In this document: positions 1 to 64,000 of the stretch, one piece after another
Layout: every line of letters begins with the position of its first letter
How positions within the stretch are numbered: position 1 is the stretch's first letter
IMG/VR virus record: IMGVR_UViG_2706795655_000001
Direction: 5' to 3' (one strand)
Source: a virus
Taxonomy: Duplodnaviria; Heunggongvirae; Uroviricota; Caudoviricetes; Herelleviridae
DNA length: 64,000 nucleotides
Notes under the pieces: model-generated
Database searches by the model: none
What the model was told of the DNA's origin: nothing
What the model saw: only the letters and a program-made list of their open reading frames with translations
Program-made: the position numbers and the translations under genes

Positions 1-8
1 TATGTGTA

Positions 9-803
9 TCATTGTGTTTCTTCTCTATTCTTCTTTTCTATTTGTTTGTGTAGATATGCTGTATGTGCATTGTCTTTTGTTGTGAACAACTGTACTGGAT
101 GTCTCCCATGCAAAGCAATCTCTAATAACGTGTCAACATTGAAGATTAATGTTTCGTTCTCGTCCAAGTTGTTATCTTTGTCGATAGGTGCTGCGGAGAA
201 TGCTTCTAATGTAACTCCTAGTACCTTAAACTTTCCTGTAATAGTGCTATATGTCTTGTCAGATTCGATAAAGCGTTTTCCGTAGAAGATATCTCCAGCT
301 TTAGGTTTCCCTCTCCACAGCTCATTCTCCATTACTAACTTCTCTCTATATGTGAGTGCTTTTTCTTTTCCATCCGTTTCTTTGTATCCTATAAACGGTT
401 GTCGCATCATATCTTTTACAGAGAACAGATAATGTTCGTTAGGGTATAAATATGCATACCTACCTCTTTGTGTGGGTTCTGCCATAAACGTGTCTTCATA
501 CTCATTAATGCTTGTCACCGCTATTTCCACACATTTCCAATCTAAAAGCGGTTCTCCACCTACTACGTCACACTTATATAGGATGTCTCCTACCTCAATC
601 GGGAATGGTTCTTTCTCTTTCACTTCTGGTTCCTCCTCTTTTTGTTCTTCTACTTTTGGTTCTGGTTCTGGTTCTACTTCTGGTTCCGGGTCTATTTCCA
701 TTATCTCTGCTTCCACAAATGCATCGACAAGGCGCTTCTCTTCTGGTTCGTTTACGAATAGATGTTTAACTTTAGTGAACACACTTACCACATCGGCACC
801 CAC
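9..803 (-). CDS. Hypothetical protein, 264 aa, with Pro/Glu-rich linker
   Basis: Long ORF on the locally coding strand, overlapping the upstream stop; EPEPEP linker. Confidence 0.8.
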   Translation of the reverse strand: MGADVVSVFTKVKHLFVNEPEEKRLVDAFVEAEIMEIDPEPEVEPEPEPKVEEQKEEEPEVKEKEPFPIEVGDILYKCDVVGGEPLLDWKCVEIAVTSINEYEDTFMAEPTQRGRYAYLYPNEHYLFSVKDMMRQPFIGYKETDGKEKALTYREKLVMENELWRGKPKAGDIFYGKRFIESDKTYSTITGKFKVLGVTLEAFSAAPIDKDNNLDENETLIFNVDTLLEIALHGRHPVQLFTTKDNAHTAYLHKQIEKKNREETQ

Positions 804-1042
804 TCTCTGCTACCGTGTTTTGATTCAATCTCATCCATATATTCTCGTGTTGTTTCTTCATAGAACTCTTTACTTGCGTACTCTACACAATCTACGAATA
901 AGTCATCTAACTCACTATCACTGATTCCTTGCACCATTAACCACTCTTCTATATACGCTTTCTTTTCTCGTGCCTCTGCGAATAATTTAGCTGCTTCCGT
1001 AATTGCTCTTTCTACATCGATTGGTAACTTATGTTTTGACAT
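785..1042 (-). CDS. Hypothetical protein, 85 aa
   Basis: ORF tiles with neighbours; GGGG RBS upstream. Confidence 0.75.
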   Translation of the reverse strand: MSKHKLPIDVERAITEAAKLFAEAREKKAYIEEWLMVQGISDSELDDLFVDCVEYASKEFYEETTREYMDEIESKHGSREWVPMW

Positions 1043-1043
1043 A

Positions 1044-1214
1044 TTATTTCCCCCATTGTTCTCTATAGTATAATCGTCTATCTAATTGTTCTTTATATTC
1101 TTTTCGCTTCTGGAAAAAGTAAGCTCTCGTATGTAAGTTGTTATCTGTCTTGATAAGTTCCGTGAGCATTTCTATCTTCTGTTCTAGCACAATAATATAA
1201 GCTGGTTTACCCAT
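1044..1214 (-). CDS. Hypothetical protein, 56 aa (MGKPAYIIVLEQK...), below ORF-track cut-off
   Basis: Translated by hand; fills the gap exactly; GGAGGA RBS upstream. Confidence 0.7.
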   Translation of the reverse strand: MGKPAYIIVLEQKIEMLTELIKTDNNLHTRAYFFQKRKEYKEQLDRRLYYREQWGK

Positions 1215-1389
1215 TTTGTTCATCCTCCAGCATCTTCAATATCCTCCGGTAAGCTCTTAATTCTCCTACCCACCTATTATAACAAGCTATATGAGATTGA
1301 GATGTCAATCTTCCTACGTCCTCTTTTACCACTTCTTCTAGACACTGGATAGCTAGTTTTATATTCTCAATCACTTTTAGTCCCTCCAA
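1207..1389 (-). CDS. Hypothetical protein, 60 aa
   Basis: ORF tiling in operon. Confidence 0.65.
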   Translation of the reverse strand: MEGLKVIENIKLAIQCLEEVVKEDVGRLTSQSHIACYNRWVGELRAYRRILKMLEDEQNG

Positions 1390-1571
1390 TAATAAGTATC
1401 GCTATCCACTACATAAAGACTTAAATTCTCTTTTAACATTTCAATAAATTGGTCTTCCGGAACCTGTATGTACTGATATCCTTTATCCGTTTTGATTTCG
1501 ATACGGATTTCATTATCGAACCCGGTACCTGTTACATTGACATATCCGCCCCATAAATCGTTTTTTACCAT
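1377..1571 (-). CDS. Hypothetical protein, 64 aa
   Basis: ORF tiling; AAGGAG RBS. Confidence 0.7.
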   Translation of the reverse strand: MVKNDLWGGYVNVTGTGFDNEIRIEIKTDKGYQYIQVPEDQFIEMLKENLSLYVVDSDTYYWRD

Positions 1572-1819
1572 TGTTTTAGCTCCTTTATACGCATGGACTT
1601 TCGGTAGTACCCACCTACTGTGAACATAATGTAGTTTAGTACTTTAGATTTAAGTATAGGTATTCGTACCCATTCAAACTGCTTATCTAGTTCAGAACTA
1701 TATACATTTAACTGCTTGTCATCAATAGCTACGTTCGTCCCTTTCGCGTACATCCTACGTGCTAGTTTCTTATCCTTTGTTGCTTTAATTAGTTGTTTAT
1801 TACGTGTATGCCTTGTCAT
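1565..1819 (-). CDS. Hypothetical protein with MTRHTRNKQLIK N-terminal tag (copy A)
   Basis: GGGAGG RBS; shared N-terminus. Confidence 0.8.
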   Translation of the reverse strand: MTRHTRNKQLIKATKDKKLARRMYAKGTNVAIDDKQLNVYSSELDKQFEWVRIPILKSKVLNYIMFTVGGYYRKSMRIKELKQW

Positions 1820-2112
1820 TAGTTAAATGACCTCCCTCTCTTAACATCTATGTATCTCATACAAGGTATAGTAGATTTCTTCTCCCCTATCTGCAACTCT
1901 ATCGTAGAAGCAAAGTGGATTCGGTTTTTAGTAACACCGTTTATTTTATACCGTACCCACCTAAATGTACGGTCTGTAACTTCCAATCGCTTACACGACT
2001 CTTTAATTGTTAGGTTATACCCTGTAGGATAGTTCCATTTCGCAAACTTAACATCCTCCCCCTGCATCATATCTAGTTTAATTAGTTGTTTATTACGTGT
2101 ATGTCTTGTCAT
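1819..2112 (-). CDS. Hypothetical protein with MTRHTRNKQLIK tag (copy B)
   Basis: GGAGAG RBS 8 nt before the ATG at 2112, favoured over the track start at 2118. Confidence 0.8.
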   Translation of the reverse strand: MTRHTRNKQLIKLDMMQGEDVKFAKWNYPTGYNLTIKESCKRLEVTDRTFRWVRYKINGVTKNRIHFASTIELQIGEKKSTIPCMRYIDVKRGRSFN

Positions 2113-2381
2113 ACCCAATATCTCTCCAATCTTGAATCACTCTCATAACGTTGGTTAAATAGTTTATTATAATCCCCAGAACCATCTTTAAATAGACTTG
2201 CAATCATATCTTCACGACGCTTAATATCTCTCTGTAAGTCTTCAATTATACCTCGCTGTAAGCTTAGTTTAGCAGTCTTGTCTTCATAGCAGCTCTTACA
2301 TAGCAACTCGTACCTAAAAGCCATATAAATATCCACGCGGCTTACATCTTTATTGCAGCATCCACAACGCAGTTCCATCAC
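2109..2381 (-). CDS. Hypothetical zinc-finger/coiled-coil protein
   Basis: CGCC...CKSC followed by a heptad segment. Confidence 0.7.
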   Translation of the reverse strand: MMELRCGCCNKDVSRVDIYMAFRYELLCKSCYEDKTAKLSLQRGIIEDLQRDIKRREDMIASLFKDGSGDYNKLFNQRYESDSRLERYWV

Positions 2382-2566
2382 GCATTCCCCTTTTCTCGAA
2401 TCATAATTGCATGTATATCTTCTAATACCTGATACGCTAACTCCTTGTCCCCTTTTAATCGTTCAAACGGTACATCTACTAAAATTACAATTCCTGCGTA
2501 CCAGAAGGTGAACCCATCCTCATTTACAGTAAACGAAACTAAATCATTTAGTTCTATCATTCTCAC
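2378..2566 (-). CDS. Hypothetical protein, 62 aa
   Basis: ORF tiling; GGAGG RBS. Confidence 0.7.
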   Translation of the reverse strand: MRMIELNDLVSFTVNEDGFTFWYAGIVILVDVPFERLKGDKELAYQVLEDIHAIMIREKGNA

Positions 2567-2753
2567 TCATCCTCCCTACCGCTATAATTGCCATTTCATA
2601 TGCAAGCATGGCTCCTAAATACATGCCTCTTTCTAGTATTCTACCTTCACGGTCTGTAAAAGTATCGTGGTCTAAATCATCAAATTTCTTTAGGAACCGC
2701 TCCTGTCTATCATACTTACGTTCTAGCACCTCTATAAGCTTGTTAGCGTCCAC
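2544..2753 (-). CDS. Hypothetical protein (likely GTG start, MDANKLI...)
   Basis: GGAAGG RBS before the GTG at 2753. Confidence 0.65.
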   Translation of the reverse strand: MDANKLIEVLERKYDRQERFLKKFDDLDHDTFTDREGRILERGMYLGAMLAYEMAIIAVGRMSENDRTK

Positions 2754-2856
2754 GTTTCTTCCTTCCCTTCTTATCCTCCTTGTATCTTTCACGAGCATAC
2801 AAGAGGTCTAGTAGGCACCCTATAAGTTCTAATACTAACTCTATTAATGTATGCAT
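2743..2856 (-). CDS. Small protein, 37 aa, hydrophobic N-terminus and basic tail (MHTLIELVLELIGCLL...GRKKRGR)
   Basis: Translated by hand; GGAG RBS; ATG overlaps the upstream stop. Confidence 0.6.
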   Translation of the reverse strand: MHTLIELVLELIGCLLDLLYARERYKEDKKGRKKRGR

Positions 2857-3071
2857 TAATCTCCAACCTCCTTATAGATGGTACCATTTTCTCCTTTAAC
2901 TACCTCGTACTCACCTTCCTTTAATTCTGTTACGCTTACTATATCATGTCTACCTTTTATACCCTTTAGTACTAGCTCTAGTTGGAAGTCCTCTAGGGGC
3001 GACGTAATACCCCTAAAGAATACTTCGTTGTTGTTTTTCGGTATGTATATAACGCTGTATATTTTCCCCAT
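2856..3071 (-). CDS. Hypothetical protein, 71 aa
   Basis: ORF tiling. Confidence 0.7.
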   Translation of the reverse strand: MGKIYSVIYIPKNNNEVFFRGITSPLEDFQLELVLKGIKGRHDIVSVTELKEGEYEVVKGENGTIYKEVGD

Positions 3072-3074
3072 AAC

Positions 3075-3260
3075 CTATAAACCTATTAAATCTTCTATGT
3101 GCCAATCCACGTCTACAGATAAGATTGTTGGTGATATCCCTAGAACCTCTGCTACGCGCACCGTTTCTTCATTAAGTAAAGTTAAGTCGCCATTCTTGAT
3201 AAATGTTTCCGCTAGTCTAATGACCTCATCACTATACCTCTTCGTTGTCGTTATTTCCAT
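3075..3260 (-). CDS. Hypothetical protein (start MEITT...)
   Basis: AAAGGAG RBS before 3260; first gene after the promoter at 3323-3352. Confidence 0.7.
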   Translation of the reverse strand: MEITTTKRYSDEVIRLAETFIKNGDLTLLNEETVRVAEVLGISPTILSVDVDWHIEDLIGL

Positions 3261-3322
3261 TAGCAATTCTCCTTTCATCCTCGGCATATATACAAGGGAA
3301 GCATATCACCTTGTCATCCCAT

Positions 3323-3352
3323 ATTATACCACTACTTACTAGTTTCCCGCAA
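3323..3352 (-). promoter_or_regulatory. Promoter TTGCGG-18-TATAAT with TGG extension
   Basis: Consensus -10, weaker -35. Confidence 0.55.
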
Positions 3353-3378
3353 TCCCAACATTGCTCGACATCCACTTT

Positions 3379-3516
3379 TTATTCCTCCTCTGTTTTCTCG
3401 TCGATTCTGTCGATGTAGTCTCCTAGTTGTTCTGATGTAATGATATCTGCGTGATATAACTCATATACTGCTAGTGTTAATGCGTGTGCTTTTTCCACCG
3501 TAAACAGTTCGTCCAT
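3379..3516 (-). CDS. Hypothetical protein, 45 aa (MDELFTVEKAHAL...)
   Basis: Translated by hand; AAGGAGAG RBS. Confidence 0.7.
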   Translation of the reverse strand: MDELFTVEKAHALTLAVYELYHADIITSEQLGDYIDRIDEKTEEE

Positions 3517-3545
3517 AATTTACTCTCCTTTGTTGGTCATTTCTA

Positions 3546-3920
3546 CTACAAATCGAAGTCATACAGGTTTTTAATGCGGCTACGGAGTCGGTACAGCTCG
3601 TCTAGCTGCGCTTCATACCTAATGTATGTCACGTAATCGAATGACGTGTGCTGGTCTTCTACGACGTTGCGTTCTACATTCTTTTGCTTTCGTTCTTTCG
3701 CCTCTATCTCATCCTCGATGTCGAAGATGATGTTAATACTTGTATTGTATAAGTGTTCTAACATTTCTAATACTGCTTCCGCCACTACAAGCTCTTTGAA
3801 TGAGTTGTCTTTTCGTAAATAAGGAACTTCGAATTTTCTTCTCTCTTCAATCTTAATTTTCTCGTAATATTCGATTCTATCTTCCATTAAGTTTGCAATC
3901 TCTTTTACTATTTGCGCCAT
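3546..3920 (-). CDS. Hypothetical helical protein, 124 aa
   Basis: ORF with GGGTGG RBS. Confidence 0.75.
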   Translation of the reverse strand: MAQIVKEIANLMEDRIEYYEKIKIEERRKFEVPYLRKDNSFKELVVAEAVLEMLEHLYNTSINIIFDIEDEIEAKERKQKNVERNVVEDQHTSFDYVTYIRYEAQLDELYRLRSRIKNLYDFDL

Positions 3921-3923
3921 TTC

Positions 3924-4187
3924 TTACCACCCTTTCGTTTTAGCTGCGAAGTGTGTACCGTATGTATCTTCATTTCCCCCGAACTCTATCATATTATACG
4001 TTTTACTTTTAATACCTAGAATATCTCCCCAACCTTCGAAATTACGATGCCATTTAAAAGTTGCATCTAACTCTAAACCATCTGCTTTATAGTCCTCCCG
4101 CATTCTTTCTATAGTTAGGTTTTTCATACCGCTCCATAATCCCTCGGTAAGCTTGTCCATTTGTTTGTTACGTGTATGTCTTGTCAT
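3924..4187 (-). CDS. Hypothetical protein with MTRHTRNKQMDK tag (copy C)
   Basis: GGAGAGG RBS; shared N-terminus. Confidence 0.8.
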   Translation of the reverse strand: MTRHTRNKQMDKLTEGLWSGMKNLTIERMREDYKADGLELDATFKWHRNFEGWGDILGIKSKTYNMIEFGGNEDTYGTHFAAKTKGW

Positions 4188-4831
4188 TATAGCTCGTCCT
4201 CTCCTAAGTTAATTACATGTTCTTTAAGACACTTCGGTGTAACTTCGAACGCTCCTACATCATGTCTGCACATACCCATTTGTGTATCGTCTGTAGCGAA
4301 TTGGATAATTAGTCGTTGCAACAAATCTGCACTAGAAGCGCGTTTGTATTGACCTTTAACTTCTGCTAGTATTGACCCGTATTTTACGATATCACCGGGT
4401 ACATATTCTCTTGACTCTCTACCTACTTTTTTAAACTCCATTTCCATTCTATGGTTTTTGACTTCTTCCTCTGACATAACTCTATAATCACGTTCATCTA
4501 AGTATAGCCACGTTTCTCGTATTTGCTCATCCCAGCAAGCGTATACTTCGTTACCTTCAATTTTTGTAATCTTACCATTAAAAACACTCGAACCTTTTGT
4601 AGCTTCTACCCATTGACCAACTTCCGGTACGAATTTATATGTAGAAAATTCTTTTTCTAACAACCAGTTAAGAGATGCGTTATACTTATGCCACCCTGAC
4701 GTAGCGTTAACATTACTTAATTGCAGTTCACCTTTATTCATTCTAAATAGTACGTTAGGTGAAGACGTTTCGAAAACAACCTCCCCATCTAGTAAAGCAT
4801 CAATCGTTTGTTTATTTTTAAGTGTTGTCAT
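4187..4831 (-). CDS. Hypothetical protein, 214 aa
   Basis: GAGGAGG RBS directly after an early promoter. Confidence 0.8.
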   Translation of the reverse strand: MTTLKNKQTIDALLDGEVVFETSSPNVLFRMNKGELQLSNVNATSGWHKYNASLNWLLEKEFSTYKFVPEVGQWVEATKGSSVFNGKITKIEGNEVYACWDEQIRETWLYLDERDYRVMSEEEVKNHRMEMEFKKVGRESREYVPGDIVKYGSILAEVKGQYKRASSADLLQRLIIQFATDDTQMGMCRHDVGAFEVTPKCLKEHVINLGEDEL

Positions 4832-4863
4832 TTTATATTTCCTCCTCGTTATCTTATACCCTT

Positions 4864-4892
4864 ATATTACACTACCATTTACTTAAAGTCAA
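4864..4892 (-). promoter_or_regulatory. sigmaA-type early promoter TTGACT-17-TAATAT
   Basis: Consensus spacing; member of the TTGTT(G/T)AC(T/A)TT family. Confidence 0.8.
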
Positions 4893-4902
4893 CAAGTTTT
4901 TT

Positions 4903-4931
4903 AAGGAAAAGAGAGTATTTTTTACTCTCCT
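4903..4931 (-). terminator. Intrinsic terminator (GAGAGTA/TACTCTC stem + U tract)
   Basis: Hairpin seen directly. Confidence 0.6.
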
Positions 4932-5146
4932 TTGTTATTTCGTCTATAAGCTGCATCTATTTCCTGCCTAGCTTCTATTCTTTTCCATTCCCACGAGCGT
5001 ACAGTCTTCTTTCTTTGACACTTAGGGCAATAAATATGAATCTTCTCTAGATAAGAATATACAACACTTGATGTATCCGGCTCCATTTCTGTTGATACAT
5101 AATGAAAATCATGCTTACAGTTTAATATTTTAAATAGACTAAACAT
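4922..5146 (-). CDS. Small Cys/His protein, putative zinc ribbon
   Basis: CKHDF...YCPKC. Confidence 0.7.
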   Translation of the reverse strand: MFSLFKILNCKHDFHYVSTEMEPDTSSVVYSYLEKIHIYCPKCQRKKTVRSWEWKRIEARQEIDAAYRRNNKGE

Positions 5147-5155
5147 TTCATCCCC

Positions 5156-5425
5156 CTACTTCCATGTGCGGACATCCACTATTTTGAACATCTGGGCATC
5201 CACTAAGTTTATTTCACCTTTATCTGTCAAAAATAGTAAGTTAGTCATTTTAACTTCATGCCGCCGACGAGGAGAGAACCAGAAAAACCCTTTATCGATG
5301 ATTCCCATAGCTTTATATACTTGTCGATTTTCTTCGATTGTTGGTGTTTGCAACATGATGCTATTGATTGTAGCTTGTTTAATAGTTGCCTTGTTTAGTT
5401 GTTTGTATCGTACATGTCTAGTCAT
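5156..5425 (-). CDS. Hypothetical protein with MTRHVRYKQLNK tag (copy D)
   Basis: GGAGAGGGAG RBS; diverged tag. Confidence 0.8.
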   Translation of the reverse strand: MTRHVRYKQLNKATIKQATINSIMLQTPTIEENRQVYKAMGIIDKGFFWFSPRRRHEVKMTNLLFLTDKGEINLVDAQMFKIVDVRTWK

Positions 5426-5766
5426 TAAAATTCTCCCTCTCCTAAATACGATTCGATTGTTTGTTTCAATTGTTCGTTTTCTTCTTCTAAATCTTCCACT
5501 CGTTCTTCCAAATCACTTACGTCACCACATAACTCATCGTATGACTCCTCCAACTCTCTCGCTCTATCTTCAAGGTCATCATATTGGTCATCTAACTCTC
5601 GTGCTTGTTCTTCGATATCTTTCGCTAACTCTTCTAGTTTCTCATACATAACAGTAGATAGATGTTCGAAATTTTCATTAATAAACATTTCTACTAAGTC
5701 TCCCATATTAGTAGTTCGTGTTTTAGCTTTATAAACGTCGCAACCATTAATAATTAATCCGTCCAT
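5425..5766 (-). CDS. Acidic coiled-coil protein
   Basis: Heptad repeats LEDRARELEESYDEL...LEERVEDLEEENEQL. Confidence 0.75.
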   Translation of the reverse strand: MDGLIINGCDVYKAKTRTTNMGDLVEMFINENFEHLSTVMYEKLEELAKDIEEQARELDDQYDDLEDRARELEESYDELCGDVSDLEERVEDLEEENEQLKQTIESYLGEGEF

Positions 5767-6344
5767 TATGCTTCCTCCTTAAGATTAGCTATTTCTTCTT
5801 CCCAAGCTACAGCTTGTCTTGCGTAATAATCTGCGTAATGTTCGGATTCTTGTAACTTCTTCTCATAGCATTTGATACGATGAGCTTTCGTATGTTCGTC
5901 CCATTTCTTCTCAACTTCCCACATATCGCGCTGGTTACCTTGATATTTATAGACACCTAGACTCGTAACGACTTCCGCTTCAAAAGCAGGAGCAATCCAG
6001 TCACAACCATTACCACAGCATCGATTAACCGGGTCGTACCCTTCATCTTCCGGTTTACAATCGCAGTAACCCCACATTCTGTCGTCAGGTAGCAACTTAA
6101 TGTCGTAACGTCGTCCTGTGTCATGGATATACACTTGAATCGTTCCGTCTGTATACCCGCCTGTTCTATCCTTGTCATAGTCGATGTCGATACCATGTTC
6201 CTCCACATCTACTAAAAGAGTAGAAAGTACATCTGCATAATCTACCATGTTTTCATAGTGTCGGATAAGCGTTGCCATATCATCCGGTGATTCCCCTAAA
6301 ATAAATTCTTTCAATTTACCAAAAAACTTTTCTCCGAATTGCAT
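5766..6344 (-). CDS. Hypothetical protein with a Cys cluster
   Basis: GYCDC...RCCGNGCDW; AGGGG RBS. Confidence 0.8.
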   Translation of the reverse strand: MQFGEKFFGKLKEFILGESPDDMATLIRHYENMVDYADVLSTLLVDVEEHGIDIDYDKDRTGGYTDGTIQVYIHDTGRRYDIKLLPDDRMWGYCDCKPEDEGYDPVNRCCGNGCDWIAPAFEAEVVTSLGVYKYQGNQRDMWEVEKKWDEHTKAHRIKCYEKKLQESEHYADYYARQAVAWEEEIANLKEEA

Positions 6345-6405
6345 AATTCTCGTCCCCCTTGTATATACTCTTAATAAACAAACTTATTTAATTGTAAGTT
6401 ATGTA

Positions 6406-6567
6406 TTATCTCCTGCTGAACAAACTATATATGAAGTCTGCTATTGTTATAAAAATCCAAGCAATCCCTATTATGGTACCAAACAAGATTAGTCCTATCG
6501 GGTAGTAGTACCATTTCACATACCCGCTAGGTTTGTACCAATCTTTCAACGGGTTTAACCCCATCAT
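6406..6567 (-). CDS. Small membrane protein, 53 aa
   Basis: Translated by hand (MMGLNPLKDWYK...IGLILFGTIIGIAWIFITI); ATGA overlap with upstream gene. Confidence 0.65.
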   Translation of the reverse strand: MMGLNPLKDWYKPSGYVKWYYYPIGLILFGTIIGIAWIFITIADFIYSLFSRR

Positions 6568-6767
6568 CGTTTATCGTTTTCCTCTATAGTATTATTAATA
6601 ATAGCTGTAATTAAAGTTACACAGAAAGCAGCGAAAACTAGTAGCGATACGATAAGCGCTTTATTATCTACTGCATCATGATAAAAGTTCCATGCTGTTA
6701 CACCTAATGCTGCTGATATGACATTACCGCTATACTTAATAGCTCTTGTTTTTGTCGTAAGTTTCAT
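6564..6767 (-). CDS. Small two-helix membrane protein
   Basis: Two hydrophobic segments; AAGGAGG RBS. Confidence 0.7.
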   Translation of the reverse strand: MKLTTKTRAIKYSGNVISAALGVTAWNFYHDAVDNKALIVSLLVFAAFCVTLITAIINNTIEENDKR

Positions 6768-6769
6768 AA

Positions 6770-7378
6770 TTAGTTAGCCTCCTTAGTAATAACTTGCCCG
6801 TTTTCTTTTACTGGTGCTGCTTCGTTAAACGCTTCCGTCATAGAAGTGAGTTGTTTTGGTCGGTAGCATCGACTCTCTTGTTTGTTCTTCACTTGTTTAA
6901 TCTGTTCGATGCATTTTTTGAACTCTTTAGACAAGTTAGGATATTTTACTAGCATAAGTTTTAATGGTTGCGTAGCTTCTTCGAAGTTCTTAGCTCCACG
7001 ACGTTCCTCTGCAATCAGACCAATCTTGTCCCAGTTCGCAGCTTTCTCTTCTATTGTTAACCCCTTCAAGAACTCCGCACCATGATATAAATCTTGTCTA
7101 GCTTTGTCTAAGCGACCTACATCGTCGTAGGCTTGGTTGTGTGATTTAGGGTACTCAACCAGAACTGTACTCATAATCTCCATGTTAGCGATTACTTCTT
7201 CTGTAGAAGCGTATCCTAATGTCATTCCTTCTTCTTCTAACCATGCTTTACCTGATGTCGCTTGCACTTCATCATCTACTAGTTTAAAAGCTTCTTGTAA
7301 GCGCTCTTTCGCTGCTTTCGTCATTTTACCTGCTGTTACCACGTCTTGTAATAAATCTCTCACTTTTTTAAGTTCCAT
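6770..7378 (-). CDS. Hypothetical helical phage protein, 202 aa
   Basis: Long ORF; GAGGT RBS. Confidence 0.8.
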   Translation of the reverse strand: MELKKVRDLLQDVVTAGKMTKAAKERLQEAFKLVDDEVQATSGKAWLEEEGMTLGYASTEEVIANMEIMSTVLVEYPKSHNQAYDDVGRLDKARQDLYHGAEFLKGLTIEEKAANWDKIGLIAEERRGAKNFEEATQPLKLMLVKYPNLSKEFKKCIEQIKQVKNKQESRCYRPKQLTSMTEAFNEAAPVKENGQVITKEAN

Positions 7379-7484
7379 TGTTATGTACCTCTTTCTATTA
7401 TTTTATTTTTTCGTCTTCTATGTATTAATCATGGTGTTCGTTTTATATAGTTACTTTCAACTTATCACCTCCTCTATGAATCTA

Positions 7485-7513
7485 ATTCTATCATAGTATT
7501 CACTTAAAGTAAA
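7485..7513 (-). promoter_or_regulatory. Early promoter TTTACT-17-TAGAAT
   Basis: Same family context (TTGTTTACTTT). Confidence 0.7.
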
Positions 7514-7530
7514 CAACATTTTTCTACTTT

Positions 7531-7740
7531 TTATTCAATATGCCACCCGTAATCCACAAATTGTTGCGACCAATTTTCATGAGCAGCTTCTAAAAACTCG
7601 TCTAAATCTTCTTTTGAATCTCCATCCCATTCTGGGTCGTAATCTAATTCCCCTAATGTGAACTTTTCTTTCCTATTTTCACCCGCGAACCCGATACTAT
7701 AGTGGAACACTACGACTGTATCTTTATTGTATTTACTCAA
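7531..7740 (-). CDS. Hypothetical acidic protein, 69 aa
   Basis: ORF; GGAGGGG RBS. Confidence 0.75.
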   Translation of the reverse strand: MSKYNKDTVVVFHYSIGFAGENRKEKFTLGELDYDPEWDGDSKEDLDEFLEAAHENWSQQFVDYGWHIE

Positions 7741-8380
7741 AATGCACCCCTCCTACAAACTCCGTATAAAGACCTGTCGTTTTCGCAAAATCTAATTCTA
7801 CCTCTTCTTTCTTCTCGTAGTACTTGTCCATTGAATCTTCTGTGTATACGTGAGTCCAATCGTCCGGGTACTCTCCGTTTTCATGCTCCTCCGTTGTGAT
7901 TAATCGTTCTTCTAATTCATCTGATACCCACTCACAGAAGTTATCGTCCATTACTGTGATGATGTCACGTACAACATTCGCTTTATATTTTTCATTCCCG
8001 TTATACCAGCGCGTCTCCACTTCCGGTAACCCTTCACTACTAAAGAATGGTAAGTCAACCAGCTCATCTTTACCTATAGCGATATAATACATGTCACTAG
8101 CATACCCAAGTTTATGAGCTAACGAATCTCTCTTAATCTCTAGAGAAAGACCATCTAACGCACCATTCTTATAAAACGACATGTCTGTTTGTAGTGCATT
8201 TCGAATCGCTTTATTTGTTTTACCATTTAATGAGCGGAACCACACTGTAGCTTTCACTTGGTTAGAGTGATAAACGATTACCCCTTCTGTTAACGGTTCA
8301 ACTTCAATTAGACCATTAACAATTTTCTTTGTTGTCACAACTCTTTGTCCTACTTCAAATTCAACGAAAGTGTTATTCAT
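7733..8380 (-). CDS. Hypothetical protein, 215 aa
   Basis: Long ORF; GGAGG RBS. Confidence 0.8.
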   Translation of the reverse strand: MNNTFVEFEVGQRVVTTKKIVNGLIEVEPLTEGVIVYHSNQVKATVWFRSLNGKTNKAIRNALQTDMSFYKNGALDGLSLEIKRDSLAHKLGYASDMYYIAIGKDELVDLPFFSSEGLPEVETRWYNGNEKYKANVVRDIITVMDDNFCEWVSDELEERLITTEEHENGEYPDDWTHVYTEDSMDKYYEKKEEVELDFAKTTGLYTEFVGGVHFE

Positions 8381-8991
8381 TATTTCCCTTCCTCCCCATT
8401 CAATTGTTTACCCATAGCAAGTAGCATGTTTCTAAATACTGGTAAATCACCTCGATTGTCATACCCCATAGAATATGTGAAGATACGAGACTTGCCTAAA
8501 TTATGTGCCTGATACTGTCGGTATGCTTTTGCTTTATCTAATATTAAGAAGAACGCTACGTCTTCCCACTCTTTTGTTTCGAATGCAATATGTAATGTAC
8601 CAATTCCGTATGCTTTGCAATATGCCTCTTCGTCTGCGATAAATACCTCATCTCCGTTAATGTCCATCATTACGGTGTTTTCAACTTCTCCATACGGATA
8701 GATTGTAATTTCGCATTCCTCTCCATTACCCTCGTAGTAATCCTCGACTAGTTCCTCTGGTGTTTCGAACCACACTTCGTAGTCATCGTCCCATGTGTAC
8801 CGCATATCTTCACCATCATAGTAGTCTAATAGCTCGTCCACAAAAGGAATAAATCCTTTTCTCTCTCTTTGTACTACATGGAGTGCATCACATGTATAAC
8901 GATTATCCTCTGCTCCTTCATGGTGTTTACTATTAAACTCTTTTAACAACTCAATCTGCTTGTCCGTAAGTTCGAAAGTGATTTTAGTCAT
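8380..8991 (-). CDS. Hypothetical protein (start MTKITFEL...)
   Basis: GGAGGG RBS before 8991. Confidence 0.8.
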   Translation of the reverse strand: MTKITFELTDKQIELLKEFNSKHHEGAEDNRYTCDALHVVQRERKGFIPFVDELLDYYDGEDMRYTWDDDYEVWFETPEELVEDYYEGNGEECEITIYPYGEVENTVMMDINGDEVFIADEEAYCKAYGIGTLHIAFETKEWEDVAFFLILDKAKAYRQYQAHNLGKSRIFTYSMGYDNRGDLPVFRNMLLAMGKQLNGEEGK

Positions 8992-9295
8992 TCCAGATTC
9001 CCTCCTCGTCATCTAAAAGTTCCGCATCAGAGTCATCAAGGATAATTCCGTAAATTCCCGCTTGCTTAACGAAATCCTCCCAAGAACAGCAACCAGCCCA
9101 TTCATCTCCGTATTTAACATCCATCAGTTCTTTTCCATTTAATTCGATACTCATCCATCCATATCTATATCTGCAATATAAGTAATCCCCGTCGTCTGTC
9201 TTACCTTCGAATTGCGTAGGGCAAGCGTAGCATGTCTGTGATATTTTTTCTAACTTTACGTATCTTTTAAGTTGAGTAAACCTTATCGTCGTCAT
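8984..9295 (-). CDS. Hypothetical protein with CxxC (QTCYACPTQFEG)
   Basis: ORF tiling; N-terminus weakly resembles the MTRH tag. Confidence 0.75.
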   Translation of the reverse strand: MTTIRFTQLKRYVKLEKISQTCYACPTQFEGKTDDGDYLYCRYRYGWMSIELNGKELMDVKYGDEWAGCCSWEDFVKQAGIYGIILDDSDAELLDDEEGIWND

Positions 9296-9561
9296 TATAG
9301 TTCCCCTTCCCTATTTAAAATCTTCTCTACAGCGTTGTCAATCGCTTCTAGTAAATCTTCTACACTTTTAGCTTCACTTTCTCGTAAGTCCTTATGTAAT
9401 AATGCAACTAAAGCTTTTGAAACGTTAGCGTAGTACCCAACCACTTTATAATCGTAACCTACAACCTCATTCTTCTTATTCTTCTTTTCGTACTTCTCAT
9501 TGATGATAACGTTCATCGGGTCTGACGTAAGCTTGTACTTTTCTCCTACATAAATTTCCAT
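9295..9561 (-). CDS. Hypothetical phage protein (DUF5405-like by recollection)
   Basis: YKLTSD..N.IINEK pattern; AAGGAGGAGATAA RBS. Confidence 0.7.
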   Translation of the reverse strand: MEIYVGEKYKLTSDPMNVIINEKYEKKNKKNEVVGYDYKVVGYYANVSKALVALLHKDLRESEAKSVEDLLEAIDNAVEKILNREGEL

Positions 9562-9583
9562 TTGTTATCTCCTCCTTGATTTA

Positions 9584-9612
9584 ATATTACTACATTATTT
9601 ACTAAAAGTAAA
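9584..9612 (-). promoter_or_regulatory. Early promoter TTTACT-17-TAATAT
   Basis: Family member. Confidence 0.7.
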
Positions 9613-9630
9613 CAACTTTCTTTAAAAATT

Positions 9631-10131
9631 TTAATCCACTTTTTTGTACACTCTAAATCGAAATTTAGCTCCCATTTCTTCTATACCAGCTTTCGTTGCT
9701 GTTCTCTTATAGAAACGCTTATAAATATTTTTGTCGAACTCCGGAAAAAAGGAATCCGCATCATACTCTTTGTCGATTTCCGTTATGTATAATCTATTAG
9801 CCATCGGCATAAACTGTTTGTAAATAGAATCTCCACCGATTACCATTAGCTCTTTCTCGTCCTTGAAGTCGTTTAGTACTTCATGAATATTATGATATAT
9901 GCGTACATCCTTGTGTAGCGGCTTAAAATCTTTGTTTCTAGTAAGTACAATGTTAATCCTACCCGGTAAGAACTTCCCAATAGATAGGTGTGTCTTACTT
10001 CCCATAATTACAGGCTTACCCATCGTCTTTTCTTTAAACCAATTAAAGTCTTCTTTGCTTTTCCATAGCATCTGATTGTCTTTACCAATCTCCCTATTCT
10101 TACCATGTGCAGCTATTAGTGATATAATCAA
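9631..10131 (-). CDS. dfr: Dihydrofolate reductase
   Basis: IAAHGKNREIGKDNQMLW, VIMGSKT, LPGRINIVLTR, VIGGDSIY, YITEID motifs. Confidence 0.97.
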   Translation of the reverse strand: MIISLIAAHGKNREIGKDNQMLWKSKEDFNWFKEKTMGKPVIMGSKTHLSIGKFLPGRINIVLTRNKDFKPLHKDVRIYHNIHEVLNDFKDEKELMVIGGDSIYKQFMPMANRLYITEIDKEYDADSFFPEFDKNIYKRFYKRTATKAGIEEMGAKFRFRVYKKVD

Positions 10132-10158
10132 TCTTTCATCTCCCCTTTCGATAGTTTT

Positions 10159-10187
10159 ATAATACTAGCATATTTTCGAAAAGTCAA
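10159..10187 (-). promoter_or_regulatory. Early promoter TTGACT-17-TATTAT driving dfr
   Basis: Consensus spacing; follows a terminator at about 10190-10217. Confidence 0.75.
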
Positions 10188-10205
10188 TAAAAAAAGACTA
10201 CTTTT

Positions 10206-10574
10206 TTAGTAGTCTCCAGAAATAATAAATCCTTCGAAACGGCTTTTGTAAACTGAGCTTTCTGCAATGAACTCCGAGAAGATTCGAAGCGCTGCATGAT
10301 ACGTTTCTTCTTCCATTTCTTCATCAATTACTAGAGCGAATGTAACGTCCTCATCATCCGTGTAAACGTAGTAGTTTAAATCGTCCGCTTCTAGTTCACC
10401 GTTTTCGTAAGCGTGTTCCCACTCATTGAACTGTTCGATATTGATGTAATCCTTGCCTCTAGCCCAGAACATAAAACTAGCTGGATTTACATAAGAACCG
10501 AATCTGTCGAAGAAGCTTTCTCCTACTTCATGTTCGAAATCAATAATCGCGTGAAATACTTCGTGTTTATTCAT
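10206..10574 (-). CDS. Hypothetical acidic protein, 122 aa
   Basis: ORF; GGGAG RBS. Confidence 0.75.
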   Translation of the reverse strand: MNKHEVFHAIIDFEHEVGESFFDRFGSYVNPASFMFWARGKDYINIEQFNEWEHAYENGELEADDLNYYVYTDDEDVTFALVIDEEMEEETYHAALRIFSEFIAESSVYKSRFEGFIISGDY

Positions 10575-10719
10575 TATTTTTAGCTCCCATCATTTGATTG
10601 ATTGCATACATAGCTCCTAAAAAGCTCAATACGCCAGCTACGTTATTACCCGTACCAAACATACCAAAACCAATAAAGGTAAGTCCTACTCCGTAAAGAG
10701 CATTAACCATAGCTCTCAT
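10567..10719 (-). CDS. Small Gly-rich membrane protein, 50 aa
   Basis: Translated by hand (MRAMVNALYGVGLTFIGFGMFG...); GGAGG RBS; fills the gap. Confidence 0.65.
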   Translation of the reverse strand: MRAMVNALYGVGLTFIGFGMFGTGNNVAGVLSFLGAMYAINQMMGAKNNE

Positions 10720-10928
10720 TATTCCGCCTCCTTGAAATACACAATGTCATCATACTTAATGTACGTATCATCAATTACAATGAAGTCACCGAATCTCCAT
10801 GTTCCATTGGCATGTGTTGAACCAATAACATTTGCCATGACTAGTGCCTCATGAAAACTATCCATTGTCGTTTGCTGTACTGTGACAGTTAAACATGCGT
10901 TGTTTTTTAGGAATAGGTTGACTTTCAT
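10719..10928 (-). CDS. Hypothetical protein, 69 aa
   Basis: ORF tiling. Confidence 0.7.
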   Translation of the reverse strand: MKVNLFLKNNACLTVTVQQTTMDSFHEALVMANVIGSTHANGTWRFGDFIVIDDTYIKYDDIVYFKEAE

Positions 10929-10930
10929 CC

Positions 10931-11197
10931 TTAGTCCTCCACTACAAAAAAGTCTGTATTTTCTGCATGGTCTAAATCTACAATCTCTTGCTCGTATAAG
11001 AAACTGATAAAGCTCTTATCGACGCCTACAAATTCATATAATTCGACGTGGATTTCATCGTCACCATAGTCGTCCGGCTTATCGATTTTCGTAACACCCT
11101 TAACTAACATTTCGTTATAAACTGATTTCGGGTCGTAATTGTCGTTAAAATATCTCGCTGCTCCGTCTCCATCACCATAAACTAATAATACTTTCAT
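10931..11197 (-). CDS. Hypothetical protein, 88 aa
   Basis: AAGGAGG RBS. Confidence 0.75.
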   Translation of the reverse strand: MKVLLVYGDGDGAARYFNDNYDPKSVYNEMLVKGVTKIDKPDDYGDDEIHVELYEFVGVDKSFISFLYEQEIVDLDHAENTDFFVVED

Positions 11198-11788
11198 TTA
11201 ATTTTCCTCCTTGTATACTTTTGCATAAATATCCAGCATAACTGCATCTATTGTTCTATGTAAATCTTTAATGGTACCGTCATTCACAATGTCGTAATGT
11301 ACTTCTTCATTCATAAGAGTAACTTCTGTTTCATGTAATAAGTCCTCTTCTTTAAAGTCATCACCAGCTTCTAGCGAACGTTGAATTTGAAGTTCCTTAG
11401 GCGCTGATACGCGAATGATAAAGTAACCTTCCTCTCTTAACCTCTGGAACTCATTAGGCTGTCGTACCCCTGTGATAAGTGGTCTGAAATAGAAAGTGTC
11501 ATCATGTATAATACTTCTACACTCTTCTAGGTGTGTTTCTGTTTCTACCCTATAGAAACACTTGTCCACCCAGTGATTCTCTCCATGTACGTATCTCATA
11601 AGTTGTCCGTACAACTGATACCCCTTGCGTGGTTTAGGTTCACGTAGGATATGCTTAAATTCTAAGTGAAAATCGTCTTTCAACGCATCCGAGAAATCGA
11701 AAGGTGAACAGTCGAACTTGTCCACCAGATAATTTTCCGCTTCCGTCTTCCCGACACGTAACCCTCCAGCTAGTGCCAGTTTAATCAT
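11198..11788 (-). CDS. Deoxynucleoside monophosphate kinase-like P-loop protein
   Basis: AGGLRVGKT Walker A; FSDALK; ITGVRQPNE; next to thyA. Confidence 0.8.
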   Translation of the reverse strand: MIKLALAGGLRVGKTEAENYLVDKFDCSPFDFSDALKDDFHLEFKHILREPKPRKGYQLYGQLMRYVHGENHWVDKCFYRVETETHLEECRSIIHDDTFYFRPLITGVRQPNEFQRLREEGYFIIRVSAPKELQIQRSLEAGDDFKEEDLLHETEVTLMNEEVHYDIVNDGTIKDLHRTIDAVMLDIYAKVYKEEN

Positions 11789-12669
11789 TTAGTTTCCTCC
11801 TTTAGACCTACAGATACAGGAGCCTTAATCGCCTTATGCGGGTTGTATCCAACAATCTCGAAATCTGATAACTCGTAATCTTCTAAATTATCCTTCTTAT
11901 TCTTGATTACTAGTTTAGGAAGCTCTCGTGGCTCGTTTAAAATCTGTTCTTTCGCCTGTTCAATATGATTAAGATATAAATGGACATCTCCGCCATTGTA
12001 AATTAATTCTCCTACTTCTAGACCGCATTCTAAAGCTATTAAGTGTAACAACAACCCATAACTAGCGATATTGAATGCCAAACCGAGGAAGCTGTCATTC
12101 GAACGCATGAAGAATTTTAAATCTAGTTTACCATTATTATGTACGTATAATTGGAATGCATTGTGGCAACAAGGTAATACAGCTTGTTTGAACTCTGTTG
12201 GATGCCAAGCAGTAACATATAATCTACGAGATGTAGGGTTTTTCTTAATCTCTTTAATTACCTCTTTCACTTGGTTATACCCTTCATGATTCCAATTTGT
12301 CCACTGATGTCCGTATATGTTACCTAAATCAAAACCATACAACTTAACATTTTCGATAAATTCTTCTTCGGTATGCTGACCACCTAACTGCTTGTACCAT
12401 CTGTATCCGTCCGGAGTCCAAATGTTTACATTTTTATCGATTAATGTTTTTAAATCTGTATCCCCTTTTAGGAACCATAGCAGCTCTTCTGCTACTAACC
12501 GAAAAGGAACTCTTTTAGTTGTTAGTAACGGAAATCCTTCTGACATATCGAATTTCATCGTGTAATCGAAAATACTTAACGTCCCTGTTCCTGTTCTATC
12601 ACTTCTAATTTCGCCATGCTTAATTATGTATTCATATAAATCTAAAACCTGTCTATCTACATTATTCAT
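11785..12669 (-). CDS. thyA: Thymidylate synthase
   Basis: DRTGTGT, FPLLTTK, LGNIYGHQW, LPCCH catalytic Cys, RSNDSFLGLAFN, DVHLY. Confidence 0.97.
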   Translation of the reverse strand: MNNVDRQVLDLYEYIIKHGEIRSDRTGTGTLSIFDYTMKFDMSEGFPLLTTKRVPFRLVAEELLWFLKGDTDLKTLIDKNVNIWTPDGYRWYKQLGGQHTEEEFIENVKLYGFDLGNIYGHQWTNWNHEGYNQVKEVIKEIKKNPTSRRLYVTAWHPTEFKQAVLPCCHNAFQLYVHNNGKLDLKFFMRSNDSFLGLAFNIASYGLLLHLIALECGLEVGELIYNGGDVHLYLNHIEQAKEQILNEPRELPKLVIKNKKDNLEDYELSDFEIVGYNPHKAIKAPVSVGLKEETK

Positions 12670-12675
12670 TATGTA

Positions 12676-12912
12676 TTAATCTCCTCTTCTCATTGCGTGT
12701 GTATCTTGGAACTCTTTAATCCATGCCGGGACTCCAGCATCATCTCGAAGTTCTAAGTGTCCTGTTGTTTCTTTACATTTAGGACAGTACATATGTTTTA
12801 AGTGCTGCTTTTTCTTCATTTTACTACGTTTTCTCCACAGCATTGTTACATTGCCACACACCTCGCATTCTAAATGAGTAGAGGCTGTGACCGTTTTAGC
12901 ACCAACAGCCAT
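12676..12912 (-). CDS. bL33 (RpmG)-like zinc-ribbon protein, 78 aa
   Basis: CxxC-x23-YCxxC..T.H.E spacing as in zinc-binding L33; AAGGAGGT RBS before the ATG at 12912. Confidence 0.6.
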   Translation of the reverse strand: MAVGAKTVTASTHLECEVCGNVTMLWRKRSKMKKKQHLKHMYCPKCKETTGHLELRDDAGVPAWIKEFQDTHAMRRGD

Positions 12913-12937
12913 ATCTTTCACCTCCTTCTTGTAACCT

Positions 12938-12966
12938 ATTATACTATGTTGTTTACTTAAAGTCAA
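12938..12966 (-). promoter_or_regulatory. Early promoter TTGACT-17-TATAAT heading the L33-like/thyA/kinase operon
   Basis: Near-perfect sigmaA consensus overlapping the upstream stop. Confidence 0.85.
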
Positions 12967-14381
12967 GCACTTTTATATTCTAATTCGTGTTTCTTAGCGA
13001 ATCTAGTAAGTGCTGCTTTTTCTTTTTCTGTAGCTACTCTATTGGCGAATCCTCTAGCTTGTACAATTCTATTCCCACGAATCTCTACAGTTACTAACGG
13101 CTTGTCCAATTCTTCATTGTCTCGTAGGAAAACAATAATCGTATCGCCCTTCGCTACCTTAGGTGCGTATGAAGCTACACAGTGATGTTGAGCATTACCT
13201 TCTGTAGCAATGTCTTTCATTTCTTTTGGAACTAATACACTGTATCCTTTCATCTTAGTCTCATATTTTTGGAAATATTCTTTCTGTTCATCGAATCGTT
13301 TCTTCGTCACTACATCTTCTACCAACTTATAATTTCTTGATGTAATATCATGACACAATTTAAGGGAGCGTGGATACTTGTCGAAGTCCTCATGTTCCAG
13401 TAATAAGCTTGTCTCGTAGTAGTCTTTATACTGACCTACCGCTTCACCAAACTCCATACCTTGCGTGACTAGGGCGCCGAACAATAAATATTCTACTAAT
13501 CTATGTACGTTTTTAACATTGTTTCTAGGTCTTAACACAAATCCCCAGAACATATACCCTTTGTAATGTCTTATGTCGTTCTTATTACACTTAATTATTT
13601 CTAAATAATCACTTACATCCGAATGACGAGTAAATTCTCTTAATCTGTTCTCTAGGTTGTACTCGACTTCCAGCTCTTTTATGTAAGCGACAACACCTCT
13701 ATATGTATCTAAATCTCTTTGCGTGGCATGCACTATGTTATGTACTGCGTTCATAAAATCGTCAGTATCCGTTGTATACTCGTTTAGAAACTTCAACTGC
13801 GATTTCGTTACACCGAAAATCTGATGTAACTTTGTCTTACCCTCTTCCATACTCGCGTTGTATACTTTATTTCTAAAAGCAGAGTTAGACATAGCTCCTA
13901 TATCGATACCGGACTTGTAAATTAACTCCAATTTATTGTAGCTAGTCATGAGTCGGATAAGCGCCCGGGATGACATGTTAACTACTTCTTCTCCTAAAGA
14001 CCCAATTACACTTACCATCTTCTCGTACATGCCCTCATTCTCTTCTACAGACACCATATCAAAGAAAATCTTTTTGTTCTCGCTACTGTAAAAATCATGG
14101 TGATACCAACCGTCTTTAGGTCGAGGAATCACTAAATCTAAATTATGTATATTGAACTTTACTTCTCTACCATTTCTTTTTATGTAATATTTCTTGTACC
14201 GTAAATCGTACAACATTTCCGTTAAAACTAGGTTTCCATTGTCGTTTGTGTACGTCGCATAGAAATGAAAGGAATATCCTGTCTTCTCAACCATATAATA
14301 GTTTACATGACCGATAGTTTGTGTTAGCTCCAATTCCCCATTTTTAATCTGGTCTAGCACTTCGTTTTTCTCTTTGCTCAC
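12963..14381 (-). CDS. PcfJ-like domain protein, 472 aa
   Basis: C-terminal EGNAQHHCVASY...IIVFLRD...PLVTVEI...IVQARGFANR. Confidence 0.8.
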   Translation of the reverse strand: MSKEKNEVLDQIKNGELELTQTIGHVNYYMVEKTGYSFHFYATYTNDNGNLVLTEMLYDLRYKKYYIKRNGREVKFNIHNLDLVIPRPKDGWYHHDFYSSENKKIFFDMVSVEENEGMYEKMVSVIGSLGEEVVNMSSRALIRLMTSYNKLELIYKSGIDIGAMSNSAFRNKVYNASMEEGKTKLHQIFGVTKSQLKFLNEYTTDTDDFMNAVHNIVHATQRDLDTYRGVVAYIKELEVEYNLENRLREFTRHSDVSDYLEIIKCNKNDIRHYKGYMFWGFVLRPRNNVKNVHRLVEYLLFGALVTQGMEFGEAVGQYKDYYETSLLLEHEDFDKYPRSLKLCHDITSRNYKLVEDVVTKKRFDEQKEYFQKYETKMKGYSVLVPKEMKDIATEGNAQHHCVASYAPKVAKGDTIIVFLRDNEELDKPLVTVEIRGNRIVQARGFANRVATEKEKAALTRFAKKHELEYKSA

Positions 14382-14425
14382 TTTATTCCTCCTCTTGTTA
14401 TTTACTAAATGTTAACTACAAATCT

Positions 14426-14454
14426 ATCATATCACAATAAAAAAAGAGAGTCAA
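14426..14454 (-). promoter_or_regulatory. Early promoter TTGACT-17-TATGAT overlapping a terminator hairpin
   Basis: -35 lies inside the GAGAGTC/GACTCTC stem. Confidence 0.7.
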
Positions 14455-14473
14455 TAGACTCTCCTTAAAATTA

Positions 14474-15373
14474 CTAATTATTTTTAACGTATAAGTGATA
14501 GTTCCAAGCAGACATTAACCCACGGTCTGTCAATTTATTAACCTCATCTCTATCCGCTTCAATTACATGGATAAGATAGATTCTGATTAACGCGTAGTCA
14601 TCTTCTGTTAGTTCACTAGTAGAAGAACCTAGCTTTTCATTTCCGAAGTAGTTTCCAATCACTCGTTCTAGTTCGTCAATATCGCTAGAGATGTAAGATA
14701 GAATTTCATCTACTTCTGAATGAACATTGTCTTCTTCCATATTTTCGTATTGGCATTGGAAGCAGTTACAAGCCTCGTCCTCTTCCTCATCTCCGTACTG
14801 GTAACTCTCTTCTTCCTCTTCTTCGTTGTCGTCATCTTCTTCGCGCTCTTCGTAATCATCTTCGCTTTCCTCATACTCTGAGCCTGAGTAGTCGTGATGT
14901 TTCTCTTCTTCCTTGAAGTAGAATGATAGGTCGTCCCCTTCGATATCGATAGTAATCGTACCGTTTTTAACTGTTAACTTAAACTTAGCAACAGCGCCAT
15001 TCTTAAGTCCACCAGCTAACGAGTAGCCGCCACCTTTAGATTTCAGTACATTGATTGACTCAACTAACATCGGGCGGTATACGTCGAATAACTCACCTTT
15101 GTAATCGAAGTAATCCATAACCTCATCGATAAATTCATCGAATGTTTGCTTGCGTTCCTCTTCCTCTACTACTTCTACCTGTTCGCTCTTCGGAATAGCT
15201 GTGTCGAAAGCTTCGTTTAAGTTAAATGCGATAGTACTGAATCGGTCACGCACTCGCTCTTTACCTTCTGTTGTTTCAATATCTAGTCCGCAAGCTAACT
15301 CTTCTACTAATCCTGTAATTTTAGTTTGTGCAATTACCAATCGATTTACGAATAATTCTTTTTTGTTTGACAT
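14474..15373 (-). CDS. Highly acidic hypothetical protein, 299 aa
   Basis: Long D/E tract then CNCFQC; AGGAGG RBS. Confidence 0.8.
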   Translation of the reverse strand: MSNKKELFVNRLVIAQTKITGLVEELACGLDIETTEGKERVRDRFSTIAFNLNEAFDTAIPKSEQVEVVEEEERKQTFDEFIDEVMDYFDYKGELFDVYRPMLVESINVLKSKGGGYSLAGGLKNGAVAKFKLTVKNGTITIDIEGDDLSFYFKEEEKHHDYSGSEYEESEDDYEEREEDDDNEEEEEESYQYGDEEEDEACNCFQCQYENMEEDNVHSEVDEILSYISSDIDELERVIGNYFGNEKLGSSTSELTEDDYALIRIYLIHVIEADRDEVNKLTDRGLMSAWNYHLYVKNN

Positions 15374-15393
15374 ATTATATTTCCTCCTATTAT

Positions 15394-16110
15394 TTAAACC
15401 TCGTTTTTGTATGTACCTAACTTGTCCGCAAATGTAGAGAACTCACCGCGATAGTTTTTCGTTAACTCCGCGAACTCCACACCTTCGAACTCCCCACTTA
15501 ATCTACCTTGTTTGAAATGGTGAATCAGAGCTGAGAATCCAGAATCTTTTTGTTTAATATCAATCTGACCTGTATGACCAATCATTGCTATATAACAGCT
15601 ATCTGTGCAGCGCGTTAATGTTTTCTTGATTTCCTCTAGTGTTCCGTTCTGTATCTCATCCACAATAATACCTGCGTTTTCTATTGTTCTACCACGCAAG
15701 AATGTATGAGGTACGACTTTGAACTCGAAATCATTGAATGAACTTGTCATCAGTTCTAGATTTAAGTATTGCGGATTCACTCCAGCTTCCGTAAGCGCCT
15801 GATAAAATGGAACTGCGTACTCTCCTATCTTATCAGCAATACCTCCCGGTAAGTATCCTACCGAGCGTTCTTGTACTGGGAATACAACGTAATAAATTTT
15901 ATTTATGTACTCTTTCTTTTTTAAAGCGTTCATAGCCTGTGTTAATACAGTCGTTTTACCTGTACCCGCTTTCGCATTAGTTATAATACGTTTATGCTTG
16001 TACAATTTCTCGACCATATCTTCTTGCTCTCTATCTAATTTCTTTATGTATGGGAAATCCTTTTCGCTTAGTTTACTCAACGTAAGTCGTTCTTGCTTCG
16101 CCATAAACAT
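15394..16110 (-). CDS. phoH: PhoH-like ATPase
   Basis: AKAGTGKT, GYLPG, FLRGRTI, IIVDEIQN, GHTGQID motifs. Confidence 0.93.
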   Translation of the reverse strand: MFMAKQERLTLSKLSEKDFPYIKKLDREQEDMVEKLYKHKRIITNAKAGTGKTTVLTQAMNALKKKEYINKIYYVVFPVQERSVGYLPGGIADKIGEYAVPFYQALTEAGVNPQYLNLELMTSSFNDFEFKVVPHTFLRGRTIENAGIIVDEIQNGTLEEIKKTLTRCTDSCYIAMIGHTGQIDIKQKDSGFSALIHHFKQGRLSGEFEGVEFAELTKNYRGEFSTFADKLGTYKNEV

Positions 16111-16192
16111 TCTCCTTTAGATTTATTGAACTCCTTACTTTTATTATATCATATTCCCGTTTGTAGCGGTTCCTCCTCTCTCTTATACACTT

Positions 16193-16221
16193 ATAGTACA
16201 CTAGTAATTACAGAAAGTCAA
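16193..16221 (-). promoter_or_regulatory. Early promoter TTGACT-17-TACTAT
   Basis: Family member. Confidence 0.75.
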
Positions 16222-16245
16222 CAAGTAAAATAAAAAACTACTAAA

Positions 16246-16611
16246 TTAATTAGTAGTTTCTAGTTTTGCATTTATTAATGATAGAATAGCGTCGAAATCA
16301 GTGAACTTACTGAACCCGAACACAAATTCAAGTCCACCATGACCGCCCGCATTCATTTCTTCCACTGTAACCGGACAACCATATTCTTTATTTTTTCGAA
16401 TCGCACGAGCCAGTAAGATGAAGTCCGTTGTTTCTACGAAAGCTTCCTCAAGTGCAGCAGAAGGGATGAAAACGCTATGTTCCGATTTCACCGCTCCTAA
16501 TGTTTCACGCTTGCTATAACCAATGACTGCATCTCGTAAATACTCAATCAAATTACGAGGCGTTTCGTTCTTTTTAATGTCATCTGATAAGATAATCTCT
16601 TTCGGTTCCAT
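16246..16611 (-). CDS. Hypothetical protein, 121 aa
   Basis: GGAGGT RBS. Confidence 0.8.
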   Translation of the reverse strand: MEPKEIILSDDIKKNETPRNLIEYLRDAVIGYSKRETLGAVKSEHSVFIPSAALEEAFVETTDFILLARAIRKNKEYGCPVTVEEMNAGGHGGLEFVFGFSKFTDFDAILSLINAKLETTN

Positions 16612-16620
16612 GTTTACCTC

Positions 16621-17367
16621 CTACGCATTGTTAACAACTAATTGGATTTTTGCATCTTCCGTTTTACCTTGTTTCTTTTCCTCTTGGTCATCCGGGAAGT
16701 TATTTTCACACCATTCTTTGTAGTTCTCTTTCTTAACAAACGCAATGATGAACGCAATCTCTGAACCTTCTAATCCAGTATTGATAGATGACACACCTGT
16801 AGGTGGGTTTCCTGTACCGTCGTCTGTAATAACCATTACATCTGCGCCTAAATCCACTACATGACCTGCTCGTACATGCTCCGCAAATAAGTCACGTAAA
16901 ACTTTCATGTTAGCTCCGTAGTCGATACCTTTGCGGAATACTTCTTTATGTAATTCTGGGTCATCATGCCAATTACTTACAATTTGCATAAAGTGTGCTT
17001 CTCTTGATTCGTCCTGTGCCGGGTAATATGTGAACTGATAATCGTTAAATCGGTTCTTAGCTAATTTCGTTAGCGACGCGATAATCTCTGCGTAGTCTGT
17101 AATAGATGCCTTTCGTGATACTAAATCTGTTAAACTTAACTTATTTGTTGATACTTTTACTTCTGTCATTTTATTATCTCTCCTTAAATTGTCTTTTATT
17201 TCGCTTAAAGCGTTTAGCGCACCTTTTATAGATGCGGCGTAATCAGTATCTTCTCTATGCTCTTTCACGGATTTTTTAAAACCGAAAAATACAACTAGAG
17301 TATAGATGAACAATGCTACTATAATAGCTTTCACGAGTAGTATGTTGTATTCAACGGGCGGGTACAA
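16621..17367 (-). CDS. Hypothetical protein with N-terminal TM helix (TTG start about 17367) and a strong internal in-frame start at 17169
   Basis: Uninterrupted frame; AAGGAGAG RBS before MTEVKV. Confidence 0.7.
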   Translation of the reverse strand: MYPPVEYNILLVKAIIVALFIYTLVVFFGFKKSVKEHREDTDYAASIKGALNALSEIKDNLRRDNKMTEVKVSTNKLSLTDLVSRKASITDYAEIIASLTKLAKNRFNDYQFTYYPAQDESREAHFMQIVSNWHDDPELHKEVFRKGIDYGANMKVLRDLFAEHVRAGHVVDLGADVMVITDDGTGNPPTGVSSINTGLEGSEIAFIIAFVKKENYKEWCENNFPDDQEEKKQGKTEDAKIQLVVNNA

Positions 17368-17368
17368 C

Positions 17369-17581
17369 TCAACTTGTCCCTTTGAATGCACTCGACAGTT
17401 TATCGTAAATCAGCATAGCGACACCGATAGGTATGCAAATTATTAATAAAATTGCTGTGATACCCATTACGAATAAAGAAATCGTGATTGCTAGTATTAT
17501 TAATGAAGCTGTAAATATAATCTCTACTATCCATGTTAACACTTGGTATAGAAATAGAACTGCTAGGTCAAGTATGAACAT
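17369..17581 (-). CDS. Hydrophobic membrane protein, 70 aa
   Basis: Nearly all hydrophobic; GAGGTG RBS; late-type motif at 17642-17651. Confidence 0.7.
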   Translation of the reverse strand: MFILDLAVLFLYQVLTWIVEIIFTASLIILAITISLFVMGITAILLIICIPIGVAMLIYDKLSSAFKGTS

Positions 17582-17653
17582 TTACTCACCTCTATGTATT
17601 CTTCATTATTTCCACTTGTCATATTTAACCACCCTTATTTTTATTATAACATA

Positions 17654-17938
17654 TTATAGAGCTAGAGATAGTTGCCCTTCCTCTTCTTCTAATGTAACAG
17701 GTTCTATCTCTTCGCTTATTTCTTCTTTAATAGGTTCTTCATGTAAAGTTCCATCTGCATTAATCCATCTACCACCAGATTCATATGTACGTGTTTCGAT
17801 AATTTCATAGTCTTGAAAAATGCCACGCTTGTCCATTTCTACCGGAATCTTATTCATCGCCTCCTTTACATCCTTACCAGCATTTGTAAATAAATGCACT
17901 TTACCATTCTCTGTTTTTACATCAAATTGAAATAACAT
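17654..17938 (-). CDS. Hypothetical protein, 94 aa
   Basis: AAGGAGGAGATAA RBS; own promoter. Confidence 0.8.
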   Translation of the reverse strand: MLFQFDVKTENGKVHLFTNAGKDVKEAMNKIPVEMDKRGIFQDYEIIETRTYESGGRWINADGTLHEEPIKEEISEEIEPVTLEEEEGQLSLAL

Positions 17939-17961
17939 CGTTATCTCCTCCTTATGAATCT

Positions 17962-17991
17962 ATCTTATCATCATAGTTTTCTAAAAGTCAA
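17962..17991 (-). promoter_or_regulatory. Early promoter TTGACT-18-TAAGAT
   Basis: Family member after the lysin terminator. Confidence 0.6.
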
Positions 17992-18005
17992 CAAGTTTTT
18001 TGCAT

Positions 18006-18033
18006 AAAAAAAAAGAAGCCCCGAAGGACTTCC
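18006..18033 (-). terminator. Endolysin terminator (UUCG loop, long U tract)
   Basis: GAAGTCC-TTCG-GGGCTTC-TTTTTTTT on the minus strand. Confidence 0.85.
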
Positions 18034-18043
18034 TAGTTATGTA

Positions 18044-18823
18044 TTATTTAAATGTACCCCAGTAATTCTGACGTTTCCCGCCTTTAGATTCACCAGTAGC
18101 TAAATATCCGTAACCGTTGCTACGTGGTTGACGAATCCAAACGTAACCGTCGTACTCGATACCGTAACCATTGTAGTTAACTACAGAACCAGCCGGAAGT
18201 GTAGCGATTACTCCTGCACTTGTGAATGGAGCTGTACGTAACTTGATTGAAGTATTTGTTGTGAAAGTACCAGTCTCTTTTGTGAACCAACTAGAATCAT
18301 AGTCGCCTCCTGTAGAGCCACCGCCTGTACTTCCGCCACTAGAGCCTCCAGAACCTCCGCCGTTATCTACTGCACCACCATTGTCCGCAGGTGGTTTTTG
18401 TCCGCCTACTACATCGTATAACTCGAAGTGAGGGTAATCTTTGAATGAAACCCAGTCTCCGCCCCATTTGAAGCCTTGACCTTTCATTGCTGCAATAACC
18501 TTACGGAAATTACCTTCAACTGTCCAGATTACGTCAGAGCCATCTTGTGTGTACAAGCATAAGTCTACCGCTACTCCGTAGTTGTGGTTCGATTGTCCGC
18601 CTCGTGCGTTTGTTACGATGTTACCCGGTTTAGTACGACCTTGTGCGTATAAAGCATCCTGTTCAGCAAATGAACGGAAACCTTGCGCTACGCAGATATA
18701 GATACCTTGTGCATGCATTTGTGTAATAACAGCGCGGGTACGGTCTGCTACGTCTTTACGCATACCTGAGATATTTAACTTACGGTTCGCCTTGTCGATT
18801 AAAGTTTGTAATGCCATTGCCAT
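18044..18823 (-). CDS. Endolysin: M15/VanY-type L-Ala-D-Glu peptidase + Gly linker + SH3 cell-wall-binding domain (LysB4-like)
   Basis: QSNHNYGVAVD, WGGDW..FKDYPHFEL, C-terminal SH3_5-like domain. Confidence 0.95.
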   Translation of the reverse strand: MAMALQTLIDKANRKLNISGMRKDVADRTRAVITQMHAQGIYICVAQGFRSFAEQDALYAQGRTKPGNIVTNARGGQSNHNYGVAVDLCLYTQDGSDVIWTVEGNFRKVIAAMKGQGFKWGGDWVSFKDYPHFELYDVVGGQKPPADNGGAVDNGGGSGGSSGGSTGGGSTGGDYDSSWFTKETGTFTTNTSIKLRTAPFTSAGVIATLPAGSVVNYNGYGIEYDGYVWIRQPRSNGYGYLATGESKGGKRQNYWGTFK

Positions 18824-18908
18824 TCTACTTCCACTCCTTATTTTTTATTTACTACTCTACTAATATAAAAGATAGGGATAATTACTCCCTATCTCTATTA
18901 TACCATAC

Positions 18909-19412
18909 TTAGACTACAGCAGCTCCCGTTGCGTCCACCCATCCGTTGTTATCCTTGTTACGCCAGATAGGTTTATTCAACGTAGTATCGAAGAACGGTT
19001 GTCCTACGTATGTACCTGTTGTTGGACGTGCAGCTCCAGATGTGATTAAAGGTACCGTCACTTTTCCGGTAGCGTCCGGGTTATTACCATTTACAGACTG
19101 AACAAGACCAGTTACCTTTCCGTTTGCATCTGGGGTTAAGCTACTATTAATAGTTTTTACAAACCCCGTCGTACTAGGAATCGTAATTTTCACATCACCA
19201 TCTGTACCCGGCTTTGTACCGTTAACACTCTTGACCATCCCTTTAATGTCGTCCTTCGTTGCGAAGTCCCCGGTAGGAGCGCCATCTACTTGTACGTTAC
19301 CTTTGTCGTCCGGAGCTTTACCATTTACTGTTTTAACCGCACTTAGTAAGTCCATCTCCATTTCTCTTATTTTCTTCTCCGGGGAGCCATCATACATATT
19401 ATCTCTAAGCAT
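18909..19412 (-). CDS. Late fibre-like protein with four VxxVNG..P...G.V repeats
   Basis: Repeats; C-terminal RP....G..FFDTTLNKPIW...WVDATG; own late promoter. Confidence 0.8.
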   Translation of the reverse strand: MLRDNMYDGSPEKKIREMEMDLLSAVKTVNGKAPDDKGNVQVDGAPTGDFATKDDIKGMVKSVNGTKPGTDGDVKITIPSTTGFVKTINSSLTPDANGKVTGLVQSVNGNNPDATGKVTVPLITSGAARPTTGTYVGQPFFDTTLNKPIWRNKDNNGWVDATGAAVV

Positions 19413-19447
19413 TTTCTAGTCCCTTCCTTTCCTTTTATCTACTGTAC

Positions 19448-19457
19448 TAATATAACA
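19448..19457 (-). promoter_or_regulatory. Late promoter TGTTATATTA inside a 7-bp inverted repeat
   Basis: Motif recurs before structural genes. Confidence 0.7.
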
Positions 19458-19472
19458 GTAGTCTGGAAAATT

Positions 19473-21299
19473 CTAGTAACCTTTATTGAAAATGTCTGTA
19501 GATTGAGGTCGCATAATGTCTACCGTTGTATATGCAAAAGCGTTTTCTTGCTCTTTCGTTATGTACGGTTCCAGTACGTGTTCCATACCAACCATAGAGT
19601 ATACAGAAGACTGAGCAAAATGGTCGTCACCTTTGTCCATAATAATCTGATAAATTGCTTTTGTTTTCTCATCTTCTTCATCTCGAATTACCACGTTTTT
19701 CCAATGTTCAAGATATAGAGCTAGTTCTCTGTCCATTGTATTATAGAATCCTAGACGACCCATCTTCATATCAGAAATATGCTTTTTATTTTGTGTCAGT
19801 TTATCGACTGTAACCATGTTACGTTGCTCTGACCATACCGGGTTAATTTGCCCAGTAGAACGAGGGTTCGGGTTAACTTTAACACCGTAAGCTACACCAG
19901 CACCGAAATGTTGGATTAACTTGTCCACGTAGTTACCAGAGTCACCAATATCGGCACAGATAATGTCGGGTTGGTAAGGGATTAACTCAACTATGATTCT
20001 CTCTAAATCCGCCTCGATGTTTGCTACACCTCTAGCTCGTTCAACAGAGAACATACGAAGCATGTCGATACGTCCGTCATCTTTAAATCCACGAACTGTA
20101 ACCCAGTGACGGTTACCCCAGTCAATACCTACAGAAATGAATCGGTAGTCTCCTCTATTCATTAGTGGAGCTGAGTAGTAATCGCGCATGTTGTTTGTGA
20201 TATCTCTATCTTGAACAGCTAACGCAACGTCCTGATACGGGTAACCTAAAACGTAGTTGTAAAAATGCTGTTTAGATTTCGCTTCTAATTCCTTACGTTT
20301 TAAAGCATCGGCGCTAAACCATACCGCATTTAACTGTGTGATTAAGTATCCACGAGTACCTTGATTGTTAATACTTCTATCCGGGAACTCCGCTACCCAT
20401 TCTCCGTTGTACCATCTGTCTAACGTCTTACCACATTTCTGACAAACGAATCGGTATGTACCATCTCGAACTGTTTGAGCAAGAACATCTACACCGCTCT
20501 CATCCATACATTCGATGTTTTTATCGTAATCTAGTTGTTGACGCATGCCGCAATGTTCACACTTATGCATGTACACACGTTTATCAGAACGGTCATACAG
20601 GTCATGGATACCAAAGTTAGGTACCGTAGGTGTTGACCATCTGCGTAAAATACCATATTGAGATGAAGACATAGACTCCATCGCAGAGATTTCCGCCGAG
20701 CTATTTACACGGTCATACTCATCCAGTGATAGATAATCGATATCGACACCCTCTACCGCAGCGCCCTTACTAGAAGAACGGAACAGCATGAAGCTATTTC
20801 TAATCTTTTTCTTTTCTAACGAGTCAATCTTAGGGTCAGAAATAGTAGCATAATAACCTTTCTCAAGTAATGGGTTAATACGTGTCGTTACAAAGTCCTT
20901 CATTTGTCGGTTCGTAGGGAACGTGTAGAGGCATTTTACACCTGCATAGGAGTGTAGGTCTGCAAACCATAACATCTCGCCTACACCGACCTCTGATAGC
21001 CCTAACTGACGGGATTTAATTACCGCCTTGTTAGGATGCGTATCATTGATGATTTCTGTTTGCCACGGTCTGTGCGCTTGCGCTCGTAATGAGTCCTTTC
21101 CGCTAACGTGGAAGGTAATCGGGTGACCTTTTACCGAGTGGTTCTTTAATAGATAAGACGAACAGTTTAACATCGTCAATACGTAAGCTAGTTCGTCTTT
21201 TGATAGCTCCGTCCTACCGAACGTTTGTTTAGCTATGTTCTGTATCATTTCTCCTGTTAGATTATTCATTGCTATCTTCCTCTCCAAAATACGGGACAC
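19473..21299 (-). CDS. terL: Terminase large subunit (likely start 21269), no intron
   Basis: KSRQLGLSE Walker A, LSLDEYD Walker B, STPT, VGIDWG nuclease motif. Confidence 0.95.
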   Translation of the reverse strand: MSRILERKIAMNNLTGEMIQNIAKQTFGRTELSKDELAYVLTMLNCSSYLLKNHSVKGHPITFHVSGKDSLRAQAHRPWQTEIINDTHPNKAVIKSRQLGLSEVGVGEMLWFADLHSYAGVKCLYTFPTNRQMKDFVTTRINPLLEKGYYATISDPKIDSLEKKKIRNSFMLFRSSSKGAAVEGVDIDYLSLDEYDRVNSSAEISAMESMSSSQYGILRRWSTPTVPNFGIHDLYDRSDKRVYMHKCEHCGMRQQLDYDKNIECMDESGVDVLAQTVRDGTYRFVCQKCGKTLDRWYNGEWVAEFPDRSINNQGTRGYLITQLNAVWFSADALKRKELEAKSKQHFYNYVLGYPYQDVALAVQDRDITNNMRDYYSAPLMNRGDYRFISVGIDWGNRHWVTVRGFKDDGRIDMLRMFSVERARGVANIEADLERIIVELIPYQPDIICADIGDSGNYVDKLIQHFGAGVAYGVKVNPNPRSTGQINPVWSEQRNMVTVDKLTQNKKHISDMKMGRLGFYNTMDRELALYLEHWKNVVIRDEEDEKTKAIYQIIMDKGDDHFAQSSVYSMVGMEHVLEPYITKEQENAFAYTTVDIMRPQSTDIFNKGY

Positions 21300-21477
21300 C
21301 TAGTACATAGTTTTCATACACAACTTTAGCGTACTTGTTAAACTCTTTCTTTTTCGCTAATACATTGTCCGGCGATGGGAACGGTGTGTAAGAAATCCCG
21401 ACTGCTCTGGACTTCTTAACAACTTCCGTAGGTTCTTTATCACTTGTGATTTCGATATGCCACGGTCTTTTTTCCAT
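21262..21477 (-). CDS. Hypothetical protein, 71 aa
   Basis: ORF tiling in the terminase operon. Confidence 0.7.
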   Translation of the reverse strand: MEKRPWHIEITSDKEPTEVVKKSRAVGISYTPFPSPDNVLAKKKEFNKYAKVVYENYVLGVPYFGEEDSNE

Positions 21478-21896
21478 TAGAATGTTCCCTCATTTTCTGC
21501 ATTCTGAGCTATGTCCATATTTCTGATTAGGTCTGCTACATCGTTCATATCCATTGTAGATACATCGATTTTACCTTCCTCATCAGCCGCCATCTTACCG
21601 TCGCGAACCATATCATCCACAACTTTCTCTTGGCGCATGTTAATTTCTGGTAACATTCCAGCTCCTTGTTGACCATTCATCATTTCGTCGATACCATTAA
21701 GTTCCTTATAAGCCCCTAATACACGAATCGCATCAGCGATGTTATCAATAGGAATCTCACCCATTTCTAACTTCTTAATGAACTGTTTCATAGAAGACGA
21801 GAATGCGGAGTTTAACGTATCACGTAATTCTTCTTGTGAATCAAACACACTATTCTTCTTCTTTATACCTTTCTTTATGTTGTTCGCCATTGACAT
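21477..21896 (-). CDS. Hypothetical protein, candidate terminase small subunit
   Basis: Helical 139 aa, two genes upstream of terL; function from position only. Confidence 0.55.
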   Translation of the reverse strand: MSMANNIKKGIKKKNSVFDSQEELRDTLNSAFSSSMKQFIKKLEMGEIPIDNIADAIRVLGAYKELNGIDEMMNGQQGAGMLPEINMRQEKVVDDMVRDGKMAADEEGKIDVSTMDMNDVADLIRNMDIAQNAENEGTF

Positions 21897-22170
21897 CTTG
21901 CAGTTCCCCTTTCTGTTTTAGTACACGATAGCACGAGTTAACATCCTTGCAGATGTGGATATGTACAATATCACTTAACTCGAATCGTATCTGGTTTTGT
22001 GTTGTTATGTATTTTTGCGTTTGTCTTGAAAGAGCAGATAGCGGTCTTCCACATATGGAACATAGTCTTGGTGTGAAGACTCGTCTATCTCCTTTTTTAA
22101 ACTCTCTGTATTTTTCTGAATTTTGAAATAATTTACGTCGCTTTTCGACAACCTCCCTTTTCGTTATCAT
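21850..22170 (-). CDS. Putative zinc-binding protein
   Basis: CSICGRPL...HICKDVNSC. Confidence 0.7.
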   Translation of the reverse strand: MITKREVVEKRRKLFQNSEKYREFKKGDRRVFTPRLCSICGRPLSALSRQTQKYITTQNQIRFELSDIVHIHICKDVNSCYRVLKQKGELQDVNGEQHKERYKEEE

Positions 22171-22694
22171 TCATCGTCTAGCTCCTCATCGAAGCGCTGG
22201 TCTACCTTTTCTAACAGCTCTTCGTAAGCGTACAGTCTGTCGTCAAGGAATACATCGGAATCATCAATGTCTTCGTAAACAGCAGCAGAATAAAGGAAAG
22301 GGAGTTCTAGGATTAGCTCGTCCAAAACAATGTCGATAACATCAGATGAAAATACGATTCCATAGTTGATGAATTGGCTCATTAAATGTCCTTCATATTT
22401 ATCTCTTAATTTATCTACAATCTCATGTTCAGTATCTCCTACTGTATCTCTGTAGTCCTTTTGAAAATCTGCATAATCGTAAGCCATATGTGTAATAGTC
22501 ATTGTAACCGCTGCTTCCACATCTTTTAAAATATTAGATACGAATGTAGGGTCTACCTTAATTCCTGTTTCTGTTCTATATCCGGGTGCTACAATTTGCG
22601 ATTCGTTTTCAAAAATGAGCATGATTGTTGTTTTAGCGTAATCTTGTGTAGAGCTTAAAAAATTCTCCATCTCTCTTTCCGTCATTTCAAACAT
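22167..22694 (-). CDS. Hypothetical acidic protein, 175 aa
   Basis: Long ORF in operon. Confidence 0.8.
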   Translation of the reverse strand: MFEMTEREMENFLSSTQDYAKTTIMLIFENESQIVAPGYRTETGIKVDPTFVSNILKDVEAAVTMTITHMAYDYADFQKDYRDTVGDTEHEIVDKLRDKYEGHLMSQFINYGIVFSSDVIDIVLDELILELPFLYSAAVYEDIDDSDVFLDDRLYAYEELLEKVDQRFDEELDDE

Positions 22695-22696
22695 AG

Positions 22697-22993
22697 CTAT
22701 TTACCGCCTTTCTTCTCCGTATGTGTATTGATAAAAATCGTATCATATCTTCGCATTGCCTGATTAATTGTTACACTTAATTCTTTTTGTAACTTCATCG
22801 CGTTTCTCGTTAGGATATATTCATAGATTCCTAAAGCGACAAATGCAAGGATAGTCCCTGTAATAAAATACGACAGCGTTGAACGTTCTACCACGATACC
22901 TCCTAGACTTAAAAGTGATGCGATACCAAACCCTACCGCTTGTACTACAACAACTAGTAAGATTTTATCTCTTAAACTTTTTTCTACTTTCAC
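22697..22993 (-). CDS. Two-TM membrane protein
   Basis: Two hydrophobic helices; GGAGGT RBS. Confidence 0.75.
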   Translation of the reverse strand: MKVEKSLRDKILLVVVVQAVGFGIASLLSLGGIVVERSTLSYFITGTILAFVALGIYEYILTRNAMKLQKELSVTINQAMRRYDTIFINTHTEKKGGK

Positions 22994-23035
22994 GGGCTAC
23001 TCTACCTCCACTTGAGAAATTTTTTGGTACTACCC

Positions 23036-23081
23036 TAATATAGTAGTTATCCAAAAAATATCAGTACGAAGTACTATATTA
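23036..23081. promoter_or_regulatory. Divergent late promoters TACTATATTA (23036-23045 minus; 23072-23081 plus)
   Basis: Identical 10-mer back to back at the strand switch. Confidence 0.75.
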
Positions 23082-23115
23082 GTACTGATAAATCTCTAGG
23101 AAGAGGGTAATTACA

Positions 23116-23406
23116 ATGGTATATTTCGTGCTGTCTATTGCCTTTACCCTAATCTTCTACCTCGTAGCTTCTTATATGTCATATATTACTGCATCCATTC
23201 TTCATCGAGGTATAATTTTTCGTTTGATTATTCCAACTGTAAAAGCTGTCATGTTTATTACAATTGTCTATACCTCTATTATAGCAGATATCGTACTATT
23301 CAGCGGCGGCAAGTACGAAACCGTCGCGTTCAAAAACGGTGTCATGTCTACGGTTGTAGTTACTTCTCTAACAACGAACAAAGGAGAAAGGGGGAGGAAA
23401 AAATGA
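23116..23406 (+). CDS. Membrane protein, 96 aa
   Basis: Two to three hydrophobic segments. Confidence 0.7.
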   Translation: MVYFVLSIAFTLIFYLVASYMSYITASILHRGIIFRLIIPTVKAVMFITIVYTSIIADIVLFSGGKYETVAFKNGVMSTVVVTSLTTNKGERGRKK

Positions 23407-23765
23407 TTCCCGCAGGAAACATAAGAAATATTGATGTAAAAGGCGAATTATGTGAGCTTATTGACAATATGGTGAATGGTCACCGAACAAGTTTCCATAT
23501 GTATACAATTCATCGATTGATGTCTTTAAGCCTGTTAAATAGCTATGAATTTAAATATCTGGAAACACCAGAAAGCGATTGGATTCGAGTACAGATAACT
23601 TTCGATAATGAAAAATCTGTTAAAATAGGAATTAATACATGTTCTCAATATGGTCAGATAGAGGATGAGGACAGCCTTGCAGTTTTAAAAGAGTTATCGG
23701 AGCATAAAACAAGTGAAGAAGGGAAGGGAACAGTTAGCAAAGGATTTTTAACATTCAGTAGATAA
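23403..23765 (+). CDS. Hypothetical protein, 120 aa
   Basis: GGGGAGG RBS. Confidence 0.75.
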   Translation: MIPAGNIRNIDVKGELCELIDNMVNGHRTSFHMYTIHRLMSLSLLNSYEFKYLETPESDWIRVQITFDNEKSVKIGINTCSQYGQIEDEDSLAVLKELSEHKTSEEGKGTVSKGFLTFSR

Positions 23766-23780
23766 AAAGAGAAAGGTGGA

Positions 23781-24107
23781 TTGGTCATGACTAATCAACA
23801 AGAATTTGAGTACAGATTAAAAGAGATAGAAAACGTACTGAAAGAACATGCCGAAGAATCCGAAGATATGAAAAAGGTATTAGAGGAACTTCAAGCTATC
23901 GTTCGAGACATTGACAAAAACGCAGCTATCAACGAAGAAAAACAATCCAACCTAATCTACCGAATTGACCTCCTACATCAAAAGTTAGCAACATTAGAAA
24001 CAAGAGGCGAGAAGGGTACGGATAAACAACGTGCGTTAGTCGAGAATGCCCTTATGGTTGTATTAGGTGGTATCTTAAGTTACATATTCAGTTTATCTCA
24101 AAAATAA
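23781..24107 (+). CDS. Coiled-coil protein with a C-terminal TM helix (XhlA/holin-accessory-like architecture)
   Basis: Heptads then ALMVVLGGILSYIFSL. Confidence 0.7.
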   Translation: MVMTNQQEFEYRLKEIENVLKEHAEESEDMKKVLEELQAIVRDIDKNAAINEEKQSNLIYRIDLLHQKLATLETRGEKGTDKQRALVENALMVVLGGILSYIFSLSQK

Positions 24108-24122
24108 GAAAGGAAGTTGAAC

Positions 24123-24356
24123 ATGGCAGTAAAAAAAGACGTAGAAGTAACCCTAATGAACGGAATGATTGCATTCATCCCCGAGGAGGCTTTCCTTACA
24201 GCAGGAATCGCAGATACACCGGAATCGGTAATCGGTAACGCTGTTCGCGGTAGTCGTTCACCAGTATTTCATGTGAACACAAAAGCAGACATGACAGGAG
24301 ATTGGTTGTACGTAATTGCACAAAATATCCTAAGTTTCAAGGTGACGCATAAATAA
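24123..24356 (+). CDS. Hypothetical protein
   Basis: AGAAAGGAAG RBS before 24123. Confidence 0.75.
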   Translation: MAVKKDVEVTLMNGMIAFIPEEAFLTAGIADTPESVIGNAVRGSRSPVFHVNTKADMTGDWLYVIAQNILSFKVTHK

Positions 24357-24374
24357 AATAAAATAGGGAATAGT
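24354..24374 (-). repeat. 21-bp motif ACTATTCCCTATTTTATTTTA, inverted copy
   Basis: Exact reverse complement of 25240-25260. Confidence 0.9.
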
Positions 24375-24406
24375 AAAAAGACCAGTCGTAAGTAGGCTGG
24401 TCTTTT
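24375..24406. terminator. Bidirectional terminator between convergent operons
   Basis: AAAAAGACCAG...CTGGTCTTTT. Confidence 0.85.
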
Positions 24407-24797
24407 AATGTACGCAGCCAGTTTCTAATTCTAGCAAGCAGCCGTGTACATAGTTCATAATGTGTACGCCTAGTATCCTTGAAAATTCTAGTCCATTTAT
24501 ATTTTCGTAGTAGTCCATCTTTTGTTCTATTGTATATTGAATAATATAGATTAATGAATCGTCTATAGGTTTACCAATAAATTCGTCTAGCGCCTCCTTT
24601 AGCTTAGTTTCTACAATGAATTTAAGTATAAAATTATTGATTGCTCTTGTAATCATTTCTTTCCTTTCCCCATTTTCTATAATACTTAGTACTGAGAAAT
24701 CAAATATCGATAATGTAAGCCTGTTGTATGTGTCTTTTCTAACGTTAACTTCTACTCCATATTTACTTATATATTCTATCTCACTAGTTACAAACAC
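24405..24797 (-). CDS. Hypothetical protein, 130 aa
   Basis: Coupled to the XRE gene. Confidence 0.7.
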   Translation of the reverse strand: MFVTSEIEYISKYGVEVNVRKDTYNRLTLSIFDFSVLSIIENGERKEMITRAINNFILKFIVETKLKEALDEFIGKPIDDSLIYIIQYTIEQKMDYYENINGLEFSRILGVHIMNYVHGCLLELETGCVH

Positions 24798-25085
24798 TTA
24801 TTTTCCCTCCACGGCTCTATTTTTCTTTTCTAATAAACCATATCGTTTTGACTCCAGTTCCCTATTTTCGTCTTCTGATAAATCTTCAAATAGTTCTCTA
24901 TAACCTACTTTGAATAAGTCCTCCAGCAACATTAACTTTTCCGGTCTAGGGAATTTAAGTCCACCTTCCCAGTTACTAACTGTTGAGAAGCTTACTCCCA
25001 ACTTATCTCCTAGTGAATATGTTGTATAACCTGCATCCATTCTATATTTTTTCAATCTCTTAGGTGTTCGTTCTTTTTTTGTCAT
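24798..25085 (-). CDS. XRE/Cro-family HTH regulator
   Basis: LKKYRMDAGYTTYSLGDKLGVSFSTVSNWEGG..FP. Confidence 0.9.
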   Translation of the reverse strand: MTKKERTPKRLKKYRMDAGYTTYSLGDKLGVSFSTVSNWEGGLKFPRPEKLMLLEDLFKVGYRELFEDLSEDENRELESKRYGLLEKKNRAVEGK

Positions 25086-25130
25086 CTTTATTTTGACACT
25101 CCTTTTCGTTTTATTTGTTGTTGTACATCT

Positions 25131-25159
25131 ACAATAGCACCTTATTTCCTAAATGTCAA
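25131..25159 (-). promoter_or_regulatory. Early promoter TTGACA-17-TATTGT for the XRE operon
   Basis: Family member. Confidence 0.7.
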
Positions 25160-25239
25160 CAACATTACCTAATTAGTTTTAAGTAAATTCTACACTACCT
25201 AGTATATCTTTTCTGAGTACAAGTTATTCCTTAAAAATA

Positions 25240-25260
25240 ACTATTCCCTATTTTATTTTA
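25240..25260 (+). repeat. 21-bp motif copy
   Basis: ACTATTCCCTATTTTATTTTA. Confidence 0.9.
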
Positions 25261-25393
25261 ACTTTTTCCTGATGAAATAGGTTTACCTTATATCTGACAA
25301 ACCTTATTATATCAAGGTTTAACTGACATATATTTAATTTTACTCTTGACTAAATGTTTTAATTTTAAATAAATAATAGGTAATATTCCTGAT

Positions 25394-25413
25394 ACTATTC
25401 CCTATTTTATTTT
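25394..25413 (+). repeat. 20-bp motif copy
   Basis: ACTATTCCCTATTTTATTTT. Confidence 0.9.
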
Positions 25414-25765
25414 TAAGGGTTCCCTATATCTATTACTGTATTTATTATTAATATTTAATTACATATATAATATTTAATATTAGTTATTTTATTTAGTTAT
25501 ATTTATTATACTCCACGTCCAAAAAATAATTAATAAAAAGACAAGTAGCTCATCAGGACAGACGAAGCCGACAGAAGCCGATTGAGCGATTCTGATGTAA
25601 TTTATCTAATAAGAAGTTAAAGACGTTGTACGAGGCTCCTAGATACCTCATATTAGATGATAAACAAGTTAAAGGCTTGTCAGGATTATACCTAAAATAA
25701 ATATTCAGAATTTTTAAAATATTTTACTTGTTAGTGTGTATTTTTCTTCAATACAGGTTATAATA

Positions 25766-25966
25766 TAGGTATAGGTTCCCCCATAACCTATCGTATCTAG
25801 TTTTCTCCTCCTCTGATTCGTGAAATCTTAGATACATGTTTTGTTAGGCATATTATCCTTCTCACTTTGAATAGGTTGATTTTTCATTCGTTTTATGTTA
25901 ACACGCTCTTAAATGAAACGGATTAGCCCTGTCTGGTATGTACGTACCGTGATGGGGCATTTTTTA
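25766..25966 (+). ncRNA. Candidate structured small RNA, about 200 nt
   Basis: Late-type promoter 25756-25765; serial hairpins with C/U-rich loops; terminal hairpin + U tract; no ORF. Confidence 0.5.
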
Positions 25967-25997
25967 TGTCCACGAAAATAGGGAGTTGCCTTATATA

Positions 25998-26053
25998 TGG
26001 TATAATAGAAGTAAGGACATTTCCAACAAAATCAACTACTTAGTACTATATTA
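25998..26053 (+). promoter_or_regulatory. Tandem late-type promoters TGGTATAATA and TACTATATTA before the head operon
   Basis: 25998-26007 and 26044-26053. Confidence 0.7.
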
Positions 26054-26073
26054 ATAAATAGGGTGTGGTTTTA

Positions 26074-26337
26074 TTGACCTCATATCAAAAAGATGAAAAA
26101 TGGAATAAAGCAAAGCAACTGTTAGCTACAGGTTTAACTTGGATTGAAGTGGTTAGTTACTACAGGCTCTTAGGTGGAACGAAAGTGAAAGTGTACTCCA
26201 TCCTAGAACGAGAGAAGTTGTTAATCATGGATATGACTGGAGATAAGAATGTAGCCTTAATAGATGCGAACGGGGAAATAGTCTATGCAAGTTATCTCGA
26301 TGTCAAGAACAGTCGCAAGGTTTTCGAATACAGATAA
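26074..26337 (+). CDS. Hypothetical protein preceding the portal
   Basis: TTG start after a GGGTG RBS; positional. Confidence 0.75.
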   Translation: MTSYQKDEKWNKAKQLLATGLTWIEVVSYYRLLGGTKVKVYSILEREKLLIMDMTGDKNVALIDANGEIVYASYLDVKNSRKVFEYR

Positions 26338-26344
26338 TTCAGAA

Positions 26345-26361
26345 TATTCCCTATTTTATTT
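26345..26361 (+). repeat. 17-bp motif copy just upstream of the portal RBS
   Basis: TATTCCCTATTTTATTT. Confidence 0.85.
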
Positions 26362-26375
26362 GAATAGAAGGTGGA

Positions 26376-28121
26376 ATGCAAATGGGATTCTGGAGTTTCC
26401 TAAAGAAAGCTCCTTCGGCAAATCCATTAGAATTATTGAATCCAGAGGACAAGCACTCTGAGATTTCTACGATGATTCGACAGATTGAAGAAGAGCAAAT
26501 TATGAAGAGTACGACAGCAGAAAAAGGTAAAGCCAAAGCTTATGAAGAACCGATATTAGGTCAATTCTCAATTAACCCTGATTACAAAGAGGCTCCGTCA
26601 AAAGATGGCAACTACAACCTGTTAGAAAATTTAAAGTTGTGGTCACGAAAGAACATCATTGTTAACGCTATCATAAACACCCGCGTTAACCAAGTTTCGA
26701 TGTTCTGTAGCCCGGCTCGATACAGTTCGAGAGGTGTAGGGTATGAGGTTCGATTAAAAGACCCATTCAAAGACCCAACTACACATGAAGAAGCTGCAAT
26801 CAAACGAATAGAAGACTTCCTTCAATATACAGGAAACATGAAGGATGACTACACGCGAGATAACTTCCGTGGATTCATTAAGAAGATTATCCGTGACCGC
26901 CTTATTTATGACAAGATTAACTTCGAATTAATCTACGATAAGCAGGGCGAACTTAATCGTTTCAAAGCGGTAGATGCTTCTACAATCTATGTAGCGGTTG
27001 ATAAAGAAGGGCGCGAACCTAAAGGTAAGGATTCCGAGAAGTTCGTACAGGTTCTAGACCGAAGGAAAGTAGCGGCATTCAAAGCGAAAGAGATGGCTTG
27101 GGAAGTTCATAACCCGCGTACCGATATTACGGTAGGTCGATATGGTTATTCCGAGCTAGAACTAGCAATGAATCACTTACAGTACCATGAGAATACAGAG
27201 CTATTCAATGCTCGTTACTTTGCTCAAGGTGGTACAACTCGTGGATTACTTCACATTAAAACTGGACAAGACCAATCGAGACATGCTTTACAGGCATTCC
27301 GTCGTGAATGGCAAACAATGTTTAGCGGTATCAATGGCGCTTGGAAGATTCCGGTTGTATCAGCAGAGGATGTTAAGTTCATCAATATGACGCAATCATC
27401 AAGAGATATGGAGTTTGAAAGATGGCTAAACTATCTAATCAACGTTTTATGTAGTATCTACGCTATCGACCCATCGGAGATTAACTTCCCGAACCGTGGC
27501 GGAGCTACCGGTAGTTCTGGTAGCACACTAAATGAAACAAGCGCAAGAGAAAAGAACCGTATCTCTCGTGACAAAGGATTAGAGCCTCTATTAAAGTTCA
27601 TTGAGGATGCAATCAATAAATACATAGTTTCACAGTTTGGTGATAAATACATATTCACATTCGTTGGTGGAGATGCACAGACAGAACGTGAAATCTTAGA
27701 AACTCTTGAATTACAATCTAAAGTCGGTCTTACATTTAATGATATCCGTAAGAAGCTTGGCTATCCTCCAGTAGAGGGCGGAGACGTAATCAACAGTGGT
27801 GTTCACGTACAAAGTCTAGGTCAAATTATGCAAGAGAAAATGATGGAGCAACAGTTTGCATTGCAGAAGCAAGAAGCAAAACAAGCGAATGCAGCAGCTA
27901 AAACCAAGACCTCCACACCAACCAAAGAGCAGTCAGAAGCACAGCAGAAAGGGATGAACGGTGACTCTAAAAACGTCAACGGTAAAGGAACCTATAACAA
28001 GACCGTAGGTAAGGATGGTCAAGTAAAAGGAGCTAAAAATACCAACGCTGCAAAGCAAGGCGGCAAAGGCAACAACGGCGAAACTGTTAATAGCGACGCT
28101 AAGAAAGGCGGTAAGAAGTAA
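26376..28121 (+). CDS. Portal protein
   Basis: NARYFAQGGTTRG, AIDPSEINFP; position before the protease. Confidence 0.93.
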   Translation: MQMGFWSFLKKAPSANPLELLNPEDKHSEISTMIRQIEEEQIMKSTTAEKGKAKAYEEPILGQFSINPDYKEAPSKDGNYNLLENLKLWSRKNIIVNAIINTRVNQVSMFCSPARYSSRGVGYEVRLKDPFKDPTTHEEAAIKRIEDFLQYTGNMKDDYTRDNFRGFIKKIIRDRLIYDKINFELIYDKQGELNRFKAVDASTIYVAVDKEGREPKGKDSEKFVQVLDRRKVAAFKAKEMAWEVHNPRTDITVGRYGYSELELAMNHLQYHENTELFNARYFAQGGTTRGLLHIKTGQDQSRHALQAFRREWQTMFSGINGAWKIPVVSAEDVKFINMTQSSRDMEFERWLNYLINVLCSIYAIDPSEINFPNRGGATGSSGSTLNETSAREKNRISRDKGLEPLLKFIEDAINKYIVSQFGDKYIFTFVGGDAQTEREILETLELQSKVGLTFNDIRKKLGYPPVEGGDVINSGVHVQSLGQIMQEKMMEQQFALQKQEAKQANAAAKTKTSTPTKEQSEAQQKGMNGDSKNVNGKGTYNKTVGKDGQVKGAKNTNAAKQGGKGNNGETVNSDAKKGGKK

Positions 28122-28225
28122 TGAATAGTTATAGAGCTGTTTTTTATTACATGGCGTTAGCTATCATTAACATTCCGAGAAGTCTCTATTACAAATTAAC
28201 CAACAAAAATTAGAATAACCCTCGA

Positions 28226-28275
28226 CTAAGTGGTACTTTTGCTATATTAATATCAGTTACTATCGTACCACTTAG
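28226..28275 (+). promoter_or_regulatory. Late promoter TGCTATATTA (28240-28249) enclosed by a perfect 11-bp inverted repeat ending at the protease RBS
   Basis: CTAAGTGGTAC / GTACCACTTAG. Confidence 0.75.
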
Positions 28276-28284
28276 AAAGGAGGA

Positions 28285-29100
28285 ATGCACTTGGAAACAT
28301 ACGTGGATAAAGCAACAGGTAAGTTTAATATGTTCGTACCAATCGATATTGAAGAATCTATTAAAAAGAATGACGATTCTCCTTCCGAGAAATCTTGGTA
28401 TCTTCGTGGGTACGCAACAACTCGTGACTTAGATAAACAAGATGACATTGTTGACCCTAACGGGATTGACATTAATTACTTCTTGCAGCATGGATACATA
28501 AACTACGAGCATCAACAAGGAGACTTCTACAAGATAGGAGTTCCAACAGAAGGGACATATGTTGACCCGGACGTTGGTTTGTATGTTGAATGTAAACTAT
28601 ATAAGGACAACCCTTACGCTAAGAGTATGTGGGATTTAGCAACAAATATCCAAAAGTCCGGTGTTAAACGTAAACTAGGATTCTCTGTAGAGGGGTTCGG
28701 TTTAGGACGGGATGAGGACGACCCTCGTATTCTTAAAAAGTTACGCGTCACAAACGTAGCAGTAACAACAAACCCAGCTAACCCATTTGCAACATGGGAA
28801 CATTTCATGAAGTCCTTTACGGCTGGTTATCCTATTTCACCAGACAATGCTATCGATGCTGGCGCGTTAAGTCCAGAATCATTCGCTAGAAGTCTTTACA
28901 ACCTAACATGGACGTTAAAGAAATCTGACGATAAAGAGTTTGCAGAGACATGGGATAAGATAGGAGATTACCTAGATGCGATGGATAGAAATACTCCTGA
29001 GTGCGCGATGCTATTTTTGCAGATTGCTAAAGGGTATTCTAGAAATGAAGCATTAGAAAAACTAAAAACATTTTATTCGAAATCCAGAAAGGAGCAATAA
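28285..29100 (+). CDS. Prohead protease
   Basis: GYATTRDLDKQDDIV, INYEH, LGFSVEG, VAVTTNPANP. Confidence 0.92.
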   Translation: MHLETYVDKATGKFNMFVPIDIEESIKKNDDSPSEKSWYLRGYATTRDLDKQDDIVDPNGIDINYFLQHGYINYEHQQGDFYKIGVPTEGTYVDPDVGLYVECKLYKDNPYAKSMWDLATNIQKSGVKRKLGFSVEGFGLGRDEDDPRILKKLRVTNVAVTTNPANPFATWEHFMKSFTAGYPISPDNAIDAGALSPESFARSLYNLTWTLKKSDDKEFAETWDKIGDYLDAMDRNTPECAMLFLQIAKGYSRNEALEKLKTFYSKSRKEQ

Positions 29101-29103
29101 TTA

Positions 29104-30036
29104 ATGACACAAGTAAAAATTTCTGAGTTAACGAAAGAACTAGAGGGAATGTCAGAAAAGGAAACTGTAGAAAAATCTATGGACTTATCTGTTGAACAAG
29201 ATGTTACCCCTGTAGCCGAGGCTAAAATTCCGGAACCAGAAGAGAAGGAAGAAGAAAAAGCCGAGGAGCCTAAAGAGGAAGAAAAATCCGAAGAGGCTAA
29301 AGAAGAGGACGAAGAGGTTGTCGAAAAGTCTGCTGATAAAAAAGAAGACAAAGAAGACAAGAAGGACGAGAAAGACGAGAAAGAAAAAGGCAAGGACAAG
29401 GAAAAAGGTAAAGATAAGGACAAAAAAGAAGACAAGGAAGAAGTTAAGAAGTCTGAGGTACCTGTGGACGGTCTAGAGCAATCACAAGCTATTTCTGGTG
29501 CAGAACTATTATCTGCGTTCGAAGCCGTTGTAAAGTCTTATGAGGGCGTAAAAAAAGAACTTAAAGATTCTGAGGATTCTATTGTCGAAAAAGTTACTAA
29601 ATCTATCCTTCCTATGATTGAAAATATCGCTAAACACTTCGAAGAACTTAAGAAAAAAGAAGTTAAAGAAGAAGTGGCGGAAGAACCTAAGGAAGAAGAA
29701 GTTAAAGAACCTGAGGTAAAAGAAGAGGAAGTTAAGGAAGAAGAAACGGAAGTTGTAGAGAAATCTATGGCACCTGTTGAAGAAGAAGAGTTAGAAGGTA
29801 AAGCGGTAGAATATATCGAAAAATCTGCTAACGCTCCTGTCGAAGAAGAAGTAGAAGAGGTAGTAGAAGAAGTATTTAAAGCTGCTGACTTCGCTTCGGA
29901 AGTTGTAGATATCGCTATCGCTAGTAAATTCGACCCGGGAACTAACCACCGTGTATTCCATGCGGTAAATCGTGTTAAAGAAGGGCGCGAAACAGAAGAC
30001 GATATCGCCATCTTCAAAAAAGTTTTAGGTAAGTAA
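29104..30036 (+). CDS. Acidic low-complexity head protein, likely scaffold
   Basis: E/K-rich; between protease and capsid; repeated xxKS motifs. Confidence 0.75.
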   Translation: MTQVKISELTKELEGMSEKETVEKSMDLSVEQDVTPVAEAKIPEPEEKEEEKAEEPKEEEKSEEAKEEDEEVVEKSADKKEDKEDKKDEKDEKEKGKDKEKGKDKDKKEDKEEVKKSEVPVDGLEQSQAISGAELLSAFEAVVKSYEGVKKELKDSEDSIVEKVTKSILPMIENIAKHFEELKKKEVKEEVAEEPKEEEVKEPEVKEEEVKEEETEVVEKSMAPVEEEELEGKAVEYIEKSANAPVEEEVEEVVEEVFKAADFASEVVDIAIASKFDPGTNHRVFHAVNRVKEGRETEDDIAIFKKVLGK

Positions 30037-30077
30037 TTCATCTTCGAAAAAAATAAGTAAGAAGTGTTATATTATAC

Positions 30078-30135
30078 TCGTAGGCTCTAAAAATACGAAA
30101 AGGTAGCTTCCCTCCTCCTAAGTTACCTTTTCCAT
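30078..30135 (+). ncRNA. Candidate ~55-nt RNA or leader hairpin with anti-SD loop
   Basis: 13-bp stem 30097-30109/30120-30132, loop CCCTCCTCCT, between late motifs at 30065-30074 and 30139-30148. Confidence 0.45.
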
Positions 30136-30221
30136 TTGTGGTATAATAGAGTTAAGGGGAGATAAATTACGTTATCAATAAAATATATAAAATACATATA
30201 CTAGAAAGGAAGAATTAATAA

Positions 30222-31661
30222 ATGACAGAATTACAAAAAGAACAGAAAGTCGAAGCTCGTAAGCTCCCTGCTGGCGCGGAAGCGGAATTAGCAGAATTAG
30301 TTTCGAAGTCATTTACAACTGGTACTGGTATTACTCCAGATACACAGCAAGACGCAGCAGCATTACGTCGAGAACTTTTAGACGACCAAGTAAAAATGCT
30401 TGCATTCACAAACGGAGATTTCACTATTTACCCGTTGATTAACAAACAACAAGTTAACTCAACAGTAGCTAAATACGCAGTCTTCAATCAACATGGTCGT
30501 ACTGGTCACTCTCGTTTCGTTCGTGAGGTAGGGGTAGCATCTATCAATGACCCTAACATCCGTCAAAAGACAGTACAAATGAAGTTCTTATCTGATACTA
30601 AGCAACAATCACTTGCTGCTGGTTTAGTTAACAACATCGCTGACCCAATGACAATCTTGACAGAGGACGCAATTTCTGTTATCGCTAAATCTATCGAGTG
30701 GGCAATCTTCTACGGAGATGCAGCATTAGCAGCAGAAGCAGATAATCAAGCTGGTATCGAGTTCGATGGTTTAACAAAACTTATCGATGAGCAAACTAAC
30801 GTTATCGACTTAGCTGGGGAACGTTTAGATGAGGCTACTTTAAACAAAGCGGCTGTAATCGTAGGTAAAGGTTATGGACGAGCTACTGATGCATTTATGC
30901 CAATCGGTGTACAAGCTGACTTCACTAACAACCTATTAGACCGTCAACGTGTTATCCAACCGTCACAAGCTGGTGGATTCTCAACTGGTTTCTCTATCAA
31001 CCAATTCTTATCTACTCGTGGTGCAATCAACTTACATGGTTCTACAATCATGGAAAATGATAACATCCTAGTTGACCGTATTCCAGAGCCAAACGCACCT
31101 CAAGCTCCTGCATCTGTAGTTGCTACAGTTAAAACAGCAGACAAAGGTAAGTTCCGTCCGGTTAAAGATATTAAGACTCACGGTTACAAAGTTGTAGTTC
31201 ACTCTGATGACGCAGAATCATTAGCATCTGATGAAGTAACAGCAGTAGTAGCTAACCCTACTGACTCTGTATCAATCGCAGTTAAGCTTCAATCTTTATA
31301 CCAAGCTAAACCGCAGTTCATCTCTATCTACCGTAAAGGTAATGAGACAGGTCACTACTTCTTAATCGCTCGTGTAGCTCTTTCTAAAGCTGACGAAAAT
31401 GGTTTAATCACATTCGTTGACCGTAACCAAGTGATTCCAGAAACTACTGACGTATTCATCGGTGAGTTAACTCCACAAGTTCTTAGCTTACTAGAGTTAC
31501 TTCCTATGATGAAGCTACCATTAGCGCAAATGAATGCTACAACAACGTTCACAGTGCTTTGGTACGGCGCATTAGCATTATACGCTCCTAAGAAATGGGT
31601 TCGTATCAAGAACGTTCAGTACATCCCAGCTCTAGCAGCAGATGTTACTTACCGTCCTTAA
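30222..31661 (+). CDS. Major capsid protein precursor
   Basis: KSFTTGTGITPDTQQDAAALRRE, IAKSIEWAIFYGD typical of Twort/SPO1-like capsids. Confidence 0.96.
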   Translation: MTELQKEQKVEARKLPAGAEAELAELVSKSFTTGTGITPDTQQDAAALRRELLDDQVKMLAFTNGDFTIYPLINKQQVNSTVAKYAVFNQHGRTGHSRFVREVGVASINDPNIRQKTVQMKFLSDTKQQSLAAGLVNNIADPMTILTEDAISVIAKSIEWAIFYGDAALAAEADNQAGIEFDGLTKLIDEQTNVIDLAGERLDEATLNKAAVIVGKGYGRATDAFMPIGVQADFTNNLLDRQRVIQPSQAGGFSTGFSINQFLSTRGAINLHGSTIMENDNILVDRIPEPNAPQAPASVVATVKTADKGKFRPVKDIKTHGYKVVVHSDDAESLASDEVTAVVANPTDSVSIAVKLQSLYQAKPQFISIYRKGNETGHYFLIARVALSKADENGLITFVDRNQVIPETTDVFIGELTPQVLSLLELLPMMKLPLAQMNATTTFTVLWYGALALYAPKKWVRIKNVQYIPALAADVTYRP

Positions 31662-31837
31662 TTAATACATACCAAAACTAGTTAGGGTTTTAATAGATAG
31701 ACGTACCTACCTCTTAATTGAGGAGGTACGATTTATAAAAACTACCATACCCTAACCTGATAATATCATAGGTGTTTCGCCACCGCAAGTGCGAACTTTA
31801 AAATAGTCCTTTGACAACTAAATAAAAAAACTGAATA

Positions 31838-31867
31838 GGAGCAGACAAAAAATCTGCTCCTTTTTAT
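31838..31867 (+). terminator. Terminator closing the long capsid 3' region
   Basis: GGAGCAGA/TCTGCTCC stem + T tract. Confidence 0.85.
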
Positions 31868-31898
31868 TTCAAAAAATACGATATAAAGGAGATTTATT

Positions 31899-32129
31899 AT
31901 GTTAGTAAATGAACAATTAGCAGGAAAGACAGTAGCATCCGCCTTTGGAGACATTACCTTCAATGAGAAAGGTGAAGCTGTAGAAATTAAACCAGAAGTA
32001 GAAAAGGCTTTAGCGCACGTTCAAGGATTCACTCTAGTAGAAGAGAAGCTGGAACCAAAGAAAGAGGCTCCAGCTAAGAAATCCGCACCTAAAAAAGCTG
32101 CACCTAAAGCAGATAAAGAAGAAAAATAA
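31899..32129 (+). CDS. Small structural protein, Lys/Ala-rich tail
   Basis: AAAGGAG RBS; post-capsid position. Confidence 0.75.
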   Translation: MLVNEQLAGKTVASAFGDITFNEKGEAVEIKPEVEKALAHVQGFTLVEEKLEPKKEAPAKKSAPKKAAPKADKEEK

Positions 32130-32141
32130 TAGGGAGTAGGG

Positions 32142-33020
32142 TTGTGTATGTTCACAAATGAAGAAAGAGGATATCAGTATCAGCATAATAACGAGAAGTT
32201 AATATCTCTAGAAGATATTGAAAAACTCCGACTAGAAGACTATGGATTAACCGTAGATGCCGTTAAGATGAATCACTTTGGTATTGTTGTTACTGACCCT
32301 AGAACTGGTGAATACATGCCGGATGAGTTCTATCAATCTAAAATAGAACAGGCTGTAGCGCAAGCAGAGAAGAAGTTAGACATCGTAATTCTCCCTCGAT
32401 ATAACTCTGAACACCACGATTACTACCGTAATGACTTTGAAAGCTTCATGTTCCTTCGCACACATCAGCGACCAATCATGCAAGCAGAGAAGGTTACATT
32501 AGAGTATGGTGGAGGAACTGTTTTTAACTACCCTACGAAGTGGTGGAAGGTTTATAAGCTAGAGGGTCATTTAGAGATGCTACCGACTCTAATGCTGTCA
32601 GAACAGGGTCAGAACATGAATTTAGCGCAAGCATACTCCGGATACCCTATGATTGCAGGTATTCCTCATTTAGTTGGGAATAATTACGCTCCACAGATGT
32701 TCCATGTAGAGTATGTAGCTGGTATGTTACCACCAAAACGAAGAGGTGTATCGCAACCGTGGGAAATGCATCCTGACTTATGGACACTCATTATCAAGAT
32801 TGCTTTAAAAGAAGTATTCCAACAATGGGGTCGCTTAATCGTAGGTGCAGGTATCGCGTCTATGGACATCAGTATCGATGGCATTTCACAACACATTGAT
32901 ACAACTCAATCTGCTATGTATGGTGGAGCATCAGCCGATATCATGCAGCTAGATAGAGATATTCAAGAATTAGTAGATGGATTGAAATCTTACTACGGAG
33001 TTAACTTAGGAATTATTTAA
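32142..33020 (+). CDS. Head-tail connector/neck protein
   Basis: SIDGISQHIDTTQSAMYGGASA; position. Confidence 0.7.
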   Translation: MCMFTNEERGYQYQHNNEKLISLEDIEKLRLEDYGLTVDAVKMNHFGIVVTDPRTGEYMPDEFYQSKIEQAVAQAEKKLDIVILPRYNSEHHDYYRNDFESFMFLRTHQRPIMQAEKVTLEYGGGTVFNYPTKWWKVYKLEGHLEMLPTLMLSEQGQNMNLAQAYSGYPMIAGIPHLVGNNYAPQMFHVEYVAGMLPPKRRGVSQPWEMHPDLWTLIIKIALKEVFQQWGRLIVGAGIASMDISIDGISQHIDTTQSAMYGGASADIMQLDRDIQELVDGLKSYYGVNLGII

Positions 33021-33035
33021 GAGAGGAGGTAGAGT

Positions 33036-33821
33036 ATGGCGGATAAACCGTATATGTTGCAAGCCACCGCACAGGCTACACATAGATTACCAGACTTAGA
33101 TAGCCACGTAGAGAACTTTGCTCAACGCGTTATGTGGGAGAAGTCGTATTTATGTCCTTGCCGGGATAAAGCAACAAGACAACCACAACAAAGCTGTAAA
33201 ATCTGTCATGGTAGAGGTATCGCCTATCTACCTGCTAGAGAAATAGGTATGATGATTCAGTCCCAAGAGAAAGGTGTATTCAACGGGGACTTAGGATTAA
33301 TCGATACTGGTTCCGCAATAGGTACACCAGAAAGAAAAACAAGAATCGCATTCCGTGACAGAATCACCGTTACTAAAGCTGTTATATCACAGTCATTTAT
33401 TTTCGATGCTACACCTAACCGAATAAAGCATGGATTCTACATGGTTTACGATGTGAAGAAAATCGAGTTCGTTACATCTATGAAAGGTGAACTATTAGAG
33501 GGACAAGATTACACGGTTGATTACAACAAGAATCTATTCTTCCCTAAAGAGCATCTAGACGGATACAACATATCGATTAATATCGACACTACATTACGAT
33601 ATCTAGTAGCTGACCTATTGAAAGAACATCGATATGTACGAGATATGGATTACTCACAACACAATGCAGTTCAAAAGCTGTTACTAAAGCGTGAGGATAT
33701 TTTCATCGAGAAAGAAGCATTCGAAGTTGGCGTTAATAATAAGGAAGTAGATACTATCATCGATGCGAAGCGTAAACCTAGCACAGATGGATTAAACGGG
33801 TTCTTCAAAGGGATTGGTTAA
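33036..33821 (+). CDS. Neck/head-closure protein with Cys motifs
   Basis: CPC...CKICHGRG; position. Confidence 0.7.
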   Translation: MADKPYMLQATAQATHRLPDLDSHVENFAQRVMWEKSYLCPCRDKATRQPQQSCKICHGRGIAYLPAREIGMMIQSQEKGVFNGDLGLIDTGSAIGTPERKTRIAFRDRITVTKAVISQSFIFDATPNRIKHGFYMVYDVKKIEFVTSMKGELLEGQDYTVDYNKNLFFPKEHLDGYNISINIDTTLRYLVADLLKEHRYVRDMDYSQHNAVQKLLLKREDIFIEKEAFEVGVNNKEVDTIIDAKRKPSTDGLNGFFKGIG

Positions 33822-33823
33822 GA

Positions 33824-34456
33824 ATGGTTAGGAAGAACAATAGAAGACCTAGACTTTTCCAGAGTCAGTCACAGATGAAAAAAGCTCTTACCAATCTGGG
33901 AAATAATTTAAGTAATCAGGTTCTCGATGAAACCGCACAAGCTATCGCTAAGAGTAAACCGCAAGGTATGGAAGTTAAAAGAAAGCCTAAGTACCTGCAA
34001 GTAACAGAAAAACGATTGGATTCTATGGGTGTCATCGACCTTAAGCCTTACTTCGCACAAAGCAGCAAGCGTAAAACAAGTAAGGATGGTGGATGGTACC
34101 TTACAGTCCCAATCAGACGAAAAGCAAGAGGTATGTCGCGTAGGATGTACGAACAGCTACGGGCTATCGATATCCAACCGAACACACGTAAAACTGTTAT
34201 ATCCGACTACTTGTACGATAAGAGAGAATCATCTGATGCAGGTATGTTAAATTACACGCCTACTTCTAACAACATCACGAAGATTAAAGTGGGAAATAAT
34301 CGACATGACTATGTAGCATTTCGTACCGTATCAGATAAATCACCTGCTAGTAGCTGGATTGTGAACAGAGGTAAGGTAACCGTTAACAACACTTCTAAAA
34401 CCTTCGTATCGAACGTTAACAGGCTTATGAAGTGGAATATGAAGAACGGTGTTTAG
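33824..34456 (+). CDS. Basic neck/tail-completion protein
   Basis: FRTVSDKSPASSWI; position. Confidence 0.65.
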   Translation: MVRKNNRRPRLFQSQSQMKKALTNLGNNLSNQVLDETAQAIAKSKPQGMEVKRKPKYLQVTEKRLDSMGVIDLKPYFAQSSKRKTSKDGGWYLTVPIRRKARGMSRRMYEQLRAIDIQPNTRKTVISDYLYDKRESSDAGMLNYTPTSNNITKIKVGNNRHDYVAFRTVSDKSPASSWIVNRGKVTVNNTSKTFVSNVNRLMKWNMKNGV

Positions 34457-34478
34457 AGTTTAGAAAGGAGGAGAAAAT

Positions 34479-35351
34479 TTGTTATCTAGTATTGATACAT
34501 ACCTATATACCCAGATAGAAAGTACTCTGGGGAATTTGTTGACGAACCGCTATATTATAGAAGAACTATTAAAAGAGGTTCAACCAACCGTAAGAGAAGC
34601 GTTTATCAAGGCTTATGTATATGACGAAAAACGTAACCCGGCTCCCTCGGAAATACCAATTGTATACACAATGCCACAAGATAAACAGATGCTTCGAGGA
34701 GCCATTTATATCGGACTTAGAGAGGGAGAAGAATCCCACACTAGTATCGGTAACCAAGAAAGCACATATGGCGCTCCATCAAGAGGATTATTATCCGAAC
34801 AATCCACAATCACAGTAGACCAAACGAACGGAAAAATGTATTTAGAGGTTAGTAAGCCTATCGCAGATGTTGATAGCGTAACGGGTATTACATTCTCCAG
34901 TGGCGAACTTGAGTATGTGGGAAATAGAATGTACTTCGATTACAATCCGGTGTTTGAAAATTTAGAACCTTTCACTGTGTGGTATGAAGCAGAATCAGAA
35001 AATCCGAATCGTAAAGACGAGTTTGGTATCCGCTCTGGTTTCACTACAACAGAATATTATTCAGTTCTAGTACTCTCTACCAACATGAATACAGTAAGGT
35101 GCCTAGATTTATTGCTTAAAGCAGTACTCATCTATATGAGAAGTACAGCAGAAGAGCATACGAACAACCTGTTACAAGGTGTAAAGTTCGGTCAAATAGA
35201 CGAAATCAAAACAGGTGACGGTGCTGATGGCTCTTCTCCAGAAATCCTATACGGACGAGAAACCATTATCAAGTACGTTACATCTTACAGTTTAGACGTT
35301 CCGATTGAAAATAAGATTAAGGAACTTTTAATAAATAGTAAATTCAATTAA
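34479..35351 (+). CDS. Tail terminator/completion-like structural protein
   Basis: Position before the sheath. Confidence 0.6.
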   Translation: MLSSIDTYLYTQIESTLGNLLTNRYIIEELLKEVQPTVREAFIKAYVYDEKRNPAPSEIPIVYTMPQDKQMLRGAIYIGLREGEESHTSIGNQESTYGAPSRGLLSEQSTITVDQTNGKMYLEVSKPIADVDSVTGITFSSGELEYVGNRMYFDYNPVFENLEPFTVWYEAESENPNRKDEFGIRSGFTTTEYYSVLVLSTNMNTVRCLDLLLKAVLIYMRSTAEEHTNNLLQGVKFGQIDEIKTGDGADGSSPEILYGRETIIKYVTSYSLDVPIENKIKELLINSKFN

Positions 35352-35369
35352 TAGATTGGAGGTTTCATA

Positions 35370-35582
35370 GTGGAAAAGGAAGCTAAAGAAGTAAAGAAGA
35401 CGAAAGTAGAACCGCTTAAACCCTACGTCCACATTGATACATTCATCCAAACTGCGAAACACTTATACGATTTAAGTGACACTCAATTGGCTGGATTCAA
35501 GGCATTAATGAATGGGCAACACTATCAAAGAGATGAATTAATTTTCTTAGATAATCTCAAGAAGCATTTTAATTTAAAATAA
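35370..35582 (+). CDS. Small hypothetical protein
   Basis: GGAGGT RBS. Confidence 0.7.
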   Translation: MEKEAKEVKKTKVEPLKPYVHIDTFIQTAKHLYDLSDTQLAGFKALMNGQHYQRDELIFLDNLKKHFNLK

Positions 35583-35610
35583 ACATACATAGGAAAGGAA
35601 GATTACATAT

Positions 35611-37320
35611 ATGGCAATTTCATATGGTTTCAATAGAAAACGTCCACGTACCGAAGTGTTCTTGGACTCAACAGCTTTAGGTTCTGCAAATGCCCAAAGT
35701 GAAAAACCAGTCATCATTCTTGGTTCAGCTACAGATGGCAAACCATTAGAACCAGTAGAGTTAACAAACTTAGCTCAAGCTCGTAGCGCATTCCAAAGCG
35801 GAGAATTAGTAGACGCTATCGAGATGGCTTGGAATCCAGCAGCAGGTGTAGGTGGAGCAGGTAAGATTTACGCTGTACGTGTAGATGAAGCGAAACAAGC
35901 ATCATTAGTATCTAGCGGATTAACATTTACATCTAACGTATATGGTGCAGACGCGAACAACATCCAAGTTCAATTAATGGATAACGCTATTACGGGTGCT
36001 AAACGTGTAGGTGTCTACTTCACAAAAGTAGGTTACGAGAAAGTATACGACAATATTGGTAACATCTTCAATATTACATATACAGGCGCACAAAAAGGTA
36101 ACATCGAGGTAAAAGTAAACGCTACTACTAAACTAGCAGAGAAGTTAATCCTAAAGGTTGGTGCAGACACACAATCAATGACAGAAGTTCGCACTTACGA
36201 ATTAGGAGTGGGCGTATACGAGGACGTTAACGCGCTTGTAAACGACATTGCTAACTTACCAGACTTTAAAGCTTCTATGAACTCTCTAGGAGGCTATAAG
36301 GACGTTAGAACGCAATACCTTGACGTACTAGCTGCTAAAGACATGACGAAAGATGCTCCATTAGCTGTTAAAGCTATCGCGGCTGACATCGCTAACACAC
36401 TAGCAAATGACCGTTACGTATCTGTTGCAGTAGATTTCACTAAAACGGTTCCAGCTACAATCCCAGTTACTAGTTTATCGGGCGGAGAAACAAAAGCTCC
36501 TAAGACTTCTTGGGCGGAAACATTCCTTAAAGTAGCGGACTTAGGCGGTTACTACATTGTACCATTAACAGCAAGTGAATCTGTACATGCAGAGCTTTCA
36601 CACTTCTTACGTACCGAATCAACTTCTGGTAACCAGTTACGCGGATTCGTTGGTGGCGGTTTAGAAGAGACATTCGAAAGCCTTAAAGCTCGTCAATCTA
36701 ACTTACGTAACGCTCGTGTAGCGGTTGTAGGTGACGACGTAGTTCGTCGTATGGCTGATGGTCGCGTATACAAAGCTCCGGGTTACATGTACGCAGCTCA
36801 AGTAGCAGGTTTAGCAAGTGGACTAGCAGTAGGTGAACCGATTACTTACAAAAAAATGAACATCGAGTCATTAGGTAAGAAATACATCGGGGAGCAGTTA
36901 GACCAATTAGATGCAGCAGGGGTAGTAATGACAGAGTTCGCTCGTAATACGAAAGGTTCAACTTTCCGTATCGTTTCTGACCCAACATCTTACAACCGTA
37001 TCGATGAGCCTGTACAAAACCGCATCTCTCTAGGAGAGGTTTCTGACTTCTTAACTACAGAGTTACGCACAGTCCTTGATGAAGAGTTTATCGGAACTCG
37101 TCTCCGTAACACTTCTGCTTCAATCATCAAGAACCGTATCGAGTCATTCTTAGATGTTCAGAAGAACGTAGATGGCTTAATCGTTAACTACAGCCCAGAA
37201 GACATCCAAGTAGTTATCAACGGTAACACAGCAATCATCAACATCGCGGTACAACCAACACAAGGATTAGACTACATCAACGTGTACCTATCTTACAAAG
37301 ATAACCAGATGTCTGCATAA
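35611..37320 (+). CDS. Tail sheath protein
   Basis: RKRPRTEV, GELVDAIEMAWNP, RISLGEVSDFL. Confidence 0.95.
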   Translation: MAISYGFNRKRPRTEVFLDSTALGSANAQSEKPVIILGSATDGKPLEPVELTNLAQARSAFQSGELVDAIEMAWNPAAGVGGAGKIYAVRVDEAKQASLVSSGLTFTSNVYGADANNIQVQLMDNAITGAKRVGVYFTKVGYEKVYDNIGNIFNITYTGAQKGNIEVKVNATTKLAEKLILKVGADTQSMTEVRTYELGVGVYEDVNALVNDIANLPDFKASMNSLGGYKDVRTQYLDVLAAKDMTKDAPLAVKAIAADIANTLANDRYVSVAVDFTKTVPATIPVTSLSGGETKAPKTSWAETFLKVADLGGYYIVPLTASESVHAELSHFLRTESTSGNQLRGFVGGGLEETFESLKARQSNLRNARVAVVGDDVVRRMADGRVYKAPGYMYAAQVAGLASGLAVGEPITYKKMNIESLGKKYIGEQLDQLDAAGVVMTEFARNTKGSTFRIVSDPTSYNRIDEPVQNRISLGEVSDFLTTELRTVLDEEFIGTRLRNTSASIIKNRIESFLDVQKNVDGLIVNYSPEDIQVVINGNTAIINIAVQPTQGLDYINVYLSYKDNQMSA

Positions 37321-37375
37321 TCGGAGGGGACAAGTTCCCCTCTACTAAAATTTAATAATAGGAGTGAATGAATAT

Positions 37376-37804
37376 ATGGCAAGTTTAGCTAATCAAACTG
37401 TCCAATCGGCAAATACCGTGTACTTTATGATTAAGAACGTTCCGATTGCCCGCGCTCAATCTATCAGCTCTGAACGTTCATTCGGTACTCAAGGTGTTTA
37501 CCAAATTGGTTCCATCATGCCACAGGAACACGTATACTTACGTTACGAAGGTTCTGTAACGGTAGAGCGTTTCCGAATGAAGAAAGAGAACTTAGCTTCT
37601 CTAGGGTTCGCAGCACTAGGCGAAGAAGTTTTACAAATGGATATCATGGACATTGTACTATACGATAACTTAACACAAGAAGTAGTAATCGCGTATCGCG
37701 GTTGCTCTATCGACAGCTACAATGAAAGTGTTAACGTTGGTGAAATCAGTTCAGAGACAGCTCGTTTCTACTTCTTGACTTCTGCTAACGTTCGTAGCGC
37801 ATAA
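37376..37804 (+). CDS. Tail tube protein
   Basis: MASLANQTVQSANTVYFMIKN...GVYQIGSIMPQEHV; follows the sheath. Confidence 0.92.
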   Translation: MASLANQTVQSANTVYFMIKNVPIARAQSISSERSFGTQGVYQIGSIMPQEHVYLRYEGSVTVERFRMKKENLASLGFAALGEEVLQMDIMDIVLYDNLTQEVVIAYRGCSIDSYNESVNVGEISSETARFYFLTSANVRSA

Positions 37805-37810
37805 TAATTA

Positions 37811-37839
37811 AGAGACTATTAATTTAGTCTCTTTTTTTT
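37811..37839 (+). terminator. Terminator after the tail tube
   Basis: AGAGACTA/TAGTCTCT + T tract. Confidence 0.85.
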
Positions 37840-37840
37840 G

Positions 37841-37868
37841 TTGACATTTTTTAGAAGCTATGTATACT
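37841..37868 (+). promoter_or_regulatory. Early-type promoter TTGACA-16-TG-TATACT
   Basis: TTGTTGACATTT family context. Confidence 0.65.
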
Positions 37869-37889
37869 AAAAGTAAAGGAGGAGATAAT

Positions 37890-38042
37890 ATGAAAAGACA
37901 AGAATTAGTTAAAGAAAGGTACGAAGTTATTGATAAGCTAAAGAATAAGGAGCTTACACAGAAAGAAGAAAATTCATTAAGATTGAAGAAGTATTATTTA
38001 GAACAAGAATTAATCTATAGAAATAACCCTAGATTCACATAA
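37890..38042 (+). CDS. Small hypothetical protein (island)
   Basis: AAAGGAGGAGATAAT RBS. Confidence 0.75.
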   Translation: MKRQELVKERYEVIDKLKNKELTQKEENSLRLKKYYLEQELIYRNNPRFT

Positions 38043-38056
38043 AAGGAGGAGATAAT

Positions 38057-38329
38057 ATGAAGAAGCCAACGAAATTAGTTAAGTACATTGCGGACAAACT
38101 GTTACCAGACAACGCGAAAATTACATACTTCGATAGCCTAATCATCTATTTAGAGGATAGTTACGGATGTGAGTTCGTTATAAAGGTAGATACAACACCT
38201 CACACTATTAGAGCATTTCTATATCATTGCGACTATACTTACGATGATGAGTGTTATCTAGTACAACACGAAACATATATCAAAGGGATGACGTTTACAA
38301 TTACACAAATCAAGGAGGAATTGAAATGA
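38057..38329 (+). CDS. Hypothetical protein, 90 aa (island)
   Basis: Same 20-bp initiation region as the previous gene. Confidence 0.75.
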   Translation: MKKPTKLVKYIADKLLPDNAKITYFDSLIIYLEDSYGCEFVIKVDTTPHTIRAFLYHCDYTYDDECYLVQHETYIKGMTFTITQIKEELK

Positions 38330-38856
38330 GTTATAACGATTTTATTGATGAGAGGTTAAGAGATTTACAAAGACAAGCTAGTTTCCATCAACTATATGGA
38401 GAAGTATCAGTACCAAAAAATGTTAAAATGTACAAGAACACGGAAGTAAAAACAGAAGAGTCTAAGAAGAAACTGGGATTAGATTTTGCGGGGAATGCAG
38501 AATTGAGAGTGTTATCTTATATGATGCACGACCAGATGCAGGAACAAACACGTATTTTAACAGATAGAATAAGGGAAATGCAAGATATGAAATTCCGTAA
38601 GTGGTTGTATACCGTTGTACTGTCTGACTTCGGTTATGACTTCATTGGTTGTAAAATGGAAAGTGTCGAACCTAACCACATTAGGTTGACTAATGTATTA
38701 TCCGATGATTCCTTAGATTTATATGTAGAGCGTACAGAGGTAGAAAACTTTACTAACCAGTGGATGGAGTTACAATGGGAACTACACCAAAAAGGTGAAA
38801 AAATAAAAGAAGGTAGAGATTTCTTGAATATGGAGATTAAACTATTCCATAATTAA
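38326..38856 (+). CDS. Hypothetical protein, 176 aa (island)
   Basis: AAGGAGG RBS; ATGA overlap. Confidence 0.75.
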   Translation: MSYNDFIDERLRDLQRQASFHQLYGEVSVPKNVKMYKNTEVKTEESKKKLGLDFAGNAELRVLSYMMHDQMQEQTRILTDRIREMQDMKFRKWLYTVVLSDFGYDFIGCKMESVEPNHIRLTNVLSDDSLDLYVERTEVENFTNQWMELQWELHQKGEKIKEGRDFLNMEIKLFHN

Positions 38857-38940
38857 TATATCAAAAAAATGTTACAAGAAGCTGTCGTAATGATGGCTTC
38901 TTTTGTTATATTATATGTATGTTCAGAAAGGAGTGAAGTC

Positions 38941-41313
38941 ATGTCTAGTCCGTATCATACTGCATTTAGAAATGGGATGTACACAGGACAAAATGAGGAT
39001 TTATTTAGGCACCTAGAACTAGACTTGTTAAAAGCAATCAAAAAAGTAAACGGAATTACACCGGATGAAAACGGTAATATCAATATACCTGTCGGGGGTA
39101 GCTCTGAACTAGCACATTTAGAAGATGTTAGTTTGGTAGGTATGACCGATAAAGATGTTCTTACATACGACTCTACTTTAGGTAAATGGGTTCCAGCACC
39201 GAATCAAGGTAAAGCTTCCTCATATATACTAGAGTTGAGTAAGTGGGGTATAAGTAATGTAGGAACAAAAGCAACAGAGACAACTACAGGAATCAATAAC
39301 GCATTAGATTGGGCTAGTAATAATGGTTTCACAGATGTAGTATTCCCTAAAGGAACCTACCTTATTAGCAAGGATAGTGCGGTAAAACCTGTAGATTATT
39401 TAACAATAGATTTAAACGGAGCTACACTAAAGAAGGAAACGAACAACCTTCAAACATACAGCGTAGTTAGTTTTAAGCATAACCAGAAATACGTAACAAT
39501 TAAGAATGGTAAAATAGTAGGTGACAAAGACTTACACGACTATAGTAGTGGCGGAACGCATGAAGGTGGATACGGTATAGAGCTAGGTAGTTTTTCTCCT
39601 CCAGCAGATGGCGGCAATAACTTACGATTTATTGTATTAGAAAATTTAGAAATATCTGATTTTACAGGAGATTCTATCACACTGAATAGTTCCTTTGGTC
39701 AGATTCTACCTACACCTACAAACCTAGCATCATCATGGGAATTAGGAACGATAAGCAATACAGATGGTACCCTTGCTGCTAGTACAACTAAAATCCGTTC
39801 AACATTAAAGTTCGATATGACGCAGCCACTTATTACAAAATATAAATATTTCGGTTTATACGGAAATGGATATGGTGGATTAGGTGCTGATATTAAATGT
39901 GATTACTACGATGTAATTTTCTATAAATCAAACGACGCATTTATATCTTCTGCTAAGAGTGTGCAATTCTTCGATGAAGTAGAAGTACCAACTGGAGCAA
40001 GTTACGCAAGAGTCGTACTTCACCAATCTAACGTACCTGTAGCAGCTAACTGTACAATAAATGTTCGTGTCCCTACTTTTGCACAGTTCGTGTACATAAA
40101 CAAGTGCGACTTACACCATAATAGAAGACAAGGTATATCTGTTTGTGGAGCGAAAAACCTTTACATAGATGGAAACCAGATACATCATATTTCGGGTGTA
40201 GACCCACAATCCGGGATAGATATAGAGGATGGATACGACCTAAACCAGATGATACACATTAATAAAAACTTCTTCTACAGCAATGAGAAGTACAATATCA
40301 TCGTAGTTAATGGTAAAAACATCTTCGTTAAGGACAATGTATTATTGCCTCCTACTAACAGTGGGTACGTAAGTTTAGCGATAAACGGTGGAGCAGATAA
40401 AGTAGTAGCTACGGGTAATATCATTAGATTTAGTAAGGTTACCCTGTTCGGCGAAGTCTTATTCGCTAACAACTACATGTACGGATGTCAGGTTACATCT
40501 ACTGTAGCATACGCAACAAAACAAACGAAGATAGAAGGATGTACATTCCATAACTGTAAATACGTATCGGATAATCCATACCCATTCTCTGTTACGGTAG
40601 ATAACTGCTCATTCTTCAATGATGTGGACAAACTAAATGTATTATCAAATAGCATCCAATGGACGTTAGAGGTAAAACAAGAACCGCAATCCTTTGTTAA
40701 CTGTATCTTTCAAGGTAAAGATGTAAACTACTTGACTTACGTAGGTAGCGCTGCTTCATTTAAACAAGGATGGATATTCCAGAACTGTAAGTTTAAAAAC
40801 ACAAAAGACACTGGGTTACTTTGCGGTACATACGTTAACTGTGATTTCACTGAACTAAGTACATTCATGAATATATCTAGAAACACGGATGCTACGAATT
40901 CTCTAGAATTAGTTAACTGTAACTTCTCTTCTACAGATGGTAACAACGCGCTATTAACTGTTACACAATTGAAATCATTCATCATGAAGGGTTGTAAAGT
41001 AGATAAGACTAGCGGATACATTCTCACAGTCCAGAACGTAAACGATGAAGTATTCATAACAGATAATATCCTTAAACAGACAAATGATGCATTACCGAGA
41101 GCGATGGTTACGGTTGAGGCGACTTTCACAGGTAGCGCAATCATCATGAAGGATAATTACTTCCGAGCAAAGAACAATTCTCAAGTTGCTATAAATGATT
41201 TAACAACAAATACACCAGCTTTTGTAATACAAAATAACGTCCTAAACAAAGCTACAATCAACAGTACCAGCACATTAAAATCTAACAATGTAGTTAACGG
41301 AGTAGTGCAGTAA
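38941..41313 (+). CDS. Right-handed beta-helix (pectate-lyase-like) protein, candidate depolymerase/fibre
   Basis: AINNALDWA..VVFPKGTYLI, HHNRRQGISV, GIDIEDG repeats; late motif at 38904-38913. Confidence 0.8.
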   Translation: MSSPYHTAFRNGMYTGQNEDLFRHLELDLLKAIKKVNGITPDENGNINIPVGGSSELAHLEDVSLVGMTDKDVLTYDSTLGKWVPAPNQGKASSYILELSKWGISNVGTKATETTTGINNALDWASNNGFTDVVFPKGTYLISKDSAVKPVDYLTIDLNGATLKKETNNLQTYSVVSFKHNQKYVTIKNGKIVGDKDLHDYSSGGTHEGGYGIELGSFSPPADGGNNLRFIVLENLEISDFTGDSITLNSSFGQILPTPTNLASSWELGTISNTDGTLAASTTKIRSTLKFDMTQPLITKYKYFGLYGNGYGGLGADIKCDYYDVIFYKSNDAFISSAKSVQFFDEVEVPTGASYARVVLHQSNVPVAANCTINVRVPTFAQFVYINKCDLHHNRRQGISVCGAKNLYIDGNQIHHISGVDPQSGIDIEDGYDLNQMIHINKNFFYSNEKYNIIVVNGKNIFVKDNVLLPPTNSGYVSLAINGGADKVVATGNIIRFSKVTLFGEVLFANNYMYGCQVTSTVAYATKQTKIEGCTFHNCKYVSDNPYPFSVTVDNCSFFNDVDKLNVLSNSIQWTLEVKQEPQSFVNCIFQGKDVNYLTYVGSAASFKQGWIFQNCKFKNTKDTGLLCGTYVNCDFTELSTFMNISRNTDATNSLELVNCNFSSTDGNNALLTVTQLKSFIMKGCKVDKTSGYILTVQNVNDEVFITDNILKQTNDALPRAMVTVEATFTGSAIIMKDNYFRAKNNSQVAINDLTTNTPAFVIQNNVLNKATINSTSTLKSNNVVNGVVQ

Positions 41314-41349
41314 TACACGCGCTACTCTTTTCTTATTGACTTAAAGTTT

Positions 41350-41377
41350 ATTACAATACCTTTACAATTTCTTTACA
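41350..41377 (-). promoter_or_regulatory. Triple WalR (YycF) box
   Basis: Minus strand TGTAAA-N5-TGTAAA-N5-TGTAAT matches TGT(A/T)A(A/T/C)-N5-TGT(A/T)A(A/T/C). Confidence 0.7.
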
Positions 41378-41454
41378 TCCAATGATTTCCTGTACATTTG
41401 TGTTACATTAGTAAGTATAAGCAATACAAATATAATGTAGAGGAGAACGAATTA

Positions 41455-42069
41455 ATGAAAACATTGAGGAATATTGTAACAACATTAGCAATCGGTACAG
41501 GAATTTTGTTCGTAGGGGGTCACAGCGCACAAGCAAGTGAGACAAGCGTAGTAGATTACCTATACCAAAAAGGGGAAGACCACAGCTTCTCAAATCGTAG
41601 TGAACTAGCTTCTAATTACGGAATCGCTAACTACATAGGAACAGCGCAACAAAATATTAATCTATTATCGTTACTAAAAGGTAACACAGGAGAAGTAGTA
41701 CATACGCAAGCTCCGGTTCAAGCAGAACCTAAGAAAGAAGTATCAGCTCAAAAACCACAAGGTAAAACAATTACAGTTCTAGCTACAGCATATACATCTC
41801 ATCCTAGTGAAAACGGTGGTACATACGGAGGACAAGTGTTAACTGCTACAGGGTTTAACTTAAGTAAAAATCCAAACGCTAAAGTTATCGCAGTAGACCC
41901 AAGAGTAATTCCATTAGGCTCTAAAGTATACGTAGAAGGATACGGAGAAGCAATGGCTCTTGACACTGGCGGTGCCATAAAAGGAAACAGAATCGATGTA
42001 TTGATGCCATCTAAATCTCAATCTAGCGACTGGGGAAGAAAAACAGTACAAGTAACAATCCTAAATTAA
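41455..42069 (+). CDS. Secreted 3D-domain cell-wall protein with DUF3597-like N-domain
   Basis: Signal peptide (AQA|S); ATAYT, IAVDPRVIPLGSKVYV, ALDTGGAIKGNRIDV. Confidence 0.9.
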   Translation: MKTLRNIVTTLAIGTGILFVGGHSAQASETSVVDYLYQKGEDHSFSNRSELASNYGIANYIGTAQQNINLLSLLKGNTGEVVHTQAPVQAEPKKEVSAQKPQGKTITVLATAYTSHPSENGGTYGGQVLTATGFNLSKNPNAKVIAVDPRVIPLGSKVYVEGYGEAMALDTGGAIKGNRIDVLMPSKSQSSDWGRKTVQVTILN

Positions 42070-42081
42070 TAGACTATTAAG

Positions 42082-42113
42082 TAGACACGAAAAATAATCG
42101 TGTCTATTTTTTT
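42082..42113 (+). terminator. Terminator
   Basis: TAGACACGA/TCGTGTCTA + T tract. Confidence 0.85.
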
Positions 42114-42122
42114 ATTTTCTTG

Positions 42123-42151
42123 TTGACTTTTGGGAAATGCCTAATTATACT
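42123..42151 (+). promoter_or_regulatory. Early promoter TTGACT-17-TATACT
   Basis: Family member. Confidence 0.8.
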
Positions 42152-42182
42152 AAAGTTATCAAATGACAAGGAGATGCATAAA

Positions 42183-42866
42183 ATGACATCAACATTTACA
42201 GAAAGACAAGCTATAGAGAGAATGATGAATTATATCGAAGAGGAGCGCTCTCGTTTATATACAGAGTACGTAAAGAACTTAGATAGATTAAGAGAGTTAG
42301 ACGAAATCGATAGAATGAGTGAACAAGCTGCTAAAGTAGACGAGGTTATGTCAGAAGCTTATGAGCGCCCAATGGTATCTATCGAAGATGTAGAACAAGC
42401 TAATAAGAACGCAAGAGAAGAATTCAGAAAAATAATCCCGGAAGTTATGGAAGAAATAAAAGCTCATTTCGATAAGATGAAGGAAGAAGAGAAAGAACAA
42501 AGAGATAACGACTTCCAACCTACAAACTTATGTAACGAAGTTGAGCAATATCTTCCGCCTCTTAACGTGGACGAGCCTAAAGTGGACGAGCCTAAAGAAA
42601 AACCTTCTGCTGGTCTTGAACCCGGTATGCTGCAAATGAAGAAAACACTTATGAGAGGTACTACAAACGATAACAAGGTAGTTTCTCAATTCGCTAAAGT
42701 CATCCTTAAAGAAAATGTAGAACCGATGAAAGGTAAGAAGTTAGTTGAAGCTTTAAATAATACCGGGATTCAAATGAAGCATCCCCACGAAACATTAAGA
42801 CAAATTATGCTACACGAACCAACAATTCAAAGAGTAGCGCATGGTTACTATCAATATGTTAAGTAA
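42183..42866 (+). CDS. Rok-like protein (N-terminal oligomerisation helix, C-terminal winged helix)
   Basis: FTERQAI...ER..LY...LRELD N-terminus; IL.E...MK...L...G...M..P.I....GYY.Y C-terminus. Confidence 0.55.
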   Translation: MTSTFTERQAIERMMNYIEEERSRLYTEYVKNLDRLRELDEIDRMSEQAAKVDEVMSEAYERPMVSIEDVEQANKNAREEFRKIIPEVMEEIKAHFDKMKEEEKEQRDNDFQPTNLCNEVEQYLPPLNVDEPKVDEPKEKPSAGLEPGMLQMKKTLMRGTTNDNKVVSQFAKVILKENVEPMKGKKLVEALNNTGIQMKHPHETLRQIMLHEPTIQRVAHGYYQYVK

Positions 42867-42875
42867 TTTGCTAGA

Positions 42876-42905
42876 GGACTATCCAACAAGTGGGTAGTCC
42901 TTTTT
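42876..42905 (+). terminator. Terminator
   Basis: GGACTATCC/GGGTAGTCC + T tract, followed by late motifs at 42907 and 42937. Confidence 0.85.
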
Positions 42906-42974
42906 ATGTTATAATAGATATATAGGGAAAAGCAAGTGCTATATTATTAATAGATAACTTAGGAGGCAAGGAAA

Positions 42975-43394
42975 ATGACAAATATACAAAAAGACATTGA
43001 GCATTTACAAGAGAAGAAAACGGCTGAACAGGTGGAAGCAGAAAAGCAACATGAGCAACGAGAAACGATTGATAGAATCATTCGAGGAAAGAACGATGTC
43101 TTCACGAAACACTACGAATTGCCGGAGCTAGATTTAGACTTTAGTATCTCAATCAAAGCACCTAACGCAATCGAGGTGGGTAAAATCCAAGCGATGACAT
43201 CAAGCTACTTAAGTGGAATGAACGTATACATGTCACAGTACTACTTAATTGTGTATCAAACGTTAGCATCCATTAGAGTATGCGGCAAAGAAATTCCAGA
43301 ATTTTTAAAAAATGATGAAGATATCTACAATTTAGAAATCTTATATGCTATCGGGGTTGATTATTCCGCATGGATGAATACCTTTCGCAGATAA
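42975..43394 (+). CDS. Tail assembly chaperone
   Basis: First of two genes before the tape measure; ends TTT CGC AGA TAA. Confidence 0.8.
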   Translation: MTNIQKDIEHLQEKKTAEQVEAEKQHEQRETIDRIIRGKNDVFTKHYELPELDLDFSISIKAPNAIEVGKIQAMTSSYLSGMNVYMSQYYLIVYQTLASIRVCGKEIPEFLKNDEDIYNLEILYAIGVDYSAWMNTFRR

Positions 43395-43440
43395 GGTAAA
43401 GCACTTTGGCGGATTAAAACAGTTAGCTCGTACTCCTTAT

Positions 43441-44019
43441 ATGCGAAACCTCTGGGCGCTAATGAGAGAGTTCAAGATATTACCAACTAGTCCAGAGTTT
43501 AAAGAGCTATCCGATATACAAATAGATTTAATGCTATATTCTATGGCGGAAGATGCTAGAGAAATGGAACGCGCACGTAAAGGCGTACAAGGCGATGGCG
43601 ACCACTACGATTCATCATTCGATGAAGAAGTATGGAACCGCGATGTTGGCGATTGGGAAGTACTTAAAGACGGTCACGATGGTACTAAGATTGCTGAACA
43701 GATTAATGCCATGACTAAAGCGGAAGACCTTAAAAACCTTGAGGGTCGATTCGACGGACTGGACGAGTACAATGAACATCTGGAAAACGGTGGCATGACA
43801 TCTCGTGAATCCGAAGTCACTCAATACATAAACAAACAGCTAGAGAAAGCCGAGGAGCTTGCTAGAGAACGTTCTAGAGGCGGTAAGGGTAAACGTCTAG
43901 TTGATGACCGGGAGCTTGCTGGCGAGGCTCCACAGTCCGATTACGCATTGAATAAGAAAGTAATGGACAAGGCTATTGCATTATTCGAAGACGATGACGA
44001 CGAATACACAGCACTTTAA
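43441..44019 (+). CDS. Tail assembly chaperone, second ORF (probable +1 frameshift extension)
   Basis: +1 frame open from 43378; no RBS before 43441. Confidence 0.75.
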   Translation: MRNLWALMREFKILPTSPEFKELSDIQIDLMLYSMAEDAREMERARKGVQGDGDHYDSSFDEEVWNRDVGDWEVLKDGHDGTKIAEQINAMTKAEDLKNLEGRFDGLDEYNEHLENGGMTSRESEVTQYINKQLEKAEELARERSRGGKGKRLVDDRELAGEAPQSDYALNKKVMDKAIALFEDDDDEYTAL

Positions 44020-44078
44020 AGTGGGTAGAGGCGATTTTCCCTCTACTTTTCTTTAAGTAAAAAGGATGGTGAGGGAAC

Positions 44079-47000
44079 TTGGCTAATAAAGAAACATTTA
44101 TATTTGATGTCAATGCCGATATAGAAAAAGCCATGAAAGGCTTAAATAAAGTTAAGCAAGCTATGGATGACATCGACAGGCTCCAGAAAAAAGGAGAAAG
44201 TCGCGGTAACACTACAAATGAGAGTGACATCCTTAATAGTATGAAACATGCGAAGCAAGCAGCTCAGGAGTATAAGAAGCTCCAATCGATGCTTAAAGAC
44301 TTGGATAAGAGTCTTAAAGGTTCGAACCAACGTATGTTCAAGGATAATGACTCCGAGCGAATGAAAAAGGTTACTGGCGTTGACATGAAATCAAAGCAGG
44401 ATTACCAGAAGTTCGTTCAAGCACAAAGACGTGAACTAGACCGTACATACACAAAAGCAATGAACGCTCAACAGAAGATGGCTCGTTTTGGTCAAACACA
44501 TACTAAGAACTTTAGTACGAACTACCAACAAAAAGGTATCATGCACGTTGATACAAAAAACCTAGACGAAGCTAAGAAAACTGTAAAGGGTATCCTCTCT
44601 GACATTAATGCTTCATCAGGTCAGTTGGATAATGTACTACAGCAAATCAGGGAAGCTAAGAAACTTGATAGACGTTCAGAAAGTTTAGCTCGTCGTGCAA
44701 GCGCTTCCGGGTACATGTCACATCAACAAGCATCTAACTTTACTAAGGATTACCAAACTGTTAATGGCTCATACAAAAATAGTAAAGATGCTAACTTAAA
44801 TCGGTTAACAGAAATCTCTACACAGTTAACAGACTTCGCAAAACAGCTTAATACGATTGAGTCAAACCCTAACGCAACAAATAAGGATATGCAACAACGT
44901 GTGAAGTTACAAAATAACATTAGAGCATTAGACCAAGAATGGACAGCTCGTACAAAACTGAATAAAATTTTAGAAACTACTACATCTAATATGCAATCGT
45001 ATCATGAATCTTTAGTAGGCACAAAACAAAAAGCAGATAGAAATACAGTTCAGGGAATGATTAGCGAACGCGCCCCGGCTATTGGTATGGCTGTTACAGG
45101 TGCAGTCGGAGCGACTATCGGCGGTCTATATAGTAAAGGTGGCGCACTAAGTAAAGAGATGCGACCTAGCGAAGTCTACATCGGTCAACAAACTGGTATG
45201 GATGGCTCTAACTGGAGAACGGATATTCGTAACAATGCTATGACAGCCGGAAAAGCTAATAAATTAGGTTTCTTAGGTACAGATATGTTAGCATTCCAAG
45301 AAAACTATTTAACAGCTAGAGGTAACACTGGTCGTAAGGATTTACAAGATGCCATGAGTGGGCAAGCAACATTTAGCCGTTCCACTGGTATCAGCGCACA
45401 AGACACACAACAATTCTTTGATACAGCTTACCGTAGTGGCGGCGTAACTGGAAGCTCAACAAAACAATTCCAGAATGCATTCTTAGGAGCTATCAAACAG
45501 AGTGGAATGGAAGGTCGTGAAAAAGACCAACTTAAAGCTCTAGATGGTATCTTACAAGGAATGACACAGGGACGTTCTATCACAAATCAAGACATGATGC
45601 AAACAATGGGATTACAAGCAGCTTTAGCTAATTCCGGCGTATCCGCATTACAAGGTAGCAAAGGTGGTCAGGCGTTAGCTGGTCTTGATGAAGGTATCCG
45701 TAATGGATTCGGTGACGCTTCTGTTCGTGTAGCGTTCGGTCAAGGTACCGAGTATCAAGGTGTAGAAGGACGTTGGAAACTAAGACAGGAAATGGAAAAG
45801 GGTGTCGCTAGTCCAGAAATCGTTAATAAGATGGCGGGTATTGCTAAAGCAGCAGGTGGCGGTAATAAAGAAAGAGAGTACGAAGCTTTCGCATCCTTCG
45901 CCAATGAACGTCTTGGTGCCAAACTCACTACACAACAAGTACAAGGTATTATGGACGAATACAACAAGGGTAACTTATCTCAAGAAAACATAAGTAAAAT
46001 TATGGAGAAGAACCAAACAGAAGGGGAAAAGGAATCTAAGAAGCGTCTTAGCAACTACCAGAAATCTAGTGCAGCTACGGATAGTCAAAGTGAAGCTACA
46101 ACAGCAGAACAAGCAGTAAAAATTAACGATATGGGTGAAGCAGTTCGTGAAGCTAACATTGCTCTAGGCGGACTACCAGCACCTCTATACGGAGCTGTCC
46201 TTGCAGTAGGAGCATTCACAGCGTCAATGTTAGCAGCAGCCGCATCGTTCGGACTTGCAGGTGTTATTAAAAACAAGTCACTAGGGACATATGGTGGTGG
46301 CGGAGGCGGAGCTGGCGGTGGAACTGTAACACCGGGAGGCGGTATTGGAGGTAGACCACCAAGCGGTGGCGTAGGTACTGGAGCAGGAGCTAATATTCCT
46401 CCGGGGTATGGGACATCTTCTGGTGGAGTAATTGTACCAGAAAGCGCAATACCACCAACAACACCAGCAATTCCGGGAGGCGCAACTCGACAATACTCTC
46501 AAGGCGGAGTCGGTAACTGGTTTAAAGGTTTATTCGACCCTAGCGCTAGAGCAGGTGGATTAGCTAACTTCGGTACAGGCGAAGCAATCGCCGGAGGAGC
46601 CGCAGTAGCAGGTGGAGCAGCAGCCGCAGCAAACGCGAATAAATTCCCTAACTTGTTCAAAGGCGGATTAAAAGGTAGTGTCGCTTTCAAAGGACTTAAT
46701 AAAATTTTACTACCTCTTGCAGCATTAACCGCTGTTAGTTCGATTTCTTCCGCAGAATCAGAAGACAAAGGTAAAGCTACTGGTAGTGCAATAGGCGGTA
46801 TCGGTGGAGGTATCTTAGGTGGAGCAGCAGCCGGAGCAGCAGCAGGTTCTATTATCCCGGGTGCAGGTACATTAGTCGGAGGAGCTATCGGGTTAACTGG
46901 TGGTATCATCGGTTCTATCTTCGGTAGTAACATCGGTGAAAGTATCGGTGGATGGTTCGACCCAGAAAAAGGTAAAGAAAAGAGCATTGCACCAGAAGCA

Positions 47001-48029
47001 CCAAAATCATCTCCATCTAGTGATGTTCCAGCAGCTACGAATACATCTACATCAGGAGCTACACCAATGGCTACTAGTATGGCGTATTCTCCAGACTCAC
47101 AGATGCCTACTAACATGCCGAACACAGCAGGTAATCCAAACGCTATCAAGGATTTAGTAGACAAGGAGAACACGAATACCAAACAGCGTACTGAAATGAA
47201 GAAGACTGACAACTTATCTTATGAAAGAGAGAACTTGACTCTTTATGAGAAAGCGCTTCAAAAGGCGGAGTCTTTATTAGCACAAGCCCGCGCTCAAAAC
47301 GGTATCATGGGTAATGCAGCAGGTGGTGGAGCAGCAGGTGGAGCTAACGGTATTAATGGTTTCACTGGCGGAGGCTCATTGAAGTTCCTAGCAGATGGTC
47401 AGAAGTGGTCAAATAGCAATGTGACACAACATGACTTAGGCTCGACTGATGCAAAGTTAACAGCAGAAGACCTAGATGCTTGGATTAACTCTAAAGCACC
47501 GAAAGATTCCATGATGAGAGGTATGGGTGCTACCTTCTTGAAAGCTGGACAAGAGACAGGTCTTGACCCACGTTACTTAGTTGCTCACGCAGCGGAAGAA
47601 TCTGCTTGGGGAACATCTAAGATTGCCCGCGACAAAGGTAACTTCTTCGGTATTGGCGCGTTCGATGACAGTCCGTACTCAAGTGCATTCGAATTTAAGA
47701 ATGGTGGAGGTTCCGCAGCAGAGAACGGTATCATGGGTGGAGCTAAGTGGATTGCAGAGAAGTACTACGGAAAAGGTAGAACGACTCTAGATGCAATGCA
47801 TAAAGCTGGTTACGCTACAAACTCTGACTGGGCTTCTAATATCGCAAGCATCATGAAGGGCGCTCCTACAGGTTCCGGCTCTGGTGCAATGACAGCGACT
47901 ATCAACGTCAATGTTAAAGGCGATGAGAAAGTATCAGATAAGCTTAAGAGTTCTTCTGATATGAAGAAAGTCGGTAAAGACATGGCGGATATGCTTGGTT
48001 TCTATTCTAAAGAGATGGTGATGGCGTAA
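44079..48029 (+). CDS. Tape measure protein with C-terminal glucosaminidase (GH73-like) domain
   Basis: Length, Gly/Ala TM-like region; LVAHAAEESAWG, NFFGIGAFD, GYATNSDW. Confidence 0.9.
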   Translation: MANKETFIFDVNADIEKAMKGLNKVKQAMDDIDRLQKKGESRGNTTNESDILNSMKHAKQAAQEYKKLQSMLKDLDKSLKGSNQRMFKDNDSERMKKVTGVDMKSKQDYQKFVQAQRRELDRTYTKAMNAQQKMARFGQTHTKNFSTNYQQKGIMHVDTKNLDEAKKTVKGILSDINASSGQLDNVLQQIREAKKLDRRSESLARRASASGYMSHQQASNFTKDYQTVNGSYKNSKDANLNRLTEISTQLTDFAKQLNTIESNPNATNKDMQQRVKLQNNIRALDQEWTARTKLNKILETTTSNMQSYHESLVGTKQKADRNTVQGMISERAPAIGMAVTGAVGATIGGLYSKGGALSKEMRPSEVYIGQQTGMDGSNWRTDIRNNAMTAGKANKLGFLGTDMLAFQENYLTARGNTGRKDLQDAMSGQATFSRSTGISAQDTQQFFDTAYRSGGVTGSSTKQFQNAFLGAIKQSGMEGREKDQLKALDGILQGMTQGRSITNQDMMQTMGLQAALANSGVSALQGSKGGQALAGLDEGIRNGFGDASVRVAFGQGTEYQGVEGRWKLRQEMEKGVASPEIVNKMAGIAKAAGGGNKEREYEAFASFANERLGAKLTTQQVQGIMDEYNKGNLSQENISKIMEKNQTEGEKESKKRLSNYQKSSAATDSQSEATTAEQAVKINDMGEAVREANIALGGLPAPLYGAVLAVGAFTASMLAAAASFGLAGVIKNKSLGTYGGGGGGAGGGTVTPGGGIGGRPPSGGVGTGAGANIPPGYGTSSGGVIVPESAIPPTTPAIPGGATRQYSQGGVGNWFKGLFDPSARAGGLANFGTGEAIAGGAAVAGGAAAAANANKFPNLFKGGLKGSVAFKGLNKILLPLAALTAVSSISSAESEDKGKATGSAIGGIGGGILGGAAAGAAAGSIIPGAGTLVGGAIGLTGGIIGSIFGSNIGESIGGWFDPEKGKEKSIAPEAPKSSPSSDVPAATNTSTSGATPMATSMAYSPDSQMPTNMPNTAGNPNAIKDLVDKENTNTKQRTEMKKTDNLSYERENLTLYEKALQKAESLLAQARAQNGIMGNAAGGGAAGGANGINGFTGGGSLKFLADGQKWSNSNVTQHDLGSTDAKLTAEDLDAWINSKAPKDSMMRGMGATFLKAGQETGLDPRYLVAHAAEESAWGTSKIARDKGNFFGIGAFDDSPYSSAFEFKNGGGSAAENGIMGGAKWIAEKYYGKGRTTLDAMHKAGYATNSDWASNIASIMKGAPTGSGSGAMTATINVNVKGDEKVSDKLKSSSDMKKVGKDMADMLGFYSKEMVMA

Positions 48030-48067
48030 GCTGTCCCTCTCTTCTTTTTAAATAAGGAGGTTTACAA

Positions 48068-48166
48068 ATGCAAGGTACAAAAGGTGAATGGATTTTCGCA
48101 TTATTAGTTAGTGTATCTGCTCCGTTCCTAATGGGGATACTCGTTGGTTATATGTTATTTAGCTAG
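48068..48166 (+). CDS. Single-TM microprotein, 32 aa
   Basis: AAGGAGG RBS; MQGTKGEWIFALLVSVSAPFLMGILVGYMLFS. Confidence 0.6.
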   Translation: MQGTKGEWIFALLVSVSAPFLMGILVGYMLFS

Positions 48167-48180
48167 AAAGGAGGAACATC

Positions 48181-50451
48181 ATGGTTCAAATTCAAAAAAG
48201 GTATCCAACATTTGAAATACAGCTCATCACAGAGGACACGTCCTACGAGCTTACATACGATACCAAGAAGCAATTGTCAAGTGATTCATTCGATAATGCA
48301 ATCATTTCATTCAGTTGTAAAAATAGTATGACAGATGATAGCCCGGCATTTGCTCTTATCGTTACAGCAGTAGATAAGTGGGATAAGATTTTAAATGCAA
48401 ATGACCTTATCAGAATTAAAGTATTCCCAGACGTAACAGATAAAGTACCGGATAACCCGTACATTATGGTTGGTATGATATCTGACATCAAGAAAGATGG
48501 AGAATACGCAAATGGTACATTAGTATATCGTATTACTGGACAAGCAATGACAAAAGCACTAATCAACTTCCAAGTAGGAGTTATCCAACAGTTCGCTGCA
48601 ATCTCACCTAGTTTTGGTTGGTTACCGGATGGAACAGAGCAAGGGTTACATTTCTCAAACAACTCTGCTGCTGGAATTGGTGATGAGCTTATGGATAGAT
48701 TCCTTTACAAGTATGCTCAATACAAGTTCACAAATGGTAAAGGTTTACAAGATTACTTCACACATAGATTCGAGAGTTGGAAAGAGGATGAATCATTATT
48801 AGACCCATCTCCATTCGTAAACTATCAAGGTAGCTTAAGACAGTTCTTAGAAGACATCGTAGCGAAACCATTTAACGAACTATTCTTTGAATACACAGTT
48901 GATGGTCAATGTGCTGCTGTAATGCGTCCTACGCCGTTTGACCCGGATAAATGGAATGCGTTAGAGACATACAAGTTTAAGAGTGATATCGTAATCCAAG
49001 AATCATTCGGTAAAAACGATAACGAAGCCTTCTCCGTTTATGTGGTACAGGCACCGAACTTACTAGAATACAACAGTTTAGATTTAGGTGTGTTCCCTAG
49101 ATTCCATCCAGAGCTTATTAAGAAGTATGGATATAAACGACTGGATGCTCAAAACAGATACTTGATGTCTGCTGATAAAGCGATGCAAGGTAATAACGCT
49201 GCTAATGGTGGGTTAACGAATTTACCAAACACAGGAGGTACAGGAACGCCAACTCCTACACCTAATCCGGGCGGCGGAACAGCTACACCTACTCCTATGG
49301 TAATGACAGTACCACAGCCAACAACTCGTACCGTAACACAACCATCATTCACAGATGTCGATGCGTTTATCAAGAGTAGTAAGTATAATGACCCAGAGAC
49401 GCTTCGTAAGCGCCGTACAGAGGTGGAAGCTGGACTTAAAGCTAAATACCCTAGCATGACGCAATCGATGACTACGAGCATCGTAGATGCCTTAAAAAAC
49501 GGTACATTTAATGCCGATACATATAAGCAGATTGCGAACTCTGCTACAGGAGACACAAACCAAACAAATAGCTCCGAGAAAAGTGTGGACAACGCTAAGT
49601 TAAAAGCATTCACAGATAGACTATATAACTGGTATTGTGAGAATCCTAACTTCTACAGTGGAGACATTCGTGTACTAGGTAACCCGATGTATCGTGTTGG
49701 TACTAGACTACACTACGAGGATGCAGAACAAGAGACTACATGGGAGTTCTATCTTGAATCGGTACAGCATGAATTTAGTTTCACAAACGGGTATTCTACT
49801 ATATTAGGAGTAACAAGAGGTTTACCAGAGAACGGGAAAGCTCGTTTCACAAACCTGTGGGGTAAATCAGAAGACTTCAAAGGCGGATACTTAGGTGAAG
49901 AAACAATGGCGCAACTTGCAGAGAAAGCAAAACAAGCCCAGCAACAAGCAGGTGGCGGAGCCGGAGGAGCTACAGGTGGTATGGGTTCTGGTGCAGGTTC
50001 CGGAGTAGCAATGCAAGCTCTAGGTACTGCAAGAGAGATGACATCTAAACCATCCGTATATGTGTTCGGTGGTGGACGTTCTGGTAGTAACCCATTCCTA
50101 AATTCACCAATCAAAATCGACTGTTCATCGTTCGTTTGGTGGTGCTATAACCTACATGGGGTTCAATTGAATGGTGGCGCTACAGGTATGACAACAGATA
50201 CGATTGCAAAGGATTCTCGACTACAGGTTATAAGCCCGCGTGGTGGAGATAAGAATGCAGCCTACGCAGCCTTACGTGAAGGGGATATCATTTACTTTGA
50301 CACATACAAATCTGACGGTCACGTTGGAATCTACTCAGGAAACAGTAAGTTCATAGGTTCCCAGAGTAGCCCGGGTATTCATGAGGAGGACTTGACTACA
50401 TCGTACTGGAAGAAGGTATTCAACGGACACGTAAGAAGGTTCACAGGCTAA
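48181..50451 (+). CDS. Baseplate hub/tail lysin with C-terminal NlpC/P60 peptidase
   Basis: YVFGG...DCSSFV...GDIIYF...HVGIY. Confidence 0.88.
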   Translation: MVQIQKRYPTFEIQLITEDTSYELTYDTKKQLSSDSFDNAIISFSCKNSMTDDSPAFALIVTAVDKWDKILNANDLIRIKVFPDVTDKVPDNPYIMVGMISDIKKDGEYANGTLVYRITGQAMTKALINFQVGVIQQFAAISPSFGWLPDGTEQGLHFSNNSAAGIGDELMDRFLYKYAQYKFTNGKGLQDYFTHRFESWKEDESLLDPSPFVNYQGSLRQFLEDIVAKPFNELFFEYTVDGQCAAVMRPTPFDPDKWNALETYKFKSDIVIQESFGKNDNEAFSVYVVQAPNLLEYNSLDLGVFPRFHPELIKKYGYKRLDAQNRYLMSADKAMQGNNAANGGLTNLPNTGGTGTPTPTPNPGGGTATPTPMVMTVPQPTTRTVTQPSFTDVDAFIKSSKYNDPETLRKRRTEVEAGLKAKYPSMTQSMTTSIVDALKNGTFNADTYKQIANSATGDTNQTNSSEKSVDNAKLKAFTDRLYNWYCENPNFYSGDIRVLGNPMYRVGTRLHYEDAEQETTWEFYLESVQHEFSFTNGYSTILGVTRGLPENGKARFTNLWGKSEDFKGGYLGEETMAQLAEKAKQAQQQAGGGAGGATGGMGSGAGSGVAMQALGTAREMTSKPSVYVFGGGRSGSNPFLNSPIKIDCSSFVWWCYNLHGVQLNGGATGMTTDTIAKDSRLQVISPRGGDKNAAYAALREGDIIYFDTYKSDGHVGIYSGNSKFIGSQSSPGIHEEDLTTSYWKKVFNGHVRRFTG

Positions 50452-50489
50452 TCGTGTTATAATATAAAAAAGGGAGGATGATTATTAGT

Positions 50490-53400
50490 ATGTCAGAACA
50501 TGAATATAGTCCATTATCTGGAATGCGATTCCAGTCACAATTAAGTAAAGAAATGAAACGAGCGTATAAGGAGGGTGACAATATTGTTACCCTTTCTTTT
50601 GCGGAAGTTATTAAAGTTAACTATAAATATAACACGGTAGACGTAATTACTACTAAACATAAAAACTCTACAACGAAGAACCCTAACGACAATGGTAAGT
50701 ACTCTGCTCGTTTACCTATACAGTTCGGTGGTAGAACACCACAAGGTAACGTGTACGGTACGAACACACTTGTAACTGTAGGCTCTAGAGTTCTAATCGG
50801 ATTCGTAGAAGGTAACAAAGATAACCCAATCGTGCTTAACATTTATGGGGCTGTCGATAATCAATCTATGCTTACTAGAACAACTATGACAGGTGGAGAC
50901 GAGTCTGACGAAGGTGTACAACGTGAACTATGGCAACTATTCAACCTGTACCCATCTATGACATACACGAATGTCGATGGTCGCGGTAACCGTGAAGTTA
51001 CTTTCTCTGGTAAGAGCTTCTTATACGTTACTGACTCTGACCAAAACAACGAATACGTACAGGACGAAGCTTTTGATTACATGGATTTACCTAGCTCACG
51101 TTACGCAAACGGAGAACTAATTGAACCAGAATCACCAAGCTCACCGACAGTATTATACGTTCATCAAGGCGTATATGAGAAACATAGATTCACAATTTTC
51201 ATTAAATCCGATGGTACATTCCGTATGGGTAGCCGTAACGCGAGTGGTCACGGTATCACATACCAACAAATGAATACAGATGGTAGTTTCTCAATTGTCA
51301 AGAAAAATGATACGACAAACCCGGAAGAAGAATCATACGACCAGTCTTCTATGGAAATCCTTAAGAATGGTAACGTACTTCTTCAAAATCCAAAACATAA
51401 GTTCGAGATTACAGACGACGGAATCCTAGTAGATGGTAAGAAGTTATCGGAGATTGGCGGAGGCGGAAGTGGAGAGAATCCAGAGTACGAAGAAGCTATC
51501 CGACAAATCAATAAAACTATCGAAACAATGTCTGTAACAATGAAATCTATTGAGGGCGGTTTAGAAACAAAGGTAGAGAAGAATACATACGAGATTGACC
51601 TTGACGAAATCAAAGGCGCGCAAGACGCGTTACTTGCAGAAATCAAAGCAATCATCGCAACATTAAAAGTTGCTTTGGAAGACTTACGTACTTTTATCGG
51701 TTCTGGTTTCCCGGATGGTAAAGTAACAGATGCTCGTAAAATAGAATTGAACAAAAAAATGCAAACTATCGATGCATCTAAAACAGTACTAGATGGTAAG
51801 TATGCAGAGGTTATGGCTGACCCATTCTTATCTGACACACTTAAGAACACGTTAAAAATCTCTAAAGACCGCGTAGATGGGTACCACCAAGCATTACATA
51901 ACGTAATCGATGCATCTATCACAGACGGTACAATCACAGCACAAGAGAAAACAGACATCAACACAGCTATCACAAACTATGTAACTTCTTTAAATAACAT
52001 AGAACCTGTGTTCACTTCTAGTATCGAAGCATCTATTGTTGAACGAATCAAAGAAGCTGTAGAGAACCCAGTCAACTACACGAATAAAGAGATGAAGAAG
52101 CAAAGCGCAATCTTTACGCAACTATTCAATGCTATCTCTATGAAAGTTAGTACGGAGGAATTAACATCTCAAGTACAAGACTTAGAGGTTAAGATGGCTA
52201 CGAAGGAGGAGCAGAAAGAACTAGTTAACGAGATTGACCGCGTTGACCAGAAAGTAAATGGCGCTCTATCTAATCTTCCATACCGAGTAGAGGTTACTTC
52301 CACAAATGGTACAGTATTCGTCAATGACTTTATCGATTCTGTTGTATCTGCTAGATTCTACAAAGGTGCAGATGACATCACATCAACAGTCGGTATCGGA
52401 GATATTATCTGGCTTCGTGTATCGGATGACCAAGCAGGAGATACAGCTTGGAACAACAACCATAAAGGTATTGGTAACTCATTCCGATTAAGTGTAAATG
52501 ATGTGAGAGACAGAGCTACATTCTTCTGCTCATACAAGACTCCTCCAGTAGCTACAGGTAGCATTACAGTAGCGAACTTAAAGGATATCTCTGTATCAAA
52601 AACAGAACCAACAAACCCACGTCAAGGTACAATGTGGTACAACATGACGGACGGTAAGTTATACGTTTACATGGATGGCAAATGGCAATTCTCAGCAGAC
52701 GGTTTAGACTTCAATATTCGTAACCTATTTACAAACTCAAGAGATTGTACAGGTGGCGGTTGGGCATTACAAAGCGCATCAAGAACAAATAGTCAATATC
52801 AAGGCACATACATCATCGAAACAGCAGCTAACTGGGGTAGCGCGGACTATGCTTGTTCTGATTTATTCACACGAGGTGTAGTAGCAGCTAATGATGAAGT
52901 TACATTCTGCGTACTCGCTAGACTAACAGGAGCTACAGGTGTTACAAGAAACTTATCATTCTTCTGTGACAACTCTGACAAGAACGGTACAGTGGTAGGC
53001 TCAGTAACTACAGATTGGAAACCATTCTACATCACGTTTAAGATGTTAGCGGCAATGAATACAGCAGGAGCTAAAATGAGATTCGAAGTAGGCGACCTAA
53101 CATCAGCTAACTTGAAGTTACAATTATGTAGCCATATCCTAGTCAAAGGTAACACACAAGTAAACTGGGTTCCAGCTCCAGAGGATACACAACGAGATAT
53201 CGACAATATCAATAAAGATGTTGGAGACATCCGAACAAACGTAGACTCATTAGGTGACGATAAAAAACTAACTCGTTTCGAAAGAAGTTTAATTCGTTCA
53301 TACTTAGCGGATATCACTGGTACATACTACAACCCAACAGATGTTCCTATTGCGTTAACAGAGATTGACAAGCCCGCTTACGGAAAAGGTAAGTTGTACT

Positions 53401-56400
53401 CAATCCGACAACAAGCTCGTAACATCGGTTTAGATACATCTAAGAGTCCTTACTATAAGAAGCTAGGAGACGCTTATACAGCTCTTATAGCTTACCTTAA
53501 TGGTTTTACACCTAAACCGTGGGATGTAACGTCTAGCGCAATCATAGACATCCCAGACAGAGTAATATGGAACCAGAAGTGGAATGACTACTACAACTTC
53601 TATTCTCTTTTCGAAATCGAAGTACAAGATAGACAAAAAGAGTACACGGAACAGCAAGTGCAAGAGATGAAGAAGGATACTATCGCAGCAATCAGTACAG
53701 CAGGTAACTACGATACTGTACCATTCGCAAACCCAGTAACAGTTACACCACCTATCGCTACACTAGGTTTACCGGAATTTCAAGGTAACCATCAGGATAG
53801 TTGGGACTGGAACGGAAGAAACTACATACTGCAATCAGATGTAGCTTACTCTTGGACAGGAAAGATGAACGATAATGGTTTCTCTACTAAGCAATTAAGC
53901 AAAGAGTCCGTTGCTATGTTCGACAAGCAAAGAGTAACAATGTCATTAGCTTATAAATTAACCAACGTTGTATATGGTACTGTAAACCCGTGGGTTGGGA
54001 TGCAGCTAACAGTAGAATATACAGATGGTACAAAAGAGTATCCTACTTGTATAGGAGGTAAAGCAGACGGGTCACCTACTACTAGTGATTTCGTTCGTAG
54101 AGCTGGTACTTACCAGATTAATGCAGCTAAATCAATAAGGAGTCTATCCATAATGTTAGGTGGACGAGACTTAACAGGTACAGTTGAGATTAAGGAGTAC
54201 AAAATCGAAGTAGCAAACAAAACTGTTGACCAAGTAGTATGGACGCAAGCACCAGAGGATGTTTGGGGTAAAGTCGGAAGACGTATTCGACCAGTAACAA
54301 ACCCTATGTTTAGCAGCGGAACGAACCTTACTATACTAGGCATGTTCTATGGTAATGGGACAGTTAATGACAAATTCGCTTGGGACACTAGCGGTACACC
54401 TGTTAAAACTAGGTACTGGGTTGATGGAGACTTAAATGACAAGCAGAGCTGGACGTATTTCACTAAAGGTTTTAATACGGATAGTGTGAATAAAGTTATT
54501 AAAGGTAGCGGTAAGAATGAATACCCTATACTATTTGATGACACGGTAGAGAATAGAATCGGTAGGTCTACTATCGCATTTTTCGACGACTACGTGATAC
54601 TAACTTGTACAGACGGTTCCGATGCATTCTACCAACTTGGCGATTACAACATGAGCCTTCATGGTTTTAGTTTAGGAGAAACAATTACATTCTCCGCAGA
54701 TGTTAACTGTGACATTGCCGGAGCATACATGTCTACATGGATTAGTGATGGTACGAATTGGATTGAATCACGCGGAGATGTAGGTGGGCTTAACACATGG
54801 CAAAGACTTAAGCATACGTTCACACTCCCGGCAAATACTAAAGGATTATTCTTCCGTATTTACTTCCCTAGAACAGCAAATGCAAACACGAAAAAATTAC
54901 GTATCAAAAACGTTCAAATAGAGCGCGGAAGTAATTCGACACCGTTCGTTTCTGCAAATAAGCAGACGTTCAAAAAAGTTAAAGCAGATGGAGCAACTTA
55001 CGCAGCTATTGGAAACATGTCAGAAGTTGTAGTAAAACACGATGGTAAACTGTTATTAAGGGATGGTAATGTTCAAGAAGCCGATAGCATGGGGGCAAAC
55101 GCTACTACCGGGACATTGTACATAGCTATCGCAGATGTTGATAGCGGTTGGGCGGACGCATACACTCCGACAGTAGAAGAGATTAAGGCGTATTTCTTAG
55201 GATGGAGAATGTGTAATGGTCAATTTAACGGGTTATACGTCTCTGGTGGTAAGGTTTGGTACCCTCATGGGGATAAGAACTTAGACCGAGCAGTAACAGG
55301 TCGAGCTACAGCACCTACAGAAGCGTCACCTTCTATCAAAGATAACTCTATTAGACCATATCAGTTCCTTTACAGATTAGTAGACCCAATCCAAGAAGAG
55401 GTATCGTTCGACGGAATCCTAGAGTTACTTCCAAAGGCTAACGTTGTAACAACATACTACCCAACATGGACATCTCCTATTCTTGCAGGTACCATCAAGT
55501 ACGGTATAAACTTAGCAACAGTCAATCAGGACACTCGTTATATTGTTCCGACAATGATGAAAAGGATTGCTAGTGCAGAGCAGAAGATAACTGACGAGGC
55601 AATCACAAGTACCGTTGTCAACTCTAGGGAGTACACACTTGGTATGAAGAGTAAAGCCGACTCTAGTGACTTAGGTAACTACGCTACTAAAGACGAACTA
55701 GCAAACGTAGACAAAGGTGTGAATGACCGTATACAAGGGGAAATTGACAAAATCGACTTCTCGCCTTTCGCGGAAAAATCGCAACTAGAGCAAACAGCTA
55801 GAGACTGGAATGCAAAGTTCTCCGCAGCAAATGGTATGAACACTATCAAGAACTCTATCGGGTTCAGTGGTACAGACTTCTGGGACATGTTCCAAGTTAA
55901 TACGACTGTCGAAACAATCTCTAACTCCGCACTAGATAGTCTAGGTTTAGGTAGTGGGTTCTACTTTAGAAAGGATGGTAAGAATAAAGGTATCACCCAG
56001 AAAGTAAAAGTTATTCCGAACCAACCTTACACACTAGGGTTCTACTTAAACAAAATGACGAAAGGTGCGAAGGGCGACCAAACGTACCGATTCTGGATTC
56101 AAGTTATGAATAGTGCCGGGACAATCACGCATCAGATAGATGATAACAGTGATAAGACAACAAACGGTTTAGAGGGTTCATACTTAACATTTACGCCTTT
56201 AGAAGATACAATAACAGTTCGTTTTGTGTCCTACGCGAACGTTGAAGCTATCGTTTCTGGTATAATGTTAAATATAGGGGATATTCCTTTACAGTGGACT
56301 CTAGCTACAGGCGAACTGTATAACACAAACGTGCGTATGAACCTAAACGGCTTACGCGTAGCGCAGCTCGACGCTAATGGTGCCGAAGTTGGTTATACAC

Positions 56401-56597
56401 AAATCACACCGTCAGAGTTTGCCGGGTTCTACAAAAATAGTAACGGTGGATACGAAAAAGTGTTCTACTTAAACGGTGACGAAACTGTAACTAAGAAACT
56501 AAAAGCAACACAAGAAATAACAATGGGTAACATCAAGATAATTGACGTTACTAGTACAGACATAACAGGTTGGGCGTTCGTACCAACCGTTAAATAG
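50490..56597 (+). CDS. Large tail spike/fibre protein, about 2035 aa, with carbohydrate-binding-like modules
   Basis: Spike-like N-terminus (SARLP, GSRVLIGF), coiled coil, beta-sandwich segments; late motif at 50455. Confidence 0.75.
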   Translation: MSEHEYSPLSGMRFQSQLSKEMKRAYKEGDNIVTLSFAEVIKVNYKYNTVDVITTKHKNSTTKNPNDNGKYSARLPIQFGGRTPQGNVYGTNTLVTVGSRVLIGFVEGNKDNPIVLNIYGAVDNQSMLTRTTMTGGDESDEGVQRELWQLFNLYPSMTYTNVDGRGNREVTFSGKSFLYVTDSDQNNEYVQDEAFDYMDLPSSRYANGELIEPESPSSPTVLYVHQGVYEKHRFTIFIKSDGTFRMGSRNASGHGITYQQMNTDGSFSIVKKNDTTNPEEESYDQSSMEILKNGNVLLQNPKHKFEITDDGILVDGKKLSEIGGGGSGENPEYEEAIRQINKTIETMSVTMKSIEGGLETKVEKNTYEIDLDEIKGAQDALLAEIKAIIATLKVALEDLRTFIGSGFPDGKVTDARKIELNKKMQTIDASKTVLDGKYAEVMADPFLSDTLKNTLKISKDRVDGYHQALHNVIDASITDGTITAQEKTDINTAITNYVTSLNNIEPVFTSSIEASIVERIKEAVENPVNYTNKEMKKQSAIFTQLFNAISMKVSTEELTSQVQDLEVKMATKEEQKELVNEIDRVDQKVNGALSNLPYRVEVTSTNGTVFVNDFIDSVVSARFYKGADDITSTVGIGDIIWLRVSDDQAGDTAWNNNHKGIGNSFRLSVNDVRDRATFFCSYKTPPVATGSITVANLKDISVSKTEPTNPRQGTMWYNMTDGKLYVYMDGKWQFSADGLDFNIRNLFTNSRDCTGGGWALQSASRTNSQYQGTYIIETAANWGSADYACSDLFTRGVVAANDEVTFCVLARLTGATGVTRNLSFFCDNSDKNGTVVGSVTTDWKPFYITFKMLAAMNTAGAKMRFEVGDLTSANLKLQLCSHILVKGNTQVNWVPAPEDTQRDIDNINKDVGDIRTNVDSLGDDKKLTRFERSLIRSYLADITGTYYNPTDVPIALTEIDKPAYGKGKLYSIRQQARNIGLDTSKSPYYKKLGDAYTALIAYLNGFTPKPWDVTSSAIIDIPDRVIWNQKWNDYYNFYSLFEIEVQDRQKEYTEQQVQEMKKDTIAAISTAGNYDTVPFANPVTVTPPIATLGLPEFQGNHQDSWDWNGRNYILQSDVAYSWTGKMNDNGFSTKQLSKESVAMFDKQRVTMSLAYKLTNVVYGTVNPWVGMQLTVEYTDGTKEYPTCIGGKADGSPTTSDFVRRAGTYQINAAKSIRSLSIMLGGRDLTGTVEIKEYKIEVANKTVDQVVWTQAPEDVWGKVGRRIRPVTNPMFSSGTNLTILGMFYGNGTVNDKFAWDTSGTPVKTRYWVDGDLNDKQSWTYFTKGFNTDSVNKVIKGSGKNEYPILFDDTVENRIGRSTIAFFDDYVILTCTDGSDAFYQLGDYNMSLHGFSLGETITFSADVNCDIAGAYMSTWISDGTNWIESRGDVGGLNTWQRLKHTFTLPANTKGLFFRIYFPRTANANTKKLRIKNVQIERGSNSTPFVSANKQTFKKVKADGATYAAIGNMSEVVVKHDGKLLLRDGNVQEADSMGANATTGTLYIAIADVDSGWADAYTPTVEEIKAYFLGWRMCNGQFNGLYVSGGKVWYPHGDKNLDRAVTGRATAPTEASPSIKDNSIRPYQFLYRLVDPIQEEVSFDGILELLPKANVVTTYYPTWTSPILAGTIKYGINLATVNQDTRYIVPTMMKRIASAEQKITDEAITSTVVNSREYTLGMKSKADSSDLGNYATKDELANVDKGVNDRIQGEIDKIDFSPFAEKSQLEQTARDWNAKFSAANGMNTIKNSIGFSGTDFWDMFQVNTTVETISNSALDSLGLGSGFYFRKDGKNKGITQKVKVIPNQPYTLGFYLNKMTKGAKGDQTYRFWIQVMNSAGTITHQIDDNSDKTTNGLEGSYLTFTPLEDTITVRFVSYANVEAIVSGIMLNIGDIPLQWTLATGELYNTNVRMNLNGLRVAQLDANGAEVGYTQITPSEFAGFYKNSNGGYEKVFYLNGDETVTKKLKATQEITMGNIKIIDVTSTDITGWAFVPTVK

Positions 56598-56619
56598 AAT
56601 CGACTGGAGGAAAAGTAGA

Positions 56620-59319
56620 ATGGCATCAGGTTCATTTAATACAAGCACAAGCAACCAGTATGTGCAGGGTACTGTAACTTGGGGCAGTACCCCCAACACT
56701 GGGGGTAACTATAGTGATGTATGGGTAGAGTGGCGATTCTCCCGTACAAACTCTGGTTATGAAACATACGGTAACGGTACATTCGGAATATATGTTGATG
56801 GTCAACAATCCGTAAATACACTTAGATTTAGCTTCACGCAAAACTCTAGGACACTAGTAGTAAGTGGTAACTTCCGTGTAAACCACAACTCTGATGGGAC
56901 GAAAAACTTACGTATAGGTGTATCTGGATATACAGACGTAGTATCAATTAACGAGGGCGTTGTGTATGTAGACTTAGACCGCATACCACGGGCAAGTAGC
57001 ATATCATCTAATATAAGTTGGACAGCAGCTATAGAAGGTTTACCTTTATCTATCAGCCGGGCTTCTGGTTCCTTCACACACTCTCTTACTTTACAAATCA
57101 AAAACAACGTAAATAACAACTGGGTAAGTGTAGCTACCAGATATAATATTGGAGATTACACTACGATATACTTCGACAAAAACGAAATGACAATCATATA
57201 CAGAGAGATGGCTCAATGGGAAAATGCCGAAGTTTGGATAAAGCTGGACACATTTAATGGCGGAACATACATAGGCTCGTCAGAGAAATATGGTAGAGTT
57301 TATGGTGCTACTCCTGCTACTCCGGTTGTATCTGATTTCAATATCGGAACAAAATCAGTAGATGTAACGCTAGACTATTTCTATGACACATTTAACTATA
57401 CACTAGAATTTACTTTTGGGAGCTTTAAAAAAACATTCCCTAACATGGTTAAGTTTAATAAGATGGAGTTCACAGATGCAGAAGTAATTCAAATGTACCA
57501 GCAAGTACCTAACCAACAGAGCGCACAAGCCAATGTATACGCTAGTACAAAGTATAACGGTATAGAGCTAAATGATAACGTCCCTAAAGACCAAAACAAA
57601 AAAATCACATTACGAGTAGTTAATAGTGAACCGCAGTACGATGGAGGTTTCACGTACTTAGATTCCAATAGTACTACAGCAACACTAACAGGAAATAACC
57701 AGTACATAATCCAAAGTAAGTCAAATCTGCAAGTTAAACTACCTGTAGCCAAAAAAGCAAAACCGACCAATTACTCTACAATTACTCGTTATGAAGTAGC
57801 TGTCAATGGTGCGGTGAAATCGGTAAACTTTTCCGATACAGTAGACTTAACGGTAGATTTCGGTACTGTAAATGTAAGCACAAATACTAGTATTGTAGTG
57901 TCCGCAGTAGATAGCCGGGGACTTAAAAAATCTGTATCTTCTGTTATATTAGTATTGCCTTATTCGCTACCAACCTATTCATTTAGTGCAGACCGGGTAA
58001 ATAACTTCGAAACGACAACTAAATTGAATGTAACAGGTTCCGCATCACCATTGAACGTTAGTAACGTCAACAAGAACAGAATTGTTTCCGCTAAATATAA
58101 AACGAAACCAGTGGGCGGAGCATACGGAAGTGAATCCGATTTACCGATAACTGGTACGTTCCCGTCTTTCATATCTAACAACGCTTCTGTAGAGTTAAAT
58201 AACACACAAGCGTGGGAAGTATCTTTAACAATTACAGACGTATTAGGTTCAGTAACAACCGTCAGTACTGTAGCAGTAGGTACGCCTATTCTGTTCATTG
58301 ACACAAAAAAGAAGTCGATAGGTGTGAACAAATTCCCTACTGGAACTAAAACATTCGAAGTAGCGGGTGACTGGGCGATAGATGGTGCGATAACTCTACA
58401 ATCAAATCAGTGGTTTTCACAAGGTAAATACGCATTACACGCTAACAACTCTGATTTTATGGGTGTCAATACTATCTACTTTAGTAGCCCGGTAAATACA
58501 CAATATCAAGGGTTGAATTTCCTAAGACCCGGTAAGACAGCAGGTTCTATGAATATCAATGACTATAGCACTTTTGGTCTGCTAGATTATTCAATGAGAA
58601 TGAATAACCAACCTATTTTTTACCAGTTTGCAGGAACATCTAACCTTCGATTAGCTGGAGAACTACACTCTGCATACACGAATGGTAGTTACATGGATGT
58701 ATACGGAAATATCAAAGGGCAAACTTCCGCACAAGGCGGAGAGACTTGGGGTGTCGTAGACTCACAGAACCGCACTAAATTTGTTTTACCTATAGGTAAG
58801 AATGGCGGTGACAACAGTTACAAGTCTTACGGAGGTAACCACAGGTTCGAAAAAGACGATAAATTTATCGTTGAGTTCTATTCTGATGGTGTTAACAACT
58901 GCGCTAACTTCGGTGGAGGTATCTTTAAATGGCAATCCAACCAGAACCGTTTTGAATTACGTAACTGGAATGATACAGGTTGGGGTAGTATTGCATTAGA
59001 TACGCTAGACGCTACTACAGTAAAAACAGTAAACTATGTAAATACTTCATCTAGGGAACTTAAAACAGAAATCAAACCTTTAGAAGAAGATGCACTACAG
59101 ATTATCCTTGATTCAGAAGTCTGCTCGTATATGATGAAAGCTAATCCGGAATTAGGAAGGAGAGTAGGTTTAATAGCCGAGGATTCCCATGAACTGGTTC
59201 AAGAGCTTGGAGGTAAAGGGGTTAATGGCTACACAATGAACTCATTATCTTGGAGAGCAATTCAGCAGCTAGACGCAAAAATAAACGCAATACTAGCAAG
59301 ACAATATAAAACACTATAA
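56620..59319 (+). CDS. Tail fibre/receptor-binding protein with C-terminal intramolecular chaperone (S74-like)
   Basis: DUF859-like N-terminus; SSRELKTEIKPL...GLIAED. Confidence 0.8.
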   Translation: MASGSFNTSTSNQYVQGTVTWGSTPNTGGNYSDVWVEWRFSRTNSGYETYGNGTFGIYVDGQQSVNTLRFSFTQNSRTLVVSGNFRVNHNSDGTKNLRIGVSGYTDVVSINEGVVYVDLDRIPRASSISSNISWTAAIEGLPLSISRASGSFTHSLTLQIKNNVNNNWVSVATRYNIGDYTTIYFDKNEMTIIYREMAQWENAEVWIKLDTFNGGTYIGSSEKYGRVYGATPATPVVSDFNIGTKSVDVTLDYFYDTFNYTLEFTFGSFKKTFPNMVKFNKMEFTDAEVIQMYQQVPNQQSAQANVYASTKYNGIELNDNVPKDQNKKITLRVVNSEPQYDGGFTYLDSNSTTATLTGNNQYIIQSKSNLQVKLPVAKKAKPTNYSTITRYEVAVNGAVKSVNFSDTVDLTVDFGTVNVSTNTSIVVSAVDSRGLKKSVSSVILVLPYSLPTYSFSADRVNNFETTTKLNVTGSASPLNVSNVNKNRIVSAKYKTKPVGGAYGSESDLPITGTFPSFISNNASVELNNTQAWEVSLTITDVLGSVTTVSTVAVGTPILFIDTKKKSIGVNKFPTGTKTFEVAGDWAIDGAITLQSNQWFSQGKYALHANNSDFMGVNTIYFSSPVNTQYQGLNFLRPGKTAGSMNINDYSTFGLLDYSMRMNNQPIFYQFAGTSNLRLAGELHSAYTNGSYMDVYGNIKGQTSAQGGETWGVVDSQNRTKFVLPIGKNGGDNSYKSYGGNHRFEKDDKFIVEFYSDGVNNCANFGGGIFKWQSNQNRFELRNWNDTGWGSIALDTLDATTVKTVNYVNTSSRELKTEIKPLEEDALQIILDSEVCSYMMKANPELGRRVGLIAEDSHELVQELGGKGVNGYTMNSLSWRAIQQLDAKINAILARQYKTL

Positions 59320-59326
59320 GGGAGAA

Positions 59327-59824
59327 ATGACAATGTTATATCAAACAATGTTCGAAGAATTATTAGTAGCTCAAGGTTTTGACGGGTTAGTAACTGACCA
59401 CAAAAATAAACTAGCACAGACTCTAGCAGATAGATACAAATTATCTATTTTTGATATTACACCTGCGTTTATCTTAGAGCATCACAAGAAATTAAAGATG
59501 CAATTACTAGATGAGACTTGCGAGAACGCTATTAAAAATGGTTTCACTTCTGTAAACGGACATAAATATCGTTTGAATGATGGCGACCAGATTAATTTCT
59601 TAGGTCAAAAAGATTACCTTCGAGACGAGCCTGATGTAACTAACGTATTGTGGAGAACAGAAGATGCAGGGTATGTTGACCATACTAGAGAAGACTGGAT
59701 GGTTGTTCAAAAAGAAGCATTCAATCATAAGTTAACACAACTTACGAAGTATAATACATACGTTCAGAAAATTAAAAATGCAGTAACAGATAAAGAAGTG
59801 TACAACACGAACTGGGAGAACTAG
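59327..59824 (+). CDS. Tail fibre assembly-like protein (DUF4376-like)
   Basis: IKNGFTS...DQINF...WRT pattern; position. Confidence 0.6.
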   Translation: MTMLYQTMFEELLVAQGFDGLVTDHKNKLAQTLADRYKLSIFDITPAFILEHHKKLKMQLLDETCENAIKNGFTSVNGHKYRLNDGDQINFLGQKDYLRDEPDVTNVLWRTEDAGYVDHTREDWMVVQKEAFNHKLTQLTKYNTYVQKIKNAVTDKEVYNTNWEN

Positions 59825-59846
59825 TTAATTCATAGGAGGAAAACAA

Positions 59847-60029
59847 ATGAATACACAACAACCACAAGGTAAACCGATAAACCCTAACTTCATAATGAAG
59901 GAGCAGTACCAAACTATACATGTGTTAACTGACGAGGTTATCCAACTTAGAGCCTACGTTTCTCAATTAGAAGAAGAGAACCTACAGTTACGCGCAGCCG
60001 TACCTGAAGAAGTAGAAAATAAAGAATAG
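59847..60029 (+). CDS. Small coiled-coil protein
   Basis: AGGAGG RBS. Confidence 0.7.
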   Translation: MNTQQPQGKPINPNFIMKEQYQTIHVLTDEVIQLRAYVSQLEEENLQLRAAVPEEVENKE

Positions 60030-60042
60030 GAGGTCTTAAGAT

Positions 60043-60528
60043 ATGACAACTGGAGAAATTCTACCAGCAGACGTTATATTCTATAGACCAACTAGTTTCA
60101 TAGGTAGGGTGATTAGTTTTTTTACTAAATCACCCTATAGTCATGTTGCTCTTGCTATAGACTCCAATACTCTAATCGAGGCTAACAGGTTTATAAAGAC
60201 TAGAGTTGTACCTATAGAATATGATAAAAATATTACGCATGTCTATCGATTAACTGACATAACCCCGGAGGAACGAGAAGAAATCGTTGCTATTGCGAAA
60301 AGTTTTGAAGGTTCGGACTATGACTATGCTCAGATATTTGAAATGCTATTCCGTATCGTGTTCAACATCAAACGAACTATATTTAACAACCAAAGTAAAC
60401 TTACATGTTCCGAGATAGTAGATAAATCGTTTTACATAGCTGGTATTGATAGAAAAGATGCGGAAAATCTTTACGATGTCCCTCCAGAAGAATTATTACA
60501 TAAGTATAAATTAAATAGAATTATTTGA
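60043..60528 (+). CDS. Permuted papain-like amidase (YiiX/YaeF, C92-like)
   Basis: DVIF, YSHVAL (His before Cys), YDY, LTCSEIV. Confidence 0.85.
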   Translation: MTTGEILPADVIFYRPTSFIGRVISFFTKSPYSHVALAIDSNTLIEANRFIKTRVVPIEYDKNITHVYRLTDITPEEREEIVAIAKSFEGSDYDYAQIFEMLFRIVFNIKRTIFNNQSKLTCSEIVDKSFYIAGIDRKDAENLYDVPPEELLHKYKLNRII

Positions 60529-60555
60529 GACGGGATATTTACTCCTGTCTTTTCT

Positions 60556-60614
60556 TGCTATACTAATAGTTATTTTCATTCTAAATACTATATTAATAGT
60601 AGAGTGTTTAGAAT
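60556..60614 (+). promoter_or_regulatory. Tandem late promoters TGCTATACTA / TACTATATTA, the second in a 12-bp inverted repeat
   Basis: 60556-60565 and 60586-60595; arms 60578-60589 / 60603-60614. Confidence 0.65.
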
Positions 60615-60646
60615 CAAGATAACTATGGAAGAACGGAGGAACGCAC

Positions 60647-61420
60647 ATGACAATAGCTGATGGTCGTAACAGATTACAGAAGATTGCGTTCAGTGTTGGC
60701 GGTAGAACATTTAAGTTCGCTCTCAACCCAGAGAACATGAATCACAACATGCCTCACCGTACTACGGCATTAAAAACAAAGAGTCGTATTATCATTGAGG
60801 ATTTCCAAGCTGATATCCCTACTATAACTATCGCCGGTACAACAGGTTTTAACCCTACAGGTAGAGCAGAAGATAGAGGGGTAACGAAGATTAAAGAAAT
60901 GAAAGCGTTTATTGAGGACTACGCGAAGACTGGTGGTAATGGTAAAACATCTGCACAGGACTTTTATTTCCATAACTTTACAAATGATGAGAGCTTTGTA
61001 GTTCACTTGGCTCCAGAGGGAATTTCTGTTACACAAGATGCAAACGCTCCATTGCTGTACAGATACGAAATTAAACTAATCATTATTCGTAAGTCAACAG
61101 AACCAGCAGATGCGGATGTTATTAACCCAGAGATAGGTAACAGATTCCCTTCACTACCTAATACTGGTAATTACAAACCATCTAACAAATATCCTGACTT
61201 ACCTACTACTTTTCCGAACACAGGTTCAGAGTGGGACATACCTACCAAACGCCCGAACACAGGTGTCGGTAACGATATCTATAATAAAGGCTCAGGAGGC
61301 TCATACAACCCTAATAAAGATGGAACAGTACTAAACCCTCAATCACCATCTAAAGGCGTGTATCAGTACGGTATGGAAGGTTTAGGATTTAATATAGGAT
61401 ACTACGGAAGGTGGGCATAA
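60647..61420 (+). CDS. Baseplate/tail tube initiator-like protein
   Basis: FKFALNPENM, IAGTTGF; position. Confidence 0.7.
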   Translation: MTIADGRNRLQKIAFSVGGRTFKFALNPENMNHNMPHRTTALKTKSRIIIEDFQADIPTITIAGTTGFNPTGRAEDRGVTKIKEMKAFIEDYAKTGGNGKTSAQDFYFHNFTNDESFVVHLAPEGISVTQDANAPLLYRYEIKLIIIRKSTEPADADVINPEIGNRFPSLPNTGNYKPSNKYPDLPTTFPNTGSEWDIPTKRPNTGVGNDIYNKGSGGSYNPNKDGTVLNPQSPSKGVYQYGMEGLGFNIGYYGRWA

Positions 61421-61421
61421 G

Positions 61422-61949
61422 ATGGTACAACCAAAACCAGATACATTAGTTCGGTTTATCTCTACCATAACAGTATTACCAGACGGTACTATTCCGTTTA
61501 ATACAATGAACGAGGCACCGATGTACGTTTCAACATTGTACAAGCCCGTGTTCAGTCTTTCTTCTGTAGCAAGACTTGTATTAGACAAGATTACACAAAA
61601 CCAGATACCTACTGTTGATGTTGAGATAGACCCAAGAACATTAGTAAAACAGATAATGGAAAGTGATTTAGTTACATATAACCCGCGCATGTACACGTTA
61701 GTTACATCAGTCGTACTAGAATCATTTGCTTTATTATACAGCATTGAAGAGGAAAGTACAAACTTACAATATATGTCACATAAAGATTTCCAAAGAATCC
61801 GTGACAATGTAAACTACATTGCTGATTATTTCAGTACAGTTAGACGATACAGAAAGATTATCGAAGCACTTCGAATTACAGATGTGTCGCTAGGTTACAT
61901 AGAGAATCAGATAGATGTTATTTTAACTGACAGGTTGGAGGTGAGATAG
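61422..61949 (+). CDS. Baseplate-region structural protein
   Basis: Position. Confidence 0.65.
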   Translation: MVQPKPDTLVRFISTITVLPDGTIPFNTMNEAPMYVSTLYKPVFSLSSVARLVLDKITQNQIPTVDVEIDPRTLVKQIMESDLVTYNPRMYTLVTSVVLESFALLYSIEEESTNLQYMSHKDFQRIRDNVNYIADYFSTVRRYRKIIEALRITDVSLGYIENQIDVILTDRLEVR

Positions 61950-62689
61950 TGGTTAAATATGTGAAGAAAATTATAGCAGCAGGAGATACACTACAATCTA
62001 TCGCACAACATCATTTAGGTGATTCTAATAGATGGAGAGAGTTAGCAAAGTTCAATGACCTTAGATATCCTTACATCGTTGAAACAGTAGCGGAGAAACA
62101 AGCGAATCCTTATCACCTTGTTACAACAGGGGATACGATTATGTTCCGTTCAAACGAAGATGATAGTGGTGAGCTTATAGCAAGCTTAAAGAATAGTTCG
62201 GTGTATGACCAAGAGGAAATCTACGCTTTAACACTTGGTAAGGATTTAAACGTATTACCGCAACCTCGTAATATAGCTTCTCCCGGATGGGACGCGGAAA
62301 TACTAGAAATGAAGGAGAATGATAAAGGCGACCTTGCTACGATACGCGGTATTGAGAACCTAAAACAATCTCTATTAACTCGTATTCTAACTCCAGTAGG
62401 AAGTTATCTTAACCACCCTAGATACGGCTCTTACGTGAATGAGTACTTAGGTAAAAAAAATACAGAGGAAAATGCTACATTATTAGTAGTGGAGTTAGAA
62501 AGAGCTATCCGAACAGACGGACGTGTACGAGCTGTCGAGAAGGTAGGGTACGACATGTACGATAACTACATAAATGTTGCGTTCAAAGTAACATCGATAG
62601 CGGTAGACGAAGCGTTCTTACTTGCCTTAACTGCAAGAGAGAATGGAGATATTTTCCTAAATGACAACTTTTCAAACAATATCCGATAG
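61949..62689 (+). CDS. Baseplate wedge protein (LysM-like N-terminus, gp25-like C-terminus)
   Basis: GDTLQSIAQHHLGD; GIENLKQSL..RILTPVGSY..HPRYGS. Confidence 0.85.
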   Translation: MVKYVKKIIAAGDTLQSIAQHHLGDSNRWRELAKFNDLRYPYIVETVAEKQANPYHLVTTGDTIMFRSNEDDSGELIASLKNSSVYDQEEIYALTLGKDLNVLPQPRNIASPGWDAEILEMKENDKGDLATIRGIENLKQSLLTRILTPVGSYLNHPRYGSYVNEYLGKKNTEENATLLVVELERAIRTDGRVRAVEKVGYDMYDNYINVAFKVTSIAVDEAFLLALTARENGDIFLNDNFSNNIR

Positions 62690-62692
62690 GCG

Positions 62693-63748
62693 GTGAAAGC
62701 ATTGCAATTTAAAGGAATGATGAATATCTACTCAAGATTAGTAGATTACACAATAACAAACACAAATAAGATTAATGACTTCTCAGTAGGTAGTGCTATT
62801 CGAGCGTTGTACGAATCAGTAGCGATGGAAGTAGAACAGTTCTATGTATTAACAGAAGAAAACTTAGAAGAAGCCATCCAAGCAGGTGTGTACGAGTCCT
62901 TCGCATTTAAACGTAAGGCTCCACAAAAAGCATACGGAAAAGTAAGAATCACCTTCCATAATGCTGTCCAACAAAACACACCATTACCTCGTGGTACAAG
63001 ATTTACATCTAGTTTCCCGGAATACGCAAACATCTATGAAACTGTAGAAGATTATTACATACCAGCAGGAGCCGTAACAGCAGAAGTATTTGTATACTGT
63101 ATCATCGCAGGAGAAGTCGGTAACGTACCCGCAAACGCGATTGATGTTATGATGACACCGCTTTCTAACGTGAAACTAGTTACTAACCCTTCTGCATTCC
63201 AAACAGGTGAGAACGAAGAACCACTAGAAGCATTGAAATCTAGATTCCGTTCATATATTGAATCCTTAAGTAAGGCTACAAAACCAGCATTGGAGTATGG
63301 TACAAGATTAGTACCAGAAGTATCCGGTGTATACATAGATGAGAAGATTGGTATCGTAATCGTGTATGCTCACGATAAGAACGGGGAACTACCTGATTCT
63401 GTTAAACTAGCAATCGCAACGTCACTTACACGATTTAAACCTGCTGGAATCCCGGTAGAAGTAAGACCAGTAACTCGTAAAGCTGTAGATGTGGAAGTAA
63501 CCATTACCATCTCAAACAAACCAGCTATTACAAATGCATTACGAGATAGAATCAAGTTTGCTATAGAAGGCTACTTAAACAATATGCAAACATCTCAGAA
63601 CTTAATTCTAAACGATTTATCTTACGTTATCAAGAGCGTAGATAAGCAGCTTGTATACGATATTCAGTATGCAAAACCTACCGTCAATGAGGTAGTCAAA
63701 GGTAGCGAAATCGTGAGAGCTGGTATAATTAAAGTAACACTAGTATAG
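62693..63748 (+). CDS. Baseplate J-like protein
   Basis: DFSVGSAIR, GEVGNVPANAI, TGENEEPLEALKSRF. Confidence 0.9.
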   Translation: MKALQFKGMMNIYSRLVDYTITNTNKINDFSVGSAIRALYESVAMEVEQFYVLTEENLEEAIQAGVYESFAFKRKAPQKAYGKVRITFHNAVQQNTPLPRGTRFTSSFPEYANIYETVEDYYIPAGAVTAEVFVYCIIAGEVGNVPANAIDVMMTPLSNVKLVTNPSAFQTGENEEPLEALKSRFRSYIESLSKATKPALEYGTRLVPEVSGVYIDEKIGIVIVYAHDKNGELPDSVKLAIATSLTRFKPAGIPVEVRPVTRKAVDVEVTITISNKPAITNALRDRIKFAIEGYLNNMQTSQNLILNDLSYVIKSVDKQLVYDIQYAKPTVNEVVKGSEIVRAGIIKVTLV

Positions 63749-63758
63749 GAGGAATAAT

Positions 63759-64000
63759 ATGGGCTTCATGAAATATTTACATCCTCTATGGAAAACAAGA
63801 TTAACAAAGGACAGCAACCCACATAATGTTGTCCTTGCTTCCTTAGATGATATGTTACAAAGTGTGGCTACTGATGCTATAGAGAGCAAAAAAGATGCTC
63901 GACTAGAAACAGCTACCGGACAATGGCTAGATGAGTTCGGGGATAAGTTCGGTGTATTCCGTAAGGATAATGAAAGCGATGACACATACAGACAACGGAT
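63759..64000 (+). CDS. Baseplate wedge protein, truncated by the window end
   Basis: AGGAGG RBS; TATGQWLDEFG..FGVFRKDNESDDTYR. Confidence 0.8.
   Translation, partial: MGFMKYLHPLWKTRLTKDSNPHNVVLASLDDMLQSVATDAIESKKDARLETATGQWLDEFGDKFGVFRKDNESDDTYRQR

Follow-up and report, generated by a model that had tools for sequence, protein, structure and literature searches.

Four Small Phage Proteins with a Common N-Terminal Arm Are Very Probably Diverged Paralogues of One Basic Protein Family of Bacillus cereus-Group Phages

Four small minus-strand genes, designated paralogues A to D, were located in the first 10 kb of the window, i.e., the whole 64-kb stretch of viral DNA that was analysed (Table 1). 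Re-reading of the sequence showed that the four open reading frames with shared 12-residue N-termini reported in the first-pass annotation were real and that its positions for the DNA of this N-terminal “tag” were exact. The proteins started with MTRHTRNKQLIK (both A and B), MTRHTRNKQMDK (C) and MTRHVRYKQLNK (D). Each gene had its own ribosome-binding site (GGAG-type, 9–11 nt upstream of the start), as had been noted, and apart from this site the sequences upstream of the four genes were dissimilar. The true start of paralogue B was the ATG at 2112 and not the TTG at 2118, and the start codon of A overlapped the stop codon of B (TAATG). Among the direct repeats of the first 10 kb, the tag DNA formed the strongest family, and the entire window had exactly four copies of it.

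Table 1. Positions of the paralogue genes, their conserved segments and associated promoters in the window.
Feature	Position	Strand	Remarks
Paralogue A	1565–1819	minus	84 aa, pI 10.3
Paralogue B	1819–2112	minus	97 aa, pI 10.2
Paralogue C	3924–4187	minus	87 aa, pI 8.0
Paralogue D	5156–5425	minus	89 aa, pI 10.2
Tag codons 1–12 of A	1784–1819	minus	35/36 nt identical to B
Tag codons 1–12 of B	2077–2112	minus	
Tag codons 1–12 of C	4152–4187	minus	
Tag codons 1–12 of D	5390–5425	minus	
Second family motif in A	1664–1690	minus	LDKQFEWVR
Second family motif in B	1951–1977	minus	TDRTFRWVR
Second family motif in C	4044–4070	minus	LDATFKWHR
Second family motif in D	5273–5299	minus	IDKGFFWFS
Early-type sigma-A promoter	4864–4892	minus	TTGACT-17-TAATAT in conserved 20-nt box; heads operon with C, B and A
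Second copy of early-type promoter box	7485–7513	minus	heads operon with D

The conserved promoter box occurred 9 times compared with 0.11 occurrences expected, and from the position of the paralogue operons we infer that they are expressed early. Related genes in prophages lay in the interval that separates the replication genes from the terminase. When the neighbouring genes of 36 temperate loci were clustered, no constantly adjacent partner gene emerged, and a repeat search of positions 1–10000 of the window revealed no repeated candidate target site or hairpin near the genes. Besides, four soil “metatranscriptome” runs contained contigs with an approximately 95% identical relative across nearly all of positions 1400–5600; these contigs cannot show transcription because the libraries may contain DNA and the contigs give no strand.

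It had been proposed in the first-pass annotation that the four proteins are otherwise unrelated, that their similarity stops after residue 12–14, and that the shared N-terminus is a portable address tag grafted onto diverse cargo. We found that the bodies were homologous as well. A MAFFT alignment had invariant residues beyond the tag (I32, D45, F48, W50, N62 and T67), and all four proteins shared a second motif, [LI]-D-x-x-F-x-W, located 28–41 residues past the tag, and a weaker third motif, N-x-I-x-F. Smith-Waterman comparison of tag-less sequences against shuffles gave z-scores of 6.8 (A-B), 5.4 (C-D) and 4.7 (A-C). The phrog_1208 profile matched whole A (over its full length), B, C and D with E-values of 2.6e-21, 1.7e-24, 1.4e-13 and 2.7e-26, respectively, and still matched them after removal of the tag (1.8e-10, 1.4e-13, 7e-4 and 6.9e-16). 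Also, paralogue C matched phrog_2487 (3.2e-27 whole, 4.8e-17 tag-less), and an HMM of the body region, for which prophage members were the sole input, detected tag-less C (2.7e-13) and tag-less B (1e-3). The relationship of A–D to PHROGs 1208, 2487 and 3864 was therefore evident from a match to the body profile, not only to the tag, and from the same architecture, an N-terminal arm with [LI]D..F.W at the spacing given above. Homology over about three quarters of the length is the outcome that the annotation had itself set against its proposal, and the address-tag reading thus fails by its own test.

The tag was also not found on foreign cargo. In 2.9 million IMG/VR viral contigs, all 39 open reading frames with the exact tag also contained the second motif or a degenerate version of it at the corresponding location, so the exact tag was confined to one family in this set. 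The expectation that the tag is always N-terminal was borne out, as it was located at residues 1–5 in every family member. The suggested modular design held in part: a constant N-terminal part is indeed combined with variable C-terminal parts at the family level, but the cargos are related. A search for longer or fused family forms of 232–2000 aa found none, and the longest members had 195 aa and no Pfam domain. The four open reading frames are, with high confidence, old and diverged paralogues of one small basic family of three-part architecture, and the tag is its conserved arm and not a portable label.

In the family, whose proteins have about 70–130 aa, the near-invariant arm M-(T)-R-H-T-R-N-[KR]-Q, always at the very N-terminus, is followed by a variable middle helix and then by [LI]-D-x-x-F-x-W-x-R, with which a small sheet of three strands begins; the outer strands of this sheet and the tail are variable and are exchanged among members. 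In an alignment of 61 family sequences (A3), H4, R6, Q9, D41, F44 and W46 were invariant, and the arm-to-second-motif spacer was 28–41 aa across the family. Middle and tail were joined in 47 combinations, drawn from 17 types of middle and 34 types of tail; a given tail could be linked to 2–3 unrelated middles, and one middle was linked to at least 8 tails. For example, the tail type of paralogue C (EGWG...IEFGG..YG) was also present in prophage members. The tag variant of paralogue D, MTRHVRYKQ, was specific to a subfamily and retained by its orthologues (P0010, P0029–P0035). The median pI of the family was 10.1, with 95% of members above 9, and the net charge of A, B and D was +8 to +13.

The four window proteins belong to an uncharacterised, strongly basic family of B. 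cereus-group phages, which gene position suggests to be early. PHROGs 1208, 2487 and 3864 are annotated as “unknown function”, with no Pfam domain and no solved relative. Their known members are “hypothetical protein” entries of BillyBob, B4/B5S, Spock, BigBertha, Flapjack, SWEP1, vB_BcgM, Bastille, Evoli and B. cereus-group prophages. The window proteins resembled these in full-length profile matches, in the combination of arm, LD..F.W motif and variable tail, and in genomic position in relatives; they were ordinary members, with no difference in kind. Bastille-like myophages had 4–6 copies per genome and temperate prophages 1–2; BillyBob, a relative, was the only source of a fifth member. 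By the source names of the sequences, the family was restricted to B. cereus-group phages. The range was judged in this way because contigs of species-representative genomes gave 21 pattern matches and no tblastn-confirmed relative. The family is similar to lineage-specific expansions of small domains in large phages in that multiple small, fast-evolving paralogues lie close together in an accessory or early genome arm, but it lacks a Cys/His metal site, has far fewer copies and is also found in temperate phages. A literature search that included Bastille-group early genes and virion proteomes found nothing on this family, and the papers searched mentioned neither the links that join the three PHROGs nor the distribution in prophages nor the mosaic structure.

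Structure prediction was carried out for two paralogues. The AF2 models of C and D, of moderate to low confidence (pLDDT 70.8 and 60.5, respectively), had the same H-H-E-E-E order with a helical arm, and in C the second motif began predicted strand 1, the block modelled best (pLDDT 81). Sequence profile searches against Pfam, NCBIfam and PDB gave no match for the family, and PADLOC gave nothing. With the model of C, a Foldseek search of PDB returned nothing below E = 1, VIA-align wide reached Z ≤ 2.6 and covered the sheet (40–87) alone, and an ESM-Atlas search by shape reached TM ≤ 0.36. Matches in BFVD were limited to members of the family and further uncharacterised Bacillus phage proteins, and the ESM-Atlas language-model search with paralogue D yielded only unnamed viral clusters, whose value of 0.84 does not exceed chance level. 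An HTH_17/Xis-like winged helix, suggested by a by-eye resemblance of “TIKESCKRLEVTDRTFRWVR”, was rejected: there was no Pfam hit even at E ≤ 10, indels of 4–5 residues made the spacing between the “TIxE” helix and the “D.TF.W” segment variable, and AF2 modelled the latter segment as a strand.

The best explanation as a whole, which we hold at somewhat less than even confidence, is that these diverged paralogues act as nucleic-acid-binding modulators. The mechanism itself, a nucleic-acid-binding arm on a small alpha/beta domain, is slightly more tentative. It is suggested by an arm in which every residue is of a type used to read nucleic acids (Arg, His, Thr, Asn, Lys and Gln) and by the high pI of nearly all members. 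The arm would settle in a DNA or RNA groove, the alpha/beta body and the variable tail would set the context or recruit other factors, and the proteins might serve as small early-expressed modulators of host or phage gene expression or of DNA transactions. The slight surplus of codon conservation in the tag, quantified below, is most readily attributed to selection for a translation start that is A-rich and lacks structure. Basic charge by itself predicts nucleic-acid binding only weakly, and against this mechanism paralogue C is nearly neutral (pI 8.0). The sequence and structure searches detected no nucleic-acid-binding fold or family. Also, the arm was conserved at every position on all helical faces, which would fit a linear docking peptide equally well. 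Lambdoid N and Nun have arginine-rich N-terminal motifs that bind boxB RNA. The family is similar to them in having an N-terminal, basic and probably helical arm (Arg, Asn, Gln, His and Thr) on small early proteins, but this arm has 2–3 Arg only, compared with 5 or more in an arginine-rich motif of that type, the predicted body is a folded alpha/beta H-H-E-E-E domain and not disordered, and there are multiple paralogues per genome. With regard to nut-like sites, the repeat search of positions 1–10000 found no repeated hairpin family, and the leader after the promoter at 4864 was only about 30 nt.

The main rival to a nucleic-acid-binding arm, less probable but worth consideration, is a docking adaptor, in which the constant arm and LD..F.W core would bind one conserved host machine (e.g., RNA polymerase, the ribosome or Clp protease) and the shuffled middles and tails would bind diverse targets; in this case, an arms race would have shaped the paralogues into a panel of adaptors or inhibitors, e.g., in anti-defence. 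Conservation of residues 2–9 whatever the helical face, as in short linear motifs, is in agreement with this possibility, as are the many combinations of middles and tails and the neighbourhoods without a conserved partner gene. The presence of the family in virulent myophages and in unrelated temperate phages of one host group points to a target encoded by the host rather than by the phage. However, diversification of tails is also expected from neutral drift of small accessory proteins, and such extreme basicity is unusual for a pure protein-protein adaptor. It is unlikely, more so than docking as such, that the proteins make up an undescribed adaptor or inhibitor set (e.g., for counter-defence) common to virulent and temperate phages, with arm and core docking to one machine of B. 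cereus-group hosts and the recombining middle and tail being target modules.

We consider it improbable that the tag DNA or mRNA, and not the peptide, is mainly selected, to serve as a cassette for translation initiation and/or as an anchor for recombination by which the 5' ends of the paralogues are homogenised and shuffled. Several observations point in this direction. Genes A and B, identical at 35 of the 36 tag nucleotides, diverge abruptly beyond the tag, and mosaic junctions show that recombination occurs within these genes. Codon identity in the tag was 61% compared with 42% expected, an excess absent from the second motif (41% compared with 44% expected), and in 90% of 80 genes the native start region showed less folding than its synonymous recodings. 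However, the earlier suggestion that the peptide itself, rather than a DNA site alone, is under selection was supported by 79 distinct family tag sequences, in which synonymous sites were near saturation (pS = 0.675) while amino acids hardly varied (pN = 0.111; pN/pS = 0.165). The synonymous variation described at conserved residues of the four genes (ACA/ACT, AGG/AGA, CGT/CGA, AAT/AAC and AAA/AAG) was confirmed, and the invariant Arg6 was encoded across the family by five codons from both codon boxes (CGT, AGA, CGA, AGG and CGC). Besides, the regions containing the upstream ribosome-binding sites differ between paralogues, and an initiation cassette has no need of invariant His, Arg and Gln.

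A further possibility, which we regard as very improbable, is an ATCUN site for Cu(II) or Ni(II). Standard methionine-aminopeptidase rules remove Met from M-T-R-H and retain it in M-R-H, and with processing deduced from these rules both starts would place His as the third residue of the mature chain; His was found at this position in 74 of the 79 distinct tags. However, Tyr replaces it in the other 5, six further residues past His that ATCUN does not require are equally conserved, and free Cu(II) is scarce in the cytoplasm. Finally, in T4 the capsid-targeting sequence of internal proteins IPI–III is carried by unrelated late proteins and removed by the prohead protease; loading of the present proteins into proheads for co-injection by such a signal is the least credible reading, since the likeness drawn in the first-pass annotation is limited to several small phage proteins that begin with a short conserved peptide, whereas the cargos here are homologous, the operons lie behind early-type promoters and distant from head genes (judged by position only), prophage copies are upstream of the terminase amid replication and accessory genes, the tag is not followed by a cleavage motif of acidic or protease type, and the same tag is present in myophages and siphophages with unrelated head modules.

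These results remove a false lead, in that unrelated cargo with a portable address tag is absent from the window. They leave a compact and experimentally tractable orphan family, in which a small basic domain has recombining tails and an arm of nine residues that hardly differs between virulent and temperate phages of the B. cereus group, with 4–6 putative early copies in each Bastille-like phage. Knowledge of the binding partner of the arm would provide a function for a number of early genes in each phage of this group, which is relevant to biocontrol, and would unite three PHROG families of unknown function in one superfamily.

Four small minus-strand ORFs near the left end of the window (A, B, C and D) are present with the coordinates and starts first assigned to them (see table), each behind its own GGAG-type ribosome-binding site in otherwise dissimilar upstream sequence. 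The first-pass annotation had described them as otherwise unrelated proteins that share a portable N-terminal address tag, by analogy with T4 capsid targeting. We found instead that they are homologous over their full length, the outcome named beforehand as refuting that description; several comparisons extend past the 12-residue tag. I32, D45, F48, W50, N62 and T67 were invariant in a MAFFT alignment of the four. When residues 1–14 were removed, local alignment against 1000 shuffles gave z values of 6.8 (A–B), 5.4 (C–D) and 4.7 (A–C), each alignment being centered on a common [LI]-D-x-x-F-x-W-x-R motif (motif 2). A, B and D matched phrog_1208 over their full length (E 1e-21 to 1e-26); the profile that C matched from end to end was phrog_2487, and its phrog_1208 match covered residues 1–68. 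Without the 12 tag residues, the phrog_1208 matches were 1.8e-10 (A), 1.4e-13 (B), 7e-4 (C) and 6.9e-16 (D). An HMM built only from the bodies of prophage members also detected tag-less C (2.7e-13) and B (1e-3). AlphaFold2 models built with the family alignment showed an identical predicted order of elements in C (pLDDT 70.8) and D (pLDDT 60.5): a helix corresponding to the tag, a second helix and three strands, the first beginning at motif 2.

To examine portability, we looked across 2.9 million viral contigs for DNA that encodes MTRHTRN[KR]Q. This yielded 39 ORFs, on 12 contigs of ~145–165 kb and one 18-kb fragment, all of which had motif 2 or a degenerate version (LDPNFH, LDHTYNY) at the same position; the exact tag was never found on foreign cargo in these contigs. 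Six-frame and HMM scans of the 64-kb window gave exactly four tag copies, whose DNA is the strongest direct-repeat family of the first 10 kb. The tag is limited to one family and the idea of an address grafted onto unrelated cargo was not upheld; A–D are plain members of PHROG families that are catalogued but uncharacterised, and an orphan family is what is left.

Tagged ORFs, probable promoter boxes and extended repeats in the window
Feature	Position	Strand	Description
Paralogue A	1565-1819	minus	84 aa; N-terminus MTRHTRNKQLIK
Paralogue B	1819-2112	minus	97 aa; N-terminus MTRHTRNKQLIK
Paralogue C	3924-4187	minus	87 aa; N-terminus MTRHTRNKQMDK
Paralogue D	5156-5425	minus	89 aa; N-terminus MTRHVRYKQLNK
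20-nt box	4877-4896	minus	conserved sequence
20-nt box	7498-7517	minus	conserved sequence
20-nt box	9597-9616	minus	conserved sequence
20-nt box	12951-12970	minus	conserved sequence
20-nt box	14400-14419	minus	conserved sequence
20-nt box	17976-17995	minus	conserved sequence
20-nt box	25144-25163	minus	conserved sequence
20-nt box	12948-12967	plus	conserved sequence
20-nt box	42119-42138	plus	conserved sequence
44-nt repeat	4859-4902		extended box copy incl. -10 element
44-nt repeat	7480-7523		extended box copy incl. -10 element
44-nt repeat	9579-9622		extended box copy incl. -10 element

Among 61–64 aligned members, H4, R6 and Q9 of the tag (the arm) and D, F and W of motif 2 were invariant, and R3 and K12 nearly so. 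The arm always started at residue 1–5; where the N-terminus is longer, the start has probably been miscalled, since a stop codon separates the two ATGs in some relatives. Spacing from arm to motif 2 was 28–41 residues and tails comprised 15–86 residues. In two prophage members (temperate phage contigs L031 5937-6234 and L029 426-702; MSRHYRLIG..., MRCYRLRG...) the arm was degenerate while motif 2 and the tail were kept, so the arm can decay while the remaining domain persists. Seventeen types of middle (the segment between arm and motif 2) and 34 types of tail occurred in 47 combinations, with identical tails attached to 2–3 unrelated middles, and a single middle carrying 8 or more tails. Thus, recombination shuffles segments around the conserved motif 2, and modular structure is real at the family level.

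Selection on the peptide, as first proposed, was clear: 79 distinct tags had pS of 0.675 and pN of 0.111 and used five Arg6 codons from both codon boxes, and upstream regions were unrelated. There is also a smaller nucleotide-level component. Tags of A and B were the same at 35 of 36 nt, and divergent members used the same codon at identical residues in 61% of cases in the tag (42% expected) versus 41% in motif 2 (44% expected). Native start regions had an A content of 48%, and in 90% of the 80 genes compared they were less folded than synonymous recodings; such an A-rich, weakly folded start suffices to explain the codon-level conservation, local gene conversion being another possible source. 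Logan contigs from four soil RNA-library runs that carry a ~95% identical relative broke exactly at the A and B tag repeats (1790-1810 and 2083-2106), which is an effect of assembly across the 35/36-nt repeat. RNA-library runs filed under many different study codes also contained this phage-like sequence.

The start codons of A–D each overlap the preceding stop (TAATG in three, ATGA in one). For B, a GGAGAG site lies 9 nt from ATG 2112 and only 3 nt from TTG, and the family alignment favors ATG; orthologues of B, including the one in phage BillyBob (L001 5807-6106), are annotated from TTG, two codons too long (99 aa; window equivalent 2112-2118). The genes lie in operons behind a conserved, predicted early-type promoter box, GTTGTT[GT]ACTTT[AT]AGT[AG]AAT, which holds a -35 element and occurs 9 times in the window (0.11 expected), most copies being minus-strand ones within the left 25 kb. 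This box is probably the early promoter class of the phage. Immediately upstream of the 4864-4892 promoter, a minus-strand hairpin followed by a T-run (4911-4929) resembles a terminator/promoter junction dividing the D operon from that of C, B and A.

The window phage is a Bastille-like myophage (Herelleviridae) of the B. cereus group with ~94% identity to BillyBob across the stretch, and A–D lie among the small hypothetical genes clustered in its left arm. When 1.84 billion representatives were searched exhaustively with a profile, only 20 clusters emerged, 19 matching from residue 1–3; a 90%-identity database gave 66, and the named ones all belong to phages of Bacillus or to genomes of the B. 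cereus group. Bacterial copies were in temperate prophages, with the gene between the replication module (ERF, DnaC-like, YopX, dUTPase) and terminase. Myophages had 4–6 copies per genome and temperate phages 1–2. BillyBob, the closest relative, has a fifth family member, of the phrog_3864 type (L001 3371-3808, 145 aa), about 600 nt past the window's left end, starting MTRHTRVKQ and with motif 2 degraded to LDASFH; the window's phage probably has it as well. phrog_3864 is linked to phrog_1208 and phrog_2487. A GC-rich 13-bp hairpin directly 3' of one prophage family gene (L002 8290-8323) appears to close a transcription unit. No relatives were found in Pfam, NCBIfam, PADLOC or PDB, and neither fused forms nor a conserved partner gene alongside family genes; no fold identification was obtained.

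Family members are small, very basic proteins (median pI 10.1, 95% above 9); A, B and D have net charges of +8 to +13 and C is near neutral. The arm is built exclusively from Arg, His, Thr, Asn, Lys and Gln. We tentatively favor an arm that would bind nucleic acid, carried on a small alpha/beta domain. A docking adaptor for a host protein, with variable tails, is the main rival and rather unlikely; a cassette acting at the mRNA or DNA level is improbable. An ATCUN metal site, in which the third mature residue would be His in MTRH and MRH forms alike, is very doubtful, given Tyr in 5 of 79 tags, and capsid targeting is the least probable of all. The present analysis contributes homology tests on tag-less proteins, proof of the tag's restriction to a single family, the distribution of that family in prophages, the mosaic structure of its middles and tails, and an explanation of the tag's codon-level conservation.

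Follow-up and report, generated by a model that had tools for sequence, protein, structure and literature searches.

What occupies the long ORF-free gap between the two gene clusters of this phage, and does it encode an RNA? The window, meaning the whole 64-kb stretch of DNA that was analysed, is filled from 1 to 22993 by minus-strand genes, mostly small ORFs together with the terminase large subunit. On the plus strand, the portal (PF04860), prohead protease, major head protein, tail terminator (PF23932), tail sheath and later tail genes follow in this order from 26074. The gap (~980 nt, 25086–26073), which extends from a divergent HTH_3 regulator gene to the portal operon, holds the candidate RNA unit. 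The unit has the same orientation as this operon, which begins 108 nt downstream. Segment 25100–26100 was 99.8% identical to Juglone and 99.0% identical to BigBertha, and the 1-kb stretch around the element matched 15 phage records, all of them Bacillus phages of Bequatrovirus (Herelleviridae, Bastillevirinae). The phage is lytic, with a Bacillus host of the B. cereus group.

The sequence analysis below leads us to propose that 25771–25965 (+) is a stand-alone non-coding RNA gene of ~195 nt, specific to Bequatrovirus. We put the probability that it is a real non-coding RNA gene at about 0.8, and the unit is probably a new phage sRNA gene. The candidate would be a C-rich-loop sRNA encoded by a lytic phage and may tune translation during infection. 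To our knowledge, regulatory RNAs of strictly lytic phages of Gram-positive bacteria are almost unknown. Our literature search returned nothing on non-coding RNAs of Bequatrovirus or on anti-Shine–Dalgarno (anti-SD) mimics in Bacillus phages. The word Bacillus is absent from the text of a 2025 review of phage-derived sRNAs (PMC12197685), and a term search of a review of Herelleviridae transcriptomes (PMC10383478) gave nothing usable on late promoters or non-coding RNAs of Bacillus phages.

Anatomy of the candidate RNA unit

The unit opens with a promoter region in which 8 of 71 alignment columns vary (Table 1). Its −10 element fits TATAATA(T/G)A, as do the promoters at 26001, 30142, 42910 and 50458. 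The invariant TATAATATA box resembles five −35-less promoters of the form TG(G/T)TATAATA(G/T)A, namely these four (30142 standing before a head gene) and 18902(−). An earlier note on this DNA had called the promoter late-type. The name suits its TATAAT hexamer, set in the TATAATA(T/G)A context that also precedes structural genes; it suits less well the GGT found where the five promoters have TGG or TGT, the missing T of the TG extension and the lack of a −35 box at 17 nt. A simple consensus scan flagged neither the promoter nor the terminator, because the former has no −35 box and the stem of the latter is bulged. Hairpin 1 starts ~7 nt downstream of the −10 hexamer, and the transcript would be expected to start at about the same point.

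All structures described in the earlier note were recovered in place: ATAGGTT/AACCTAT with its CCCCCAT loop (25771–25791), GTATCTA/TAGATAC around TCTCCTCCT, the CCTTCTC tract, TTTCATT/AATGAAA, and the terminal hairpin with its U run. The CCCCC of hairpin 1 had a mean unpaired probability of 0.83, and all seven pairs of the stem were identical in 10 of 10 sequences of the RNAalifold consensus. In hairpin 2, the GTATCTA/TAGATAC stem encloses TCTCCTCCT at 25804–25812. The loop, UCUCCUCCUCUGAUUC, is 16 nt long, and its CUCCUCCUCU tract reached a mean unpaired probability of 0.79. The fold of hairpin 3 is less certain than that of the others; its tract was open in the consensus fold and partly paired in the single-sequence MFE structure (unpaired probability 0.35), and both of its variable stem positions allow wobble pairing (G-C/G-U and U-A/U-G). 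Hairpin 4 has a single variable stem position (U-G/U-A) and a loop with an unpaired probability of 0.76. Over the RNA body, the unpaired positions comprised 31 U, 18 C, 10 A and 5 G, and the loops were 77% pyrimidine. Folded alone, 25766–25966 yielded an MFE of −49.1 kcal/mol (z = −2.96), a value that none of 200 shuffles reached.

No ORF of at least 30 aa was found in the unit. The longest in 25690–25990 had 29 aa, no SD sequence preceded any short ORF, and the 5- and 8-nt indels of the alignment fall in the sole 22-aa frame that crosses the terminator. A minus-strand micro-ORF with AGGAGGAGA as its ribosome-binding site (RBS) was rejected, its only ATG lying 19 nt away and opening a frame of 8 aa that ends in the −10 box. 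Phi29 packaging RNA and 6S RNA are presumably among the families with Rfam models. The Rfam search that the earlier note had proposed came back empty: none of the 4,227 families, tRNA (RF00005) and RsaE/RoxS (RF01820) included, reached its gathering score in the window. With E values up to 10, segment 25000–26200 gave five weak, unrelated matches. RF01820, phi29 packaging RNA and 6S RNA were not among these five. ARAGORN found 0 tRNA genes in the window.

Table 1. Features of the candidate RNA unit, its surroundings and the candidates found in two related phages (window coordinates unless a locus is named).
Feature	Position	Strand	Description
HTH_3 regulator gene, 95 aa	24798..25085	−	divergent, left border of the gap
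Promoter region	25695..25765	+	near-invariant block 25709–25745, variable spacer, then GGTTATAATATA with TATAAT at 25759–25764
Hairpin 1	25771..25791	+	7-bp stem ATAGGTT/AACCTAT, loop CCCCCAU
Hairpin 2	25793..25836	+	stem GUAUCUAG/CUUAGAUAC and inner 4-bp stem; anti-SD-like UCUCCUCCUCU at 25804–25814 in the loop
Hairpin 3	25843..25881	+	RNAalifold consensus; loop contains CCUUCUC (CCTTCTC, 25858–25864)
Hairpin 4	25886..25923	+	11-bp stem, 16-nt loop with CGCUCUU
Intrinsic terminator	25927..25966	+	hairpin 25927–25960, then six U
Next transcription unit	25972..26073	+	AAAATAGGGAG motif, extended −10 promoter TGGTATAAT (25998–26006), 5' UTR of the small ORF and portal operon
Small ORF, 87 aa	from 26074	+	right border of the gap, precedes the portal gene
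AAAATAGGGA/ACTATTCCCTATTTTATTTT copies	24355–24375, 24859–24868, 25240–25259, 25394–25413, 25972–25985, 26343–26362		in the window
SIOphi (KC699836) RNA candidate	L041:736–862 (716–870 as stretch)	portal strand	~125 nt; found in this analysis
Shbh1 RNA candidate	L035:1096–1450 (1085–1450 as stretch)	portal strand	upstream of a 77-aa ORF and the portal operon

Conservation in Bequatrovirus

The window was aligned with ten relatives (11 sequences; 2,056 columns, ~2 kb), which differ by 9–15% between the more distant lineages and by 0–3% within lineages. Over the whole alignment 537 columns (26%) vary, with 31% in the HTH gene part, 34% in the small ORF, 26% in the portal gene part and 28% in the left part of the gap. 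The RNA body (25766–25925) has 11 variable columns out of 160 (7%), and no other stretch of the surrounding 2 kb is as conserved (binomial P = 4e-10, though the columns are not independent). It also holds the longest invariant run of the alignment, 81 nt at 25793–25873, which spans hairpin 2. In the terminator (25926–25966) 24 of 41 columns vary (59%); the variants include 5-nt and 8-nt deletions, and the U-run is invariant. Four of these variants were folded, and all gave stable hairpins (−19.7, −19.1, −15.8 and −18.5 kcal/mol).

Conserved structure and covariation had been named as a check in the earlier note, and the alignment answers it in part. Three terminator pairs changed on both sides according to RNAalifold, and the body stem positions that vary stay paired via wobble in 3 of 3 cases. 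Hairpins 1 and 2 showed no covariation, their sequence being invariant, and for these two the structure is given by thermodynamics alone. Wider homologue searches added no new variants. A terminator that drifts in sequence and keeps its fold, behind a body that is frozen from just after the −10 box, fits an RNA product and would be hard to explain as a DNA site. Strong purifying selection on the RNA body across the genus is supported by these alignment data.

When 50,697 phage records were searched with blastn, 15 Bequatrovirus records and no others contained the element. Thirteen of these leave it unannotated, and the remaining two are without any annotation; adding the element would improve the annotation of the Bequatrovirus records. 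Among 45 portal-homologue loci and the BigBertha locus, local blastn recovered it in 12, each from Bequatrovirus. No match to an exact 22-mer from loop 2 came up in 185,579 species genomes, and a 20-mer hit six metagenome loci, comprising four of the same phages and two chance matches.

Public metatranscriptomes were also consulted. Twenty-four soil runs contain 57–65% of the words sampled from a 9-kb stretch. The four runs examined consist of assembled contigs, up to 7.6 kb long, which run across divergent genes, coding and non-coding regions alike, and are hence uninformative on transcripts. The contig breaks, from 25940 to 25989 in one run and from 25513 to 25536 in another, were given no weight. 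Contigs that span coding and non-coding DNA suggest carried-over DNA or a widespread presence of the phage in the soil samples. Over 24300–26700, the soil contigs match the phage at 90–99% identity.

Loci upstream of the portal gene in other Bastillevirinae

Forty-five loci around portal homologues were gathered, of which 15 related ones were scanned for tRNAs and six were printed upstream of the small ORF. tRNA genes on the portal strand, upstream of the portal, occurred in 11 of the 15 related loci of other genera. Bequatrovirus has no such genes; for B4 and B5S, Table 1 of PMC4528723 lists 0 tRNAs. All six printed sister loci have a terminator and then an extended −10 sequence, TG(G/A/T)TATAAT, before the small ORF and portal, and four of the six have tRNA genes just before these. 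The window RNA and its terminator thus occupy the place of the last tRNA genes and their terminator in four sister loci, which speaks for a separate RNA gene rather than a portal leader.

Two tRNA-less relatives, SIOphi and Shbh1, have RNA candidates of their own upstream of the portal (Table 1). In SIOphi, TGTTATAATAGAG is followed by a 12-bp stem that closes a loop of 47 nt, then by another hairpin and a U-run (z = −4.46). This element is 82–100% conserved in 14 phage records; in 13 of these it is unannotated, and in one it lies under two hypothetical-protein calls. We aligned it in eight Siophivirus phages (L041 and L053–L059), in which the loop of the 5' hairpin measures 40–47 nt. The loop segments AUAUCACCUCCUUUCAU and GCCCCCUUUCUU are invariant, as is AUCACCUCCUUUC in 8 of 8 phages, and an extra 7-nt CACCUCC copy is present in four of the eight. 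In the stem, one pair is reversed from U-G to G-U, three carry compatible one-sided changes, and two are broken (in one and two sequences). Thirteen nucleotides of the loop are identical to the 3' tail of B. subtilis 16S rRNA in the form printed in PMC5427494.

The Shbh1 candidate consists of a TGTTATAATATAG box and a structured, C/U-rich stretch of ~350 nt whose tracts contain CCUCC or CCCUCCC (z = −3.19). Its only database match was the phage itself. Like the window RNA, the Siophivirus and Shbh1 candidates are located upstream of the portal on the same strand, have a −10 box of the TGTTATAATA(G/T)A type with the first hairpin a few nucleotides behind it, and expose CCUCC and CCCCC tracts; the Siophivirus candidate likewise ends in a hairpin and a U-run. 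It differs from the window RNA in its promoter, which has a −35-like TTGCTT at 18 nt, and in its loop, which copies 13 nt of the 16S tail, whereas the window RNA shares the CCUCC core alone. Neither analogue can be aligned with the window RNA, and both may be unrelated to it.

Predicted pairing with ribosome-binding sites and a possible mode of action

The earlier note had located AGGAGGAGA, the complement of the loop-2 tract, in four RBSs and had attributed these to early genes. In the window AGGAGGAGA occurs 6 times, as compared with 0.42 expected. One occurrence is the reverse complement of the RNA's own TCTCCTCCT, and the other five each lie 4–7 nt before a start codon, at 9568(−), 17944(−), 34466(+), 37877(+) and 38044(+). 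The four sites are all there; the note had overlooked the fifth, 34466–34474, which extends to the longest RBS match (12 nt) and belongs to the tail-terminator gene (PF23932) at 34479. The attribution to early genes did not survive: the genes at 37890 and 38057 are part of the tail module, between tail sheath/virion-protein genes and the tail-spike gene, and three of the five exact RBS sites serve tail, that is, structural genes. The initiation region AAGGAGGAGATAATATG is identical in two neighbouring small genes of the tail module (50 and 90 aa), at 37877–37892 and 38044–38059. This region is complementary to RNA positions 25804–25812 and 25849–25857, in an order that precludes one continuous duplex.

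Targets were searched within the 64-kb window, using heuristic gene calls that comprise 54 minus-cluster and 32 structural genes. Contrary to the claim that the RNA is aimed at early phage RBSs, the duplex energies of loop 2 with the −25 to +10 regions did not differ between the two clusters (Mann–Whitney p = 0.17). Pairing of these 54 and 32 genes to the 16S tail did not differ either (p = 0.17). For loop 1, predicted pairing was somewhat stronger in the minus cluster (p = 0.02, without correction for four tests), and GGGG-type SD regions, which would match the CCCCC loop, were found in 10 of the 54 minus-cluster genes versus 0 of the 32 structural genes (Fisher p = 0.0115, post hoc). Target prediction, as the earlier note had advised, leaves a weak hint of early-message targeting, solely for the CCCCC loop, and the timing of the minus cluster is itself assumed from gene content. 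Among exact complementary matches of at least 9 nt, the longest include a 14-mer that runs antisense to the portal gene; another match, of 13 nt (3066–3078), spans the start codon of a 71-aa minus-strand gene. Matches of 12–14 nt are about what chance predicts in 128 kb, and we name no target because exact matches of such length are expected by chance. Within the window, the sites of best complementarity include the RBS of the tail-terminator gene (12 nt) and several small genes of the minus cluster that have GGGG-type RBSs.

The anti-SD-like pentamer CCTCC is rare on the sense strand, where it occurs 0 times in the 23-kb minus cluster (1–22993; 42 antisense) versus 9 times in the 38-kb plus cluster (26065–64000). 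Dinucleotide shuffles gave 54.7 copies on both strands of the 64-kb window, or ~0.4 per kb per strand. Two of the nine plus-cluster copies lie in another non-coding hairpin. At 30096–30131 (+), a second non-coding hairpin, with the loop CCCUCCUCCU, stands between a 310-aa gene and the major-head-protein promoter and shows no differences in Bequatrovirus. Another genus (L013/L027) keeps its loop CCUCCUCCU and has G-C in place of a G-U pair of the stem. Read on the minus strand, the hairpin has AGGAGGAGG in its loop and is followed by a U-run, so that it may act from either strand.

How might such an RNA act? RoxS/RsaE (RF01820), the hairpins of S. aureus RNAIII and Listeria LhrC are C-rich-loop sRNAs of Firmicutes that pair with SD regions. 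By analogy, the exposed C/U-rich loops of the candidate (CCCCC, CUCCUCCUCU, perhaps CCUUCUC) would pair in trans with G-rich SD regions of phage and/or host mRNAs. This pairing would compete with the 3' tail of 16S rRNA and lower translation initiation, as these Firmicute sRNAs do. SD masking by the candidate RNA is plausible, and we tentatively regard it as the most likely mode of action, at somewhat less than even odds. We favour it because the layout (a stand-alone unit, hairpin 1 near the expected start, open C/U loops, a terminator) is like that of the Firmicute C-rich-loop sRNAs. What counts against it is that SD complementarity is generic and that loop 2 pairs equally with both gene clusters. 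A late repressor, in particular, would be expected to spare abundant late structural genes, and these are among the exact AGGAGGAGA sites.

The likeness to the RoxS/RsaE group lies in a stand-alone RNA with several hairpins, C-rich or UCCC-type loops and an intrinsic terminator in a low-GC Gram-positive setting, for which pairing to G-rich SD sequences would be expected. The C-rich tracts that characterize RsaE/RoxS loops are likewise exposed in the window RNA (0.83 and 0.79 predicted unpaired). Unlike that group, the window RNA matches neither its sequence nor its covariance model, has four hairpins in ~195 nt, is encoded by a strictly lytic myovirus and carries one long CUCCUCCUCU loop tract instead of CCCC alone. 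Membership in RsaE/RoxS was rejected, the RF01820 model not being matched. The C-rich-loop sRNA layout recognized in the earlier note holds in its non-coding character, promoter-like −10 box, terminator and the predicted unpaired CCCCC and CUCCUCCUCU tracts, and stops short of this family.

The phage T4 has a protein that works on the same signals: RegB is an endoribonuclease that cleaves early mRNAs at GGAG-type SD sequences. The comparison proposed here is that in both cases a lytic phage would act on mRNAs through their SD sequences and change which messages get translated. RegB is a protein nuclease, whereas here the agent would be a pairing RNA, and the CCUCC loop showed no preference for early over late messages or the reverse. 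A broader idea, which we consider unlikely, is that Bacillus phages of the Bastillevirinae encode mimics of the 16S 3' tail (13 nt in Siophivirus, CUCCUCCUCU and CCCCC in Bequatrovirus). These would serve as global SD sponges that re-rank host and phage translation, an RNA counterpart of T4 RegB that perhaps arose independently in several genera upstream of the portal operon. If the window and Siophivirus RNAs do mask SD sequences, large lytic phages would control translation with RNA besides proteins. These RNAs would also provide a simple testable system, as B. thuringiensis kurstaki supports growth of BigBertha-like phages and B. subtilis 168 is a recorded host of fHSPT3.

The main competitors differ in what the conserved hairpins would be for. 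As a cis-acting leader or attenuator, transcription from 25759 would continue past the terminator into the small ORF and portal operon, either in a certain condition or with the help of an antiterminator of the phage, and the hairpins would be a sensor or binding platform. The shared strand, the distance of 108 nt and the conservation of the block from the promoter throughout to the portal 5' UTR speak for this, as do the AAAATAGGGA motif and its complement, which stand on either side of the small ORF and might base-pair within a read-through transcript. We consider it improbable, since the conserved extended −10 promoter TGGTATAAT (25998–26006) separates the terminator from the small ORF and portal operon, and a like promoter follows the terminator in all six sister-genus loci printed, four of them with tRNA genes just upstream. 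The terminator is moreover strong (−16 to −20 kcal/mol and six U), no alternative pairing of the anti-terminator kind came to light, and Rfam gave no match to a riboswitch or leader family. A protein-binding or decoy RNA, whose pyrimidine-rich loops mimic the 16S 3' tail and titrate an RNA-binding protein, a ribosome-directed factor, or a 16S-tail nuclease or defence sensor of host or phage, appears quite unlikely as well. It would account for stems that are as invariant as the loops, as expected of a shape-specific ligand. The Siophivirus loop, with its 13-nt copy of the 16S tail and the 7-nt duplication in some phages, looks more like a tail mimic than the complement of a single mRNA, and the hairpin with the CCCUCCUCCU loop (30096–30131) is conserved across two genera. 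The gene context, however, points to no partner protein, the neighbours being the HTH_3 regulator and proteins of no known family.

The conservation could also reflect DNA, i.e. protein-binding sites or a replication or regulatory hub in a divergent control region. A 10-nt core, AAAATAGGGA, part of a ~20-nt motif, ACTATTCCCTATTTTATTTT, is present in six exact copies that are candidate operators (Table 1). All six fall within 2 kb around the HTH_3 regulator gene, with none elsewhere in the 64 kb; one abuts the portal promoter, and another separates the small ORF from the start codon of the portal gene. A similar motif is repeated in the same place in Shbh1. These copies beside an HTH regulator gene, the motif in Shbh1 and the AT-rich conserved blocks in the gap favour a DNA element. 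Yet the operator-like motifs lie outside 25766–25966, and the conserved block is bounded by a −10 box and by a hairpin and U-run with drifting sequence and kept fold, an RNA-specific pattern to which the wobble-compatible changes at all three variable body stem positions add. On balance a DNA-level element seems very unlikely. Least credible is a decaying, functionless remnant of a lost tRNA or small-RNA cluster, an idea that draws on the tRNA genes upstream of the portal in sister genera and the loss of all tRNAs in Bequatrovirus. Decay would not leave these 160 nt as the best-conserved part of the region, local blastn found no similarity to the tRNA clusters of the related loci, and ARAGORN and Rfam were negative.

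The position of the proposed RNA gene has a parallel in phage T4, whose tRNA gene cluster includes small stable RNAs to which, as far as we know, no function has been assigned. Both would be small non-tRNA RNA genes where a lytic phage keeps its tRNA genes. A spacer of ~200–285 nt was seen inside the tRNA clusters of two other Bastillevirinae contigs (L045:1548–1832 and L032:1629–1832). It contains no tRNA and no Rfam match, and could hold another small RNA.
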